Shown here: positions 1 through 5,601 of the stretch, piece by piece
How the letters are laid out: the number at the start of each line of letters is the position of its first letter
Position numbering within the stretch: position 1 is the stretch's first letter
IMG/VR virus record: IMGVR_UViG_2547132271_000007
From: a virus
Taxonomy: Duplodnaviria; Heunggongvirae; Uroviricota; Caudoviricetes
DNA: 5,601 bases
Reading direction: 5' to 3' (one strand)
Notes under the pieces: generated by a model
Databases searched by the model: none
The model's input: only the letters and a program-made list of their open reading frames with translations
Told to the model about the DNA's origin: nothing
Made by a program: the position numbers and the translations under genes

Positions 1-27
1 CATATCAGGAACTTGTTCGCACCTTCC

Positions 28-101
28 CTAGGAAATGATTTCCGATCTATTTAGGAAGTAACCTAGGAAGTGGTTTCCTACCTACTTAGGAAATGAGTTC
101 C
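28..101. repeat. Iteron-like array: three copies of a 16-bp imperfect palindrome YTAGGAARTGRTTTCC (28-43, 63-78, 86-101) plus a partial copy TTAGGAAGTAACC (51-63)
   Basis: Read directly. Copy 1 contains the perfect palindrome GGAAAT-G-ATTTCC; copies 2 and 3 differ at 2-3 positions. The window starts at position 1, so the array may continue upstream. Confidence 0.6.
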
Positions 102-104
102 ACC

Positions 105-168
105 AATACTATAATTAAATACTATAATTAAATAATATAAATAATATTCTTTATACTATATATATGAT
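105..168. repeat. AT-rich tract with a tandem 13-bp direct repeat ACTATAATTAAAT (108-120, 121-133); candidate DNA-unwinding element
   Basis: Read directly: almost pure A/T for about 60 bp immediately after the iteron-like array. Iterons next to an AT-rich tract is the classic origin architecture in plasmids and phages. Confidence 0.45.
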
Positions 169-180
169 CTTTTGCCTTCC

Positions 181-350
181 GGCGTTAGCTTCACTCTCTG
201 GCAAGCAGCCTTACTCCGCTACCTTTCGGGCTTCGTGGCTGGCCCGTTCCGCTCACACCGAAAGTAAAGCGTTACTTTCTTCGTGTAACTATCGTTGGCG
301 GTAACGCCCACGAAGAAATACTATTGCGCTGTGCGCAGAAGAGTAATCAC
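181..350. other. GC-rich, hairpin-dense block (candidate structured non-coding RNA or single-strand-origin-like element); strand unknown
   Basis: Local GC content is clearly above the AT-rich flanks. Hairpins seen: CGGGC(227-231)/GCCCG(242-246); TTTCTTCGTG(276-285)/CACGAAGAAA(309-318); TGCGC(326-330)/GCGCA(334-338). GCGTTA occurs at 182-187 and 269-274 with a single complement TAACGC at 302-307; CTTCGTG occurs at 231-237 and 279-285 with a single complement CACGAAG at 309-315. No ORF covers it. Confidence 0.35.
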
Positions 351-396
351 CTAACCAATCATACTGATTGCTTATGTGTAACTCTCTCTACCTCTT

Positions 397-448
397 AATT
401 CCACTTCCTACATTTAATAACTCTGTTATTCTCTGTAGTTGTGTAATT
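397..448. repeat. 52-bp direct repeat, copy 1, containing a nested bipartite palindrome CTACA-N3-AATAAC-N3-GTTATT-N3-TGTAG (408-438)
   Basis: Identical to copy 2 apart from a 1-bp indel. The inner and outer palindrome arms are exact reverse complements. Confidence 0.9.
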
Positions 449-474
449 ACTCGAAGAGAGAGCGGCTAAAGCTC

Positions 475-502
475 AATTACACTCTGCTTTCCTCGTGTAA
501 TT
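475..502. promoter_or_regulatory. Inverted repeat AATTACAC-N12-GTGTAATT between the two 52-bp repeats
   Basis: 8-bp arms are exact reverse complements. GTGTAATT is also the 3-prime end of both 52-bp repeats (441-448, 565-572), and GTGTAACT occurs at 283-290 and 376-383. Confidence 0.55.
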
Positions 503-519
503 TCACTAAGCCTCAATAC

Positions 520-572
520 AATTCCACTTCCTACATTTAATAACTCTCGTTATTCTCTGTAGTTGTGTAATT
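520..572. repeat. 53-bp direct repeat, copy 2 (one extra C versus copy 1), with nested palindrome CTACA(531-535)/AATAAC(539-544)/GTTATT(549-554)/TGTAG(558-562)
   Basis: Read directly; 123 bp downstream of copy 1. Confidence 0.9.
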
Positions 573-1096
573 GTTTTCGGTGGAAAAGCCAGAGGCGACA
601 CCGAAAGAGAATTCTGATCTTATTAATCTTATCTATCTTAGTTAATCTTCTTACTTATCTTACTTACTTTATCTACTTTATTATTAATAATAGCTTTATA
701 AGCTCTCTGTGTAGCTCTCTGACGCAAGAAACAGAGTTCAGGAAGGGAATCACCTTAGAAAAGTGTTCTTTGCGTCATAATGTGTTTTATGAAGGATTCA
801 GAGGTGTTTCATAACAGGAATGTATAGAGAATACTTTAGTTAATTAAAAATAAGGGGTCTAAATGCTTCTCTAACAGCATTAAGCAGGGTAGGGAATGGA
901 AACGCATTGCCTACATATAATAAACTCACTACAGGGCTTTACAGAGCGTTTTATAAAGTGACTCTCTATCTTATATCTACAATCACCTTTTCATATACCT
1001 AACAAATACAAAATAAGCCCCTTAAATAAGCCTCTGACGAGATAAATGGCCTCTACATAAGGGAATGTATTGCTTTTATCAAAACTTCGTTAGAAC

Positions 1097-1116
1097 GCGT
1101 TTTAGAGCGTTTTAGA
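1097..1116. repeat. Tandem 10-bp repeat GCGTTTTAGA x2; a related AGAGCGTTTTA copy lies at 943-953
   Basis: Read directly; about 100 bp upstream of the early promoter. Confidence 0.5.
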
Positions 1117-1208
1117 CAATAATGAAGAATAGCACTACACAGGAGAGCACGAATTGCTAAGAAAAAATGTAAGTGCATGAAAAAGATCAGATTTTTTATG
1201 AAAGGGTA

Positions 1209-1237
1209 TTGACAAATGTTTCTTTATATGTAATAAT
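1209..1237 (+). promoter_or_regulatory. Sigma-70/SigA-type promoter: TTGACA (1209-1214), 17-bp spacer, TG-extended -10 AATAAT (1232-1237)
   Basis: Perfect -35 hexamer, canonical spacing, TGn immediately upstream of the -10. Sits about 115 bp upstream of the first gene of the operon. Confidence 0.6.
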
Positions 1238-1350
1238 AGGTATTAGAGGGACAGAAAAACATTCTTCTCTAAATAATCAAAATCAATGCACTTTGAAGCC
1301 GTCAGGCTTGCAAGGTGTTTTATTTCTTTTAACTGAATAAGGAGTTTTTT

Positions 1351-1533
1351 ATGAAATGGTTTACACCGGAGCACGTCGTAGAGGCATTTAAAAAAGGTGA
1401 GCTAACACGCCATCAAGTAGTAATGAACCGTAATATGGCAAGGAGTCGAGGTTATCCAGAGCGAGCAGCTTGTTTCAATGAAGCACTCAAGATTATTGAT
1501 GAACTGCGTAAGAAAGAAGCAGAGAAAGAATAA
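1351..1533 (+). CDS. Hypothetical small protein, 60 aa
   Basis: AAGGAG at 1339-1344, 6 nt before the ATG. First ORF after the promoter. No family recognised. Confidence 0.6.
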   Translation: MKWFTPEHVVEAFKKGELTRHQVVMNRNMARSRGYPERAACFNEALKIIDELRKKEAEKE

Positions 1534-1556
1534 TAACAGGAGAAGGAGAAAACCAA

Positions 1557-1745
1557 ATGAATATTAATTTTGATTCTGCAACTTATAACGCGTTGTTAAA
1601 TCGCGCAAAGGCAGAAGGGAAATCAATTCCAAAACTTGTTAATGAACTACTAATTACAGTCCTTACAAAGGAGGAACTAAATGATCAAAAATATCAAAAC
1701 AATTGCCGAAGCGAAAGCCAAATGTCTAAATCAGAAAGATGGTAA
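1557..1745 (+). CDS. Ribbon-helix-helix (Arc/MetJ/CopG-like) DNA-binding protein, 62 aa
   Basis: AAGGAG at 1543-1548, 8 nt before the ATG. N-terminus INFDSATYNALLNRAKAEGKSIPKLVNELLITVL fits the strand-helix-helix pattern of this superfamily. The 3-prime 65 nt overlap the next gene in another frame, so the true C-terminus is uncertain. Confidence 0.6.
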   Translation: MNINFDSATYNALLNRAKAEGKSIPKLVNELLITVLTKEELNDQKYQNNCRSESQMSKSERW

Positions 1746-2280
1746 ACAAAAATATGTAGTTGTTGAGCAATGGTTGAAGATGTTTAAAAAATGGTATTCA
1801 CCATCTGGTAATGAATACACCGCTACACTGCCAGCCGTTGAAATCTATAGTTATATAGCTGGATTCAATGAACAAGGGCAAGAATGTTACGCTACTCAAA
1901 AAACATTAGCTAATATTGGAATGGTTAGTGATCGTCAGGTTCGCAATATTATAAATATGTTTGTTGATATGGGAGTTCTTTCTGTAGAGGCACGGGACGG
2001 TCAAACATCACTCTATAAAGCATTACCATTTACAGATGCACATATTACTCCCCCAGGAGAATCATCACTCTCTGATCTTTCTGAGGCAGAAGAAGCACAG
2101 GAACAACCTAAAGGCAATAAACAGCCTTCTTTTGATGTTCTTGATGATTGGGATGCGCCTTTGCCGTGGGAGACGGAAGAAACACCTGTTTCATCAAGTG
2201 AAAAGCTACCAAATGGTATTGAGGCATATTTTTCTAAGAATTACCCAAATGTGTATGATGACTTTGATATTCCATTTTAA
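1681..2280 (+). CDS. Winged-helix-like DNA-binding protein with an acidic C-terminal tail, 199 aa; possible replication initiator or replisome organiser
   Basis: AAGGAGG at 1668-1674, 6 nt before the ATG. Segment ATQKTLANIGMVSDRQVRNIINMFVDMGVLSV looks like a winged helix-turn-helix; the tail DDWDAPLPWETEE is acidic. The functional call is inference from this motif and the nearby iteron-like array. Confidence 0.7.
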   Translation: MIKNIKTIAEAKAKCLNQKDGKQKYVVVEQWLKMFKKWYSPSGNEYTATLPAVEIYSYIAGFNEQGQECYATQKTLANIGMVSDRQVRNIINMFVDMGVLSVEARDGQTSLYKALPFTDAHITPPGESSLSDLSEAEEAQEQPKGNKQPSFDVLDDWDAPLPWETEETPVSSSEKLPNGIEAYFSKNYPNVYDDFDIPF

Positions 2281-2291
2281 TAAGGAGGGTT

Positions 2292-2570
2292 ATGATTCAA
2301 TATTTAGTAAAAAATCAAGTAGACAGAATTCAGTGTAATGACACAGGAAAACGCATCTACGAAACACTTGCTTACCTCTATAAAGGAAAGCCAACACCGC
2401 TAAAATATAGCGATGTGTTACATCGAGCAGGTTGCTCTGAAGCTGGTTTAAAATTCTGGCTGAAACAGCTATCAAACTTCGGTGTTATTGAGATTAAAGA
2501 ATTATCTTTCTCTACATTCAATCTCAAAAGACTAGACAAAGAAATAGAATTCATCTATTCCACTCTCTAA
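2292..2570 (+). CDS. Small putative helix-turn-helix protein, 92 aa
   Basis: AAGGAGG at 2282-2288 with a short spacer. Segment YSDVLHRAGCSEAGLKFWLKQLSNFGVIEI is helix-turn-helix-like. Begins 12 nt after the upstream stop. Confidence 0.65.
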   Translation: MIQYLVKNQVDRIQCNDTGKRIYETLAYLYKGKPTPLKYSDVLHRAGCSEAGLKFWLKQLSNFGVIEIKELSFSTFNLKRLDKEIEFIYSTL

Positions 2571-2611
2571 AATCTCTCTATGTAATTAAAATATAAAAGG
2601 AAAACATTATT

Positions 2612-2731
2612 ATGATAGTAGCTATGTATTGGTTATTGTTCTTTCTCACGTTAGAAACATATTTCGGGGTGTTTTCCTTTAAAAGAAAAGGAAAATTAAA
2701 TAATGGCAAAAAGAAAAAACAACGTTGTTAA
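2612..2731 (+). CDS. Possible 39-aa hydrophobic peptide (MIVAMYWLLFFLTLETYFGVFSFKRKGKLNNGKKKKQRC); speculative
   Basis: Below the threshold of the ORF track; I translated it by hand. AAAAGG lies about 11 nt upstream. One predicted membrane-spanning segment followed by a basic tail. Overlaps the start of the 2703 ORF in another frame. Confidence 0.2.
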   Translation: MIVAMYWLLFFLTLETYFGVFSFKRKGKLNNGKKKKQRC

Positions 2732-3113
2732 GAAAATCGGGGATTCAGCTTCTCTTCTAAGTAAACCTAAATCTATTCTAAGACGTAAAGACTTTAAAGA
2801 GCTAGTTACGCTCACCAAGCAAAATAGCGCCCCTGGCGAATGGAAAACAGAGATCATAGAACATTCTCCCTCTGTGCCTTGTGGAGATGAATTTAACGCC
2901 TTACAAGAAATCTTATCTTCAACACCTGGCGTGTTCTGGAAACCTAAAAAAAGAAAAGAGTATATCGTTGACAGCTCTGATTTACGCAAATACCAGATTT
3001 TAGGATTTGAAGATTATAATCACTACGTCGGTTATCTCGCCACAAATGGCCTAAATAATTTAGTTCCTGAATTCCAAATTTTAGATAATGCAGATCACTA
3101 TGGAGACTTTTAA
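2703..3113 (+). CDS. Hypothetical protein with a basic N-terminus, 136 aa
   Basis: Weak AAAGGA about 10 nt upstream. Its stop lies 1 nt before the next start codon, which suggests translational coupling. No family recognised. Confidence 0.55.
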   Translation: MAKRKNNVVKKIGDSASLLSKPKSILRRKDFKELVTLTKQNSAPGEWKTEIIEHSPSVPCGDEFNALQEILSSTPGVFWKPKKRKEYIVDSSDLRKYQILGFEDYNHYVGYLATNGLNNLVPEFQILDNADHYGDF

Positions 3114-3114
3114 T

Positions 3115-3453
3115 ATGAACAAAAACACGTATGACACAATTTACTCACTAATTAATTATTATGAGGATGATTACCTCCTGCCTTTAAACCGCGCTGAACT
3201 TGAAGCATACAAAGAAAACACGCCAGCGGCACTAAATGAGGCGTTTAAACACTGGGATTTAGCTGTGAATGCCTTTGAGCACCTCTCTAAGCGTGTAGAG
3301 ATGCTCTGTAAGCGTGAGAACGCATATCTAACAGCGGATCAGCTATGGGAGCTATCAAACTGGATAGAAGGTATTGCATCGGACGTTCGCTATGTAGGAG
3401 ATGGACTTGTTGAACTAGCTCAACGCTTAGGCGCTACTATCACAGAAGAATAA
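3115..3453 (+). CDS. Hypothetical acidic protein, 112 aa
   Basis: GGAGA at 3101-3105, 9 nt before the ATG at 3115. The ORF track starts this frame at 3088, but that start overlaps the upstream gene and has no ribosome-binding site. Last gene before the second promoter. Confidence 0.6.
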   Translation: MNKNTYDTIYSLINYYEDDYLLPLNRAELEAYKENTPAALNEAFKHWDLAVNAFEHLSKRVEMLCKRENAYLTADQLWELSNWIEGIASDVRYVGDGLVELAQRLGATITEE

Positions 3454-3458
3454 AAAAA

Positions 3459-3475
3459 GCAACAAAAAAGTTGTA
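3459..3475. promoter_or_regulatory. Operator-like palindrome GCAAC-N6-GTTGTA, copy 1, just upstream of the -35 element
   Basis: CAAC/GTTG arms are exact reverse complements. The same GCAAC-N6-GTTGTA unit recurs at 3742-3758. Confidence 0.4.
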
Positions 3476-3482
3476 AAATATC

Positions 3483-3511
3483 TTGACATTTCATATATTG
3501 TATGTTAATAT
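3483..3511 (+). promoter_or_regulatory. Strong sigma-70/SigA-type promoter: TTGACA (3483-3488), 17-bp spacer, TG-extended -10 TAATAT (3506-3511)
   Basis: Perfect -35, canonical spacing, TGT immediately upstream of the -10. Faces the downstream capsid-like genes. Confidence 0.65.
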
Positions 3512-3641
3512 AATTATATAGGGGTGATTATTTTTCCTTTATTGGTTCGATATTAAAAATTCTTCCTGTCATTAAAGGGGAGTAAAATCTCCGCTCCCCG
3601 CTTCTCCTCCTTAAGTAAATACTGTGCCATTATACCTCTTT

Positions 3642-3671
3642 GTTATGCATACATCTTGGAGTATGCATAAC
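3642..3671. promoter_or_regulatory. Inverted repeat GTTATGCATA-N10-TATGCATAAC in the leader; each arm contains the palindrome TATGCATA
   Basis: 10-bp arms are exact reverse complements. A related GTTATGCAAC occurs at 3737-3746. Could be an operator or an RNA hairpin. Confidence 0.5.
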
Positions 3672-3700
3672 ATAGGGTAATTACATAGGTATGAGTTAAT

Positions 3701-3732
3701 AAAAGGCGGCTTTAAATGCTGCCTTTTATTTT
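3701..3732 (+). terminator. Intrinsic terminator-like hairpin inside the leader: stem GGCGGC(3705-3710)/GCTGCC(3718-3723) with one G-U pair, 7-nt loop, U-tract 3724-3732
   Basis: An A-tract (3701-3704) upstream can extend the stem. Lies about 190 nt downstream of the predicted start site and about 60 nt upstream of the first downstream gene. Confidence 0.5.
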
Positions 3733-3741
3733 GCCCGTTAT

Positions 3742-3758
3742 GCAACTTAAAAGTTGTA
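3742..3758. promoter_or_regulatory. Operator-like palindrome GCAAC-N6-GTTGTA, copy 2, immediately after the leader terminator
   Basis: Same unit as 3459-3475, 283 bp away. Confidence 0.4.
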
Positions 3759-3794
3759 TTTCTTACTTTAAACAAGGTAACAAGGTTTATATAA

Positions 3795-4007
3795 ATGTTG
3801 TTCTTAAATGATAAAGAGCAAATCATCAAGTATAAAGATGAAATGCTGAAAATTAATCCACAAATTACCGAAATGGTAGCTAAATACGCTGGGTGTTCTG
3901 TAGAGGAAGTAGAAAGATGTGTTGAAAAATATTTTTCTCCTTCTTCTCCGTCTACACCTTCCCTTAATGAATTAATCAAATTAAAAGCTAAGGAGATTAC
4001 TAAATGA
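3795..4007 (+). CDS. Hypothetical small protein, 70 aa
   Basis: Weak AAGG about 9 nt upstream. Its stop overlaps the next start codon (ATGA, 4004-4007), which suggests translational coupling. An alternative in-frame start is at 3843. Confidence 0.5.
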   Translation: MLFLNDKEQIIKYKDEMLKINPQITEMVAKYAGCSVEEVERCVEKYFSPSSPSTPSLNELIKLKAKEITK

Positions 4008-4366
4008 TTATTGATTTAGACACTCTGTTTCCAGTTCGAAAGACTTTCACAGATATTGTAAGTTATTGTACTGATCCGTTTGCCTCTGTAGAAAGCAAGG
4101 TTTTTGCTTCTCTTCCTGCTGATGTTGAGTGCGGAGACTTGATCACCAGCACGGGCGCTAAATATGAATCAGGAGATGATATTTATGTTGTTATGAGTGA
4201 ATTTGTAACGGCTGGAGAAAACAAGCCTGTAGATGTGCTACGTAGCAATGCTGGCCTTGTATGCATCAAAGCTGATGCCCTGAATGCTGTAAGTGAAGCA
4301 GCAAAAACAGCATTAATTAAAAAAGGCTTCCAGCTTGAAGGCTTTAATACGGTTTTCACTTCTTAA
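4004..4366 (+). CDS. Hypothetical protein, 120 aa; possible head decoration protein (lambda gpD-like) by position only
   Basis: AAGGAG at 3990-3995, 8 nt before the ATG. It sits directly upstream of the capsid-like gene and is about the size of lambda gpD (110 aa). I see no convincing sequence similarity from memory. Confidence 0.65.
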   Translation: MIIDLDTLFPVRKTFTDIVSYCTDPFASVESKVFASLPADVECGDLITSTGAKYESGDDIYVVMSEFVTAGENKPVDVLRSNAGLVCIKADALNAVSEAAKTALIKKGFQLEGFNTVFTS

Positions 4367-4384
4367 TAAAAGGAATAATAATAA

Positions 4385-5413
4385 ATGATTCTAGGTAATG
4401 ATTACGTTGATTTAGCTCCTCTGTTCCAGGCACACAGCACTAGAAACTATCTGCTCTCTACCCTTGATTTTACGGATTCTGTAGGGGTTACATCTCATAA
4501 AGTAGCTGTTTCCCAGCTTGTCGAAAGCAACGAATCTCTCTTTAACAAAGAGACAAGCCGTTTCTCTTCTGAACACAACGTTACTAAGCGAGAACAAGGT
4601 AAAGAATGGCTGATCGAAATCCCGTATTTTCTTCGTGAGGATGTGATCCGTCCCTCTGATGTTCAAGGCAAGCGTAAGCCTGGCACTGATTTTCAGGAAA
4701 CACTCACTGATATCTATGCTGACTATGTTGCTAAACACCACGTAGCGTATCAGCGTACAAAAGAGAGCGTATTGGCTGCTTCTTTGTTCTCTGGCAAAAC
4801 TTACACGCCTAAAACTGATGATGTTCTTATCGAGTGGAGCAAGCTGTTTAACGTGGTACCTATGAAAACCACTGTGAACGCTTCCAGCACTGACACCACG
4901 AAGATTTTTAAAGAATTTGATCAGATTGCTACTGACATTATCGAGAAAGCACAAAGCCAGGCGGCTGCTGTAGAGCGTATTGTTGTTTTCTGTAAACCTG
5001 AAGCCTTCTCTGCAATTCGATTCTCTGCGGGTATGGCAAACGCATTCCAGTATGTAAGCCCACTGGAAGAAGGGAACGTTGTGTATCAGCGTCGTGACCT
5101 GCTGCCAGGGGTGACAGCGTTCACTATTCCAGGAACTAACATCGATGTTGTTAAACTGGTAGATCCGCTACACCTTGCACATATGACCGCAGACGCTGTA
5201 GCTGTTCCGAAGTTTGCTAAAGGCTCTAATGTATATCAGAACATCTACGGGGCTGCTTCCAGCACCTTTGAACTGATTAATGCCGCTCCTGCTGAAGTGT
5301 ATAGCTATAGCTATGAATCTTCTCGTGGTGATGCTGTTAACGTGGTTACAGAGAATAGCCAGATGGTTGTAAACCACGGTGTAGGCTTCTCCGTTCAAAT
5401 CACTGTTAAATAA
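4385..5413 (+). CDS. Probable major capsid protein, 342 aa, lambda gpE-like family (tentative)
   Basis: Longest ORF in the window, rich in V/A/S/T, followed by a strong terminator. Against my recalled lambda gpE sequence (341 aa) there are three colinear local matches: SLFSGKTYTPKTDD vs AVLKGKYTMTGE; IVVFCKPEAFSAIRFS vs IIVFDPKGWALFRSF; LLPGVTAFTIPG vs FLPDNTMVLGN. Family assignment is unverified. Confidence 0.8.
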   Translation: MILGNDYVDLAPLFQAHSTRNYLLSTLDFTDSVGVTSHKVAVSQLVESNESLFNKETSRFSSEHNVTKREQGKEWLIEIPYFLREDVIRPSDVQGKRKPGTDFQETLTDIYADYVAKHHVAYQRTKESVLAASLFSGKTYTPKTDDVLIEWSKLFNVVPMKTTVNASSTDTTKIFKEFDQIATDIIEKAQSQAAAVERIVVFCKPEAFSAIRFSAGMANAFQYVSPLEEGNVVYQRRDLLPGVTAFTIPGTNIDVVKLVDPLHLAHMTADAVAVPKFAKGSNVYQNIYGAASSTFELINAAPAEVYSYSYESSRGDAVNVVTENSQMVVNHGVGFSVQITVK

Positions 5414-5431
5414 TATTTTAACGTGTAATAG

Positions 5432-5477
5432 AGGCGTGGCGTGAATAACACGCTTCGCCTTTTTTTATTTATTTTTT
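5432..5477 (+). terminator. Strong Rho-independent terminator: 12-bp stem AGGCGTGGCGTG/CACGCTTCGCCT (one mismatch, one G-U), loop AATAA, U-tract TTTTTTATTTATTTTTT
   Basis: Read directly; begins 19 nt after the capsid-like stop codon. Confidence 0.8.
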
Positions 5478-5500
5478 AAATTTTGAGAGGTGATTAAAAT

Positions 5501-5601
5501 ATGGAAGTGATTTTGAAATCAAAAAATGGTGTACACGTTCATTTAGATGCTAATGATTCTAGAGGCTTGTTAAATCTGAAATATCTATGTTCTCTCTTGG
5601 A
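5501..5601 (+). CDS. 5-prime end of a gene running off the window (MEVILKSKNGVHVHLDANDSRGLLNLKYLCSLL...), function unknown
   Basis: GAGGTG at 5487-5492, 8 nt before the ATG at 5501. Open frame to the window edge. Not in the ORF track because it has no stop. Confidence 0.45.
   Translation, partial: MEVILKSKNGVHVHLDANDSRGLLNLKYLCSLL

What the first reader, a model, noticed from the sequence alone, without database searches (positions are those of the whole stretch)
1..1350. 1.35-kb gene-free region with layered repeats: candidate replication origin or control locus
A non-coding stretch this long is unusual for a compact phage or plasmid genome. It contains, in order, an iteron-like array (28-101), an AT-rich tract with a tandem 13-mer (105-168), a GC-rich hairpin block (181-350), two 52-bp direct repeats with nested palindromes (397-448, 520-572), a pyrimidine-rich low-complexity tract (600-700) and an imperfect long hairpin (720-777). 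Iterons next to an AT-rich tract is the textbook origin layout. The downstream winged-helix-like 199-aa protein (1681-2280) is a plausible initiator, though it lies about 1.6 kb away. Packaging-site or regulatory roles cannot be excluded.
Basis: partly seen in the sequence, partly recalled or inferred. Interest (0 to 1): 0.65.

Follow-up and report, generated by a model that had tools for sequence, protein, structure and literature searches.

The report
Replication origin of E. coli satellite island
The repeats at 28-168 are very probably the replication origin of an undescribed phage-satellite-like island found in many E. coli genomes, matched to the 199-aa protein downstream and apparently targeted by nucleases that lytic coliphages built from copies of that protein's DNA-binding domain.

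Summary
All the described features are present at the stated coordinates. Bases 1-27 are the end of an IS5-family insertion sequence. The rest is the non-coding region of a ~12-kb chromosomal island (tRNA-Thr, tRNA-Gly or thiM sites), matched in 725-1082 of 5426 complete E. coli genomes.

Bases 29-101 hold three 15-bp near-palindromic iterons plus one degenerate copy, beside a 92% A+T tract (105-168). The 199-aa protein is modular: a confident winged helix, a disordered linker and a C-terminus ending DDFDIPF, like the SSB tip DDDIPF. Relatives carry five N-terminal domain types and five iteron types. In 32 of 33 distinct loci the array nearest the A+T tract matches the domain type, and both parts are swapped together in otherwise alignable backbones.

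Three lytic Stephanstirmvirinae phages encode proteins with two of these domains fused to a T5orf172 nuclease, paralleling ICP1 Odn, which cuts the PLE satellite origin.

I read 28-168 as an iteron origin with the 199-aa protein as initiator (confidence 0.7). Bases 1209-1335 are the operon promoter and a leader terminator. Bases 170-1208 contain segments more conserved than the neighbouring gene, but their role is unassigned. No RNA family, gene remnant or phage packaging-site similarity was found.

The parts
1..27 (.). Terminal inverted repeat of an IS5-family insertion sequence (ISKpn26/IS5-like). It is not part of the origin and truncates the non-coding region on the left.
   Evidence: Bases 1-36/47 match Klebsiella and Enterobacter plasmids at 91-97%. 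In one of these the match lies about 40 nt outside the start of an ISKpn26 transposase gene. E. coli homologues of the island begin matching at base 27. The identification of the sequence as an IS5-type end, and of CTAG as its target, rests on my own knowledge.
29..101 (+). Type-A iteron array. Near-palindromic 15-mers lie at 29-43, 64-78 and 87-101, with a degenerate copy at about 50-63. Start-to-start spacing is 21-23 bp. Proposed binding sites of the 199-aa protein's winged helix.
   Evidence: 8 matches against 0.59 expected. Type-A arrays accompany type-A N-terminal domains in 8 of 8 distinct loci. The array is a 111-bp cassette present in L001 and absent in L003, whose protein has a different domain.
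102..168 (.). A+T-rich tract (90% A+T) with the 13-mer AATACTATAATTA in 3.1 copies at 105-144. Candidate DNA-unwinding element.
   Evidence: An A+T tract lies between the iteron cassette and the conserved right-hand block in every lineage. In APEC O1 the type-B iterons are inserted inside it.
170..365 (.). Conserved GC-rich hairpin block directly right of the A+T tract. Function unassigned. It contains CCGCTCACACCGAA (250-263) and TTGCGCTGTGCGCAGAA (323-339), the only motifs shared with the otherwise unalignable second backbone type.
   Evidence: Fold z = -3.8 and -4.1. Pairwise difference is 1.5-2.3% at 251-350, against 8-14% in the first gene. The 316-355 block is found in other lineages. 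The shared motifs were read.
283..571 (.). Cluster of six GTGTAAY motifs, five on the + strand and one on the - strand. The inverse motif ATTACAC is repeated to the left of the iterons in intact relatives. Possible sites for a second, unidentified DNA-binding factor.
   Evidence: 8 matches in the window against 1.25 expected, 6 of them inside 283-571. Left-hand ATTACAC copies are seen.
397..572 (+). Two 52/53-bp direct repeats (397-448 and 520-572) and the segment between them. This stretch is recombination-prone and variable.
   Evidence: Copy 2 is 19 nt shorter, or lies within a larger deletion, in all six aligned relatives with this backbone. The segment between the repeats is deleted in L003. 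Pairwise difference here is 18-21%.
612..690 (+). CTTA-rich pyrimidine tract, 71% pyrimidine, low complexity, with length variation among relatives.
720..777 (.). Imperfect hairpin with 14-nt arms. The sequence after it (751-900) is almost invariant. Role unknown.
   Evidence: I12. Pairwise difference is 0.7% at 751-800 and 0.9% at 851-900.
936..1208 (+). Promoter-upstream block conserved across all lineages at 78-85%. It includes AGAGCGTTTTA-type repeats (939-953, 1090-1114) and an almost invariant stretch, ACATAAGGGAATGTATTGCTTTTATCAAAAC (1055-1085, two variable positions). Probably operator or regulatory sites for the operon.
   Evidence: (D4).
1209..1237 (+). Sigma-70 promoter of the island's rightward operon: TTGACA, 17 nt, AATAAT, with TG before the second hexamer. 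11 of 12 positions match the consensus.
   Evidence: The -35 element is invariant in all lineages, and the same site is found in L002 and L007.
1288..1335 (+). Intrinsic terminator in the ~85-nt leader: a 12-bp stem with one bulge, then a U-rich tail. Candidate attenuation or antitermination control point.
   Evidence: z = -2.9. It is conserved in all lineages, and L006 and L007 have lost one A-T pair from both arms. The same motif recovered 53 loci of the family.
1557..1745 (+). Gene for a 62-aa protein that looks like a ribbon-helix-helix regulator, immediately upstream of the initiator gene and overlapping it. The ribbon-helix-helix call is my reading of the sequence.
   Evidence: PHROG hits are weak, including one to a transcriptional regulator family. 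Bases 1543-1709 are 99% identical to a gene of phages PaulScherrer and VEcB.
1681..2280 (+). Gene for the 199-aa putative initiator. It has a type-A winged-helix domain (aa ~31-125), a disordered linker (aa 129-178) and a C-terminal tip ending YDDFDIPF.
   Evidence: Pfam HTH_36. PHROG replication-initiator families. Modular alignments. AlphaFold2 model. SSB-Ct is DDDIPF according to PMC5872125.

Best explanation
Window 28-168 is the iteron-type replication origin of a ~12-kb integrative, satellite-like island of E. coli.

Proposed mechanism:
1. The 199-aa protein (1681-2280) binds the 15-bp near-palindromic iterons through its N-terminal winged helix. The iterons are spaced about two helical turns apart. 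This step is inferred from strict co-variation.
2. The bound protein opens the adjacent 90% A+T tract. This is inferred from the layout.
3. The protein has no helicase or primase domain. I propose that it recruits replication proteins through its flexible linker and its C-terminal ...DDFDIPF tip. That tip resembles the SSB C-terminal peptide, which docks DnaG and other SSB-binding replication proteins. The recruited proteins could belong to the host or to the helper phage. This step is inference only.

Specificity is modular. Five domain types pair with five iteron cassettes, and the cognate cassette is always the one next to the A+T tract.

The origin appears to be a target in a conflict with lytic Stephanstirmvirinae phages. 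Three of them carry two of these DNA-binding domains fused to a T5orf172 (GIY-YIG superfamily) nuclease. This would explain the cassette diversity.

The remaining parts of 1-1350 are:
- an IS end (1-27);
- conserved but unassigned hairpin-rich DNA (170-935);
- a regulatory block (936-1208);
- the operon promoter (1209-1237);
- a leader terminator (1288-1335).
For: 1. The repeats and the A+T tract are real and non-random.

2. Domain and iteron types co-vary. In 33 distinct loci the array nearest the A+T tract matches the N-terminal domain type in 32: A 8/8, B 8/8, C 9/10, D 3/3, E 4/4. Spacing is 22-23 bp.

3. Linkage alone does not explain this.
- L005 and L004 align at 98% to the left of the cassette and at 99.8% over the 3' half of the initiator gene. 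They are unalignable in the ~144-bp cassette and in the segment encoding the small upstream protein and the N-terminal domain.
- The same paired replacement is seen in L006 vs L007, L003 vs L001 (111-bp A cassette) and L002 vs L001 (86-bp B array).

4. Every variant of the protein hits only replication-initiator PHROGs (phrog_270, 391, 186, 428 and others, E down to 1e-9) and Pfam HTH_36.

6. The C-terminal IPF is kept across two unrelated C-domain families and in a Klebsiella homologue. SSB-Ct is DDDIPF and binds DnaG among many partners (PMC5872125).

7. No other protein of the island has a helicase, primase or polymerase domain. There is no DnaA box in the window.

8. Phage chimeras carry the same domains.
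- muut_154 has domain D, domain A (93% aa identity) and a T5orf172 region (PHROG 681 endonuclease, 2e-18).
- Mt1B1_P17 QNJ49226 has C, A and the nuclease.
- inny_184 has E, A and the nuclease.
- This is the architecture of ICP1 Odn, which cuts the PLE origin at its iterons (PMC8263062).

9. A short version of the island at thiM (L008) keeps exactly the non-coding region plus the first genes, including the initiator.
Against: - No experiment shows replication or binding.
- The iterons lie about 1.6 kb from the initiator gene, which is farther than in most iteron replicons.
- Public annotations call the protein a transcriptional regulator or HTH protein.
- The window's protein lacks about 45 residues present in most relatives. 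An IS sits directly against the first iteron. This particular copy may therefore be impaired.
- One locus, L040, pairs domain C with a B array.
- The loci are related, so the 32/33 count overstates the number of independent events. About four or five separate swaps are documented.
- The GC-skew minimum lies at about 600-1000, not at the iterons.
Confidence: 0.7

Rival explanations
1. The arrays are operators, not an origin. On this reading the 199-aa protein is a transcription factor, for example the island's master repressor or activator. The phage chimeras merely exploit its DNA specificity.
For: Databases name the protein a transcriptional regulator. The fold is a generic winged helix. Palindromic 15-mers are typical operators. 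The region also contains the operon promoter.
Against: The arrays lie about 1.1 kb upstream of the only strong promoter, with no promoter next to them. All PHROG hits are to replication initiators. A 90% A+T tract always abuts the cognate array. The conserved SSB-like C-terminal tip has no obvious role in a repressor.
Confidence: 0.12
2. The arrays are a packaging recognition site of the pac or cosB type. On this reading the 199-aa protein acts like a small terminase subunit and directs the helper's terminase to island DNA.
For: From general knowledge, small terminases such as lambda gpNu1 have an N-terminal winged helix that binds repeated sites, and a C-terminal tail that contacts the large subunit. 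The island encodes capsid and tail-related proteins but no terminase. Cutting a pac site would also disable a satellite.
Against: The protein has no terminase family hit. Its hits are to initiator families. The C-terminal tip resembles SSB-Ct rather than a terminase contact. Bases 1-1400 have no detectable similarity to any phage genome, including Stephanstirmvirinae. The A+T tract adjacency is unexplained on this reading.
Confidence: 0.07
3. Most of 170-1200 encodes a large structured non-coding RNA. Alternatively it provides single-strand DNA hairpins that act as primosome or primase entry sites. Either could coexist with an origin at 28-168.
For: Folding z-scores of -3 to -5.6 on both strands across 281-600 and for 170-365. 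Small GC hairpins carry GNRA-type loops, such as GGCG-GTAA-CGCC at 300-311. Segments are 5-15 times more conserved than the adjacent gene. Two different hairpins occupy the same place in the second backbone.
Against: No Rfam match at E <= 1 in the window, and only chance-level hits within the non-coding regions of two relatives. No promoter and terminator pair brackets the region, and promoter-like sites are fewer than expected. RNAalifold found 3 compensatory pairs out of 111 and an unfavourable covariation term (+4.4 kcal/mol). The z-scores are equal on both strands, as expected for DNA palindromes.
Confidence: 0.15
4. The region is decayed coding sequence or dispensable spacer with chance repeats.
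For: IS elements insert here. Deletions between direct repeats occur. The island may be defective in many strains.
Against: No relative has an intact gene in its place in any lineage examined. Several segments are far more conserved than the neighbouring genes. The repeat families exceed chance. Indels are not multiples of three.
Confidence: 0.03

Closest known systems
PLE satellite origin and RepA initiator of Vibrio cholerae, with ICP1 Odn (origin-directed nuclease) as counter-defence
   Same: - The origin lies in a non-coding region and consists of semi-palindromic iterons bound by an initiator that has no helicase or primase domain.
- Initiator and origin modules are exchanged between element variants.
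- The lytic phage encodes a chimera of the initiator's DNA-binding domain and a T5orf172 nuclease (PMC7145576, PMC8263062).
- The model of the 199-aa protein superposes on PLE RepA-NTD 4RO3 over 95 residues at 2.7 A.
   Different: - There is no sequence relationship. Pfam gives HTH_36, not RepA_N.
- Host, phage family (Stephanstirmvirinae) and island gene content are all different.
- The coliphage chimeras carry two DNA-binding domains each, and they are 93% identical to the island's. Odn carries one, at 42% identity.
- The initiator ends in an SSB-like tip, which the parts of the PLE papers I read do not mention.
- Nothing here has been tested experimentally.
Lambda O protein and ori-lambda, and other phage O-like or DnaD-like initiators
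   Same: A winged-helix N-terminal domain binds about four iterons next to an A+T-rich region. A flexible linker and C-terminal part recruit the helicase loader. Specificity is modular among lambdoid phages (general knowledge). PHROG 'replication initiation O-like' families are hit.
   Different: Ori-lambda lies inside the O gene, whereas here the iterons are 1.6 kb upstream across non-coding DNA. No P-like or DnaC-like partner gene is present. The PHROG E-values are modest (1e-4 to 1e-9).
SaPI/PICI and P4 satellite origins
   Same: A satellite-encoded origin with iterons flanking or adjoining an A+T-rich tract, with initiator specificity that varies between elements (general knowledge; PMC7145576 discussion).
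   Different: Those initiators carry primase and/or helicase activity. This one does not. The island encodes its own major capsid protein and a tape-measure-like protein but no terminase or portal. That gene set fits none of the P4-like, PICI, cf-PICI or PLE layouts.
E. coli SSB C-terminal tip (SSB-Ct, DDDIPF)
   Same: The protein ends in DFDIPF, matching 5 of 6 positions at the extreme C-terminus, and the tip follows a disordered linker as in SSB.
   Different: The tip is attached to a double-strand DNA-binding winged helix rather than an OB fold. The second C-domain family ends in IYDS(I/L)PF, with fewer acidic residues. Binding to SSB partners has not been tested.

Membership tests
Iteron-type (theta) replication origin | Three or more direct repeats of about 15-22 bp, spaced about two helical turns apart | tested here: met
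   Copies at 29-43, (50-63), 64-78 and 87-101, with 21-23 bp spacing. All five array types in relatives have 22-23 bp spacing.
Iteron-type (theta) replication origin | Adjacent A+T-rich unwinding region | tested here: met
   Bases 102-168 are 90% A+T with tandem 13-mers. The tract is present in every lineage.
Iteron-type (theta) replication origin | Cognate initiator encoded by the element that recognises the iterons | tested here: met
   Met by co-variation only: 32 of 33 loci match, with paired cassette and domain swaps. Physical binding cannot be tested with these tools.
Iteron-type (theta) replication origin | The fragment supports autonomous or helper-dependent replication | not testable with these tools
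   Requires a plasmid replication assay or marker-frequency sequencing.
Iteron-type (theta) replication origin | DnaA boxes or IHF sites, present in many but not all iteron origins | tested here: not met
   No TTWTNCACA and no WATCAANNNNTTR match in the window. These are not obligatory features.
RepA_N initiators (PLE RepA, staphylococcal plasmid RepA) | Sequence membership in Pfam RepA_N (PF06970) | tested here: not met
   Only HTH_36 is detected.
RepA_N initiators (PLE RepA, staphylococcal plasmid RepA) | RepA_N/DnaD-NTD-type extended winged-helix fold | tested here: inconclusive
Lambda O-type initiator and origin | Iterons located within the initiator gene, with a partner helicase loader (P-like) | tested here: not met
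   The iterons are 1.6 kb upstream of the gene. No P-like or DnaC-like gene is present in the island.
PICI/SaPI or P4 replication module | Initiator with a primase and/or helicase domain | tested here: not met
   No such domain was found in any island protein scanned.
Odn-type origin-directed nuclease (phage side) | Phage protein combining a satellite-initiator DNA-binding domain with a T5orf172/GIY-YIG nuclease domain | tested here: met
   Seen in muut_154, Mt1B1_P17 QNJ49226 and inny_184. Definition taken from PMC8263062. Cleavage of the iterons is not testable here.
Known RNA families (Rfam 15) | Covariance-model match | tested here: not met
   No match at E <= 1 in the window. In L002 and L007 there were tRNA matches (and one overlapping low-score match) at the flanking tRNA genes, and only chance-level hits (E about 1 or more) in the non-coding region.

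The most novel reading that the evidence does not exclude
The island belongs to an undescribed family of E. coli satellites that parasitise large lytic Stephanstirmvirinae myoviruses (phi92-like and Phapecoctavirus).

Its initiator is a new type. A swappable winged helix tethers an SSB-tip mimic to the origin. This would recruit primase, the primosome or the helper's replisome directly, without DnaA, a helicase or a primase of its own.

The invariant hairpin block beside the A+T tract would be the loading or priming site.

The five iteron/domain cassettes and the phage dual-domain nucleases would then be two sides of an ongoing arms race. That would make this the second known origin-directed-nuclease system, and the first in a genetically tractable coliphage system.
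Probability: 0.35. Interest if true: 0.85.

Novelty: new variant of a known kind. Interest (0 to 1): 0.7.

Why it matters
If confirmed, this gives E. coli a counterpart of the Vibrio PLE/ICP1 system. That would mean a satellite-like island, whose non-coding region has matches in 725 (about 13%) of 5426 complete genomes, with an origin that is the focus of a conflict with therapeutic-type lytic phages (phi92-like and Phapecoctavirus).

Practical and conceptual consequences:
- It would explain why some of these phages carry chimeric nucleases.
- It would predict which strains restrict which phages, according to iteron and domain type.
- It would offer a simple test of how a helicase-less initiator recruits a replisome, through an SSB-tip mimic.

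For annotation, several hundred proteins now labelled 'transcriptional regulator' or 'HTH domain-containing protein' would be replication initiators. A 1.6-2.8-kb stretch currently left blank would gain an origin, a promoter and a leader terminator.

Tried and rejected
- **Known RNA families.** Rfam scans of the window and of two relatives gave nothing in the non-coding region. No tRNA or tmRNA was found.
- **Conserved RNA structure.** RNAalifold on 11 sequences of the second backbone gave 3 compensatory pairs out of 111 and an unfavourable covariation term. The sequences are too similar to decide, so I did not build a covariance model.
- **Internal RNA gene.** No strong promoter and terminator pair lies inside 28-1208.
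- **Packaging-site mimicry.** blastn at distant sensitivity of 1-1400 against 50,697 phage records found only the IS end.
- **Pseudogene remnants.** No lineage has a gene in this place, and PGAP annotates none.
- **DnaA boxes, IHF sites and Dam sites.** No DnaA box or IHF consensus. GATC is not enriched: 4 sites in 1350 bp.
- **GC-skew switch at the origin.** The cumulative minimum lies at about 600-1000, not at 28-168. Skew is uninformative for a 12-kb integrated element.
- **Relatives outside Escherichia.** A scan of one genome per species with the capsid protein returned a single Escherichia locus. The homologue search found one Klebsiella protein.
- **Defence-system models.** PADLOC gave no hits.
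- **Sequence search of solved structures.** Only generic winged helices.
- **Literature.** Searches for a described satellite of this kind, or of these phages, found nothing. The library does not cover all journals.
- **Single-iteron scan of viral contigs.** Mostly single chance matches. Multi-copy clusters appeared only in loci of this family among the rows listed.
Full report
**What the window is.** The window is not a phage or plasmid genome. It matches chromosomal DNA in 1082 of 5426 complete E. coli genomes, and in 186 of them over at least 80% of its length, at 93-96% identity in the best-matching records. In APEC O1 the homologous stretch lies in an island of about 12 kb that starts at tRNA-Thr (thrW) and ends with a tyrosine integrase gene. 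The island also encodes a lambda-E-type major capsid protein, a 609-aa tape-measure-like protein and a 'baseplate' protein. Relatives sit at tRNA-Gly and next to the thiM TPP riboswitch.

Bases 1-27 are foreign to the island. They match the outer end of IS5-family elements such as ISKpn26. The island homology begins at base 27, at a CTAG.

**The observation.**
- The 15-mers at 29-43, 64-78 and 87-101, plus a degenerate copy at 50-63, give 8 pattern matches against 0.59 expected.
- Bases 105-168 are 92% A+T and hold a 13-mer in 3.1 copies.
- Bases 181-350 are 53% G+C and fold far better than shuffles on both strands.
- The 52/53-bp repeats, the CTTA-rich tract and the 720-777 hairpin are as described.
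- No frame exceeds 83 codons, and no CDS is annotated under the match in the 50 records listed from the 726 that match.

**The initiator and the iterons.** The 199-aa protein has a Pfam HTH_36 domain. It and all its variants hit only PHROG families annotated as replication initiators, O-like or DnaD-like.

Alignments show a modular protein:
- an N-terminal DNA-binding domain that comes in five unrelated-looking types, which I call A-E;
- an invariant ALP(F/L)TDAHITPP joint;
- a variable acidic linker and C-domain;
- a C-terminus that always ends in IPF. In the window it reads YDDFDIPF.

The AlphaFold2 model agrees: a confident winged helix (residues 31-125), a disordered stretch (129-178) and a short terminal helix. 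The E. coli SSB tip is DDDIPF and is the docking peptide for DnaG and many other proteins (PMC5872125).

Upstream, just left of the A+T tract, relatives carry one of five repeat families:
- A: TAGGAARTGRTTTCC
- B: a 22-mer, GGTCAnnGTGARCTAGGGG
- C: ACAGAAnnCTGTTA
- D: ACCCCTATCAA
- E: GTAACGAnnnGTTAC

Among 33 distinct loci from genomes, viral contigs and metagenomes, the array nearest the A+T tract is of the protein's own type in 32. Spacing is 22-23 bp.

This is not mere linkage.
- L005 and L004 are 98% identical left of the cassette and 99.8% identical from the middle of the initiator gene onward. They are unalignable in a ~144-bp cassette and in the segment encoding the small upstream protein and the N-terminal domain.
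- L006 vs L007, L003 vs L001 and L002 vs L001 show the same paired replacements.

Some loci keep a second, non-cognate array farther from the A+T tract, for example L001 and L002.

**Phage chimeric nucleases.** The only phage DNA resembling the window is two short patches. One of them, 1776-2036, encodes the type-A domain.

In phage muut the matching gene, muut_154, encodes a type-D domain, then a type-A domain at 93% amino-acid identity, then a T5orf172/MUG113 region that hits an endonuclease PHROG at 2e-18. Mt1B1_P17 (a Phapecoctavirus) has C + A + the same nuclease. Phage inny has E + A + nuclease, and even retains the island-type linker.

This is the architecture of ICP1 Odn. Odn couples a copy of the PLE RepA DNA-binding domain to a T5orf172 nuclease and cleaves the PLE origin at its iterons. 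PLE escapes by changing its iterons or exchanging its replication module (PMC8263062). The parallel argues that the iterons are vital to the island, and that Stephanstirmvirinae phages are its partners.

Two further observations point the same way. The island's 609-aa protein is 34-36% identical to the tape-measure proteins of these phages. The small gene upstream of the initiator is 99% identical to a gene of two Justusliebigvirus phages.

**The rest of 1-1350.**
- Bases 1209-1237 are a near-consensus sigma-70 promoter.
- The ~85-nt leader ends in a conserved intrinsic terminator at 1288-1335. Two lineages have lost one base pair from both arms. Expression of the operon probably needs read-through.
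- Bases 936-1208 are conserved at 78-85% across all lineages and carry AGAGCGTTTTA repeats and an almost invariant 31-mer. I read this block as regulatory.
- Bases 170-935 exist in two unalignable backbone versions. These share only two short motifs, CCGCTCACAnCGAA and TTGCGCTGTGCGCAGAA, at similar spacing with a hairpin between them.
- Within the window's backbone, 251-350 differs by 1.5-2.3% between sequences, and 751-800 and 851-900 by under 1%. The first gene differs by 8-14%. These segments are therefore under constraint.
- Six GTGTAAY motifs cluster at 283-571. The inverse motif is repeated to the left of the iterons in intact copies.

I could not assign a function to 170-935. There is no Rfam family, no internal promoter and terminator pair, no convincing covariation and no similarity to phage DNA. 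A helicase or primase entry site, auxiliary protein sites or a packaging signal all remain possible.

**Caveats for this copy.** The IS separates the iterons from the conserved left-hand block. The window's initiator lacks about 45 residues found in most relatives. The second 52-bp repeat copy is peculiar to this sequence among the aligned relatives.

**Verdict.** The origin-plus-initiator reading is supported by co-variation, domain content and the phage chimeras, but it remains untested by experiment (confidence 0.7). The kind of system is known: a satellite iteron origin with exchangeable specificity, targeted by a phage nuclease. This instance appears undescribed in the literature I could search. 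It differs in its initiator family, its SSB-like tip and the dual-domain nucleases.

Noticed in passing
window 1-31: The window begins inside the terminal inverted repeat of an IS5-family element (ISKpn26/IS5-like), inserted at a CTAG that abuts the first iteron. Other strains carry IS903B and ISEc33 in the same non-coding region.
   Followed up: yes
L021:2130-3128 (phage muut), L170:514-1500 (Mt1B1_P17), L171:157-1260 (inny): Three lytic Stephanstirmvirinae phages encode proteins made of two island-type initiator DNA-binding domains (D+A, C+A, E+A) followed by a T5orf172/GIY-YIG-type nuclease domain. This is an apparent coliphage analogue of ICP1 Odn. No phage chimera carrying the B domain was seen.
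   Followed up: partly
window 1288-1335 (leader from about 1244): A conserved intrinsic terminator lies between the strong operon promoter and the first gene. This suggests that island gene expression needs antitermination or attenuation. Lineages L006 and L007 lost one A-T pair from both arms of the stem.
   Followed up: partly
window 3483-3735: A second near-consensus promoter (TTGACA, 17 nt, TAATAT at 3483-3511) is followed about 210 nt later by a strong terminator hairpin (about 3701-3732), within a 340-nt gap that has no substantial ORF on the + strand. The predicted transcript folds with z = -4.7, so this is a candidate small RNA. In other lineages the equivalent gap before the capsid genes is about 0.9-1 kb.
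   Followed up: partly
window 1543-1709: The 62-aa gene upstream of the initiator, which looks like a ribbon-helix-helix regulator, is 99% identical in DNA to a gene of phages PaulScherrer (Bas60) and VEcB. The variant found in APEC O1 is shared with phage muut (muut_153), directly upstream of the chimeric nuclease gene.
   Followed up: partly
window 1681-2280: The window's initiator (199 aa) lacks about 45 residues of the C-domain present in the 229-250-aa forms. The same in-frame deletion occurs in another cluster (P0026, 185 aa). It is unclear whether this form is functional.
   Followed up: no
L002:26014-27843 and window 4385-5413: The island's 609-aa protein is 34-36% identical to tape-measure proteins of ~145-150-kb E. 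coli myoviruses. Its capsid protein has only ~24% identity to any phage capsid in the collection (Pseudomonas phages). No portal, protease or terminase gene is present in the island.
   Followed up: partly
L001:18549-19240; L007:4065-4720; L008:4935-5486: Many relatives carry a ~180-aa serine recombinase (resolvase/invertase type) on the opposite strand at the left edge of the non-coding region. Short repeated motifs lie just upstream of it and could be a res-like site. APEC O1 and the window lack this gene.
   Followed up: no
L008 (NZ_CP024826 1811051-1824300): A short version of the island, about 7.5 kb, lies between duplicated TPP riboswitches at thiM. It keeps the integrase, recombinase, non-coding region and first three or four operon genes but has no capsid or tail genes. 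Its iterons are degenerate type-A copies.
   Followed up: no
L040: This is the only mismatch among 33 loci: a type-C DNA-binding domain paired with a type-B array next to the A+T tract. It may be a recent recombinant or a non-functional copy.
   Followed up: no
window 1-5601; L002:17868-21480: Sigma-70-like promoter matches are fewer than in shuffled sequence: 11 against 16.9 in the window, and 5 against 10.7 in the APEC O1 non-coding region.
   Followed up: no
L002:19376-19403: APEC O1 has a near-consensus rightward promoter (TTGACT, 16 nt, TATAAT) about 600 bp left of the iterons. If active, it would transcribe across the origin. It lies in a segment that is replaced by the recombinase gene in other relatives.
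   Followed up: no

What the first reader, a model, noticed from the sequence alone, without database searches (positions are those of the whole stretch)
181..350. GC-rich island with mutually exclusive pairings: candidate structured RNA or switch
The block stands out by base composition from its AT-rich surroundings, which in low-GC genomes often marks structured RNA. Two motifs are duplicated while their complements occur once (GCGTTA at 182-187 and 269-274 against TAACGC at 302-307; CTTCGTG at 231-237 and 279-285 against CACGAAG at 309-315). The complement strand can therefore pair with either upstream copy, giving two alternative folds, which is typical of RNA switches and of countertranscript-controlled elements. 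I could not match it to a tRNA, tmRNA, RNase P or any family I can recall, and the strand is undetermined. A single-strand-origin-type DNA hairpin set is an alternative.
Basis: seen in the sequence. Interest (0 to 1): 0.6.

Follow-up and report, generated by a model that had tools for sequence, protein, structure and literature searches.

The report
Hairpin-rich non-coding block beside satellite origin

Summary
In detail: the GC-rich block and all six motif copies are where stated. The window is an E. coli chromosomal island (integrase, small recombinase, O-like Rep, lambda-E-type capsid gene) whose contig starts at an IS5 end. Positions 29-101 are Rep iterons and 102-170 an AT-rich stretch with a GATC site. 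The island follows directly.

Related elements in Escherichia, Klebsiella, Enterobacter, Citrobacter, Cronobacter and Dryocola keep the order iterons, AT-rich stretch, structured block, although iteron and Rep types differ. The three-way junction at 276-318, the hairpin at 326-336 and the hairpin domain at 206-241 keep their pairing through compensatory changes. Further helices continue to about 596.

The proposed alternative pairings are not conserved: 18 of 40 window-type variants lack the upstream CTTCGTG copy, and no other type has these motifs. Rfam, tRNA, phage and plasmid searches found nothing.

Best reading: a selected single-strand structure tied to the origin, most likely an RNA (0.45). 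A single-stranded-DNA priming or helicase-loading signal is the main rival (0.27). Strand and chemistry remain unresolved, because the helices are almost purely Watson-Crick. It is an undescribed structured element of moderate to high interest.

The parts
1..27 (+). Right end of IS5, inserted at CTAG (28-31). This is context only: it truncates the iteron array and explains why the contig starts here.
   Evidence: Window 1-30 matches, in reverse orientation, the sequence next to an annotated IS5 transposase in L001 (annotation). Positions 1-38 hit many plasmids.
29..101 (.). Three copies of the iteron TAGGAAATGAKTTCC (29-43, 66-80 inverted, 87-101): the Rep-binding array of the origin.
   Evidence: D1, I6, I7. 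L085 carries 5 copies of the same repeat. Relatives have other iteron types in the same position.
102..170 (.). AT-rich stretch, the presumed DNA unwinding element, with two TATAAT words and a GATC at 166-169.
   Evidence: GC is 0.25. All relatives have an AT-rich stretch with 1-4 (A)GATC(A) sites between the iterons and the island.
171..205 (+). P1: TTTGCC (171-176) pairs with GGCAAG (200-205). In relatives it encloses hairpin P1a (GGCG n5 CGCC), which this sequence type lacks.
   Evidence: RNAalifold pairs. The T.G pair is fixed in 44 of 46 variants. Support is weak, because the pairs hardly vary.
206..241 (+). P2 hairpin domain: CAGCC (206-210) pairs with GGCTG (237-241); inner pairs are 213-214 / 235-236 and 216-218 / 227-229. 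It forms the near-invariant E. coli 'core' and behaves as a swappable cassette in other genera.
   Evidence: The closing stem covaries: CAGCC/GGCTG in E. coli, TGACC/GGTCA in Cronobacter L097, TGTCC/GGACA in Citrobacter L092 and Enterobacter L091. L089 and L091 differ by a clean 40-nt cassette swap.
245..256 (+). Conserved linker CGTTCCGCTCAC.
   Evidence: Kept in E. coli, Citrobacter, Enterobacter and Cronobacter; CCGCTCAC is also kept in L085.
276..318 (+). Three-way junction. P3 is 276-285 with 309-318. P3a is AAC (287-289) with GTT (294-296), loop TATC. P3b is GGCG (297-300) with CGCC (305-308), loop GTAA.
   Evidence: All three helices are kept with different sequences in at least 7 sequence types from 6 genera. 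Covariance model R1 finds it in every relative at 32-54 bits. Pair counts: 80% of cells paired against 26-46% with slid partners, and 35 double-change cells against 13.2 +/- 2.6 in shuffles, 0 of 500 as high.
326..336 (+). P5 hairpin GCGC-TGT-GCGC, nearly invariant in sequence.
   Evidence: It occurs twice in L085, which lacks the core. Most relatives have an extra covarying hairpin P4 just upstream (CGCC gtg GGCG, ACGCC cac GGCGT, ATGCC gta GGCAT) that the window lacks.
356..370 (+). P6 hairpin CAATCA-TAC-TGATTG.
   Evidence: The homologous position holds CATC taac GATG, CAAC tacc GTTG or ACAC tacc GTGT in relatives. It is Watson-Crick in 271 of 276 cells among 46 variants.
382..462 (+). P7 long-range helix CTCTCTCT (382-389) with AGAGAGAG (455-462). 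It encloses P8 (CTACA 408-412 with TGTAG 434-438) and P8a (AATAAC 416-421 with GTTATT 425-430).
   Evidence: Relatives have CTCTACCT...AGGTAGAG or CTGACT...AGTCAG at the same place, enclosing a hairpin.
464..512 (+). P9: GGCT (464-467) pairs with AGCC (509-512), closing a small domain.
   Evidence: Predicted on both strands in all 17 aligned sequences. The inner stem covaries: ACTGG/CCAGT, ACTG/CAGT, ACTT/AAGT.
520..572 (+). A 52-nt direct duplicate of 397-448, that is, a second copy of the P8/P8a hairpin (CTACA 531-535 with TGTAG 558-562; AATAAC 539-544 with GTTATT 549-554).
   Evidence: D3, D5. Most relatives lack 19 nt of it.
588..595 (+). GCCAGAGG, the window's version of the invariant TAAGTGCCAGAGGG block that ends the structured stretch.
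   Evidence: Invariant in 16 of 17 aligned sequences from six genera; L097 (Cronobacter) has GCCATAGG.
1209..1237 (+). Strong sigma-70 promoter (TTGACA, 17 nt, TG-AATAAT) of the rightward operon that includes rep. It marks the right limit of the non-coding region.
   Evidence: 11 of 12 matches. Equivalent promoters occur in L016, L091 and L087.

Best explanation
Shown: positions 171-350 are the origin-proximal domain of a structure-constrained non-coding module of about 430 nt (171-596 in the window; 400-500 nt in relatives). It lies between the iteron and AT-rich replication origin and the control region of the early operon, in an integrative, phage-satellite-like element of Enterobacterales.

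Inferred, and the mechanism I commit to: the module acts as a folded RNA transcribed across the border of the origin. The strand is not settled; + is modestly favoured by loop motifs. Its conserved scaffold (the three-way junction P3/P3a/P3b, then P5, P6, P7 and P9) positions a variable hairpin domain, P2 (206-241). P2 acts as a specificity determinant for a trans-acting host or helper-phage factor. The RNA thereby couples origin firing (R-loop, priming or helicase loading at the adjacent AT-rich stretch) or early-operon expression to that factor.

It is not a ligand- or antisense-driven two-state switch built on the duplicated motifs.
For: Context:
- The element carries an O-like/HTH_36 Rep, a lambda-E-type capsid gene and an integrase.
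- The order iterons, AT-rich stretch with GATC, then island is the same in every relative examined that keeps the island, about 20 of them.
- At least six iteron types and several Rep families go with the same structured block, so its function does not depend on Rep specificity.
- L090, which has acquired a different Rep, has lost the AT-rich stretch and the 5' half of the island together.

Structure under selection:
- Compensatory changes occur in P2, P3, P3a, P3b, P4, P6, P7, P9 and more distal helices.
- 2825 Watson-Crick cells stand against 21 mismatched cells (A.C plus other), plus 52 G.T cells of which 44 are one fixed pair, in 46 E. coli variants; polymorphisms fall in loops and junctions.
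- Block-wide MFE z-scores are negative in all 14 diverse sequences on the - strand, and in 12 of 14 clearly negative on the + strand.

Pointing to RNA rather than short DNA signals:
- The module is 400-500 nt long with multibranch junctions and long-range helices spanning 50-100 nt.
- P3b carries GNRA loops on the + strand in four unrelated stems: GTAA, GAAA, GTGA and GAGA.
- A.C-rich single-stranded linkers lie between the helices.

Specificity module: a 40-nt P2 cassette is swapped between two Enterobacter elements that are 96.5% identical, with identical flanks.
Against: - There is no direct evidence of transcription.
- No convincing sigma-70 promoter lies upstream on the + strand, and no intrinsic terminator lies at either end.
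- In relatives, hairpin P0 followed by a T-rich tail looks terminator-like on the + strand.
- The helices are almost purely Watson-Crick, with G.U at about 1-2% of cells. G.U on + against A.C on + is only 8 against 3 in each of two counts and 8 against 6 in a third. This is atypical for an RNA family.
- MFE z-scores favour the - strand in 13 of 14 sequences, contradicting the GNRA argument.
- One lineage (L089, L091) has the P3b loop flipped to TTC, and many E. coli variants have ATAA instead of GTAA.
- The island folds better against shuffles with DNA parameters than with RNA parameters.
- No in-cis complementary target was found for P2.
Confidence: 0.45

Rival explanations
1. Single-stranded-DNA initiation signals. 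When Rep melts the adjacent AT-rich stretch, one or both displaced strands of the island fold into hairpins. These recruit a primase or a helicase-loading primosome, from the host (PriA or DnaG type) or from the helper phage. This resembles RSF1010 ssiA/ssiB, the R1 G-site, or the ColE1 and phiX174 primosome assembly sites. P2 would be the primase-specific cassette.
For: - The island lies directly against the AT-rich stretch and is independent of Rep type.
- The satellite encodes no recognisable primase or helicase loader.
- Helices are nearly all Watson-Crick with no clear strand bias, as expected if G.T pairs are costly or both strands matter.
- z-scores are better with DNA parameters.
- There are no promoter or terminator boundaries.
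- GAA and GNRA-type loops also stabilise DNA mini-hairpins (my own knowledge).
Against: - Known ssi and PAS signals are 40-150 nt of local hairpins. Here 400-500 nt carry multibranch and long-range helices.
- There is no sequence similarity to any phage or plasmid record, including those that carry known ssi signals.
- The activity cannot be tested in silico.
Confidence: 0.27
2. A sense/antisense (countertranscript) pair. Both strands of the island are transcribed, and the complementary hairpins interact by loop-loop contacts to set copy number or immunity, as in ColE1 RNA I/RNA II or P4 CI/P1 c4. This is.
For: - Watson-Crick-only helices that fold on both strands are what selection on two complementary RNAs would give.
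- Weak promoter-like sites exist in both directions: on the - strand GTGAC(A/G), 17 nt, AAT(G/A)AT inside the P1a region, and on the + strand CTGATA, 17 nt, AATAAT at the last iteron of L091.
- P2 behaves like an incompatibility or immunity cassette.
Against: - The duplicated-motif pairings are not conserved.
- rep and its strong promoter lie 0.5-1 kb downstream, so the block is not in the rep leader.
- There is no Rfam hit to RNAI, CopA, C4 or ctRNA families.
- The promoter-like sites are at chance frequency.
Confidence: 0.1
3. An array of double-stranded-DNA protein-binding sites (recombinase res site, operators, packaging site), in which the palindromes are incidental.
For: - Several blocks are invariant in sequence: GCGCTGTGCGC, TAAGTGCCAGAGGG, CGTTCCGCTCAC.
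- A small recombinase gene and operator-like repeats lie in the same non-coding region.
- The element needs a packaging site and none has been identified.
Against: - Pairing is kept while the sequence changes in nested helices, including a three-way junction. Binding sites conserve sequence, not complementarity.
- The same slot holds serine or tyrosine recombinases, yet the island is unchanged.
- No phage in the collection shares the sequence, as a borrowed cos or pac site would.
Confidence: 0.1
4. A riboswitch-like or attenuator two-state RNA using the duplicated motifs, exactly.
For: In this window the competing pairings exist and are thermodynamically plausible.
Against: - The alternative partners are absent in 18 of 40 close variants and in all divergent types.
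- There is no aptamer family.
- No expression platform or gene lies immediately downstream.
Confidence: 0.04

Closest known systems
ColE1-type origin RNAs (RNA II primer with antisense RNA I)
   Same: A several-hundred-nucleotide, multi-hairpin, non-coding region physically tied to a replication origin. Its hairpins fold on both strands, and parts of it behave as specificity (incompatibility) determinants.
   Different: ColE1 has no Rep or iterons, and its RNA II promoter sits about 555 bp upstream and fires toward the origin. Here there is an iteron/Rep origin. Neither a promoter nor RNase H or Pol I dependence is shown. There is no Rfam RNAI hit and no sequence similarity.
Single-strand initiation signals: RSF1010 ssiA/ssiB, R1 G-site (G4 type), phiX174/ColE1 primosome assembly sites
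   Same: Hairpin-forming sequences placed next to the AT-rich part of an iteron origin, functioning independently of iteron sequence; Watson-Crick-dominated stems.
   Different: Known signals are 40-150 nt of local hairpins. This block is 400-500 nt with junctions and long-range helices. There is no sequence similarity, and activity is untested.
P4 CI RNA / P1-P7 c4 immunity RNAs (Rfam C4, RF01695)
   Same: The satellite has no obvious protein repressor.
   Different: There is no C4 match. The repeated segments are not conserved. The block lies upstream of, not inside, the transcript of the strong early promoter.
Iteron-type theta origins (lambda ori, P1 oriR, RK2 oriV with its G+C-rich segment)
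   Same: Iterons, an AT-rich stretch with GATC sites, and a neighbouring GC-rich segment, with an O-like initiator encoded in cis.
   Different: In those origins the GC-rich segment is short, and I know of no report that it is structured or covarying. Here it is the start of a long covarying hairpin array.

Membership tests
Any Rfam 15 family (including RNAI, CopA, C4, ctRNAs, riboswitches, large ncRNAs) | Covariance-model score at or near the family's gathering threshold | tested here: not met
   Permissive cmscan of window 1-1400 and of four relatives searched whole: best scores are 13.8-21.6 bits against thresholds of 35-93, E = 1.6-9.6, all implausible families.
tRNA / tmRNA | Cloverleaf or tmRNA model | tested here: not met
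   ARAGORN finds nothing in the window or in the non-coding regions of 8 relatives.
Riboswitch / two-state RNA switch | Mutually exclusive pairings conserved across homologues | tested here: not met
   The upstream CTTCGTG partner is absent in 18 of 40 window-type variants. All four motifs are absent in 11 divergent variants that keep P3.
Riboswitch / two-state RNA switch | Expression platform (terminator or RBS sequestration) and a regulated gene immediately downstream | tested here: not met
   No + strand terminator-like site in 1-1400 (the only site found is a weak one on the - strand, 337-325). The next gene starts at 1351, behind its own promoter at 1209-1237.
Structured non-coding nucleic acid under selection (generic) | Helices kept by compensatory changes beyond controls | tested here: met
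   Three-way junction: 80.2% of cells paired against 26-46% with slid partners; 35 double-change cells against 13.2 +/- 2.6 in shuffles (0 of 500 as high); 8 of 14 pairs have double changes. Further helices are covered. Caveat: the alignment was fitted to the model, and the window-type rows are partly out of register.
Iteron-type replication origin (the context of the island) | Tandem iterons, an adjacent AT-rich stretch and an initiator gene in cis | tested here: met
   Iterons at 29-101, with 5 copies in L085. GC is 0.25 over 101-200. Rep matches PF13730 and the PHROG replication-initiator families. Origin activity itself was not tested.
ssi / primosome assembly site | Supports primase- or PriA-dependent priming on single-stranded DNA | not testable with these tools
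   This needs an M13 single-strand-to-replicative-form assay or an in vitro priming assay.
ssi / primosome assembly site | Sequence relatedness to known signals (phiX174, G4, ColE1, R1, RSF1010) | tested here: not met
   blastn (word size 11) of the region against 50,697 phage and 72,556 plasmid records finds no match. Known PAS share little sequence, so this is weak evidence.
Rolling-circle single-strand origin (sso) | Partner rolling-circle Rep (HUH) and a double-strand origin on the same replicon | tested here: not met
   Rep is of the HTH_36/O-like or DUF6945 type and comes with iterons. No HUH or Rep_1/2/trans domain is seen in the ORFs.
ColE1-type RNA II / RNA I | Rep-independent origin with a primer promoter about 0.5 kb upstream and a complementary RNA I | tested here: inconclusive
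   An iteron/Rep origin is present, which argues against membership. Promoter-like sites on both strands are only at chance level. There is no RNAI hit.

The most novel reading that the evidence does not exclude
The 171-596 block, and its 400-500-nt counterparts, is a new class of large structured non-coding RNA specific to a widespread family of enterobacterial phage-satellite-like islands. On this reading it is physically fused to the replication origin, and its interchangeable P2 hairpin matches the satellite's replication or induction to a particular helper-phage or host factor. That would make it an RNA-level specificity cassette for satellite-helper pairing.
Probability: 0.3. Interest if true: 0.8.

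Novelty: new variant of a known kind. Interest (0 to 1): 0.6.

Why it matters
Relatives of this island family are found in about one in five complete E. coli genomes (1082 of 5426). This particular module is in about 8% (442 genomes). The family is also present in Klebsiella, Enterobacter, Citrobacter, Cronobacter and other genera. In APEC O1 it forms the thrW-proximal part of a catalogued pathogenicity island.

Neither the element nor its 1.5-2.6 kb non-coding region appears to have been described. A covariation-supported structured block of more than 400 nt, welded to a replication origin and carrying a swappable hairpin cassette, would be one of two things. It could be a new large ncRNA family, or an unusually elaborate single-strand origin signal.

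Either result would show how capsid-encoding satellites that lack their own primase, helicase loader and repressor start replication and choose helpers. The structure also gives concrete stems for compensatory mutagenesis.

Tried and rejected
- Rfam at permissive E-values on the window and on four relatives: nothing.
- ARAGORN: nothing.
- blastn of the island or of the homologous blocks against phages and plasmids: nothing beyond the IS5 end. So this is not a borrowed cos, pac or ori of a sequenced phage or plasmid.
- Copy number: one copy per genome and no core-genome homologue. So it is not a REP/ERIC-type repeat or a mimic of a host gene.
- Coding potential: ORF 164-304 is broken by indels in relatives. 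A 74-aa minus-strand ORF called in Citrobacter and K. aerogenes is not conserved.
- Long-range pairing of CACTCCTGGCA with TGCCAGAGGG, suggested by RNAalifold: rejected, because changes on either side are not compensated.
- In-cis antisense target for P2: only chance-level 9-10-mers.
- Strand inference from G.U against A.C counts, from MFE z-scores and from loop motifs: the results contradict each other.
- Literature searches for the sequence, for DUF6945 or DUF6538, for thrW with satellite, and for thrW with sRNA found no description. One review lists the APEC O1 thrW island.
- The genome-contig scan with the single capsid protein was largely wasted: it returned 1 locus.
- MAFFT alignments of the variable parts are imperfect. 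The covariance-model alignment puts window-type rows partly out of register, so the counts understate pairing for that group.

Full report
**What the window is**

The window is not from a low-GC organism. It is 94-96% identical over its full length to chromosomal islands of E. coli. Parts of it are found in 1082 of 5426 complete genomes, and at least 80% of it in 186.

In APEC O1 the element starts at tRNA-Thr (thrW) and ends at a tyrosine integrase about 12 kb away. A review lists that region as part of PAI-APECO1-thrW (PMC7545054).

Gene content:
- a few small ORFs;
- a 199-aa initiator with an HTH_36 domain that matches the PHROG 'replication initiation protein' and 'O-like' families;
- a lambda-E-type major capsid protein;
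- a tape-measure-like protein of about 610 aa;
- a Dit-like or 'baseplate' protein;
- the integrase.

There is no terminase, portal or tail tube gene, so the element looks like a phage satellite. Two short segments (1543-1709 and 1776-2036) are 96-99% identical to genes of 146-151 kb E. coli myoviruses. Window 1-27 is the right end of an IS5 inserted at a CTAG, which explains why the contig starts there.

**Check of the observation**

- GC is 0.51-0.55 over 151-300, against 0.25 just upstream and 0.33-0.41 downstream.
- All six motif occurrences are at the stated coordinates.
- GCGTTA is at chance frequency: 5 found, 2.08 expected.
- CTTCGTG is not: 5 found, 0.28 expected, 0 of 200 shuffles as high.
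- The strongest feature is the perfect 10-nt inverted repeat 276-285 / 309-318.
- The 46-codon ORF over the island is not conserved, since relatives carry single-base indels.
- RefSeq annotates nothing here in hundreds of genomes.

**Surroundings: a replication origin**

Positions 29-101 hold three copies of TAGGAAATGAKTTCC. A relative with the same repeat has five copies (L085).

Other relatives carry quite different repeat arrays in the same place:
- GATATACGGGAAAAACCCGTATGT, four copies;
- a 22-bp GGGGGTAGGTCAnnGTGAGCTA unit;
- CTGATACCCCTATCAA;
- TCTGTGACGnnnCGTCACAC;
- GGTGTCAATTTGGCAC;
- ACATCAAAATGATGT;
- GGGTAACAGAATTCTGT.

These are matched with different initiator proteins (HTH_36, DUF6945 and others).

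In all of them the array is followed by a 60-100-bp AT-rich stretch with one to four (A)GATC(A) sites, and then immediately by the homologue of the GC-rich island. This is the layout of an iteron-type origin. Because the island persists while iterons and Rep change, its role does not depend on Rep specificity.

One Enterobacter element that has taken up a different initiator (L090) has lost the AT-rich stretch and the 5' half of the island together.

**Relatives and conservation**

- The island (170-360) is present once per genome in 442 E. coli genomes at 95-99% identity. It is more conserved than its flanks and has no second copy or core-genome homologue.
- A metagenome scan with a 20-mer from the core gave 57 loci, including about 11 divergent E. 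coli variants.
- Capsid-protein homologues led to related elements in Klebsiella, Enterobacter, Citrobacter, Dryocola, Cronobacter, K. aerogenes, Serratia and Sodalis.
- All of these have a small recombinase, 1.5-2.6 kb of non-coding DNA, small ORFs and rep.
- A profile HMM of the E. coli non-coding block aligns over 400-600 nt to all but Serratia, Sodalis and L090.

**Structure**

Reading the aligned sequences shows stems that keep pairing while changing sequence.

The three-way junction at 276-318:

| Helix | Window | Other types |
|---|---|---|
| P3 | TTCGTG/CACGAA | GTGCAA/TTGCAC, TGTGCC/GGCACA, TCGTGC/GCACGA, TTGTGCA/TGCACAA |
| P3a | AAC/GTT | TGGC/GCCA, AGGC/GCCT, TAAC/GTTA, AGC/GCT, GGGC/GCCC |
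| P3b | GGCG/CGCC | CCGT/ACGG, TCGT/ACGA, GCGT/ACGC, TGAC/GTCA, CTGAC/GTCAG |

A covariance model of this junction finds it in every relative at 32-54 bits. On the resulting alignment:
- 80% of cells pair, against 26-46% when partners are slid by 1-3 columns;
- double-change cells number 35, against 13.2 +/- 2.6 in shuffles, with 0 of 500 shuffles as high.

The window-type rows are partly out of register in that alignment, so this understates the pairing.

Other helices:
- **P2 closing stem (206-210 / 237-241).** It is CAGCC/GGCTG in E. coli, TGACC/GGTCA in Cronobacter, and TGTCC/GGACA in Citrobacter and Enterobacter.
- **P5 (326-336).** GCGC-TGT-GCGC is almost invariant.
- **P4.** Most relatives have this extra covarying hairpin before P5: CGCC/GGCG, ACGCC/GGCGT or ATGCC/GGCAT.
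The same pattern continues with P6 (356-370), P7 (382-389 / 455-462) enclosing P8 and P8a, P9 (464-467 / 509-512), and a long composite helix ending at the invariant TAAGTGCCAGAGGG block, which is 588-595 in the window.

Among 46 distinct window-type sequences these helices give 2825 Watson-Crick cells, 52 G.T cells (44 of them one fixed pair), 3 A.C cells and 18 others. Indels and substitutions are concentrated in loops and junctions.

The whole block folds far better than dinucleotide shuffles in the window (z = -7.3 on +, -9.5 on -). Across the 14 sequences, z ranges from -2.4 to -9.5 on the - strand and from about 0 to -7.3 on the + strand.

**The switch idea**

- The upstream CTTCGTG (231-237) is replaced by CTACGTTG or CTTTGTG in 18 of 40 distinct window-type variants, although all 40 keep the 279-285 / 309-315 stem.
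- None of the motifs exists in the 11 divergent variants, which nevertheless keep P3.
- TAACGC at 302-307 is the loop and 3' arm of P3b.
- The other competing pairings in this window are peculiar to this sequence or broken by common indels. These are CTTTCGG/CCGAAAG and the 8-bp hairpin GAAAGTAA/TTACTTTC.

So the island is structured, but there is no comparative support for two conserved alternative folds.

**A cassette**

The 60-nt 'core' that is nearly invariant in E. coli (197-256) is replaced in other lineages by different hairpin domains inside the same flanks. Two Enterobacter elements that are 96.5% identical over 9.5 kb differ by a clean swap of about 40 nt inside P2, with 100% identical flanks. 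That is how immunity, incompatibility or recognition determinants behave. I found no complementary target for P2 within the elements.

**RNA or DNA, and which strand**

This is unresolved.

For RNA:
- the size of the block (400-500 nt);
- branched junctions and long-range helices;
- on the + strand, GNRA loops on P3b in four unrelated stems (GTAA, GAAA, GTGA, GAGA);
- more G.T than A.C exceptions on the + strand: 8 against 3 in two of three counts, 8 against 6 in the third.

Against a simple + strand RNA:
- no good promoter upstream and no terminators;
- a terminator-like P0 hairpin in relatives;
- the P3b loop is flipped or changed in some lineages;
- z-scores are more negative on the purine-rich - strand in 13 of 14 sequences;
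- G.U pairs make up only about 1-2% of cells;
- the island stands out more under DNA than under RNA energy parameters.

Watson-Crick-only stems are what one expects of DNA hairpins or of a sense/antisense transcript pair.

**Verdict**

With high confidence (about 0.85), the finding marks a real, selected single-strand structure that belongs to the origin region of a satellite-like island.

| Reading | Confidence |
|---|---|
| Origin-coupled structured RNA with a swappable specificity hairpin | 0.45 |
| Single-stranded-DNA priming or helicase-loading signal | 0.27 |
| Countertranscript pair | 0.10 |
| Double-stranded-DNA protein-binding sites | 0.10 |

It belongs to no described family. The nearest functional analogies are ColE1 RNA II/RNA I and the ssi signals of RSF1010, R1 and phiX174. 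I rate it a new variant of a known kind, with interest 0.6.

Noticed in passing
window 1-31: The terminal 27 nt of IS5 are followed by its CTAG target. The insertion cuts the iteron array and coincides with the contig end.
   Followed up: yes
window 1543-1709 and 1776-2036: These segments are 96-99% identical to 'hypothetical protein' genes of 146-151 kb E. coli myoviruses (muut, inny, Mt1B1_P17, BI-EHEC, PaulScherrer, Justusliebigvirus VEcB), while the rest of the window has no phage match. This suggests recent gene exchange and points to candidate helper phages.
   Followed up: no
L017 6088-6184; L055 3039-3090: A TPP riboswitch is annotated, and partly detected, inside related copies of the element, downstream of the replication genes.
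   Followed up: no
L001 10549-11088, L017 1843-2394 versus L016 4424-4984 and L086-L099: The slot to the left of the non-coding region holds a serine recombinase of about 180 aa in some elements and a tyrosine recombinase of 186-205 aa in others. This suggests a multimer-resolution or inversion function with an unidentified site.
   Followed up: no
L089 3724-3792 versus L091 3734-3798: There is a clean cassette swap of about 40 nt inside the P2 hairpin between two Enterobacter elements that are otherwise 96.5% identical. L089 also has a 5-nt deletion that destroys hairpin P0.
   Followed up: partly
window 397-448 and 520-572: A perfect 52-nt direct duplication carries a hairpin module (CTACA...TGTAG enclosing AATAAC...GTTATT). 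Most relatives lack 19 nt of the second copy.
   Followed up: partly
window 939-953, 1090-1104, 1100-1114: A repeated (A/T)NAGAGCGTTTTA motif lies upstream of the early promoter. Homologous AGAGCG-TTTAAA blocks occur in all relatives, so it is probably an operator for an unidentified regulator.
   Followed up: no
window 610-700 and 720-777: A pyrimidine-rich AT tract of CTTATCT-like repeats (GC 0.22) is absent from the compact relatives. It is followed by a hairpin with 14-nt arms (720-733 / 764-777).
   Followed up: no
window 3454-3794: A second non-coding gap lies before the head genes. It has a promoter-like TTGACA...TAATAT, a palindrome TTATGCATAC...GTATGCATAA and a terminator-like hairpin at about 3703-3730. 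It could hold a late promoter or the packaging site.
   Followed up: no
L016 5476-5495; L002 about 11633-11650: A conserved hairpin AACGAG-aaaa-CTCGTT lies about 300 nt left of the iterons. It scores as a terminator on the minus strand.
   Followed up: no
L002 9868-13470: In APEC O1 about 3.6 kb between tRNA-Thr and the first satellite ORF is almost entirely non-coding. An extra array of three 22-bp iterons (12135-12217) and a duplicated AT-rich stretch are inserted relative to the window.
   Followed up: partly

What the first reader, a model, noticed from the sequence alone, without database searches (positions are those of the whole stretch)
1351..3453. Early operon of six small proteins with no recognisable enzyme
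The operon encodes a ribbon-helix-helix protein, two winged-helix-like proteins and three proteins (60, 136 and 112 aa) that I cannot place in any family. Its position, just upstream of the late promoter and after a putative origin, fits a phage early or middle module. The last two genes are positional candidates for a late-gene activator or antiterminator; small unrecognised early genes of this kind can also be host-takeover or anti-defence factors. This is inference from gene order only.
Basis: inference. Interest (0 to 1): 0.45.

Follow-up and report, generated by a model that had tools for sequence, protein, structure and literature searches.

The report
Replication-control operon of a phage satellite
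The six small genes are real. They look like the replication and control module of a previously undescribed 12-kb virus-parasite ("satellite") island common in E. coli and its relatives; one protein appears to start DNA copying without any enzyme of its own, and some large E. coli phages have copied its DNA-binding part onto a nuclease.

Summary
Six co-oriented ORFs (1351-3453) are under purifying selection. Five have orthologues in Klebsiella and Enterobacter islands, and none carries an enzyme domain.

The context is not a phage. It is a 12.1-12.4 kb tRNA-integrated island with 20-bp att repeats and a tyrosine integrase. It has its own capsid, tape-measure-like and Dit-like genes, but I found no terminase or portal, so it looks like a satellite.

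The 199-aa winged-helix protein (p3) is most likely the origin-binding initiator. Its N-terminal domain comes in at least five allelic types. Each type co-occurs with its own iteron array about 1.3 kb upstream; here that is 29-101, followed by an AT-rich stretch. Its C-terminus, ...DDFDIPF, copies the E. coli SSB tail, which suggests it recruits host replication enzymes.

Justusliebigvirus phages carry island-derived pieces at one early-gene hot spot. These are near-identical p2 copies and a chimeric gene: two p3 DNA-binding domains fused to a T5orf172/GIY-YIG-type nuclease. This parallels ICP1 Odn against PLE.

Both operons have near-consensus sigma-70 promoters followed by leader terminators. 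That argues for antitermination rather than promoter activation. p5 (novel fold) and p6 (three-helix bundle) remain unassigned. All functional assignments are inference.

The parts
29..101 (.). Three type-A iterons, TAGGAARTGRKTTCC, at 29-43, 64-78 and 87-101. Proposed binding sites of p3; together with the AT-rich stretch they form the origin.
   Evidence: Repeats found. Arrays of 3 or more copies occur in 7 of 8 islands with the type-A p3 domain, 4 of 13 type B, 0 of 8 type C and 0 of 6 type E.
102..165 (.). Extremely AT-rich stretch next to the iterons, including a 13-bp tandem AATACTATAATTA x2. Proposed DNA-unwinding element.
   Evidence: Sequence; repeat D11. Inference by analogy with iteron origins. 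No DnaA box in the window.
1209..1237 (+). Early promoter, TTGACA-17-AATAAT with TG.
   Evidence: Conserved in 18 E. coli islands; present in two alleles that travel with the p1 allele.
1288..1331 (+). Leader hairpin followed by a U-run (attenuator/terminator-like), upstream of p1.
   Evidence: RNA fold (z -2.5). The same layout occurs with different sequence in Klebsiella L005 (7801-7826 plus TTTTTT), L008 and L027. This is weaker evidence than for the late leader.
1351..1533 (+). p1, 60 aa, basic, with no family. Two alleles co-occur with two promoter/leader alleles. Candidate leader-specific regulator (speculative).
   Evidence: pN/pS 0.18. Orthologues at 34-37% identity in other genera.
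1557..1745 (+). p2, 62 aa, probable ribbon-helix-helix DNA-binding protein. Allelic. A 98% identical copy is in phage PaulScherrer.
   Evidence: Orthologues at 44-56% identity. The alternative 55-aa allele is 100% identical to muut_153.
1681..2280 (+). p3, 199 aa, proposed replication initiator. It has an N-terminal HTH_36 winged helix (type A), an acidic linker and the SSB-tail-like C-terminus ...YDDFDIPF. This copy has an in-frame 44-aa deletion relative to most alleles.
   Evidence: HTH_36 at 1.1e-5; PHROG_270 'replication initiation protein' at 4e-7, plus lambda-O-like PHROGs. Covariation with iterons. Alleles and C-terminal tip. In Klebsiella and Enterobacter this slot holds an SF2 helicase-like protein.
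2292..2570 (+). p4, 92 aa, small winged-helix protein (ArsR/PefI-like). Conserved; target unknown.
   Evidence: pN/pS 0.14. Orthologues at 29-40% identity.
2703..3113 (+). p5, 136 aa. The most conserved protein of the operon: basic disordered N-terminus, alpha/beta core and acidic end. Family-specific, with no known fold.
3115..3453 (+). p6, 112 aa, three-helix bundle. Translationally coupled to p5. Alleles differ by heptad indels.
   Evidence: AF2 pLDDT 91. Only generic helical-bundle matches. Alignment with indels. 21-bp repeat at 3283-3316. pN/pS 0.22.
3483..3511 (+). Promoter of the structural ('late') operon, TTGACA-17-TAATAT with TG.
   Evidence: Identical in six E. coli islands. Equivalent consensus promoters in L005 and L008 (read).
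3517..3794 (+). Structured 280-nt leader of the late operon. It holds an intrinsic terminator at 3703-3725 followed by TTTTATTTT (to 3733).
   Evidence: RNA fold z -5.2, 0 of 200 shuffles as stable. Conserved across islands. Terminator also found by my own scan, and analogous ones in L005 and L008.

Best explanation
The six genes form the early (replication and control) operon of a 12-kb integrative, capsid-encoding phage-satellite-like island. They are not part of a phage.

**Transcription.** The operon starts at a near-consensus sigma-70 promoter (1209). Transcripts pass a leader hairpin with a U-run and then run through p1-p6.

**p3, the replicon's initiator.**
- Its N-terminal lambda-O-like winged helix binds the cognate iterons 1.25-1.32 kb upstream (29-101), next to an AT-rich unwinding region.
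- Its conserved C-terminal tip, DDFDIPF, imitates the SSB C-terminal tail. It would bring in SSB-binding replication enzymes of the host or helper, such as PriA, Pol III chi or DnaG.
- That is why the operon needs no enzyme of its own.

**The other proteins.**
- p2 (RHH) and p4 (small winged helix) are DNA-binding regulators.
- p1, p5 and p6 are family-specific factors.

**The structural operon.** It has a constitutive-type promoter (3483) and is gated by a terminator in its leader. Its switch is therefore read-through (antitermination or attenuation), not promoter activation. That read-through could be provided by an island protein (p5/p6 or p1) or by a helper phage.

**Status of each step.**
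- Shown: gene reality, island boundaries, allele-iteron covariation, the SSB-like tip, leader terminators, and sequence sharing with Justusliebigvirus phages.
- Inferred: binding, recruitment, satellite life style, helper identity, and every role of p1, p2, p4, p5 and p6.
For: **Island context.**
- 20-bp direct repeats at the tRNA-Thr 3' end lie 12.2 kb apart. Spacing is 12.08-12.44 kb in metagenome contigs.
- The island carries a tyrosine integrase, an MCP, a TMP-like gene and a Dit-like gene. Among the ORFs I scanned there was no terminase or portal.
- The same architecture occurs in Klebsiella and Enterobacter.
- About 1,000 of 5,426 complete E. coli genomes hold at least part of the island.

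**p3 as initiator.**
- HTH_36 domain and replication-initiator/lambda-O-like PHROGs.
- N-terminal domain types A-E covary with iteron families among 36 islands:
  - type A with F5, 7 of 8 islands
  - type B with F2, 10 of 13
  - type C with FC, 6 of 8, and 0 of 28 other islands
  - type E with F1, 6 of 6
- The C-terminal half is conserved while the N-terminal domain is swapped.
- The slot holds an SF2 helicase-like protein in sister islands.

**SSB-like tip.**
- [DE]DFD[IL]PF ends all 47 typed (A-E) p3 alleles except two: L013 (...DSLPF) and L072 (...FGTPF). It is also present on a non-homologous C-terminal domain (L010).
- Related ...[IL]PF ends occur in other genera.
- The SSB-Ct motif is DDDIPF (PMC5872125, abstract seen).

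**Phage mimicry.**
- muut_154 is built from three parts: aa 1-123, identical in the alignment to a type-E island p3; then a 93% identical type-A domain; then a MUG113/T5orf172 nuclease.
- This is the architecture shown experimentally for ICP1 Odn against the PLE RepA/ori (PMC8263062).
- The type-A iteron array is absent from all 50,697 phage records.

**Leader terminators.**
Against: - There is no experiment. Replication, excision, packaging and helper dependence are all untested here.
- The HTH_36 hit is marginal (25.6 vs 25 bits). PDB sequence matches are only generic winged helices.
- Covariation is confounded by linkage and shared ancestry: the loci are not independent and the arrays lie only about 1.3 kb from the gene. 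It is also imperfect. Four type-B islands also carry F5 arrays, and three type-B islands have only 2 F2 copies.
- No DnaA box was found.
- This particular copy may be impaired. An IS5 end abuts the first iteron, and p3 lacks 44 residues present in most alleles.
- No circular or excised form was seen in metagenomes.
- The structural genes do not resemble those of the proposed helper phages. The MCP is at most about 25% identical to any phage MCP, and the best hits are Pseudomonas myoviruses.
- No shared motif links the two leaders.
Confidence: 0.68

Rival explanations
1. p5 and/or p6, the last two genes just upstream of the 3483 promoter, are the island's own switch for the structural operon. 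They would act as antiterminators on the leader terminator, in the way lambda Q, encoded just upstream of PR', acts on the terminated 6S transcript.
For: - Position. p5 and p6 are translationally coupled.
- The 3483 promoter is constitutive in type and is followed by a 280-nt leader with a terminator. This layout is conserved in other genera despite sequence turnover.
- p5 is the most conserved early protein.
Against: - Neither protein resembles Q, N or any RNA- or RNAP-binding protein in sequence or structure.
- The early operon has its own leader terminator, so an external (helper) factor is at least as likely.
- No motif is shared between the two leaders.
Confidence: 0.22
2. p5, p6 and perhaps p1 are interference or takeover effectors aimed at the helper phage or the host. 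Examples would be blocking helper capsid assembly, late transcription or replication, as PLE and SaPI proteins do. On this reading they are not regulators of the island itself.
For: - They are family-specific, small, under strong purifying selection, and have no homologues in phages.
- Known satellites carry such genes in their early regions (own knowledge).
- p6 shows allelic heptad indels, as might be expected of a protein in an arms race.
Against: - No PADLOC hit.
- No toxicity or interference data.
- The p5 sequence is unusually conserved for an arms-race protein: 51-53% identity across genera against 25-40% for its neighbours.
Confidence: 0.2
3. The locus is the decaying early region of a defective prophage. 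The repeats are operator or partition sites for a transcription factor (p3) and not an origin.
For: - Consensus promoters, HTH proteins and repeat arrays are also typical of immunity or partition regions.
- This copy carries an IS5 junction and an internal p3 deletion.
- Some islands are truncated (L010).
Against: - Size is uniform at 12.1-12.4 kb with intact att repeats.
- The same minimal gene set occurs across genera under purifying selection.
- There are up to five matching places per genome, and islands sit next to tRNA-Thr, tRNA-Gly and tRNA-Ser genes in the loci I fetched.
- An SSB-tail tip makes no sense for a repressor.
- The slot is filled by a helicase-like protein in sister islands.
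- A phage nuclease is built on the same DNA-binding domain.
Confidence: 0.1

Closest known systems
PLE of Vibrio cholerae: RepA / iteron origin, and ICP1 Odn (origin-directed nuclease) (PMC8263062)
   Same: - The initiator has a variable N-terminal DNA-binding domain that covaries with the iterons, and a conserved C-terminal part proposed to recruit the replisome.
- The origin lies in a long non-coding region upstream.
- A virulent phage carries a chimeric gene made of the satellite initiator's DNA-binding domain and a T5orf172-type nuclease domain.
   Different: - The proteins are not homologous: HTH_36 here versus RepA_N in PLE.
- The integrase is a tyrosine recombinase.
- The island encodes its own capsid protein.
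- The phage chimera carries two different captured domains in tandem, at 93% and ~100% identity. Odn is 42% identical to RepA_N.
- Nothing here has been tested experimentally.
Phage lambda O protein / ori-lambda, and Q / PR' / tR'
   Same: - An O-like winged-helix initiator binds a short array of iterons next to an AT-rich region (PHROG 'replication initiation O-like' hits).
- The late operon has a constitutive-type promoter gated by a promoter-proximal terminator, with small genes encoded just upstream (own knowledge of lambda).
   Different: - The iterons lie 1.3 kb upstream, not inside the initiator gene.
- There is no P-like helicase loader. An SSB-tail-like tip takes its place.
- No Q homologue is present.
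PICIs / SaPIs and capsid-forming PICIs (cf-PICI)
   Same: - A roughly 12-kb island with site-specific integration.
- Its own replicon (initiator plus iteron origin) and structural genes.
- Presumed dependence on a helper phage.
   Different: - No divergent Stl/CI-type repressor.
- No primase-helicase.
- No terS or terL, portal, protease or connector genes were found.
- Only the MCP, a gpD-position protein, a TMP-like protein and a Dit-like protein are present.
Satellite P4
   Same: - Similar genome size, and it uses a helper.
- P4 immunity works by premature transcription termination in a leader (own knowledge), like the leader terminators seen here.
   Different: - No alpha primase-helicase, sid, psu, delta or epsilon homologues.
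- No evidence yet for a CI-like RNA, although a strongly structured conserved non-coding region lies at 166-620.
E. coli SSB C-terminal tail (SSB-Ct, DDDIPF)
   Same: The last residues of p3 (D-D-F-D-I-P-F) match the acidic plus I-P-F tip through which SSB binds many genome-maintenance proteins (PMC5872125).
   Different: Here the tip sits on a double-strand DNA-binding initiator, not on an OB-fold ssDNA-binding protein. Binding partners are untested.

Membership tests
Pfam HTH_36 / lambda-O-like replication initiators (p3) | Sequence match to the HTH_36 winged-helix model above the curated cut-off | tested here: met
   25.6 bits against a cut-off of 25, E 1.1e-5, so marginal. PHROG_270 at 4e-7 and four O-like PHROGs. 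The APEC-type allele hits PHROG_270 at 9.6e-10.
Pfam HTH_36 / lambda-O-like replication initiators (p3) | A cognate iteron array next to an AT-rich region, specific to the initiator allele | tested here: met
   Allele-iteron covariation across 36 islands. AT-rich stretch at 102-165. This is co-occurrence only; binding was not tested.
Pfam HTH_36 / lambda-O-like replication initiators (p3) | Initiator-dependent replication of the origin | not testable with these tools
   Needs a plasmid replication assay.
Ribbon-helix-helix (Arc/MetJ/CopG) proteins (p2) | Match to an RHH profile above threshold; beta-alpha-alpha fold | tested here: inconclusive
   FitA-like RHH at E 0.22, below cut-off. PHROG_36888 at 1.8e-4 and PHROG_11622 'transcriptional regulator' at 0.0097. 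The other p2 allele hits the Arc-like PHROG_582 at 0.028.
ArsR/SmtB-type small winged-helix regulators (p4) | Sequence similarity to solved wHTH regulators | tested here: inconclusive
   Best matches are ArsR 6j05 at E 0.0038, PefI at 0.065 and SmtB at 0.09, using a 7-sequence profile. No Pfam hit.
PICI (phage-inducible chromosomal island) | Integrase, att sites and a size of about 10-15 kb | tested here: met
   Tyrosine integrase. 20-bp direct repeats 12.2 kb apart.
PICI (phage-inducible chromosomal island) | Divergently transcribed master repressor (Stl/CI-like) next to the early operon | tested here: not met
   No minus-strand gene lies upstream of p1. The region from 166 to 1208 has no credible ORF. 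Some islands carry only a serine recombinase further upstream.
PICI (phage-inducible chromosomal island) | Primase/helicase (Pri-Rep) replication protein | tested here: not met
   No enzyme domain in the E. coli operon. Sister islands have an SF2 helicase-like protein instead.
cf-PICI (capsid-forming PICI) | A full head module: MCP, portal, protease, connectors and terminase | tested here: not met
   Only the MCP was recognised (Phage_cap_E, 2e-15). The other late genes are TMP-like and Dit-like.
[quoted passage not shown] | RepA_N initiator, large serine recombinase, ICP1 helper | tested here: not met
   Domains differ: HTH_36 and a tyrosine integrase. The resemblance is functional and architectural only.
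Phage satellite (general) | Helper-dependent induction, replication and packaging | not testable with these tools
   Only indirect evidence: an incomplete structural gene set, and near-identical segments shared with Justusliebigvirus phages.
Odn-like origin-directed nuclease (phage gene muut_154, outside the window) | Satellite-initiator DNA-binding domain fused to a T5orf172/GIY-YIG-type nuclease domain | tested here: met
   HTH_36 twice (3.6e-15), MUG113 at 1.8e-4 (22.5 vs 22.3 bits), T5orf172 at 0.03, PHROG_681 'endonuclease' at 2e-18. ~100% and 93% identity to island p3 domains. Relatives of the C-terminal domain are annotated as homing or GIY-YIG endonucleases. Cleavage was not tested.

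The most novel reading that the evidence does not exclude
This would be the control and replication operon of a new family of enterobacterial phage satellites that parasitise large virulent Stephanstirmvirinae (phi92-like) phages.

- The enzyme-less initiator fires the origin by presenting an SSB-tail mimic to the host or helper replication machinery.
- The phages fight back from one early-gene hot spot, using captured copies of the satellite's RHH protein and a dual-specificity Odn-like nuclease built from two captured initiator domains.
- This would be a second, independent and genetically tractable instance of the ICP1-PLE type of arms race, in E. coli with phages from existing collections (the BASEL phage PaulScherrer; the Danish wastewater phages muut and inny).
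Probability: 0.4. Interest if true: 0.85.

Novelty: new variant of a known kind. Interest (0 to 1): 0.68.

Why it matters
- **A new E. coli system.** If right, E. coli (about one complete genome in five holds at least part of such an island), Klebsiella and Enterobacter carry a satellite family that the papers I could search do not describe, including the SatelliteFinder, PICI, cf-PICI, PLE and PICMI work. Its likely partners are virulent phages that are being developed for therapy.
- **An explanation for 'no enzyme'.** An origin-binding protein carrying an SSB C-terminal tail mimic is a simple and testable way for a 12-kb element to borrow a replisome.
- **Generality of Odn.** The phage chimeric nuclease would show that origin-directed nucleases are a general anti-satellite strategy and not a Vibrio peculiarity.
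- **Transcription control.** Two operons gated by leader terminators offer a compact model for antitermination control in satellites.
- **Open questions.** p5 (no recognisable fold) and p6 remain conserved proteins of unknown role.

Tried and rejected
- **Rfam.** Scans of the window at E up to 1 and of the APEC O1 island found only the flanking tRNA.
- **p5 and p6 homology.** tblastn against 50,697 phage records found nothing.
- **PDB sequence searches.** Profiles of p5, p6, p1, p4 and p3 gave nothing significant beyond generic winged helices.
- **Fold searches.**
  - p6: thousands of generic helical-bundle hits against PDB, and no BFVD hit at E<=0.001 (best E 0.31).
- **Library scans.** PADLOC and NCBIfam gave nothing.
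- **DnaA boxes.** None in the window.
- **Shared nut-like motif between the two leaders.** Nothing beyond chance.
- **p2 operator at the early promoter.** The promoter/leader alleles follow the p1 allele and not the p2 allele. I therefore dropped the idea that p2 autoregulates there in an allele-specific way.
- **Late-gene activator.** Rejected as the main model, because the 3483 promoter is already near consensus.
- **Circular or excised island contigs.** The 12-13 kb metagenome contigs are integrated copies with flanks, and none has terminal overlaps. The IMG/VR hits have UViG identifiers that look like isolate-genome ids, so I read them as prophage calls rather than virion DNA.
- **Literature.** Searches for a described satellite of Justusliebigvirus, Phapecoctavirus or phi92, or for this island, found nothing relevant.
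- **pN/pS controls.** The non-coding controls were imperfect (0.28-0.39, not about 1), so I lean on cross-genus orthology for gene reality.


Full report
**1. The observation**

ORF listing gives six co-oriented ORFs:

| Gene | Coordinates | Length |
|---|---|---|
| p1 | 1351-1533 | 60 aa |
| p2 | 1557-1745 | 62 aa |
| p3 | 1681-2280 | 199 aa |
| p4 | 2292-2570 | 92 aa |
| p5 | 2703-3113 | 136 aa |
| p6 | 3115-3453 | 112 aa |

- The ORF tool starts p6 at 3088. That ATG has no SD sequence, and the orthologues align from the 3115 start.
- All six have GGAG-type ribosome-binding sites.
- A sigma-70-like promoter (TTGACA-17-AATAAT with TG) lies at 1209-1237. A second (TTGACA-17-TAATAT with TG) lies at 3483-3511.
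- None of Pfam, PHROGs, NCBIfam or PADLOC finds an enzyme domain.

The genes are real.
- pN/pS across up to 15 E. coli copies is 0.10-0.22 for p1, p4, p5 and p6, like the capsid gene at 0.11. My non-coding controls gave 0.28-0.39, so this test alone is modest.
- p1, p2, p4, p5 and p6 have orthologues of the same size and order, at 25-55% identity, in Klebsiella and Enterobacter islands.

**2. What the window belongs to**

The phage collection holds only two short patches of the window, at 1543-1709 and 1776-2036. In contrast, 1,082 of 5,426 complete E. coli genomes match part of it, and 186 match at least 80% of it. Almost all matches are chromosomal.

In APEC O1 the element has these features:
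- It lies next to tRNA-Thr and ends with a tyrosine integrase.
- It is bounded by the 20-bp direct repeat ACTCCTATTATCGGCACCAT, with copies 12.2 kb apart.
- Metagenome contigs give att-to-att distances of 12.08-12.44 kb.

Other copies sit next to tRNA-Gly and tRNA-Ser genes.

Downstream of the operon are:
- a 70-aa gene and a 120-aa gene;
- a Phage_cap_E capsid protein (2e-15);
- a small gene;
- a 609-aa protein matching a tape-measure PHROG (2e-51);
- a Dit-like protein (3e-29).

I found no terminase, portal, tail tube or lysis gene. The capsid protein is at most about 25% identical to any phage capsid in the collection. A discrete, integrative, self-replicating 12-kb element with an incomplete virion gene set is what a phage satellite looks like. 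I could not test helper dependence. I found no paper describing this family.

**3. p3 is most likely the replication initiator**

*Sequence evidence.* p3 has an HTH_36 winged helix, just above Pfam's cut-off. It also matches PHROGs annotated as replication initiators, O-like initiators and DnaD-like loaders.

*Modular alleles.* Across islands the N-terminal 100-120 residues come in at least five unrelated types (A-E), joined to a shared acidic C-terminal half.

*Iteron arrays.* About 1.2-1.45 kb upstream of p1 every island carries arrays of 15-23-bp repeats followed by an extremely AT-rich stretch. Among 36 E. coli islands with complete upstream sequence, each array family tracks one p3 domain type (first seen):

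| p3 type | Iteron family | In islands of that type | In other types |
|---|---|---|---|
| A | GGAAATGATTTCC, 3 or more copies | 7 of 8 | B 4 of 13; C 0 of 8; E 0 of 6 |
| B | GGTCAyAGTGAGCTA, 4 or more copies | 10 of 13 | E 1 of 6; A, C and D 0 |
| C | ACAGAATTCTGTTA, 5 or more copies | 6 of 8 | 0 of 28 |
| E | TACCCCTATCAA, 4 or more copies | 6 of 6 | A 1 of 8; B, C and D 0 |

In the window (type A) the three iterons are at 29-43, 64-78 and 87-101, and the AT-rich stretch is at 102-165.

This is co-occurrence among related, linked sequences and not proof of binding. It is, however, the pattern shown experimentally for the PLE RepA/ori modules (PMC8263062).

*Exchangeable slot.* In Klebsiella and Enterobacter the p3 slot is filled by a 482-497-aa SF2 helicase-like protein (DEAD 1.6e-5; PHROG_2467). 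The neighbouring genes stay orthologous. So the slot is an exchangeable replication module.

**4. Why there is no enzyme**

- All 47 typed (A-E) p3 alleles but two end in [DE]-D-F-D-[IL]-P-F (here YDDFDIPF). The exceptions are L013 (...DSLPF) and L072 (...FGTPF).
- This includes an allele whose C-terminal domain is otherwise unrelated (L010).
- Winged-helix-type alleles from other genera end in ...STIPF...FSLPF...EGIPF...FELPF or ...EDLPF. Helicase-type proteins do not.
- The E. coli SSB tail ends ...DFDDDIPF (own knowledge). The hexapeptide DDDIPF is the conserved SSB-Ct through which SSB binds DnaG and many other genome-maintenance proteins (PMC5872125).

I therefore propose that p3 tethers an SSB-tail mimic at the origin and so recruits host, or helper, replication proteins. 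This step is inference.

**5. Phages have captured pieces of this operon**

Window 1543-1709 (p2) is 99% identical to a gene of phage PaulScherrer; the proteins are 98% identical.

Window 1776-2036 (the p3 domain) is 96-97% identical to part of a gene in phages muut, inny, Mt1B1_P17 and BI-EHEC. The records I opened (muut, PaulScherrer) are Stephanstirmvirinae, genus Justusliebigvirus.

muut_154 (332 aa) is a three-part chimera:
- residues 1-123 are identical in the BLASTP alignment, apart from D117E, to the first 123 residues of a type-E island p3;
- residues 125-214 are 93% identical to the type-A domain of this window;
- residues about 230-330 match MUG113/T5orf172 and an endonuclease PHROG. 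Relatives of this part are annotated as homing or GIY-YIG endonucleases in T5-like and Vibrio phages.

The gene just upstream, muut_153, is 100% identical to the 55-aa p2 allele of APEC O1-type islands, and only muut and inny carry it.

In muut and PaulScherrer these different cassettes sit between the same flanking genes, so this is one hot spot.

No phage record contains the type-A iteron array. The islands are common and the phage copies are rare, so transfer from island to phage is the simpler direction.

The architecture is that of ICP1 Odn: a satellite initiator's DNA-binding domain on a T5orf172 nuclease that cuts the satellite origin. Here there are two specificities in tandem. This supports both the initiator assignment and the idea that these phages meet, and probably serve as helpers for, the islands.

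**6. Regulation**

The early promoter and leader exist in two alleles that follow the p1 allele and not the p2 allele. This is compatible with p1 acting on its own leader, but it is also expected from simple linkage.

The early leader carries a hairpin followed by a U-run. Klebsiella, Enterobacter and other islands have different sequences with the same layout.

The late promoter is identical in six aligned islands. Its 280-nt leader has these properties:
- It is more conserved than synonymous sites in the neighbouring genes.
- It folds far better than shuffles (z -5.2).
- It contains a canonical intrinsic terminator at 3703-3733.
- Analogous promoter, long leader and terminator arrangements precede the capsid genes in L005 and L008.

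A near-consensus promoter needs no activator, and a leader terminator calls for read-through control. Whether p5/p6, p1 or a helper factor provides it is open. I found no motif shared between the two leaders.

**7. The unplaced proteins**

- **p5** is the best conserved (51-53% identity across genera), but its family is tiny: 38 representatives among 1.84 billion proteins. Its AF2 model is mediocre (pLDDT 66, core about 77) and matches nothing.
- **p6** is a confident three-helix bundle (pLDDT 91) with only generic matches. Its alleles differ by seven-residue indels at a 21-bp repeat.
- **p4** resembles ArsR/PefI-type winged helices only weakly.
- **p1** has no match.

**8. State of this copy**

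- Window bases 1-27 are the end of an IS5 inserted at the CTAG bordering the first iteron. The plasmid hits to the first ~47 bases of the window fit this.
- p3 lacks 44 residues present in most alleles.
- This particular island may therefore be impaired. The family-level conclusions do not depend on it.

**9. Verdict**

The 'winged-helix' protein is the probable initiator, and antitermination fits better than activation. It works like the PLE RepA/ori module and like lambda O/ori, but it is not a member of the PICI, cf-PICI, PLE or P4 families by their defining genes. All functional statements remain computational inference.

Noticed in passing
L003 2411-3628 (phage muut, MN850573.1 81039-82256); L004 3015-3200 (phage PaulScherrer): Justusliebigvirus phages carry island-derived cassettes at one early-gene hot spot.
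- muut_153 is 100% identical to an island p2 allele.
- muut_154 is a chimera: a type-E p3 domain (~100%), a type-A p3 domain (93%) and a T5orf172/MUG113 nuclease. It is an Odn-like, apparently dual-specificity anti-satellite nuclease.
- PaulScherrer carries only a p2 copy (98%) at the same site.
   Followed up: yes
window 166-620, especially the 53-nt units at 397-448 and 520-572: An ORF-free region that is 95-100% conserved among E. coli islands and partly (461-595, 76-80%) in other genera.
- It folds far better than shuffles on both strands (z -7.3 on +, -9.5 on -).
- It contains two copies of an imperfect 24-bp-stem hairpin.
- It has no Rfam match.
- It could be a structured RNA (compare the P4 CI RNA) or a cis-acting DNA site such as a packaging signal.
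   Followed up: partly
window 1-27: The window starts with the terminal inverted repeat of an IS5 element, inserted at the CTAG that borders the first iteron. The other iteron families seen upstream in intact islands are therefore cut off from this copy.
   Followed up: partly
window about 2200-2215 (p3 codons about 175-178): This copy of p3 has an in-frame deletion of 44 residues (VANDNEED...HRLK) that are present in most alleles. Another island (L021) has a different deletion in the same segment.
   Followed up: partly
window 3795-5413 and beyond; L002 16089-20591: The island's structural module is odd. It has a lambda-E-type capsid protein (at most ~25% identical to any phage capsid), a 120-aa gene in the gpD position, a tape-measure-like 609-aa protein and a Dit-like protein. 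No terminase, portal, protease or tail tube was found.
   Followed up: partly
window 3283-3316: A 21-bp direct repeat inside p6 coincides with seven-residue insertions and deletions among E. coli alleles (KRVEMLC duplicated or lost).
   Followed up: partly
window 2337-2610: A 270-bp piece of p4 matches many O157:H7 and other chromosomes at about 81.5% identity, at a place with no annotated gene and outside this island family's usual loci. One large plasmid record also matches.
   Followed up: no
window 2596-2680 and 2612-2731: The conserved p4-p5 spacer holds a perfect 11-nt inverted repeat, AAAGGAAAACA / TGTTTTCCTTT, with arms 63 nt apart. A third GGAAAACA lies at 2839-2849. There is also a 39-aa hydrophobic-then-basic ORF. 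The fold is not better than shuffles (z -1.1). Sister genera have too short a spacer for that ORF.
   Followed up: partly
window 1011-1035; L010 4373-4437: The 13-bp tandem repeat AAATAAGCCyCT is present twice here and five times in another island. It lies in the non-coding region upstream of the early promoter.
   Followed up: no
L001 10549-11088; L012 2195-2734; L029 448-987: Some islands, though not all, carry a small serine recombinase (resolvase-like) gene on the opposite strand in the long non-coding region between attL and the origin.
   Followed up: no

What the first reader, a model, noticed from the sequence alone, without database searches (positions are those of the whole stretch)
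3454..3794. Promoter, 275-nt leader and terminator ahead of the capsid genes: candidate antitermination switch or small RNA
A near-consensus promoter (3483-3511) is separated from the first downstream gene (3795) by a leader containing a hairpin with two alternative pairings (GGGGAG 3577-3582 or GGAG 3579-3582 against CTCC 3589-3592 or CTCCCC 3594-3599), a 10-bp-arm palindrome (3642-3671) and an intrinsic terminator-like hairpin (3701-3732). Read literally, transcription would stop after about 210 nt unless something overrides the terminator. This is the same logic as the lambda late promoter and its terminator, where the Q protein makes RNA polymerase terminator-resistant and an abortive 6S transcript is made otherwise. 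The genes downstream here are capsid-like, and no Q-like, RinA-like or ArpU-like regulator is recognisable by sequence. The 136-aa or 112-aa proteins just upstream are positional candidates. The alternative is a stand-alone small RNA of about 210 nt.
Basis: partly seen in the sequence, partly recalled or inferred. Interest (0 to 1): 0.72.

Follow-up and report, generated by a model that had tools for sequence, protein, structure and literature searches.

The report
Terminator-gated leader of capsid operon
A strong, always-on-looking promoter, a folded ~215-nt untranslated RNA and a transcription stop signal sit in front of the capsid genes of a small, apparently undescribed phage-satellite-like island of E. 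coli and its relatives, and this layout is kept in every relative examined, so the capsid genes can probably be expressed only when something lets RNA polymerase run through the stop signal.

Summary
TTGACA-17-TAATAT with an extended -10 TG (3483-3511), three stable hairpins and a canonical intrinsic terminator (3698-3736) precede the first capsid-module gene (ATG 3795).

The window belongs to a ~12-kb integrative, satellite-like island found in Enterobacterales. It encodes a lambda-E-type capsid protein but no recognisable terminase, portal or protease.

Among 93 distinct leaders from relatives, 89 keep a near-consensus promoter. 91 keep a hairpin plus U-tract within 170 nt of the first capsid-module ATG, although the terminator sequences are unrelated between subtypes. 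Sometimes only 37-56 nt separate terminator and ATG, leaving no room for a second promoter.

The same cassette heads the early operon (1209-1330), and a third co-oriented terminator follows the capsid gene (5425-5468).

The leader varies less than neighbouring genes. A divergent subtype shows compensatory base-pair changes. No Rfam family matches.

Most likely this is a terminator-gated late operon that needs processive antitermination, with a ~215-nt RNA as the default product. The factor is unknown. The 136-aa and 112-aa proteins show no resemblance to Q, RinA, ArpU or AlpA and are not universal in the family. A regulatory small RNA, or an RNA-borne antiterminator, remains possible.

The parts
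3460..3473 (+). Inverted repeat CAAC-N6-GTTG (full motif GCAACAAAAAAGTTGTA, 3459-3475), 10 nt upstream of the -35. It is the first of two copies that bracket the cassette.
   Evidence: The pattern occurs exactly twice in the window (expected 0.07; 0/200 shuffles with >=2), and only at these two places in the 18-kb L003. It is almost invariant in 34 copies. One variant, GCAAT..GTTGC, keeps RNA-type pairing through wobble.
3483..3511 (+). Sigma-70 promoter TTGACA-17-TAATAT with extended -10 TG. The transcription start is inferred near 3518.
   Evidence: The -35 is invariant and the -10 nearly so (L047 TAGTAT and L060 TAACAT each carry one substitution) in 34 distinct copies, while the spacer varies at 3 positions. 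Equivalent promoters are present in 89 of 93 distinct family leaders.
3518..3569 (+). 5' stem-loop domain of the leader RNA. The G-run AUAGGGG pairs with UUCCUGU.
   Evidence: The one frequent stem substitution is C->U, giving G.U. A G-run at the start pairing with a CU-rich stretch recurs in the other subtypes.
3577..3599 (+). Hairpin GGGGAGU / GCUCCCC.
   Evidence: -12.2 kcal/mol, z -2.8. The stem is invariant in 34 copies and only the loop length varies.
3600..3635 (+). C/U-rich, G-poor linker (CUUCUCCUCCUU...). It varies in length between copies and could serve as a Rho-utilisation-like tract (inference).
   Evidence: All indels among the 34 copies fall here, before the palindrome, and before the terminator.
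3636..3677 (+). Long hairpin with a perfect 12-bp stem (3641-3652 / 3661-3672) plus 4 outer pairs.
   Evidence: -20.6 kcal/mol, z -7.2. In 15 of 34 copies an A->G change turns U-A into U.G, which an RNA helix tolerates but a DNA palindrome does not.
3698..3736 (+). Intrinsic terminator: 13-bp stem (9-bp GC-rich core 3702-3710 / 3718-3726), 7-nt loop, U-tract UUUUAUUUUG.
   Evidence: The 9-bp stem core is invariant in 34 copies and the loop varies U/C; in 13 copies a 17-nt deletion removes the four outer A-U pairs. Pairing probability is 1.0 in the full leader. Functionally equivalent hairpin+U-tracts of unrelated sequence lie 37-132 nt before the ATG in all 11 subtypes.
3740..3759 (+). Hairpin / inverted repeat AUGCAACUU-AA-AAGUUGUAU. 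It contains the second CAAC-N6-GTTG copy (3743-3756), 283 bp from the first.
   Evidence: A G->A change in 4 of 34 copies converts G.U to A-U. Other subtypes have their own palindromes or repeats at this position.
3771..3797 (+). Tandem AACAAGGT AACAAGGT (Shine-Dalgarno AAGG 3782-3785) and the ATG of the 70-aa gene (3795).
   Evidence: The stretch 3690-3800 is almost invariant across the 34 copies (three rare single-base variants).
3795..5413 (+). Capsid module: 70-aa (3795-4007) and 120-aa (4004-4366) proteins and the 342-aa major capsid protein (4385-5413).
   Evidence: Pfam Phage_cap_E 2.3e-15; PHROG 29 major head protein 2e-15. The gene order is conserved in all related loci.
5425..5468 (+). 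Strong intrinsic terminator directly after the capsid gene, about 33 nt before the next ATG (~5501).
   Evidence: -20 kcal/mol, z -5.4. The position is conserved in other subtypes.
1209..1330 (+). The same design at the head of the early operon: promoter TTGACA-17-AATAAT with TG (1209-1237), an ~85-nt leader, and a terminator hairpin (1288-1318) with U-tract. The Shine-Dalgarno is at 1339 and the ATG at 1351.
   Evidence: The terminator stem shows 3 compensatory pairs among 14 family sequences.

Best explanation
The region is the control region of the late (capsid) operon of a small satellite-like integrative island.

Host RNA polymerase with sigma-70 starts at a near-consensus promoter (start near 3518). 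It transcribes a highly structured untranslated leader and, by default, stops at the intrinsic terminator 3698-3736, releasing an RNA of about 215 nt.

The capsid genes are expressed only when polymerase is made terminator-resistant by a trans-acting, processive antitermination function. That same function would also carry it through the terminator after the capsid gene, into the 67-aa, 609-aa and Dit-like genes. It would open the identically built early operon as well.

The factor is not identified. It is either supplied by the helper phage, which would make terminator read-through the island's helper sensor, or it is an unrecognised small island protein.

Shown: the promoter, hairpins and terminator, their conservation, their positions, and the lack of space for another promoter. 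Inferred: the start site, actual termination, and the existence and origin of the antiterminator.
For: 1. Promoter and terminator are canonical and rarer than chance.

2. Conservation across the family. 89 of 93 distinct leaders have a promoter scoring >=10/13, and 71 have the TG. 91 of 93 have a hairpin+U-tract within 170 nt of the first capsid-module ATG. Terminator sequences are unrelated between subtypes, but their position is kept.

3. In L006, L007, L036 and L010 only 37-56 nt separate the terminator hairpin from the ATG. The capsid mRNA must therefore start upstream and read through.

4. There are three co-oriented terminators in series and none elsewhere on the + strand at dG <= -10: the early leader, the late leader and after the capsid gene. 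The latter two sit 20-35 nt before the next ribosome-binding site or ATG. The early terminator carries compensatory changes. Several subtypes have 2-3 terminators inside the late leader. That fits processive antitermination rather than single-site attenuation.

5. Purifying selection on the leader. 6.2% of its columns vary, against 9-24% in flanking genes. Indels fall only in linkers. 9 of 11 kinds of stem substitution keep pairing through G.U.

6. In the full leader the terminator forms with probability 1.0, and no strong competing structure exists.

7. Precedents are lambda PR'-tR'-Q and AlpA (PMC7547250, PMC9371919).
Against: - No antiterminator is identified. No window protein matches Q, AlpA, RinA, ArpU, Ogr/Delta or N families in Pfam, PHROGs or NCBIfam.
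- The 136-aa and 112-aa models have no informative structural neighbours.
- No transcript data are available, so neither the start site, nor termination efficiency, nor conditional read-through is shown.
- The terminator could be leaky and merely set expression levels.
- The two CAAC-N6-GTTG repeats bracketing the cassette hint at an additional, DNA-level control that this model does not explain.
- A -10-like pause element and a factor-binding site, which define Q/AlpA-type loading, could not be established.
Confidence: 0.5

Rival explanations
1. The ~215-nt terminated transcript is itself the functional product. It would be a trans-acting regulatory small RNA made constitutively by the resident island, for example for immunity, for control of island or helper genes, or for host fitness. 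This could be its only role, or it could hold in addition to being the by-product of antitermination control.
For: - The promoter-to-terminator unit is the size and shape of an sRNA gene, with a long U-tail. It is highly structured (z -5.0) and more conserved than neighbouring genes.
- A divergent subtype shows covarying helices and an invariant hairpin loop, UCGAAUCAC.
- Precedent: StxS, the processed short PR'-tR' transcript of Stx phages, is an Hfq-binding sRNA (PMC7547250).
- C/U-rich tracts could pair with Shine-Dalgarno sequences (sequence reading only).
Against: - No conserved single-stranded seed is evident. The C/U-rich linker is the most indel-prone part.
- Primary sequence is not conserved between subtypes, and length varies from 0.27 to 1.2 kb.
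- The only >=13-nt complementarities to other parts of the window are at chance level.
- No match in phage genomes and no Rfam family.
- It does not explain how the capsid genes are transcribed where there is no room for another promoter.
Confidence: 0.2
2. The leader RNA itself is the antitermination device. It would be a cis-acting RNA like HK022 put or the conAn2 RNA of conjugative plasmids, making polymerases that start at this promoter terminator-resistant. Regulation would then lie at the promoter, perhaps through a protein bound to the two CAAC-N6-GTTG sites.
For: - A long structured leader with covariation sits directly after a conserved promoter.
- There are several downstream terminators to be bypassed.
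- No protein antiterminator is recognisable.
- The paired inverted repeats, 283 bp apart (about 27 helical turns), bracket the cassette.
- conAn is a large RNA element plus a small protein at the head of a long operon (PMC8191782).
Against: - No sequence or Rfam similarity to any known antiterminator RNA.
- The early leader is only ~85 nt and different in sequence, yet has the same terminator logic.
- No repressor is recognisable.
- One natural variant of the upstream repeat changes an inner half-site base in a way that keeps RNA pairing but would weaken a DNA site.
Confidence: 0.12
3. There is no dedicated switch. The terminator is a partial (leaky) attenuator or insulator that stops read-in from the early operon and sets a low basal level of capsid expression. 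Induction would act through promoter activity or copy number after excision and replication.
For: - No terminator separates the 112-aa gene (stop at 3453) from the late promoter, so early transcripts would otherwise run into the capsid genes.
- Terminators after major capsid genes that tune stoichiometry are common in phages (general knowledge).
- The island has a Rep-like protein and iteron-like repeats, so copy number could rise on induction.
Against: - The terminator is strong by every sequence criterion: a 9-13 bp stem and 8 U in 9 nt.
- A consensus promoter feeding a leaky terminator would give constitutive capsid synthesis from the chromosome.
- The early operon, the first to fire, carries the same block only 20 nt before its ribosome-binding site.
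Confidence: 0.12
4. The region is a cis-acting riboswitch-like or attenuator switch. Alternative pairings inside the leader (the GGGGAG/CUCC/CUCCCC hairpin, or CCGCUU 3598-3603 with AGGCGG 3704-3709) would decide whether the terminator forms.
For: - The alternative pairings exist in the sequence.
- Before the 3' arm is made, the 5' arm of the terminator can pair with CCGCUU.
Against: - The competing helix has only 6 bp across 100 nt, against a -13 to -18 kcal/mol local hairpin. The terminator has probability 1.0 at equilibrium.
- Natural variants delete the 17 nt just before the terminator, or the UU of CCGCUU, without other change.
- Subtypes have two or three terminators in series.
- No Rfam riboswitch or leader matches.
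Confidence: 0.05

Closest known systems
Lambdoid late control: PR' - tR' - Q, with the 6S / StxS short RNA
   Same: A constitutive sigma-70 promoter, an intrinsic terminator ~200 nt downstream, and structural genes behind it. A short RNA is the default product, and further terminators lie inside the operon. The short RNA may have a function of its own (StxS; PMC7547250).
   Different: No Q-family gene is present. Neither a Q-binding element nor a sigma-dependent pause element is demonstrated. The leader is larger and more structured, up to ~1 kb in subtypes. The element is a ~12-kb island without its own packaging genes, and its early operon uses the same device.
AlpA-type antitermination (Pseudomonas alpBCDE; alpA genes of Gram-negative PICIs)
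   Same: A small mobile-element regulator that lets polymerase bypass an intrinsic terminator just downstream of a promoter (PMC7969949, PMC9371919).
   Different: No protein in the window matches Phage_AlpA or any HTH antiterminator. AlpA needs a binding element between -35 and -10 and a -10-like pause sequence at -1 to +5. Here the spacer is the only variable part of the promoter.
Satellite phage P4 immunity (PLE leader, CI RNA, premature termination)
   Same: A satellite with no protein repressor. Its constitutive promoter gives short terminated transcripts, and the leader RNA is the regulator (established knowledge, recalled).
   Different: P4 needs complementary seqA/seqC-seqB pairing. 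No such complementarity was found here beyond chance. No Rfam C4/CI match. The terminators here are self-sufficient intrinsic ones.
RNA-borne processive antitermination: HK022 put, conAn of pLS20-like plasmids
   Same: A large structured RNA at the start of a long operon of a mobile element, followed by several terminators (PMC8191782).
   Different: There is no sequence or structural homology. Nothing here shows that the RNA modifies polymerase. The conAn1-like protein is not recognisable.
Known phage-satellite families (P4-like, PICI, capsid-forming PICI, PLE, PICMI)
   Same: Small size (~12 kb), a tyrosine integrase next to a tRNA gene, a replication module, a few virion genes, and wide distribution in Enterobacterales.
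   Different: There are no sid/psu/delta/alpha genes. Terminase, portal and protease, which capsid-forming PICIs have, are absent. The only recognisable virion genes are a lambda-E-type capsid protein and (in most) a Dit-like tail protein. I found no description of the family in the paper library.

Membership tests
Q/AlpA-type promoter-proximal antitermination unit | Constitutive sigma-70 promoter followed within a few hundred nt by an intrinsic terminator upstream of the regulated genes | tested here: met
Q/AlpA-type promoter-proximal antitermination unit | A Q-, AlpA- or other known antiterminator protein encoded by the element | tested here: not met
Q/AlpA-type promoter-proximal antitermination unit | A -10-like sequence in the initially transcribed region causing a sigma-dependent pause | tested here: inconclusive
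   Overlapping -10-like hexamers (TAATAT, TATAAT, AATTAT, TATATA at 3506-3520) and GATTAT at about +9 exist. A TATA-GGG motif recurs across subtypes. The start site is unknown, and no hexamer is consistently placed.
Q/AlpA-type promoter-proximal antitermination unit | Factor-binding DNA element between -35 and -10 | not testable with these tools
   The spacer varies at 3 positions within the subtype and is unrelated between subtypes. The cognate factor is unknown.
Intrinsic (Rho-independent) terminator | GC-rich stem, short loop, and a U-tract immediately 3', on the coding strand and between genes | tested here: met
   3698-3736: 9-bp GC-rich core, 7-nt loop, 8 U in 9 nt; dG -13 to -18 kcal/mol, z -4.8.
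Any Rfam family (riboswitch, leader, phage or enterobacterial sRNA, C4/CI antisense RNA) | Covariance-model score at or above the gathering threshold | tested here: not met
   The best hit over the leader was STnc250 at 18.6 bits against a threshold of 42 (E 3.8). L003, L006 and L007 gave only tRNAs.
P4-type RNA immunity | Leader RNA segment complementary to repeated sites in the nascent transcript near the termination point | tested here: inconclusive
   The inverted-repeat scan of the window shows only chance-level 13-27-nt matches. The two CAAC-N6-GTTG copies are self-complementary palindromes, not partners of a leader segment.
Conserved structured RNA (evidence from covariation) | Base pairs kept through compensatory changes on both sides | tested here: inconclusive
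   Window subtype: 70 pairs, 99.8% of cells paired, 0 double changes, not distinguishable from sequence conservation. Divergent Enterobacter/Citrobacter-type leader: 11 of 22 predicted pairs have double changes. Early-leader terminator: 3 of 8.
Capsid-forming PICI | Own terminase, portal, protease and head-tail connector genes besides the capsid gene; alpA | tested here: not met
   Only Phage_cap_E and Dit_like were recognised; the 609-aa protein has no family.
P4-like satellite | sid, psu, delta, alpha primase-helicase, cos site of P2 | tested here: not met
   No such families in Pfam or PHROGs. The only DNA matches to phage genomes are two short early-gene pieces.

The most novel reading that the evidence does not exclude
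The island belongs to an undescribed family of capsid-encoding satellites that has no repressor at all. Every operon is locked by a leader terminator behind a constitutive promoter, and the helper phage's own antitermination activity, or a polymerase modification it makes, is what wakes the island. Candidate helpers are phi92-like virulent phages, which share 97-99% identical early-gene pieces. The structured late leader would then be a new RNA class that recruits or senses that activity, and in the resting state it accumulates as a ~215-nt RNA with an immunity or interference function.
Probability: 0.2. Interest if true: 0.85.

Novelty: new variant of a known kind. Interest (0 to 1): 0.6.

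Why it matters
The capsid module is carried by 397 of 5,426 complete E. coli genomes, and this leader by 307. Related islands occur in Klebsiella, Enterobacter, Citrobacter, Cronobacter, Serratia and Sodalis. I found no paper in the held library describing the family.

If all its operons are opened by terminator read-through, it offers a compact, testable example of how a satellite could sense its helper at the level of transcription elongation. It also offers a new structured leader RNA with clear covariation in some subtypes.

A promoter-leader-terminator-reporter fusion would be a direct screen for the unknown antiterminator and so for the helper phage. The short RNA is also a candidate regulatory RNA in many pathogenic E. 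coli lineages (O26:H11, APEC O1, ST131-related).

Tried and rejected
- Rfam scans of the window (E <= 10) and of three related loci gave nothing relevant.
- BLAST of the leader against 50,697 phage genomes in distant mode gave only short promoter-like hits.
- The genome-contig scan with the capsid protein returned a single locus. Viral and metagenome scans, and exact-protein look-ups, were used instead.
- Primary-sequence alignment of the window leader with the ~1-kb leaders of the two divergent E. coli subtypes showed no significant similarity beyond the promoter and 5' end.
- The covariation test inside the window subtype was uninformative because nothing covaries.
- Antisense-RNA idea: a minus-strand promoter at 3836-3808 using the terminator bidirectionally. 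Rejected because that promoter is at chance level (9/12), and the A-tract needed for minus-strand termination is lost in 13 of 34 copies and absent in other subtypes.
- Leader peptide: only an 11-codon ORF inside the palindrome and a 31-codon ORF starting in the terminator loop, neither with a ribosome-binding site.
- RfaH ops and lambda nut boxA/boxB were looked for by eye and not found.
- A second TCGAATCAC motif 1 kb upstream in some loci lies inside a coding region and was dismissed.
- Literature searches for this island family found no description.
Full report
WHAT THE WINDOW IS

The 5.6-kb window is part of a chromosomal island of E. coli. Some part of it matches 1,082 of 5,426 complete genomes, and 186 genomes cover at least 80% of it at about 94-96% identity.

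In annotated genomes the island is about 12 kb. It lies between a tRNA gene (tRNA-Thr beside proA, or tRNA-Gly beside actS) and a tyrosine integrase. Its gene order is as follows:
- an ORF-poor, repeat-rich stretch;
- small early genes;
- a Rep-like HTH_36 protein (1681-2280; PHROG replication-initiation hits);
- proteins of 92, 136 and 112 aa;
- the intergenic region of the finding;
- proteins of 70 and 120 aa;
- a 342-aa major capsid protein (Pfam Phage_cap_E 2.3e-15);
- outside the window, proteins of 67 and 609 aa, and usually a Dit-like tail protein.

No terminase, portal or protease is recognisable.

Capsid-protein relatives at 37-77% identity lie in islands of the same order in Klebsiella, Enterobacter, Citrobacter, Cronobacter, Dryocola, Serratia and Sodalis. 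I found no paper in the held library that describes this family.

Two short pieces of the early region (1543-1709 and 1776-2036) are 96-99% identical to early-region genes of phi92-like virulent phages of the genus Justusliebigvirus.

CHECK OF THE OBSERVATION

Promoter. It reads TTGACA (3483-3488), a 17-nt spacer, TAATAT (3506-3511), with TGT just upstream of the -10. Only two sites in the window reach 10/12 with an extended -10 TG. Both are on the + strand, at the heads of the two operons. Dinucleotide shuffles give 0.13 such sites, and two or more in 1% of shuffles.

Leader length. With a start near 3518, the leader is about 277 nt.

Hairpins and terminator:

| Element | Coordinates | Energy (kcal/mol) | z |
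|---|---|---|---|
| Hairpin 2 | 3577-3599 | -12.2 | -2.8 |
| Palindrome hairpin | 3636-3677 | -20.6 | -7.2 |
| Terminator | 3698-3730, then UUUG | -18.1 | -4.8 |

- The whole 223-nt RNA has z -5.0.
- The simple terminator scanner missed the terminator because it extended the stem into the U-tract.
- A scan of my own, with dG <= -10, finds exactly three + strand terminators in the window: 1288-1318, 3702-3726 and 5425-5468.

CONSERVATION WITHIN THE SUBTYPE

I collected 34 distinct copies of this leader from genomes, viral contigs and metagenomes.

- The -35 hexamer is invariant and the -10 nearly so (two copies each carry one substitution). The promoter spacer varies at three positions.
- All indels fall in linkers: after the C/U-rich tract, before the palindrome, and a 17-nt block just before the terminator.
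- The stretch from 3690 to the ATG is almost invariant (three rare single-base variants).
- The leader has 6.2% variable columns, against 9-24% for the neighbouring genes.

On the six RNA helices plus the upstream inverted repeat, 70 pairs in all, 99.8% of cells are paired. No pair changes on both sides, so within this subtype structure cannot be told apart from sequence conservation.

Nine of the eleven kinds of stem substitution are transitions that keep pairing through G.U. One example is U-A to U.G in the 12-bp stem, seen in 15 of 34 copies. That pattern is what an RNA helix tolerates and a DNA palindrome does not. This is suggestive, not decisive.

CONSERVATION ACROSS THE FAMILY

The intergenic region ahead of the ~70-aa gene is long in every relative, 340 to 1,100 nt. 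Its primary sequence is not alignable between subtypes beyond the promoter and the first nucleotides.

The architecture is nevertheless constant:
- TTGACA-N17-TAnnAT with TGT sits directly after the upstream gene.
- A G-run follows about 8 nt after the -10.
- Then come many hairpins and one to three hairpin+U-tract terminators.
- The last terminator lies 37-132 nt before the ATG.

Over 93 distinct leaders, 89 have a promoter scoring at least 10 of 13, and 71 have the TG. 91 have a terminator within 170 nt of the ATG.

The terminators have unrelated sequences, for example AAAGGCGGC.., AAAGCCGG.., AGGGGCUUAAUGGCCCCU, GGCGACUUCGGUCGCC and AUGCCCUG... It is therefore the function at that position, not a sequence, that is kept.

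In four subtypes only 37-56 nt separate hairpin and ATG. That leaves no room for an independent sigma-70 promoter plus ribosome-binding site.

In the Enterobacter/Citrobacter-type leader (17 distinct sequences, 57-82% identical), RNAalifold predicts 22 pairs. Eleven of them carry compensatory double changes. A 5' hairpin keeps an invariant loop, UCGAAUCAC, on a covarying stem. The leaders are therefore structured RNAs under selection.

No Rfam family matches the window or three related loci.

THE SAME DEVICE ELSEWHERE IN THE ISLAND

The early operon begins with TTGACA-17-AATAAT plus TG (1209-1237). An ~85-nt leader follows, then a terminator (1288-1318 plus U-tract) that ends 9 nt before the Shine-Dalgarno of the first gene. 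This terminator is conserved across subtypes, with three compensatory pairs.

A third strong terminator (5425-5468, -20 kcal/mol) follows the capsid gene, about 33 nt before the next ATG. Its position is also conserved.

Three co-oriented terminators in series, each with no room for a promoter behind it, are what one expects of a system read by a processively antiterminated polymerase. Lambda uses this logic with N and Q.

MECHANISM I CONSIDER MOST LIKELY

Host polymerase starts constitutively at 3518 and stops at 3732-3736, releasing a ~215-nt RNA. A trans-acting factor makes polymerase terminator-resistant and so opens the capsid operon, including the genes beyond the post-capsid terminator. 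The same factor probably opens the early operon too.

The early operon is blocked in the same way and must fire first. The factor is therefore more plausibly supplied by the helper phage than by the island, although leaky expression of an island protein cannot be excluded. These steps are inferred; no transcript data were available.

In the folded full leader the terminator has pairing probability 1.0. The only competing helix is 6 bp (3598-3603 with 3704-3709). Natural variants delete its flanks.

CANDIDATE PROTEINS

The 112-aa protein is an acidic three-helix bundle (pLDDT 89) with only generic helical-bundle neighbours. It is 8-33% identical to its positional counterparts.

None of the window proteins matches Q, AlpA, RinA, ArpU, Ogr/Delta or N families. 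The positional candidates are thus unsupported, though not excluded.

UNEXPLAINED FEATURE

The inverted repeat CAAC-N6-GTTG occurs exactly twice in the window (expected 0.07) and only twice in an 18-kb locus. One copy lies 10 nt upstream of the -35. The other lies 10 nt after the terminator, 283 bp away.

It could be a pair of operators, which would allow looping, or two RNA hairpins. One natural variant favours RNA pairing. Other subtypes carry their own palindromes or direct repeats between the last terminator and the ATG. An additional layer of control acts there that my main model does not explain.

COMPARISON WITH KNOWN SYSTEMS

The layout works like lambda PR'-tR'-Q with its 6S RNA. In Stx phages the equivalent short RNA is processed to the Hfq-binding sRNA StxS (PMC7547250). 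Antitermination control and a functional short RNA are therefore not exclusive.

AlpA shows that small, non-Q proteins of mobile elements can do the same job. It needs a binding element between -35 and -10 and a -10-like pause site (PMC9371919), and neither could be established here.

P4 immunity and the RNA-borne systems put and conAn (PMC8191782) are functional analogues without detectable homology.

The region is not a member of any of these families by the tests I could run. It is best filed as a new variant of terminator-gated late control, in an island family that does not fit P4-like, PICI, capsid-forming PICI, PLE or PICMI definitions.

VERDICT

- Interest is moderate to high. The regulatory principle is known. 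However, the RNA, the island family and the missing antiterminator are new, widespread and directly testable.

Noticed in passing
window 1209-1350: A second promoter-leader-terminator cassette heads the early operon: TTGACA-17-AATAAT with TG, an ~85-nt leader, and a terminator hairpin (1288-1318) with U-tract, only 9 nt before the Shine-Dalgarno (1339) of the first gene (ATG 1351). It is conserved across subtypes, with compensatory changes in the stem.
   Followed up: yes
window 5425-5468: A strong intrinsic terminator (-20 kcal/mol) sits directly after the capsid gene, about 33 nt before the next ATG (~5501). The position is conserved in other subtypes, so the distal genes (67 aa, 609 aa, Dit-like) also depend on read-through.
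   Followed up: partly
window 3460-3473 and 3743-3756: The inverted repeat CAAC-N6-GTTG occurs only at these two places (expected 0.07 per window), bracketing the promoter-to-terminator unit 283 bp apart. It could be paired operators or paired RNA hairpins; which is undecided.
   Followed up: partly
whole window; L003 2951-15220: The window is part of a ~12-kb integrative island beside tRNA-Thr or tRNA-Gly. It encodes a lambda-E-type capsid protein, a 609-aa protein without any family, and a Dit-like tail protein, but no terminase, portal or protease. The capsid module is in 397 of 5,426 complete E. coli genomes, and relatives occur across Enterobacterales. It fits none of the described satellite families, and I found no paper on it.
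   Followed up: partly
window 1543-1709 and 1776-2036; L014 3001-3261, L015 3001-3167: These two stretches of the island's early genes (a 62-aa RHH-like protein and the N-terminal part of the Rep-like protein) are 96-99% identical to early-region genes of phi92-like virulent phages (Justusliebigvirus muut, inny, Mt1B1_P17, PaulScherrer, VEcB). This indicates recent exchange and points to a candidate helper or antagonist.
   Followed up: partly
window 1-1200; L003 2951-6720: This is a long, ORF-poor, repeat-rich region. It contains three ~37-nt copies at 7-101 and a 52-nt duplicate at 397-448 / 520-572. In L003 there is a 22-bp x 5.3 array (5373-5489) within 3.7 kb that has a single annotated 52-aa ORF. 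It is probably an iteron origin for the Rep-like protein, but it is unusually large.
   Followed up: no
L006 8426-8512 and L007 8386-8472: The ~1-kb leaders of two divergent E. coli subtypes share an 88-nt block (75% identical) with small GC hairpins. It lies between their first and last leader terminators, is absent from the window subtype, and has no Rfam match.
   Followed up: no
window 1351-1533: The 60-aa first early protein, conserved in four subtypes, has a weak sub-threshold NCBIfam hit to NF058537 'RNA-binding regulator' (E 0.016; 15.5 bits against a cut-off of 100). This is probably chance, but it is worth testing as an antiterminator candidate.
   Followed up: no
L001 18648-19628; L005 7733-8946; hits H89, H108, H113: IS5 or IS3 elements interrupt the island in several strains: in the 609-aa gene, in place of the 92/136/112-aa genes, or in the capsid module. 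Many copies are therefore decaying.
   Followed up: no

What the first reader, a model, noticed from the sequence alone, without database searches (positions are those of the whole stretch)
3459..3758. Paired GCAAC-N6-GTTGTA palindromes bracketing the late promoter and leader
The same 17-bp unit occurs at 3459-3475, abutting the -35 element, and at 3742-3758, just after the leader terminator and 36 bp before the first gene. The CAAC/GTTG arms with a 6-bp spacer fit a dimeric helix-turn-helix site. Two copies 283 bp apart could support looping or coordinated control. GTTATGCA also recurs at 3642, 3737 and, inverted, at 3662.
Basis: seen in the sequence. Interest (0 to 1): 0.5.

Follow-up and report, generated by a model that had tools for sequence, protein, structure and literature searches.

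The report
Paired operator-like palindromes gating satellite late genes
Two copies of a short palindrome really do bracket the promoter and terminator-containing leader in front of the capsid genes of a small chromosomal phage-satellite-like island, and the pair is kept across distant relatives, so it is most likely a two-site docking point for a still-unidentified regulator of those genes.

Summary
GCAAC-N6-GTTGTA occurs exactly twice in the window, at 3459-3475 and 3742-3758, and nowhere else in the about 11-kb island.

It is not chance. Among 26 dereplicated relatives from E. coli, Citrobacter, Enterobacter and metagenomes, the relaxed motif YAAC-N6-GTTR lies at the late promoter in 12 and just upstream of the first late gene in 12. 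Eleven have both, against 0.004 expected.

- The arms co-vary between lineages: CAAC/GTTG in the E. coli clade, TAAC/GTTA elsewhere.
- The spacer sequence is free but its length is fixed at 6.
- The promoter-proximal copy sits in one of two fixed registers relative to the -35/-10 hexamers.

This is the signature of a DNA operator pair for a dimeric protein. The most likely action is repression, roadblock or looping over a strong sigma-70 promoter and its terminator-ended leader.

No early-operon protein co-varies with the sites, and the distance between sites is not helically phased.

The downstream copy also lies inside a positionally conserved RNA hairpin, so an RNA-level role remains a real rival.

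The host island itself looks like an undescribed satellite of phi92-like phages.

The parts
3459..3475 (.). Promoter-proximal site P, GCAAC-AAAAAA-GTTGTA (core CAAC-N6-GTTG at 3460-3473). It starts 6 nt after the stop codon of the last early gene. The core ends 9 nt before the -35 hexamer.
   Evidence: Identical in 34 of 38 E. coli-clade loci. Same register (core start 23-24 nt upstream of the -35 start) in window and L021 and, by reading the sequence, in L070 and L087.
3742..3758 (.). Start-proximal site S, GCAAC-TTAAAA-GTTGTA (core 3743-3756). It lies 10 nt after the terminator U-tract and 36 nt before the first late ATG. As RNA, 3740-3759 can form a 7-8 bp hairpin.
   Evidence: -7.6 kcal/mol. 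In 9 of 38 E. coli-clade loci a G-to-A change makes the perfect palindrome TACAAC/GTTGTA. An S copy is present in 12 of 26 lineages.
3483..3511 (+). Late promoter: TTGACA, 17-nt spacer, TAATAT, with TG at 3503-3504 (extended -10).
   Evidence: 10 of 12 matches, TG present. A promoter of the same form is found at the same place in all relatives examined.
3518..3732 (+). Untranslated leader of about 215 nt (start inferred). It contains hairpin 3576-3599, a CU-rich tract 3600-3614, a perfect 12-bp hairpin 3641-3672, and an intrinsic terminator 3698-3732 (13-bp stem, U-tract).
   Evidence: Fold z = -5.0. No ORF. No Rfam match. About 95% conserved in the E. coli clade. Relatives have leaders of roughly 320-820 nt (from the inferred start, about 7 nt after the -10, to the last terminator) ending in one or more terminator-like hairpins with a U-tract.
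3115..3453 (+). Last early gene (ORF6, 112 aa, all-helical, strongly acidic), directly upstream of site P.
   Evidence: No family or PDB match.
3795..5413 (+). Start of the late operon controlled by the cassette: a 70-aa helical protein (3795-4007), a 120-aa protein (4004-4366) and a gpE-type major capsid protein (4385-5413).
   Evidence: Conserved order in relatives, followed by a tape-measure-like and a Dit-like gene.

Best explanation
P and S are two operators on duplex DNA for one sequence-specific dimeric (or dimer-of-dimers) protein that gates the island's late (capsid and tail) operon.

**What is shown.** The late promoter is near-consensus for sigma-70. Its transcript runs into a strong intrinsic terminator, so the default output should be a short leader RNA.

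**What is inferred.**
- The protein bound at P interferes with RNA polymerase at the promoter. P abuts the -35/UP region in the E. coli clade and fills the -35/-10 spacer in most other lineages.
- The same protein bound at S, between the last terminator and the ribosome-binding site, acts either as a roadblock to read-through transcription from the early and late promoters, or as the second anchor of a repression loop.
- Relief during helper-phage infection would open the late operon.

**What is unknown.** The binder is not identified. Comparative data argue against the early-module proteins, which leaves a protein linked to the late module, a host factor or a helper factor.
For: 1. Motif YAAC-N6-GTTR has a background rate of 5e-5 per nt (16 hits in 317.5 kb). 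It is present in the 101-nt S window in 12 of 26 lineages (binomial p about 3e-21) and in the P window in 12 of 26 (p about 3e-12). Both are present in 11, against 0.004 expected.
2. The enrichment is specific to spacer length. In 96 loci there are 78 (P) and 68 (S) hits at N6, against 0-9 at N3-5 and N7-9, while the background is flat across lengths.
3. The arms are conserved and co-vary between the two sites of the same element. Both are CAAC/GTTG in the E. coli clade and both TAAC/GTTA in most other lineages that carry both sites. In L079 and L081 the P site is a TAAC/GTTG hybrid, and L082 has GCTG in both. Spacers are free: 10 distinct P cores and 7 distinct S cores.
4. P occupies only two registers. 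Its core starts 23-24 nt upstream of the -35 start, or 9-12 nt downstream of it (inside the spacer, touching or overlapping the -10).
5. Most P sites pair over only 4 bp, too weak for an RNA structure (-1.9 to -4.3 kcal/mol).
6. No other copies lie elsewhere in the island or at the early promoter.
7. Candidate DNA binders exist in the element: an RHH protein (ORF2), an HTH_36 protein (ORF3) and a possible winged-HTH protein (ORF4).
Against: - No element protein co-varies with site presence or type. The early module is mosaic relative to the late module. RHH subtype a, the ORF4 subgroup at 83-92% identity and the ORF1 subgroup at 80-98% identity each occur in both site-positive and site-negative lineages.
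- ORF5 gave an orphan fold. The 70-aa protein gave a nondescript helical model.
- The inter-site distance is not phased.
- S is nested in longer hairpins whose outer arms change in a compensatory way. All lineages, including those without the motif, carry some hairpin at that spot.
- Flank variation in the E. coli clade is wobble-compatible: G..T, and one isolate with GCAAT/GTTGC.
- About half the lineages lack the motif altogether.
- Nothing here shows binding.
Confidence: 0.45

Rival explanations
1. RNA-level element. P and S act as small A-rich-loop hairpins in transcripts, recognised by one RNA-binding factor. P is transcribed only by read-through from the early operon. Possible roles are boxB/nut-like loading of an antiterminator ahead of the leader terminators, or control of processing, stability or translation of the late mRNA 5' UTR.
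For: - S folds at -7.6 kcal/mol in the window. In the relatives folded, it forms the tip (or part) of hairpins of -10.8 to -22 kcal/mol, whose outer arms change compensatorily (TCTGTG/CACAGA, TCTGCG/CGCAGA, CTGCATG/CATGCAG).
- Every lineage examined has a palindrome or potential hairpin between the last terminator and the Shine-Dalgarno sequence, whatever its sequence.
- G..T flanks and the GCAAT/GTTGC isolate are wobble-compatible.
- Both operons are terminator-gated, which calls for antitermination.
- P lies upstream of the leader terminators, as nutR lies before tR1 (established lambda biology).
- ORF5, universal in the family, has a basic N-terminus.
Against: - The conservation pattern is the reverse of protein-bound RNA hairpins such as boxB. 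Here stem bases are fixed and loop sequence is free, with loop length fixed at 6.
- Most P stems are 4 bp and marginally stable.
- The P register is tied to the promoter hexamers, which RNA function would not require.
- The ORF5 N-terminus does not co-vary with the sites.
- There is no Rfam match.
Confidence: 0.22
2. Q/AlpA-type antitermination cassette. The palindrome at the promoter is the DNA loading site for a factor that boards RNA polymerase paused just after initiation and carries it through the leader terminators. S would be incidental.
For: - There is a strong promoter, one or more intrinsic terminators, then late structural genes.
- In most non-E. coli lineages the site lies between -35 and -10, as the Q-binding and AlpA-binding elements do (PMC9371919).
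- A conserved TA(T/G)(A/T)AGGG, and further TAnnnT-like hexamers, follow both the early and the late promoters.
Against: - In the window, P is upstream of the -35, about 45-55 bp from any candidate pause element, which is too far for Q-like loading.
- S is unexplained, yet it is as conserved as P.
- Known Q-binding and AlpA-binding elements are not palindromes (PMC9371919).
Confidence: 0.1
3. The two sites have no shared factor. S is simply a 5'-UTR hairpin and P is part of an A-rich UP-like or 3'-end element. Their likeness would reflect local duplication or descent.
For: - The region upstream of the -35 is A-rich.
- About half the lineages lack the motif at both positions.
- Outside the YAAC lineages, shared P/S arms are not significant at 5-bp arms.
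Against: - Joint presence in 11 lineages with different spacers, flanks and P registers.
- Joint change of arm sequence in both sites.
- Strict N6 spacing at both positions.
Confidence: 0.1
4. Core sites for a tyrosine recombinase (inverted arms around a 6-bp overlap) that invert or excise the promoter-terminator cassette. The small FimB-sized recombinase at the island's left end would catalyse this.
For: - The 4-6-4 architecture resembles recombinase core sites.
- Relatives encode a 183-291 aa PF00589 protein at the left end, about 185-205 aa in most.
- The two L021 cores are identical.
Against: - The spacers of the two sites differ in the window (AAAAAA against TTAAAA) and in most lineages, which blocks strand exchange.
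- The cassette has one orientation in all 100-plus loci, and in 305 of 308 E. coli genomes with a match it aligns over at least 80% of the query as a single place in the same orientation, with no precise deletion variants.
Confidence: 0.03

Closest known systems
Phage 434 (and P22/lambda-type) operators bound by Cro/CI dimers
   Same: A 14-bp site with 4-bp conserved inverted arms and a 6-bp A/T-rich spacer that is not conserved in sequence (434: ACAA-N6-TTGT, from established knowledge). The site overlaps or abuts a sigma-70 promoter.
   Different: - The arm sequence differs (YAAC/GTTR).
- There are two isolated sites 280-740 bp apart rather than a tripartite operator.
- No Cro/CI-like protein was identified.
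- The promoter-proximal site is upstream of the -35 in this window.
Dual-operator repression with an auxiliary downstream operator (gal OE/OI with GalR, lac O1/O2, deo)
   Same: One operator lies at or just upstream of the promoter and a second lies downstream of the start site, bracketing the promoter and leader. Repression by looping or roadblock is the textbook outcome.
   Different: - The distance is longer and not helically phased.
- The downstream site sits after an intrinsic terminator.
- The binder is unknown.
Lambdoid PR'-qut-tR' (Q) and Pseudomonas PalpB-tB (AlpA) antitermination cassettes
   Same: A constitutive-looking promoter, then a short terminated leader, then late or lysis genes. 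There is a DNA element in the -35/-10 spacer in many relatives (PMC9371919).
   Different: - The element here is a palindrome, and in this window it lies upstream of the -35.
- A second copy follows the terminator.
- No Q- or AlpA-like protein was found.
Lambda nutL/nutR boxB hairpins (N antitermination)
   Same: Two copies per element of a small hairpin with an A-rich loop, whose sequence changes between related elements. One copy lies ahead of the terminators.
   Different: - Stem bases are conserved and the loop is free, the opposite of boxB.
- Stems are 4-5 bp and A/U-rich.
- One copy lies after the terminators.
- The P position is tied to the promoter hexamers.

Membership tests
Operator pair for a dimeric DNA-binding regulator | Inverted half-sites at a fixed spacing of about one helical turn | tested here: met
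   CAAC/GTTG or TAAC/GTTA with N6. In 96 loci there are 78 (P) and 68 (S) hits at N6 against 0-9 at other spacings, with a flat background.
Operator pair for a dimeric DNA-binding regulator | Half-sites conserved, spacer sequence free | tested here: met
   AAC/GTT is the same in all 22 YAAC-matching variants tabulated, while spacers vary. There are 10 distinct P cores and 7 distinct S cores.
Operator pair for a dimeric DNA-binding regulator | Fixed position relative to core promoter elements | tested here: met
   The P core starts 23-24 nt upstream of the -35 start or 9-12 nt downstream of it (L070 and L087 read).
Operator pair for a dimeric DNA-binding regulator | Cognate DNA-binding protein encoded with the sites and co-varying with them | tested here: not met
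   Early families ORF1, RHH, ORF3, ORF4, ORF5 and ORF6 do not track site presence or type. Host or helper factors were not testable.
Operator pair for a dimeric DNA-binding regulator | Helical phasing of the two sites (needed for the looping version only) | tested here: not met
   Distances of 271-275, 283-286 and 291-294 bp in 36 of 38 E. coli-clade loci (the other two gave no valid distance), and 585-739 bp elsewhere.
Operator pair for a dimeric DNA-binding regulator | Demonstrated protein binding and effect on transcription | not testable with these tools
   Needs EMSA or footprinting, and reporter assays.
Q/AlpA-type antitermination cassette | Factor-binding DNA element between -35 and -10 | tested here: not met
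   In the window the site is upstream of the -35 (3459-3475 against the -35 at 3483). The feature is met only in other lineages.
Q/AlpA-type antitermination cassette | -10-like sigma-dependent pause element in the initially transcribed region | tested here: inconclusive
   A conserved TA..AGGG and TAnnnT-like hexamers lie after the -10. Pausing was not testable.
Q/AlpA-type antitermination cassette | Intrinsic terminator between the promoter and the regulated genes | tested here: met
   A 13-bp stem plus U-tract at 3698-3732. Relatives carry one or more terminator-like hairpins with a U-tract.
Q/AlpA-type antitermination cassette | Q- or AlpA-like protein encoded upstream | tested here: not met
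nut/boxB-type RNA hairpin | Stable stem-loop with a conserved loop and a co-varying stem | tested here: not met
   Loop sequence is free and stem bases are fixed. The P hairpin is -1.9 to -4.3 kcal/mol.
nut/boxB-type RNA hairpin | Located upstream of the terminators it overcomes | tested here: inconclusive
   P is upstream but only in early read-through RNA. S is downstream of the leader terminators.
Recombinase core sites (invertible or excisable cassette) | Identical overlap (spacer) in the partner sites | tested here: not met
   AAAAAA against TTAAAA in the window. Spacers differ in most lineages.
Recombinase core sites (invertible or excisable cassette) | Both orientations, or deletion products, seen in genomes | tested here: not met
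   One orientation in all loci. In 305 of 308 E. coli genomes with a match the region aligns over at least 80% of the query as a single place in the same orientation.

The most novel reading that the evidence does not exclude
P and S may be the recognition sites of a late-gene switch in a previously undescribed family of capsid- and tail-gene-carrying satellites of phi92-like (Justusliebigvirus) phages.

In this reading the factor that reads the sites is not an island early protein. It is a helper-phage or host protein, or a late-module protein. That factor licenses transcription through terminator-gated operons. The switch would combine a DNA operator with the RNA hairpin in which S is embedded.
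Probability: 0.2. Interest if true: 0.7.

Novelty: new member of a known kind. Interest (0 to 1): 0.45.

Why it matters
If the pair is the control point of the late operon, it is the handle for asking how this very common island is switched on. Parts of the island occur in 1082 of 5426 complete E. coli genomes, and 186 of them hold at least 80% of this window.

The late operon encodes the island's own capsid, tape-measure and tail-initiator proteins. Mutating or titrating two 14-bp sites would be a clean way to uncouple the island from its helper.

The sites also give a compact signature for finding related elements: YAAC-N6-GTTR at a strong promoter, and again after a terminator, ahead of a gpE-type capsid gene.

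The failure of any early protein to co-vary with the sites makes the identity of the binder a concrete, testable question.

Tried and rejected
- **Rfam scan of the window:** no match at E <= 1.
- **Helper-phage regulon idea.** The motif is not enriched in the first 150,000 bp of the 150,425-bp phage PaulScherrer genome. There are 18 hits, none in a recognisable intergenic cluster.
- **Phylogenetic profiling of early proteins against site type.** No family or subtype tracks the sites.
- **Protein annotation.** Sequence searches of ORF1-ORF6 and the 70- and 120-aa proteins against Pfam, PHROGs and NCBIfam gave only RHH-like, HTH_36/replication-initiator-like and capsid E hits. PDB sequence searches of ORF4, ORF5, ORF6 and the 70-aa protein found nothing significant.
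- **Structure prediction.**
  - The 70-aa protein, folded from a single sequence, has pLDDT 63 and only generic helical matches.
- **Invertible or excisable cassette:** rejected, because the spacers differ and the orientation is constant.
- **A second, activator-dependent promoter at S:** rejected. There is no room for a -10 and a 5' UTR before the ATG, and the distance from S to the ATG varies.
- **Long-range P:S RNA pairing.** Spacer complementarity is high in a few lineages (13 of 14 for GGAAAU with GCUUUC) but inconsistent overall (my inspection).
- **Extending the 'paired palindrome' rule to lineages without the motif.** This is not significant by permutation at 5-bp arms.
- **Host-factor resemblances recalled from memory** (CytR octamers, TyrR box, dif, type I AAC-N6-GT sites; Fur-like and RcsAB-like boxes in other clades). 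None could be tested and none fits the core.
- **Literature searches** for this island family found nothing.

Full report
**1. The observation**

They match at 15 of 17 positions.
- Allowing one mismatch, the pattern has 3 matches in the window against 0.13 expected, and no shuffle reaches 3.
- The 4-6-4 core CAAC-N6-GTTG occurs only at these two places, against 0.07 expected.
- Each site is a true palindrome over only 4 bp. The fifth position is G...T.

The surrounding features are also as described.
- A near-consensus sigma-70 promoter: TTGACA at 3483, a 17-nt spacer, TAATAT ending at 3511, with an upstream TG.
- An ORF-free, significantly structured leader (z = -5.0) ending in a 13-bp-stem terminator with a U-tract at 3698-3732.
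- The first late ATG at 3795, 36 nt after S.
- The recurring GTTATGCA octamers form the arms of a perfect 12-bp hairpin at 3641-3672 and the left flank of S.

**2. What the window is**

The window is the regulatory core of a chromosomal island of about 10-11 kb.
- Some part of it is present in 1082 of 5426 complete E. coli genomes. 186 of them hold at least 80% of the window.
- In a full-length copy it lies between a small recombinase gene and a tyrosine integrase gene, next to the CP4-6 region.

Its layout is as follows.
- A repeat-rich non-coding stretch.
- A strong early promoter at 1209.
- An early operon of six small genes. ORF2 is RHH-like, ORF3 has an HTH_36/replication-initiator-like domain, and the rest are orphans.
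- The promoter-leader-terminator cassette studied here.
- A late operon: a 70-aa helical protein, a 120-aa protein and a gpE-type major capsid protein. Beyond the window come a 63-aa protein, a tape-measure-like protein of about 615 aa and a Dit-like protein.

No terminase, portal, sheath or tube gene is present.

The Dit-like protein is 72% identical to the tail tube initiator of the phi92-like phage PaulScherrer. The tape-measure-like protein is 29-47% identical to that phage's tape measure, and the capsid protein is 21% identical to its capsid protein.

Such phages also carry near-identical copies of the island's RHH gene and of the ORF3 winged-helix segment.

The island therefore looks like a satellite of Justusliebigvirus phages. 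I found no paper describing it in the library.

**3. Comparative evidence on the sites**

Capsid-protein homologues led to about 110 related loci from E. coli, Citrobacter, Enterobacter, Klebsiella, Dryocola, Sodalis, Serratia and metagenomes. All share the same architecture. A strong promoter sits right after the last early gene, followed by an untranslated leader ending in one or more terminator-like hairpins with a U-tract (roughly 320-820 nt from the inferred start to the last terminator), then the late operon.

*Within the E. coli clade (38 loci)*
- P is identical in 34 loci.
- S has one common variant, G-to-A in 9 loci, which makes the perfect palindrome TACAAC/GTTGTA.
- The inter-site distance falls in three groups: 271-275, 283-286 and 291-294 bp.

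*Across 26 dereplicated lineages*
- The relaxed motif YAAC-N6-GTTR has a background of 16 hits in 317.5 kb.
- It is present in a 101-nt window just upstream of the first late gene in 12 lineages (p about 3e-21).
- It is present in the promoter window in 12 lineages (p about 3e-12).
- Both are present in 11 lineages, against 0.004 expected.
- These p-values ignore shared descent. However, the sites differ between lineages in spacer, flanks and position class, so they are being maintained and not merely inherited.

*Three further properties*
- The arm sequence changes in both sites together. Both are CAAC/GTTG in the E. coli clade and both TAAC/GTTA in most other lineages that carry both sites. 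L079 and L081 have a TAAC/GTTG hybrid at P, and L082 has GCTG in both sites.
- Spacer length is fixed. In 96 loci there are 78 (P) and 68 (S) hits at N6, against 0-9 at N3-5 and N7-9, while the background is flat across spacings. Spacer sequence is free (AAAAAA, TTAAAA, GGAAAT, GCTTTC, TATTAT, AAATAA and others), while AAC/GTT is the same in all 22 YAAC-matching variants tabulated.
- P occupies only two registers. Its core starts 23-24 nt upstream of the -35 start (window, L021, L070, L087), or 9-12 nt downstream of it, filling the spacer and touching or overlapping the -10 (most 61-65% and 77% clade lineages).

Conserved half-sites, a free but fixed-length spacer and quantised promoter register together are the signature of a duplex-DNA site for a dimeric protein. 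The architecture equals that of phage 434 operators (ACAA-N6-TTGT, from established knowledge).

**4. What speaks for RNA instead**

- S is not only a 14-bp core. In the 61-65% clade it is the tip of hairpins whose outer arms change compensatorily: TCTGTG/CACAGA, TCTGCG/CGCAGA, CTGCATG/CATGCAG and GTCTG/CAGAC. The relatives' S regions folded here have minimum free energies of -10.8 to -22 kcal/mol.
- Lineages that lack the motif still show a palindrome or potential hairpin at the same place. Examples are the Klebsiella clade, the 72-73% clade, L016, L019 and L082.
- In the E. coli clade the flank asymmetry is G..T, and one isolate has GCAAT...GTTGC. Both keep wobble pairing.

So S probably has an RNA-structural role common to the whole family. 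In about half of the lineages its tip additionally carries the shared YAAC-N6-GTTR core.

P, by contrast, pairs over only 4 bp in most lineages (-1.9 to -4.3 kcal/mol) and shows no extended pairing.

**5. Who binds?**

I could not identify the binder.
- The early module is mosaic relative to the late module.
- RHH subtypes, the ORF4 winged-helix candidates, ORF1, ORF3 and ORF5 all occur in closely related forms in both site-positive and site-negative lineages.
- ORF6, encoded immediately upstream of P, is strongly acidic and unlikely to bind DNA.
- ORF5, universal in the family, gave a medium-confidence model with no fold match.
- The 70-aa first late protein gave only generic helical matches and may be a scaffold-like protein.
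- The motif is not enriched in the candidate helper phage genome.

That the same half-sites persist while all early proteins diverge to 25-40% identity suggests a conserved factor outside the early module. It could be linked to the late module, or come from the host or the helper. This step is inference.

**6. Mechanism I commit to**

*Shown*
- A conserved pair of identical-specificity sites, one at the late promoter and one between the leader terminator and the late ribosome-binding site.
- A near-consensus promoter.
- A strong terminator.

*Inferred* (confidence 0.45)
- One dimeric protein binds both sites on DNA.
- At P it hinders RNA polymerase, by occluding the spacer in most lineages and by sitting against the -35/UP region here.
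- At S it blocks transcription that escapes the terminators, or closes a loop.
- Looping is the weakest part, because spacing is not phased.

*Rivals*
- A shared RNA-hairpin recognition element, nut-like or a 5'-UTR control element (0.22).
- A Q/AlpA-type loading site (0.10). The cassette context fits (PMC9371919), but in this window the site is too far upstream, S is unexplained, and no Q-like protein was found.
- No shared factor (0.10).
- Recombinase core sites (0.03). The spacers differ and the orientation is constant in all loci.

**7. Novelty and verdict**

As a kind of thing, an operator pair at a phage-type late promoter is known. This is a new member, in an element family that appears not to have been described.

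Its specifics, an early-operon protein as binder and looping, are not supported. The RNA hairpin context of S was missed.

Interest is moderate (0.45). It would rise if the binder proves to be a helper or host factor that licenses terminator-gated satellite operons.

Noticed in passing
window 3795-5413, plus L016 8153-10856 and L001 12001-22923: The island looks like an undescribed phage-satellite family. It has its own gpE-type capsid protein, a 120-aa protein encoded immediately upstream of the capsid gene (the position of the head decoration gene in phage PaulScherrer), a tape-measure-like protein and a Dit-like protein, but no terminase, portal, sheath or tube. The Dit-like protein is 72% identical to the tail tube initiator of phi92-like phage PaulScherrer, and the tape-measure-like protein is 29-47% identical to that phage's tape measure. 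No paper on it was found.
   Followed up: partly
window 1543-1709 and 1776-2036: The RHH gene ORF2 is 98-99% identical in DNA to a small early-region gene of phages PaulScherrer and VEcB. The winged-helix part of ORF3 is 96-97% identical to part of a 332-aa gene of phage muut, and to matching stretches in phages inny and Mt1B1_P17. This points to recent gene exchange between the island and lytic Justusliebigvirus phages, possibly a counter-measure.
   Followed up: partly
window 1209-1350: The early operon is built like the late one. It has a strong promoter (TTGACA at 1209, -10 ending at 1237), a conserved leader, and an intrinsic-terminator-like hairpin with a U-tract (about 1296-1340) just before ORF1. 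Both promoters are followed by TA(T/G)(A/T)AGGG. The design is conserved in relatives.
   Followed up: partly
window 3576-3614: The leader hairpin GGGGAG...CTCCCC is followed by the CU-rich tract CUUCUCCUCCUUAAG, which resembles the 3' end of 16S rRNA (anti-Shine-Dalgarno-like). A hairpin followed by a pyrimidine-rich, mostly CU-rich, tract recurs at the equivalent place in most distant relatives.
   Followed up: no
window 7-101, 397-448 and 520-572: An array of three AGGAA...TTCC palindrome-containing repeats lies at the left edge. Two exact 52-bp direct repeats lie 123 bp apart and contain ATAAC-N3/4-GTTAT. They could be iterons or recombinase sites.
   Followed up: no
L054 and L105, about -1590 to -1540 from the capsid ATG; L092, L095 and L017, about -1110 to -1080: Lineages lacking the YAAC motif carry other palindromes at the late promoter.
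- A Fur-box-like GATAATGAAAATCATT over the -35, plus a 22-bp perfect palindrome on the -10 (72-73% clade).
- TAGGAATATTCCTA-type palindromes, plus GTTAC-N6-GTAAC just after the start site (Klebsiella clade).

The resemblance to Fur and RcsAB boxes is from memory and was not tested.
   Followed up: no
window 5438-5470: An intrinsic-terminator-like hairpin with a T-tract lies directly after the capsid gene, inside the late operon. Transcription of the downstream tail genes may therefore also need read-through.
   Followed up: no

What the first reader, a model, noticed from the sequence alone, without database searches (positions are those of the whole stretch)
3795..5477. Self-contained capsid transcription unit without adjacent portal, protease or terminase genes
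The 70-aa, 120-aa and 342-aa genes sit between their own promoter and leader and a strong terminator. In lambda-like phages the decoration and major capsid genes are embedded in a long head operon directly after portal, protease and scaffold genes. Here the 3.4 kb upstream holds only small regulatory-type genes. Either the head module is rearranged (the missing genes may lie downstream of 5501), or this is a satellite-type or domesticated element carrying only capsid-shell genes. The gpE-like call itself rests on recalled sequence and needs confirmation.
Basis: partly seen in the sequence, partly recalled or inferred. Interest (0 to 1): 0.55.

Follow-up and report, generated by a model that had tools for sequence, protein, structure and literature searches.

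The report
Capsid module of a phage satellite
The three-gene capsid unit is real and belongs to a 12-kb island, common in E. coli and its relatives, that looks like an undescribed satellite of large lytic phi92-type phages: it carries its own shell genes and a copy of the phage's genome-end site.

Summary
Observation confirmed. ORFs of 70, 120 and 342 aa lie at 3795-5413, between a sigma70-like promoter with a structured leader and a strong terminator. The 342-aa protein is an HK97-fold capsid protein (Pfam Phage_cap_E); its best match among solved structures is phi92 gp124.

There is no portal, protease or terminase in the flanks. The window lies in a ~12.25-kb island bounded by tRNA-derived att repeats. 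Downstream are only a ~76-aa gene, a tape-measure homologue, a tail-tube-initiator (Dit-like) homologue and an integrase. The capsid unit is in 397 of 5,426 complete E. coli genomes and occurs across Enterobacterales, under purifying selection.

The unit is colinear with phi92 scaffold-decoration-capsid: the 70-aa protein resembles the scaffold C-terminus, and the 120-aa protein is remotely linked to the decoration family.

Two further links to lytic Stephanstirmvirinae:
- Islands carry a copy (40/40 nt) of the phage's terminal-repeat boundary. A second island class matches the sister genus.
- Some of these phages encode an Odn-like nuclease carrying the island's Rep DNA-binding domain (93% identical).

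Best explanation: a satellite that supplies its own shell and takes portal, terminase and tail from a lytic helper. No description was found in the searched literature. Mobilisation is inferred, not shown.

The parts
29..130 (.). Putative replication origin: three iterons TAGGAArTGrkTTCC (29-43, 64-78, 87-101) followed by tandem AT-rich repeats AATACTATAATTA x2 (105-130)
   Evidence: The same iterons are present in L001, L002 and L013. A second iteron set co-occurs with a different Rep type in L002, L006 and L008.
1209..1237 (+). Sigma70-like promoter (TTGACA-17-AATAAT, 11 of 12, TG) ahead of the early/replication operon
   Evidence: consensus match only
1351..1533 (+). 60-aa ORF, first gene of the regulatory/replication operon; function unknown
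   Evidence: conserved position in all islands
1557..1745 (+). 62-aa putative small regulator (weak match to a PHROG transcriptional-regulator family); a 98% identical copy is carried by lytic phage PaulScherrer
1681..2280 (+). 199-aa Rep-like initiator with a winged-helix HTH_36 domain; residues 33-122 are 93% identical to the second DNA-binding domain of phage muut gp094 (a chimeric nuclease)
2292..2570 (+). 92-aa ORF, function unknown
2703..3113 (+). 136-aa ORF, function unknown
3088..3453 (+). 121-aa ORF, last gene of the upstream operon; function unknown
3483..3511 (+). Sigma70-like promoter (TTGACA-17-TAATAT, TG) immediately after the upstream operon. An equivalent promoter sits at the same relative position in the divergent islands L004 and L005.
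3517..3733 (+). Structured leader (three stem-loops) ending in a terminator-like hairpin plus T-run at 3701-3733, about 60 nt before the first ORF. A hairpin plus T-run at this position is present in every island variant despite little sequence conservation.
3795..4007 (+). 70-aa 'mini-scaffold': the family aligns colinearly with the C-terminal ~60 residues of the helper-type scaffold (phi92 gp122), including the terminal (D/E)LIxxKAxx(L/I)K motif
   Evidence: hhalign score 24.1; 0 of 300 column shuffles reach it
4004..4366 (+). 120-aa protein in the position of the decoration gene. No direct family hit. Distant family members match PHROG 2680 'head decoration', the family of phi92 gp123.
4385..5413 (+). 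342-aa major capsid protein, HK97 fold, Pfam Phage_cap_E; the closest solved relative is phi92 gp124
5433..5466 (+). Intrinsic terminator (11-bp GC-rich stem, 5-nt loop, T7 run) closing the capsid unit. It is positionally conserved in all variants and mirrors the terminator after phi92's own capsid gene.
5501..5601 (+). Start of the ~76-aa gene that precedes the tape-measure-like gene. It is cut by the window end and occupies the position of phi92 gp133.

Best explanation
The capsid unit is the head module of a ~12.25-kb integrative phage satellite that parasitises large virulent myophages of the subfamily Stephanstirmvirinae (phi92-like Justusliebigvirus and phAPEC8-like Phapecoctavirus).

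Shown by sequence:
- The island sits between att repeats derived from a tRNA 3' end.
- It carries a tyrosine integrase, and a Rep-like initiator with iterons.
- It carries a three-gene block colinear with the helper's scaffold-decoration-capsid genes, and homologues of the helper's tape measure and tail-tube initiator.
- It has no portal, protease, terminase, neck, sheath, tube, baseplate or lysis genes.
- It carries a copy of the helper's terminal-repeat boundary site.

Inferred cycle: infection by a helper triggers excision and Rep/iteron replication. The capsid unit is expressed from its own promoter, possibly gated by the leader terminator. The satellite's capsid protein, with its mini-scaffold and decoration-like protein, assembles a small shell on helper portals; a T number of roughly 3-4 would fit 12 kb. 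The helper terminase recognises the mimicked GCTT|AACG boundary site and packages unit-length satellite DNA. Helper-made tails, incorporating the satellite's own tape measure and initiator, are attached. Some helpers counter-attack with a chimeric nuclease that uses the satellite's own Rep DNA-binding domain.
For: 1. Self-contained element. The att repeats are 12,245 bp apart at tRNA-Thr and 12,256 bp apart at tRNA-Gly, although the two classes share only ~70% DNA identity and have different integrases. The same gene order is found in Citrobacter-like and Klebsiella-like metagenomic loci, K. pneumoniae and Serratia.

2. Live genes. dN/dS is 0.09-0.48, and all three ORFs are intact in 14 of 14 copies. 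The capsid unit is in 397 of 5,426 complete E. coli genomes.

3. Structural kinship with the proposed helper.
- The capsid-family profile's best PDB hit is Phi92_gp124 (E = 3.9e-19), and the fold is HK97-type.
- The 609-aa protein aligns with phi92 tape measure gp134 (E = 2e-33; N-terminal 66 residues 55% identical).
- The Dit-like protein is ~60% identical to phi92 gp135.
- The 70-aa family matches the scaffold gp122 C-terminus.
- The 120-aa family is transitively linked to the gp123 family.

4. Packaging-site mimicry.
- A 40/40-nt identity links ten islands to phi92 positions 318-357, which straddle the inner boundary of the 343-bp terminal repeat.
- The glyU-type islands and L001 instead match the equivalent boundary of the 328-bp terminal repeat of phage WPEC4, a relative of the Phapecoctavirus hits.
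- The site lies ~1 kb from attL in L002 and in the tRNA-Gly islands.

5. Counter-defence footprint. Phage muut gp094 is two Rep-type HTH_36 domains plus a C-terminal endonuclease (Pfam MUG113/T5orf172; phrog_681 E = 2e-19). Its second domain is 93% identical in protein and 97% in DNA to the island Rep. This is the architecture of ICP1 Odn, which cleaves the PLE satellite origin (PMC8263062). The islands also show swapping of Rep modules.
Against: - No experimental or sequencing evidence of excision, replication or packaging. The roughly unit-length (11-13 kb) metagenomic contigs examined were chromosomal fragments. The IMG/VR hits appear, from their identifiers, to be prophage calls in isolate genomes.
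- The satellite capsid protein is only 21% identical to phi92's, so compatibility with the helper portal, protease and neck is an assumption.
- The role of the tape-measure and Dit-like genes is unexplained. The Dit-like gene is missing in some variants (L004, L018).
- The leader terminator means the mapped promoter may not drive the unit.
- The inducing signal is unknown.
- The 120-aa model was unusable (pLDDT 42).
- Some copies are decaying, for example an IS5 insertion in the tape-measure gene of L001.
Confidence: 0.7

Rival explanations
1. A non-mobile (or no longer mobile) anti-phage island. Its divergent capsid, mini-scaffold, tape-measure and Dit-like proteins would act as dominant-negative decoys that poison assembly of phi92-type phages, protecting the population without the island being packaged.
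For: - Homologues of helper structural proteins are kept at intermediate divergence, and the tape measure has a helper-like N-terminus.
- The mini-scaffold carries the helper scaffold's C-terminal motif and could compete for capsid protein.
- No direct evidence of packaging was found.
- Tail-assembly interference by mobile-element genes has precedent (PMC11364771; seen only as a title and abstract).
Against: - This does not explain the mimic of the terminal-repeat boundary, or why the mimic differs between island classes (one class matches phi92-type phages, the other phAPEC8-type).
- It does not explain the conserved unit length.
- It does not explain the Rep/iteron replicon or the spread across tRNA sites and genera.
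- No match to known defence-system models.
- Interference and transfer are not mutually exclusive; PLE does both.
Confidence: 0.15
2. A decayed remnant of a prophage or of a rearranged head operon, with the missing head genes lost or located elsewhere.
For: - The capsid gene has no partners.
- PGAP annotates most genes as hypothetical.
- Some copies carry IS insertions.
Against: - The same compact gene set and ~12.25-kb length recur in two E. coli classes that share only ~70% identity. The same gene order recurs in other genera.
- Strong purifying selection and intact ORFs.
- The relatives are strictly lytic 145-150-kb phages that do not integrate.
- No portal, protease or terminase lies anywhere between the att sites.
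Confidence: 0.04
3. A capsid-forming PICI (cf-PICI) variant: a known satellite type that builds its own capsids and steals only tails.
For: It encodes its own HK97-fold capsid protein, and it is integrase-bearing and of similar size.
Against: - It lacks the cf-PICI-specific core: head-tail adaptor and connector, terL, and also portal, protease and terS.
- It contains tail-gene homologues, which are 'forbidden components' in the cf-PICI model (PMC10085698; gene content).
- Its affinities are with a virulent phage rather than a temperate one.
Confidence: 0.03
4. An encapsulin-like or other cellular nanocompartment built from a domesticated HK97-fold protein.
For: Encapsulins appear among the weaker structural matches.
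Against: - The best sequence and structure matches are phage capsids, topped by phi92 gp124.
- The gene is flanked by scaffold-like, decoration-like, tape-measure and Dit-like genes inside an integrative element.
- No cargo enzyme is present.
Confidence: 0.02

Closest known systems
[quoted passage not shown]
   Same: - A small integrative island that (by inference here) exploits a large virulent myophage.
- The helper's capsid protein is in the same structural group: the ICP1 coat protein is among the top fold matches.
- The helper side carries a chimeric nuclease built from the satellite's origin-binding domain plus a T5orf172/GIY-YIG-type nuclease, the Odn design (PMC8263062).
- The satellites swap replication modules.
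   Different: - PLE has no capsid gene. It reshapes ICP1 coat protein into small capsids with an external scaffold, TcaP (PMC10002752 abstract).
- This island supplies its own capsid protein, a mini-scaffold and a decoration-like protein, plus a tape measure and tube initiator.
- Different host order, size (12.25 kb against ~18 kb) and gene set.
- No sequence comparison with PLE proteins could be run here.
Capsid-forming PICIs (cf-PICIs, e.g. EcCIEDL933)
   Same: A satellite that encodes its own HK97-fold capsid protein; it bears an integrase and is common in Enterobacteriaceae.
   Different: - cf-PICIs encode a full head and packaging set (portal, protease, adaptor and connector, terL/terS, HNH) and take only tails from temperate helpers. 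Tail genes are excluded by definition (PMC10085698).
- This island has only shell genes and must take portal, protease, terminase and neck from the helper, yet it carries two tail-gene homologues.
P4 (satellite of P2)
   Same: Similar genome size (from my own knowledge, ~11.6 kb; here 12.25 kb), integration at a tRNA gene, a copy of the helper's packaging site, and a small-capsid strategy.
   Different: - P4 uses P2's capsid protein with the external scaffold Sid and the decoration protein Psu (from my own knowledge). It has no capsid or tail genes.
- No Psu, Sid, Delta or alpha-primase hits here.
- P4's helper is temperate.
SaPI CpmB (small internal scaffold that shares the helper scaffold's C-terminal capsid-binding motif; recalled from the literature, not read here)
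   Same: The island's 70-aa protein is of similar size. It ends in the motif that terminates the helper-type scaffold.
   Different: CpmB redirects the helper's own capsid protein. Here the mini-scaffold is co-transcribed with a satellite-encoded capsid protein. The binding function is not tested.
Head module of phi92 (portal gp120, protease gp121, scaffold gp122, decoration gp123, capsid gp124) and tail genes gp133-gp135
   Same: - Same gene order for scaffold, decoration and capsid, and for small protein, tape measure and initiator.
- A terminator directly after the capsid gene in both.
- Homology ranges from 21% (capsid) to 60% (initiator).
   Different: - The scaffold is reduced from 371 to 70 aa.
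- Portal and protease are absent.
- The tape measure is about 50 aa shorter.
- All of it is embedded in an integrative 12-kb element.

Membership tests
HK97-fold major capsid proteins, Pfam Phage_cap_E (lambda gpE family) | Profile match above the curated threshold over the full domain | tested here: met
   PF03864, E = 2.3e-15, 56.9 bits against a cut-off of 22.9, profile positions 9-329 of 329; phrog_29 major head protein
HK97-fold major capsid proteins, Pfam Phage_cap_E (lambda gpE family) | HK97-type three-dimensional fold | tested here: met
   AF2 model with pLDDT 77.5 and pTM 0.78. Foldseek top hits are the PhiTE, Bas63, ICP1, Sf14 and lambda capsids, E down to 1e-17.
Lambda gpD head-decoration family (for the 120-aa protein) | Sequence or profile similarity to gpD-type decoration proteins | tested here: not met
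   No Pfam or PHROG hit at E <= 0.1; no PDB sequence hit; no tblastn hit in 50,697 phage genomes
phi92-type head-decoration family (PHROG 2680) (for the 120-aa protein) | Profile similarity to PHROG 2680 / phi92 gp123 | tested here: inconclusive
   The window protein has no direct hit. Distant family members P0214 and P0215 (E ~1e-4 to the family profile in 1.84 billion proteins) hit phrog_2680 at E = 7e-4 and 1.7e-5, and gp123 hits it at 6.7e-39. Direct hhalign is weak (P = 0.019) but colinear to a shared C-terminal FTS. The structure model was unusable.
Phage satellite (generic) | Integrative element with its own integrase and att sites | tested here: met
   Tyrosine integrase. The 22-25-nt direct repeats of the tRNA 3' end are 12,245 and 12,256 bp apart.
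Phage satellite (generic) | Lacks the full set of virion, packaging and lysis genes and so depends on a helper | tested here: met
   The gene inventory between the att sites has no portal, protease, terminase, neck, sheath, tube, baseplate or lysis genes
Phage satellite (generic) | Carries the helper's packaging signal | tested here: met
   Sequence level only. A 40/40-nt match to the phi92 terminal-repeat boundary. A second island class matches the terminal-repeat boundary of WPEC4, a relative of the Phapecoctavirus hits. Function not tested.
Phage satellite (generic) | Induced, replicated and packaged upon helper infection; transferred in particles | not testable with these tools
   Needs infection experiments or particle sequencing. 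The contigs of about unit length were chromosomal.
cf-PICI | Head-tail adaptor and connector, terL (plus portal, protease, terS, HNH) as core components | tested here: not met
   None is present in the island. Definition from PMC10085698.
cf-PICI | No tail genes (forbidden components in the model) | tested here: not met
   Tape-measure homologue (phrog_16051, E = 2e-51) and Dit_like (PF21821, E = 3e-29) are present
P4-like satellites | Psu-Delta-Sid operon, AlpA, alpha primase | tested here: not met
   No such Pfam or PHROG hits for any island protein
PICI (classical) | int, alpA/stl regulator, pri-rep, terS, capsid-redirection genes; the helper's capsid protein is used | tested here: not met
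   No terS, primase or AlpA hits. The island encodes its own capsid protein.
PLE | PLE core gene set in Vibrio cholerae; small capsids made from the helper's coat protein via TcaP | not tested
   No PLE protein sequences were available to compare. The host, size and presence of an own capsid gene differ.
PICMI | Minimal gene content with no capsid-remodelling or structural genes | tested here: not met
   The island has five structural-type genes. PICMI definition from the PMC10803314 abstract.
Odn-type origin-directed nuclease (for phage muut gp094, the counter-defence) | DNA-binding domain derived from the satellite's Rep, fused to a T5orf172/GIY-YIG-type nuclease | tested here: met
   Two HTH_36 domains plus MUG113/T5orf172 and phrog_681 endonuclease, E = 2e-19. 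93% identity to the island Rep DNA-binding domain. Definition from PMC8263062. Cleavage of the island origin is not tested.

The most novel reading that the evidence does not exclude
This is the head module of a previously undescribed satellite family of Enterobacterales that exploits virulent, therapy-relevant Stephanstirmvirinae phages by a 'shell-swap' strategy. The satellite supplies only the shell (capsid protein, a truncated scaffold and a decoration-like protein) and a tape measure and tube initiator. It takes portal, protease, terminase, neck and the rest of the tail from the helper, and it is packaged through a mimic of the helper's terminal-repeat boundary. The helpers have answered with Odn-like chimeric nucleases and with captured copies of a satellite gene predicted to be a regulator, making this an E. 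coli counterpart of the PLE-ICP1 arms race.
Probability: 0.45. Interest if true: 0.88.

Novelty: new variant of a known kind. Interest (0 to 1): 0.8.

Why it matters
- **A new E. coli model.** If confirmed, this would be a satellite system of virulent phages in E. coli and other Enterobacterales, alongside PLE-ICP1 and the marine PICMIs. E. coli is far easier to work with genetically.
- **A new division of labour.** It would show a split between satellite and helper not described before: own shell and tape measure, borrowed portal, terminase and tail. That makes it possible to test how a foreign capsid protein nucleates on a helper portal and how capsid size is set.
- **Practical relevance.** phi92-like and phAPEC8-like phages are frequent isolates on pathogenic E. 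coli and Klebsiella. An island in about 7% of complete E. coli genomes (capsid unit in 397 of 5,426) could interfere with them or be spread by them, which matters for host range, phage-cocktail design and gene flow. In APEC O1 the island lies beside the vat toxin island.
- **Phage evolution.** The Odn-like nuclease suggests that capturing a parasite's DNA-binding domain is a recurrent phage counter-defence.

Tried and rejected
- **Structure of the 120-aa protein.** AF2 with a 24-sequence alignment gave pLDDT 42, so no fold search was run.
- **Direct tests of the 120-aa protein.** Pfam, PHROGs, PDB sequences, tblastn against all phages and hhalign against gp123 all gave nothing or only weak signals.
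- **76-aa protein against phi92 gp133.** No similarity; the correspondence is positional only.
- **Rfam on the window.** No RNA family, even at E <= 1.
- **PADLOC.** No defence-system match for the small proteins.
- **Leader alignment across island classes.** Sequence is poorly conserved; only the hairpin positions are shared.
- **Helper-specific late-promoter motif.** None found. phi92 structural operons use near-consensus sigma70 promoters with terminators between modules, as the island does.
- **Free or packaged copies.** Contigs of roughly unit length (11-13 kb; P0013, P0014, P0026, P0027) all contained chromosomal flanks. The IMG/VR hits appear to be prophage calls in isolate genomes.
- **Literature.** Nine full-text searches found no paper linking satellites with phi92, Justusliebigvirus, Phapecoctavirus, Stephanstirmvirinae or rV5, or describing this gene set. 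The library covers open-access papers and bioRxiv only, so prior description elsewhere cannot be excluded.
- **Explanations rejected.** Lambda-like prophage remnant, cf-PICI, P4-like, classical PICI and encapsulin (see the membership table).
Full report
**1. The observation**

The window contains three co-oriented, tightly packed ORFs: 3795-4007 (70 aa), 4004-4366 (120 aa) and 4385-5413 (342 aa).

- Upstream, right after the stop codon of the preceding operon (3453), lies a near-consensus sigma70-type promoter at 3483-3511 (TTGACA-17-TAATAT with an extended -10 TG).
- The 280-nt leader is much more structured than shuffled controls (MFE -67.7 kcal/mol, z = -4.3, 0 of 200 shuffles).
- Directly after the capsid stop codon there is a strong hairpin plus T7 run at 5433-5466.
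- The 3.4 kb upstream holds only small genes (60, 62, 199, 92, 136 and 121 aa). The 199-aa protein is a Rep-like winged-helix protein (Pfam HTH_36; PHROG replication-initiator families).

**2. The capsid call**

- The 342-aa protein matches Pfam Phage_cap_E over the whole profile (E = 2.3e-15, above the curated cut-off) and PHROG 29, major head protein.
- An AlphaFold2 model built on 22 homologues (pLDDT 77.5, pTM 0.78) matches HK97-fold capsids. The top hits are the lytic myophages PhiTE, Bas63 and Sf14 and the ICP1 coat protein, then YSD1, Chi and lambda.
- A profile of the family searched against all PDB sequences gives Phi92_gp124 as its best hit (E = 3.9e-19, full length). Pairwise identity to gp124 is only 21%.

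**3. The flanks**

The window is part of a chromosomal island. Part of the window matches 1,082 of 5,426 complete E. coli genomes, and the capsid unit itself is in 397 of them. The capsid units fall into two classes: about 306 genomes at 90-99% identity to the window (most listed copies 93-97%) and 89 at roughly 70%.

APEC O1 (locus L002):
- The island lies between a 25-nt repeat of the tRNA-Thr 3' end and its copy 12,245 bp away.
- Downstream of the capsid terminator there are only a 76-aa gene, a 609-aa gene (PHROG 16051, tape measure, E = 2e-51), a 237-aa gene (Pfam Dit_like, E = 3e-29) and a tyrosine integrase.

The ~70% class (strains AH50 and U1; L004, L005):
- It sits at tRNA-Gly with a different integrase but the same gene order.
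- In U1 its att repeats are 12,256 bp apart.

The same architecture recurs in metagenomic loci (L018, L020, L026, L027), in K. pneumoniae (L032, L033) and in Serratia (L031; capsid protein 37% identical).

Nowhere between the att sites is there a portal, protease, terminase, neck, sheath, tube, baseplate or lysis gene.

**4. The genes are alive**

- dN/dS between variants is 0.09-0.13 for the capsid gene, 0.1-0.23 (one close pair 0.34) for the 120-aa gene and 0.16-0.48 for the 70-aa gene.
- All three ORFs are intact in 14 of 14 other E. coli copies. The promoter, leader hairpin and terminator differ by at most four edits.
- A hairpin plus T-run follows the capsid stop codon in every variant, with different sequences.
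- A hairpin plus T-run also precedes the first gene of the unit in every variant.
- A sigma70-like promoter sits just after the upstream operon in L004 and L005 as well.

The 'self-contained transcription unit' is a conserved architectural feature and not a chance arrangement.

**5. What the unit corresponds to**

In phi92 (Justusliebigvirus, a 148.6-kb lytic myophage) the head genes run in this order:
- portal gp120;
- gp121, annotated as a methyltransferase but in fact a Peptidase_S78_2 prohead protease;
- scaffold gp122 (371 aa);
- decoration gp123 (130 aa);
- capsid gp124 (333 aa), followed by a terminator.

Further on come gp133 (75 aa), tape measure gp134 (659 aa) and gp135 (236 aa, Dit_like).

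The island's 70-120-342 and 76-609-237 blocks mirror these two sub-blocks in order and size.

| Island protein | phi92 counterpart | Evidence |
|---|---|---|
| 342 aa | capsid gp124 | Homology shown (section 2) |
| 609 aa | tape measure gp134 | E = 2e-33; first 66 residues 55% identical |
| 237 aa | gp135 | ~60% identical |
| 70 aa | scaffold gp122, C-terminus | Residues 18-70 align colinearly with gp122 residues 309-368 of 371. Both end in (D/E)LIxxKAxx(L/I)K, a motif conserved across 47 scaffold homologues. hhalign score 24.1 against a column-shuffle mean of 12.7 (sd 2.3, max 20.3, 0 of 300) |
| 120 aa | decoration gp123 | Indirect only (see below) |
| 76 aa | gp133 | No similarity |

Evidence on the 120-aa protein:
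- It has no direct hit anywhere.
- An exhaustive profile search finds only 21 representatives.
- The most distant of these match PHROG 2680, 'head decoration' (E = 1.7e-5 and 7e-4). This is the family of gp123 (E = 6.7e-39).
- A weak colinear hhalign match ends at the shared C-terminal FTS.

I therefore read the unit as a miniaturised scaffold-decoration-capsid block of the phi92 type. Confidence is high for the capsid protein, moderate for the mini-scaffold and modest for the decoration-like protein.

**6. Links to specific phages beyond protein homology**

(a) Packaging site.
- The non-coding left arm of the island, about 1.0-1.5 kb to the left of the window, contains a 40-nt stretch identical to phi92 positions 318-357. 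This is seen in ten independent islands.
- phi92's left direct terminal repeat is annotated as 1-343, so the match straddles its inner boundary.
- Diverged copies in a window-like island (L013) and in another genus (L018) keep TTAACG-N10-GCCCCCCGAT and a downstream CCCC..AAATATCA block at fixed spacing.
- The tRNA-Gly islands, and L001 (the closest relative of the window), instead carry an ~83-nt match (78-81% identity) to phAPEC8-like Phapecoctavirus phages.
- In phage WPEC4 the terminal repeat is 328 bp and the match covers 273-357. It again straddles the boundary, inside the same GCTT|AACG motif.

Two island classes thus mimic the genome-end site of two sister genera. In L002 and in the tRNA-Gly islands the site lies about 1 kb from attL. 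This is what is expected of a satellite that hijacks a helper's terminase.

(b) Counter-defence.
- Window 1776-2036 is 96-97% identical in DNA to a gene of the phages muut, inny, Mt1B1_P17 and BI-EHEC.
- That gene (muut gp094, 332 aa) encodes two tandem Rep-type HTH_36 domains followed by a MUG113/T5orf172 domain. The latter also matches an endonuclease PHROG (E = 2e-19).
- The second DNA-binding domain is 93% identical to residues 33-122 of the island's Rep-like protein.
- This is the design of ICP1 Odn (Gp88): a PLE RepA_N-like domain (42% identical) fused to a T5orf172/GIY-YIG nuclease, which cleaves the PLE origin (PMC8263062).
- Separately, phage PaulScherrer carries a 61-aa gene 98% identical to the island's 62-aa putative regulator.
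- The islands show the expected escape pattern. The regulator/Rep cassette (window ~1553-2032) is replaced by unrelated types in other islands, including a helicase-type gene, and iteron sets partly co-vary with Rep type.

**7. Mechanism (inferred)**

The island is best explained as a satellite of virulent Stephanstirmvirinae. On infection:
- it excises (integrase, att) and replicates (Rep, with iterons at window 29-130);
- it expresses the capsid unit and builds a small shell from its own capsid protein, with the mini-scaffold and decoration-like protein, on helper portals;
- its unit-length DNA is cut and packaged by the helper terminase at the mimicked boundary site;
- it receives helper tails that contain its own tape measure and tube initiator.

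The conserved 12.25-kb length is about 8% of the helper genome. By simple scaling from the PLE/ICP1 and P4/P2 pairs (my own estimate, not computed with the tools), this suggests a T number of about 3-4.

Several things are unknown:
- the inducing signal;
- whether the leader terminator is an attenuator, an antitermination target or the end of a small RNA;
- why a satellite would carry its own tape measure and initiator.

Not one of these steps has been demonstrated experimentally.

**8. Comparison with known systems**

- The island works most like PLE-ICP1 (virulent helper, Odn-type counter-defence, replicon swapping). It is not a PLE, because it makes its own shell instead of reshaping the helper's.
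- It resembles cf-PICIs in encoding a capsid protein. It fails their defining features: no adaptor, connector, terL, portal or protease, and tail genes are present although they are forbidden components in the cf-PICI model (PMC10085698).
- It lacks the P4 Psu-Delta-Sid set and the classical PICI markers.
- It is not minimal like the PICMIs.
- A late-2025 commentary lists P4, PICI, cf-PICI, PLE and the new jumbo-phage I55 elements as the known families (PMC12772148).
- Nine full-text searches found nothing on satellites of phi92-like or phAPEC8-like phages. That library is open-access only.

**9. Verdict**

I rate the finding as a new variant of a known kind (phage satellites). It combines an unusual division of labour with a visible arms race. 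Interest is 0.8. Confidence in the satellite explanation is 0.7, limited by the absence of any direct evidence of mobilisation.

Noticed in passing
L022 2130-3128 (phage muut gp094; also in inny, Mt1B1_P17, BI-EHEC): A lytic-phage gene encodes two Rep-type HTH_36 domains plus a C-terminal T5orf172/MUG113 endonuclease. Its second domain is 93% identical to the island's Rep DNA-binding domain. This is an apparent E. coli-phage analogue of the ICP1 anti-satellite nuclease Odn.
   Followed up: yes
L023 2515-2700 (phage PaulScherrer bas60_0101) and window 1557-1745: The lytic phage carries a 61-aa gene 98% identical to the island's 62-aa putative regulator, at the same variable locus where muut carries gp094. 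It may be a captured satellite regulator.
   Followed up: partly
L002 13982-14021; L013 4142-4168; L018 980-1006; L005 5374-5456; L001 13462-13540 (all outside the window, ~1-1.5 kb to its left): A copy of the helper phage's terminal-repeat boundary (GCTT|AACG motif plus flanking blocks). It is phi92-type in some islands and phAPEC8/WPEC4-type in others. This is a candidate packaging site.
   Followed up: yes
window 1-47: The first ~40 nt of the window, overlapping the first iteron, match about 200 mostly Klebsiella plasmids at 91-97% identity over 36-47 nt. The reason is unknown; the element may share an iteron or Rep-binding motif with a plasmid family.
   Followed up: no
window 397-448 and 520-572: A near-perfect direct repeat of about 52 nt (exact blocks of 28 and 24 nt, offset by one base between the copies), 123-124 nt apart, in the gene-free region between the putative origin and the first operon. 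Function unknown.
   Followed up: no
L003 20193-20672 (phi92 gp121): This gene is annotated 'DNA methyltransferase' in RefSeq but matches Pfam Peptidase_S78_2 (XkdF-type prohead protease, E = 2.5e-11). It sits between the portal and scaffold genes, so the annotation is probably wrong.
   Followed up: partly
L004 4211-4762, L005 5460-6011, L018 264-845, L031 3138-3689, L032 2968-3585 (minus strand, left arm): Many islands carry a second, short (183-205 aa) recombinase-type gene near attL, next to the packaging-site mimic. It carries a precomputed Phage_integrase Pfam hit in the metagenomic, Serratia and Klebsiella loci and is annotated 'recombinase family protein' in the E. coli loci. It is absent from the APEC O1 copy. 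Role unknown.
   Followed up: no
L020 6118-7575; L031 6144-7637; window 1553-2032 compared with L002 16680-17209: The replication and regulator cassette is swapped between otherwise similar islands: HTH Rep types A and B, a DUF6945 type, and ~485-497-aa proteins (a faint DEAD-helicase hit in L020). This pattern is consistent with escape from origin-directed nucleases.
   Followed up: partly
L001 20789-23820: In strain 2013C-3342 the tape-measure-like gene is split by an IS5 insertion. Other genomes show IS5, IS3 or IS481 insertions inside the island, so some copies are being inactivated.
   Followed up: no
L032 4394-5083: The K. pneumoniae version of the island carries a Dam-type methyltransferase gene in the left arm, which looks like accessory cargo.
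   Followed up: no
phage records MG065639, MG065645, MG065656, MG065689, MG065650: Several ~146-150-kb records labelled 'Campylobacter phage' (host C. jejuni) give hits with the same identity and score as E. coli Justusliebigvirus and Phapecoctavirus genomes. They are probably mislabelled or contaminant records.
   Followed up: no
L002 25267-30820: In APEC O1 the island lies next to a second integrase remnant and the vat autotransporter toxin island at the same thrW hotspot. In strain 2013C-3342 (L001) it lies beside CP4-6-like genes.
   Followed up: no
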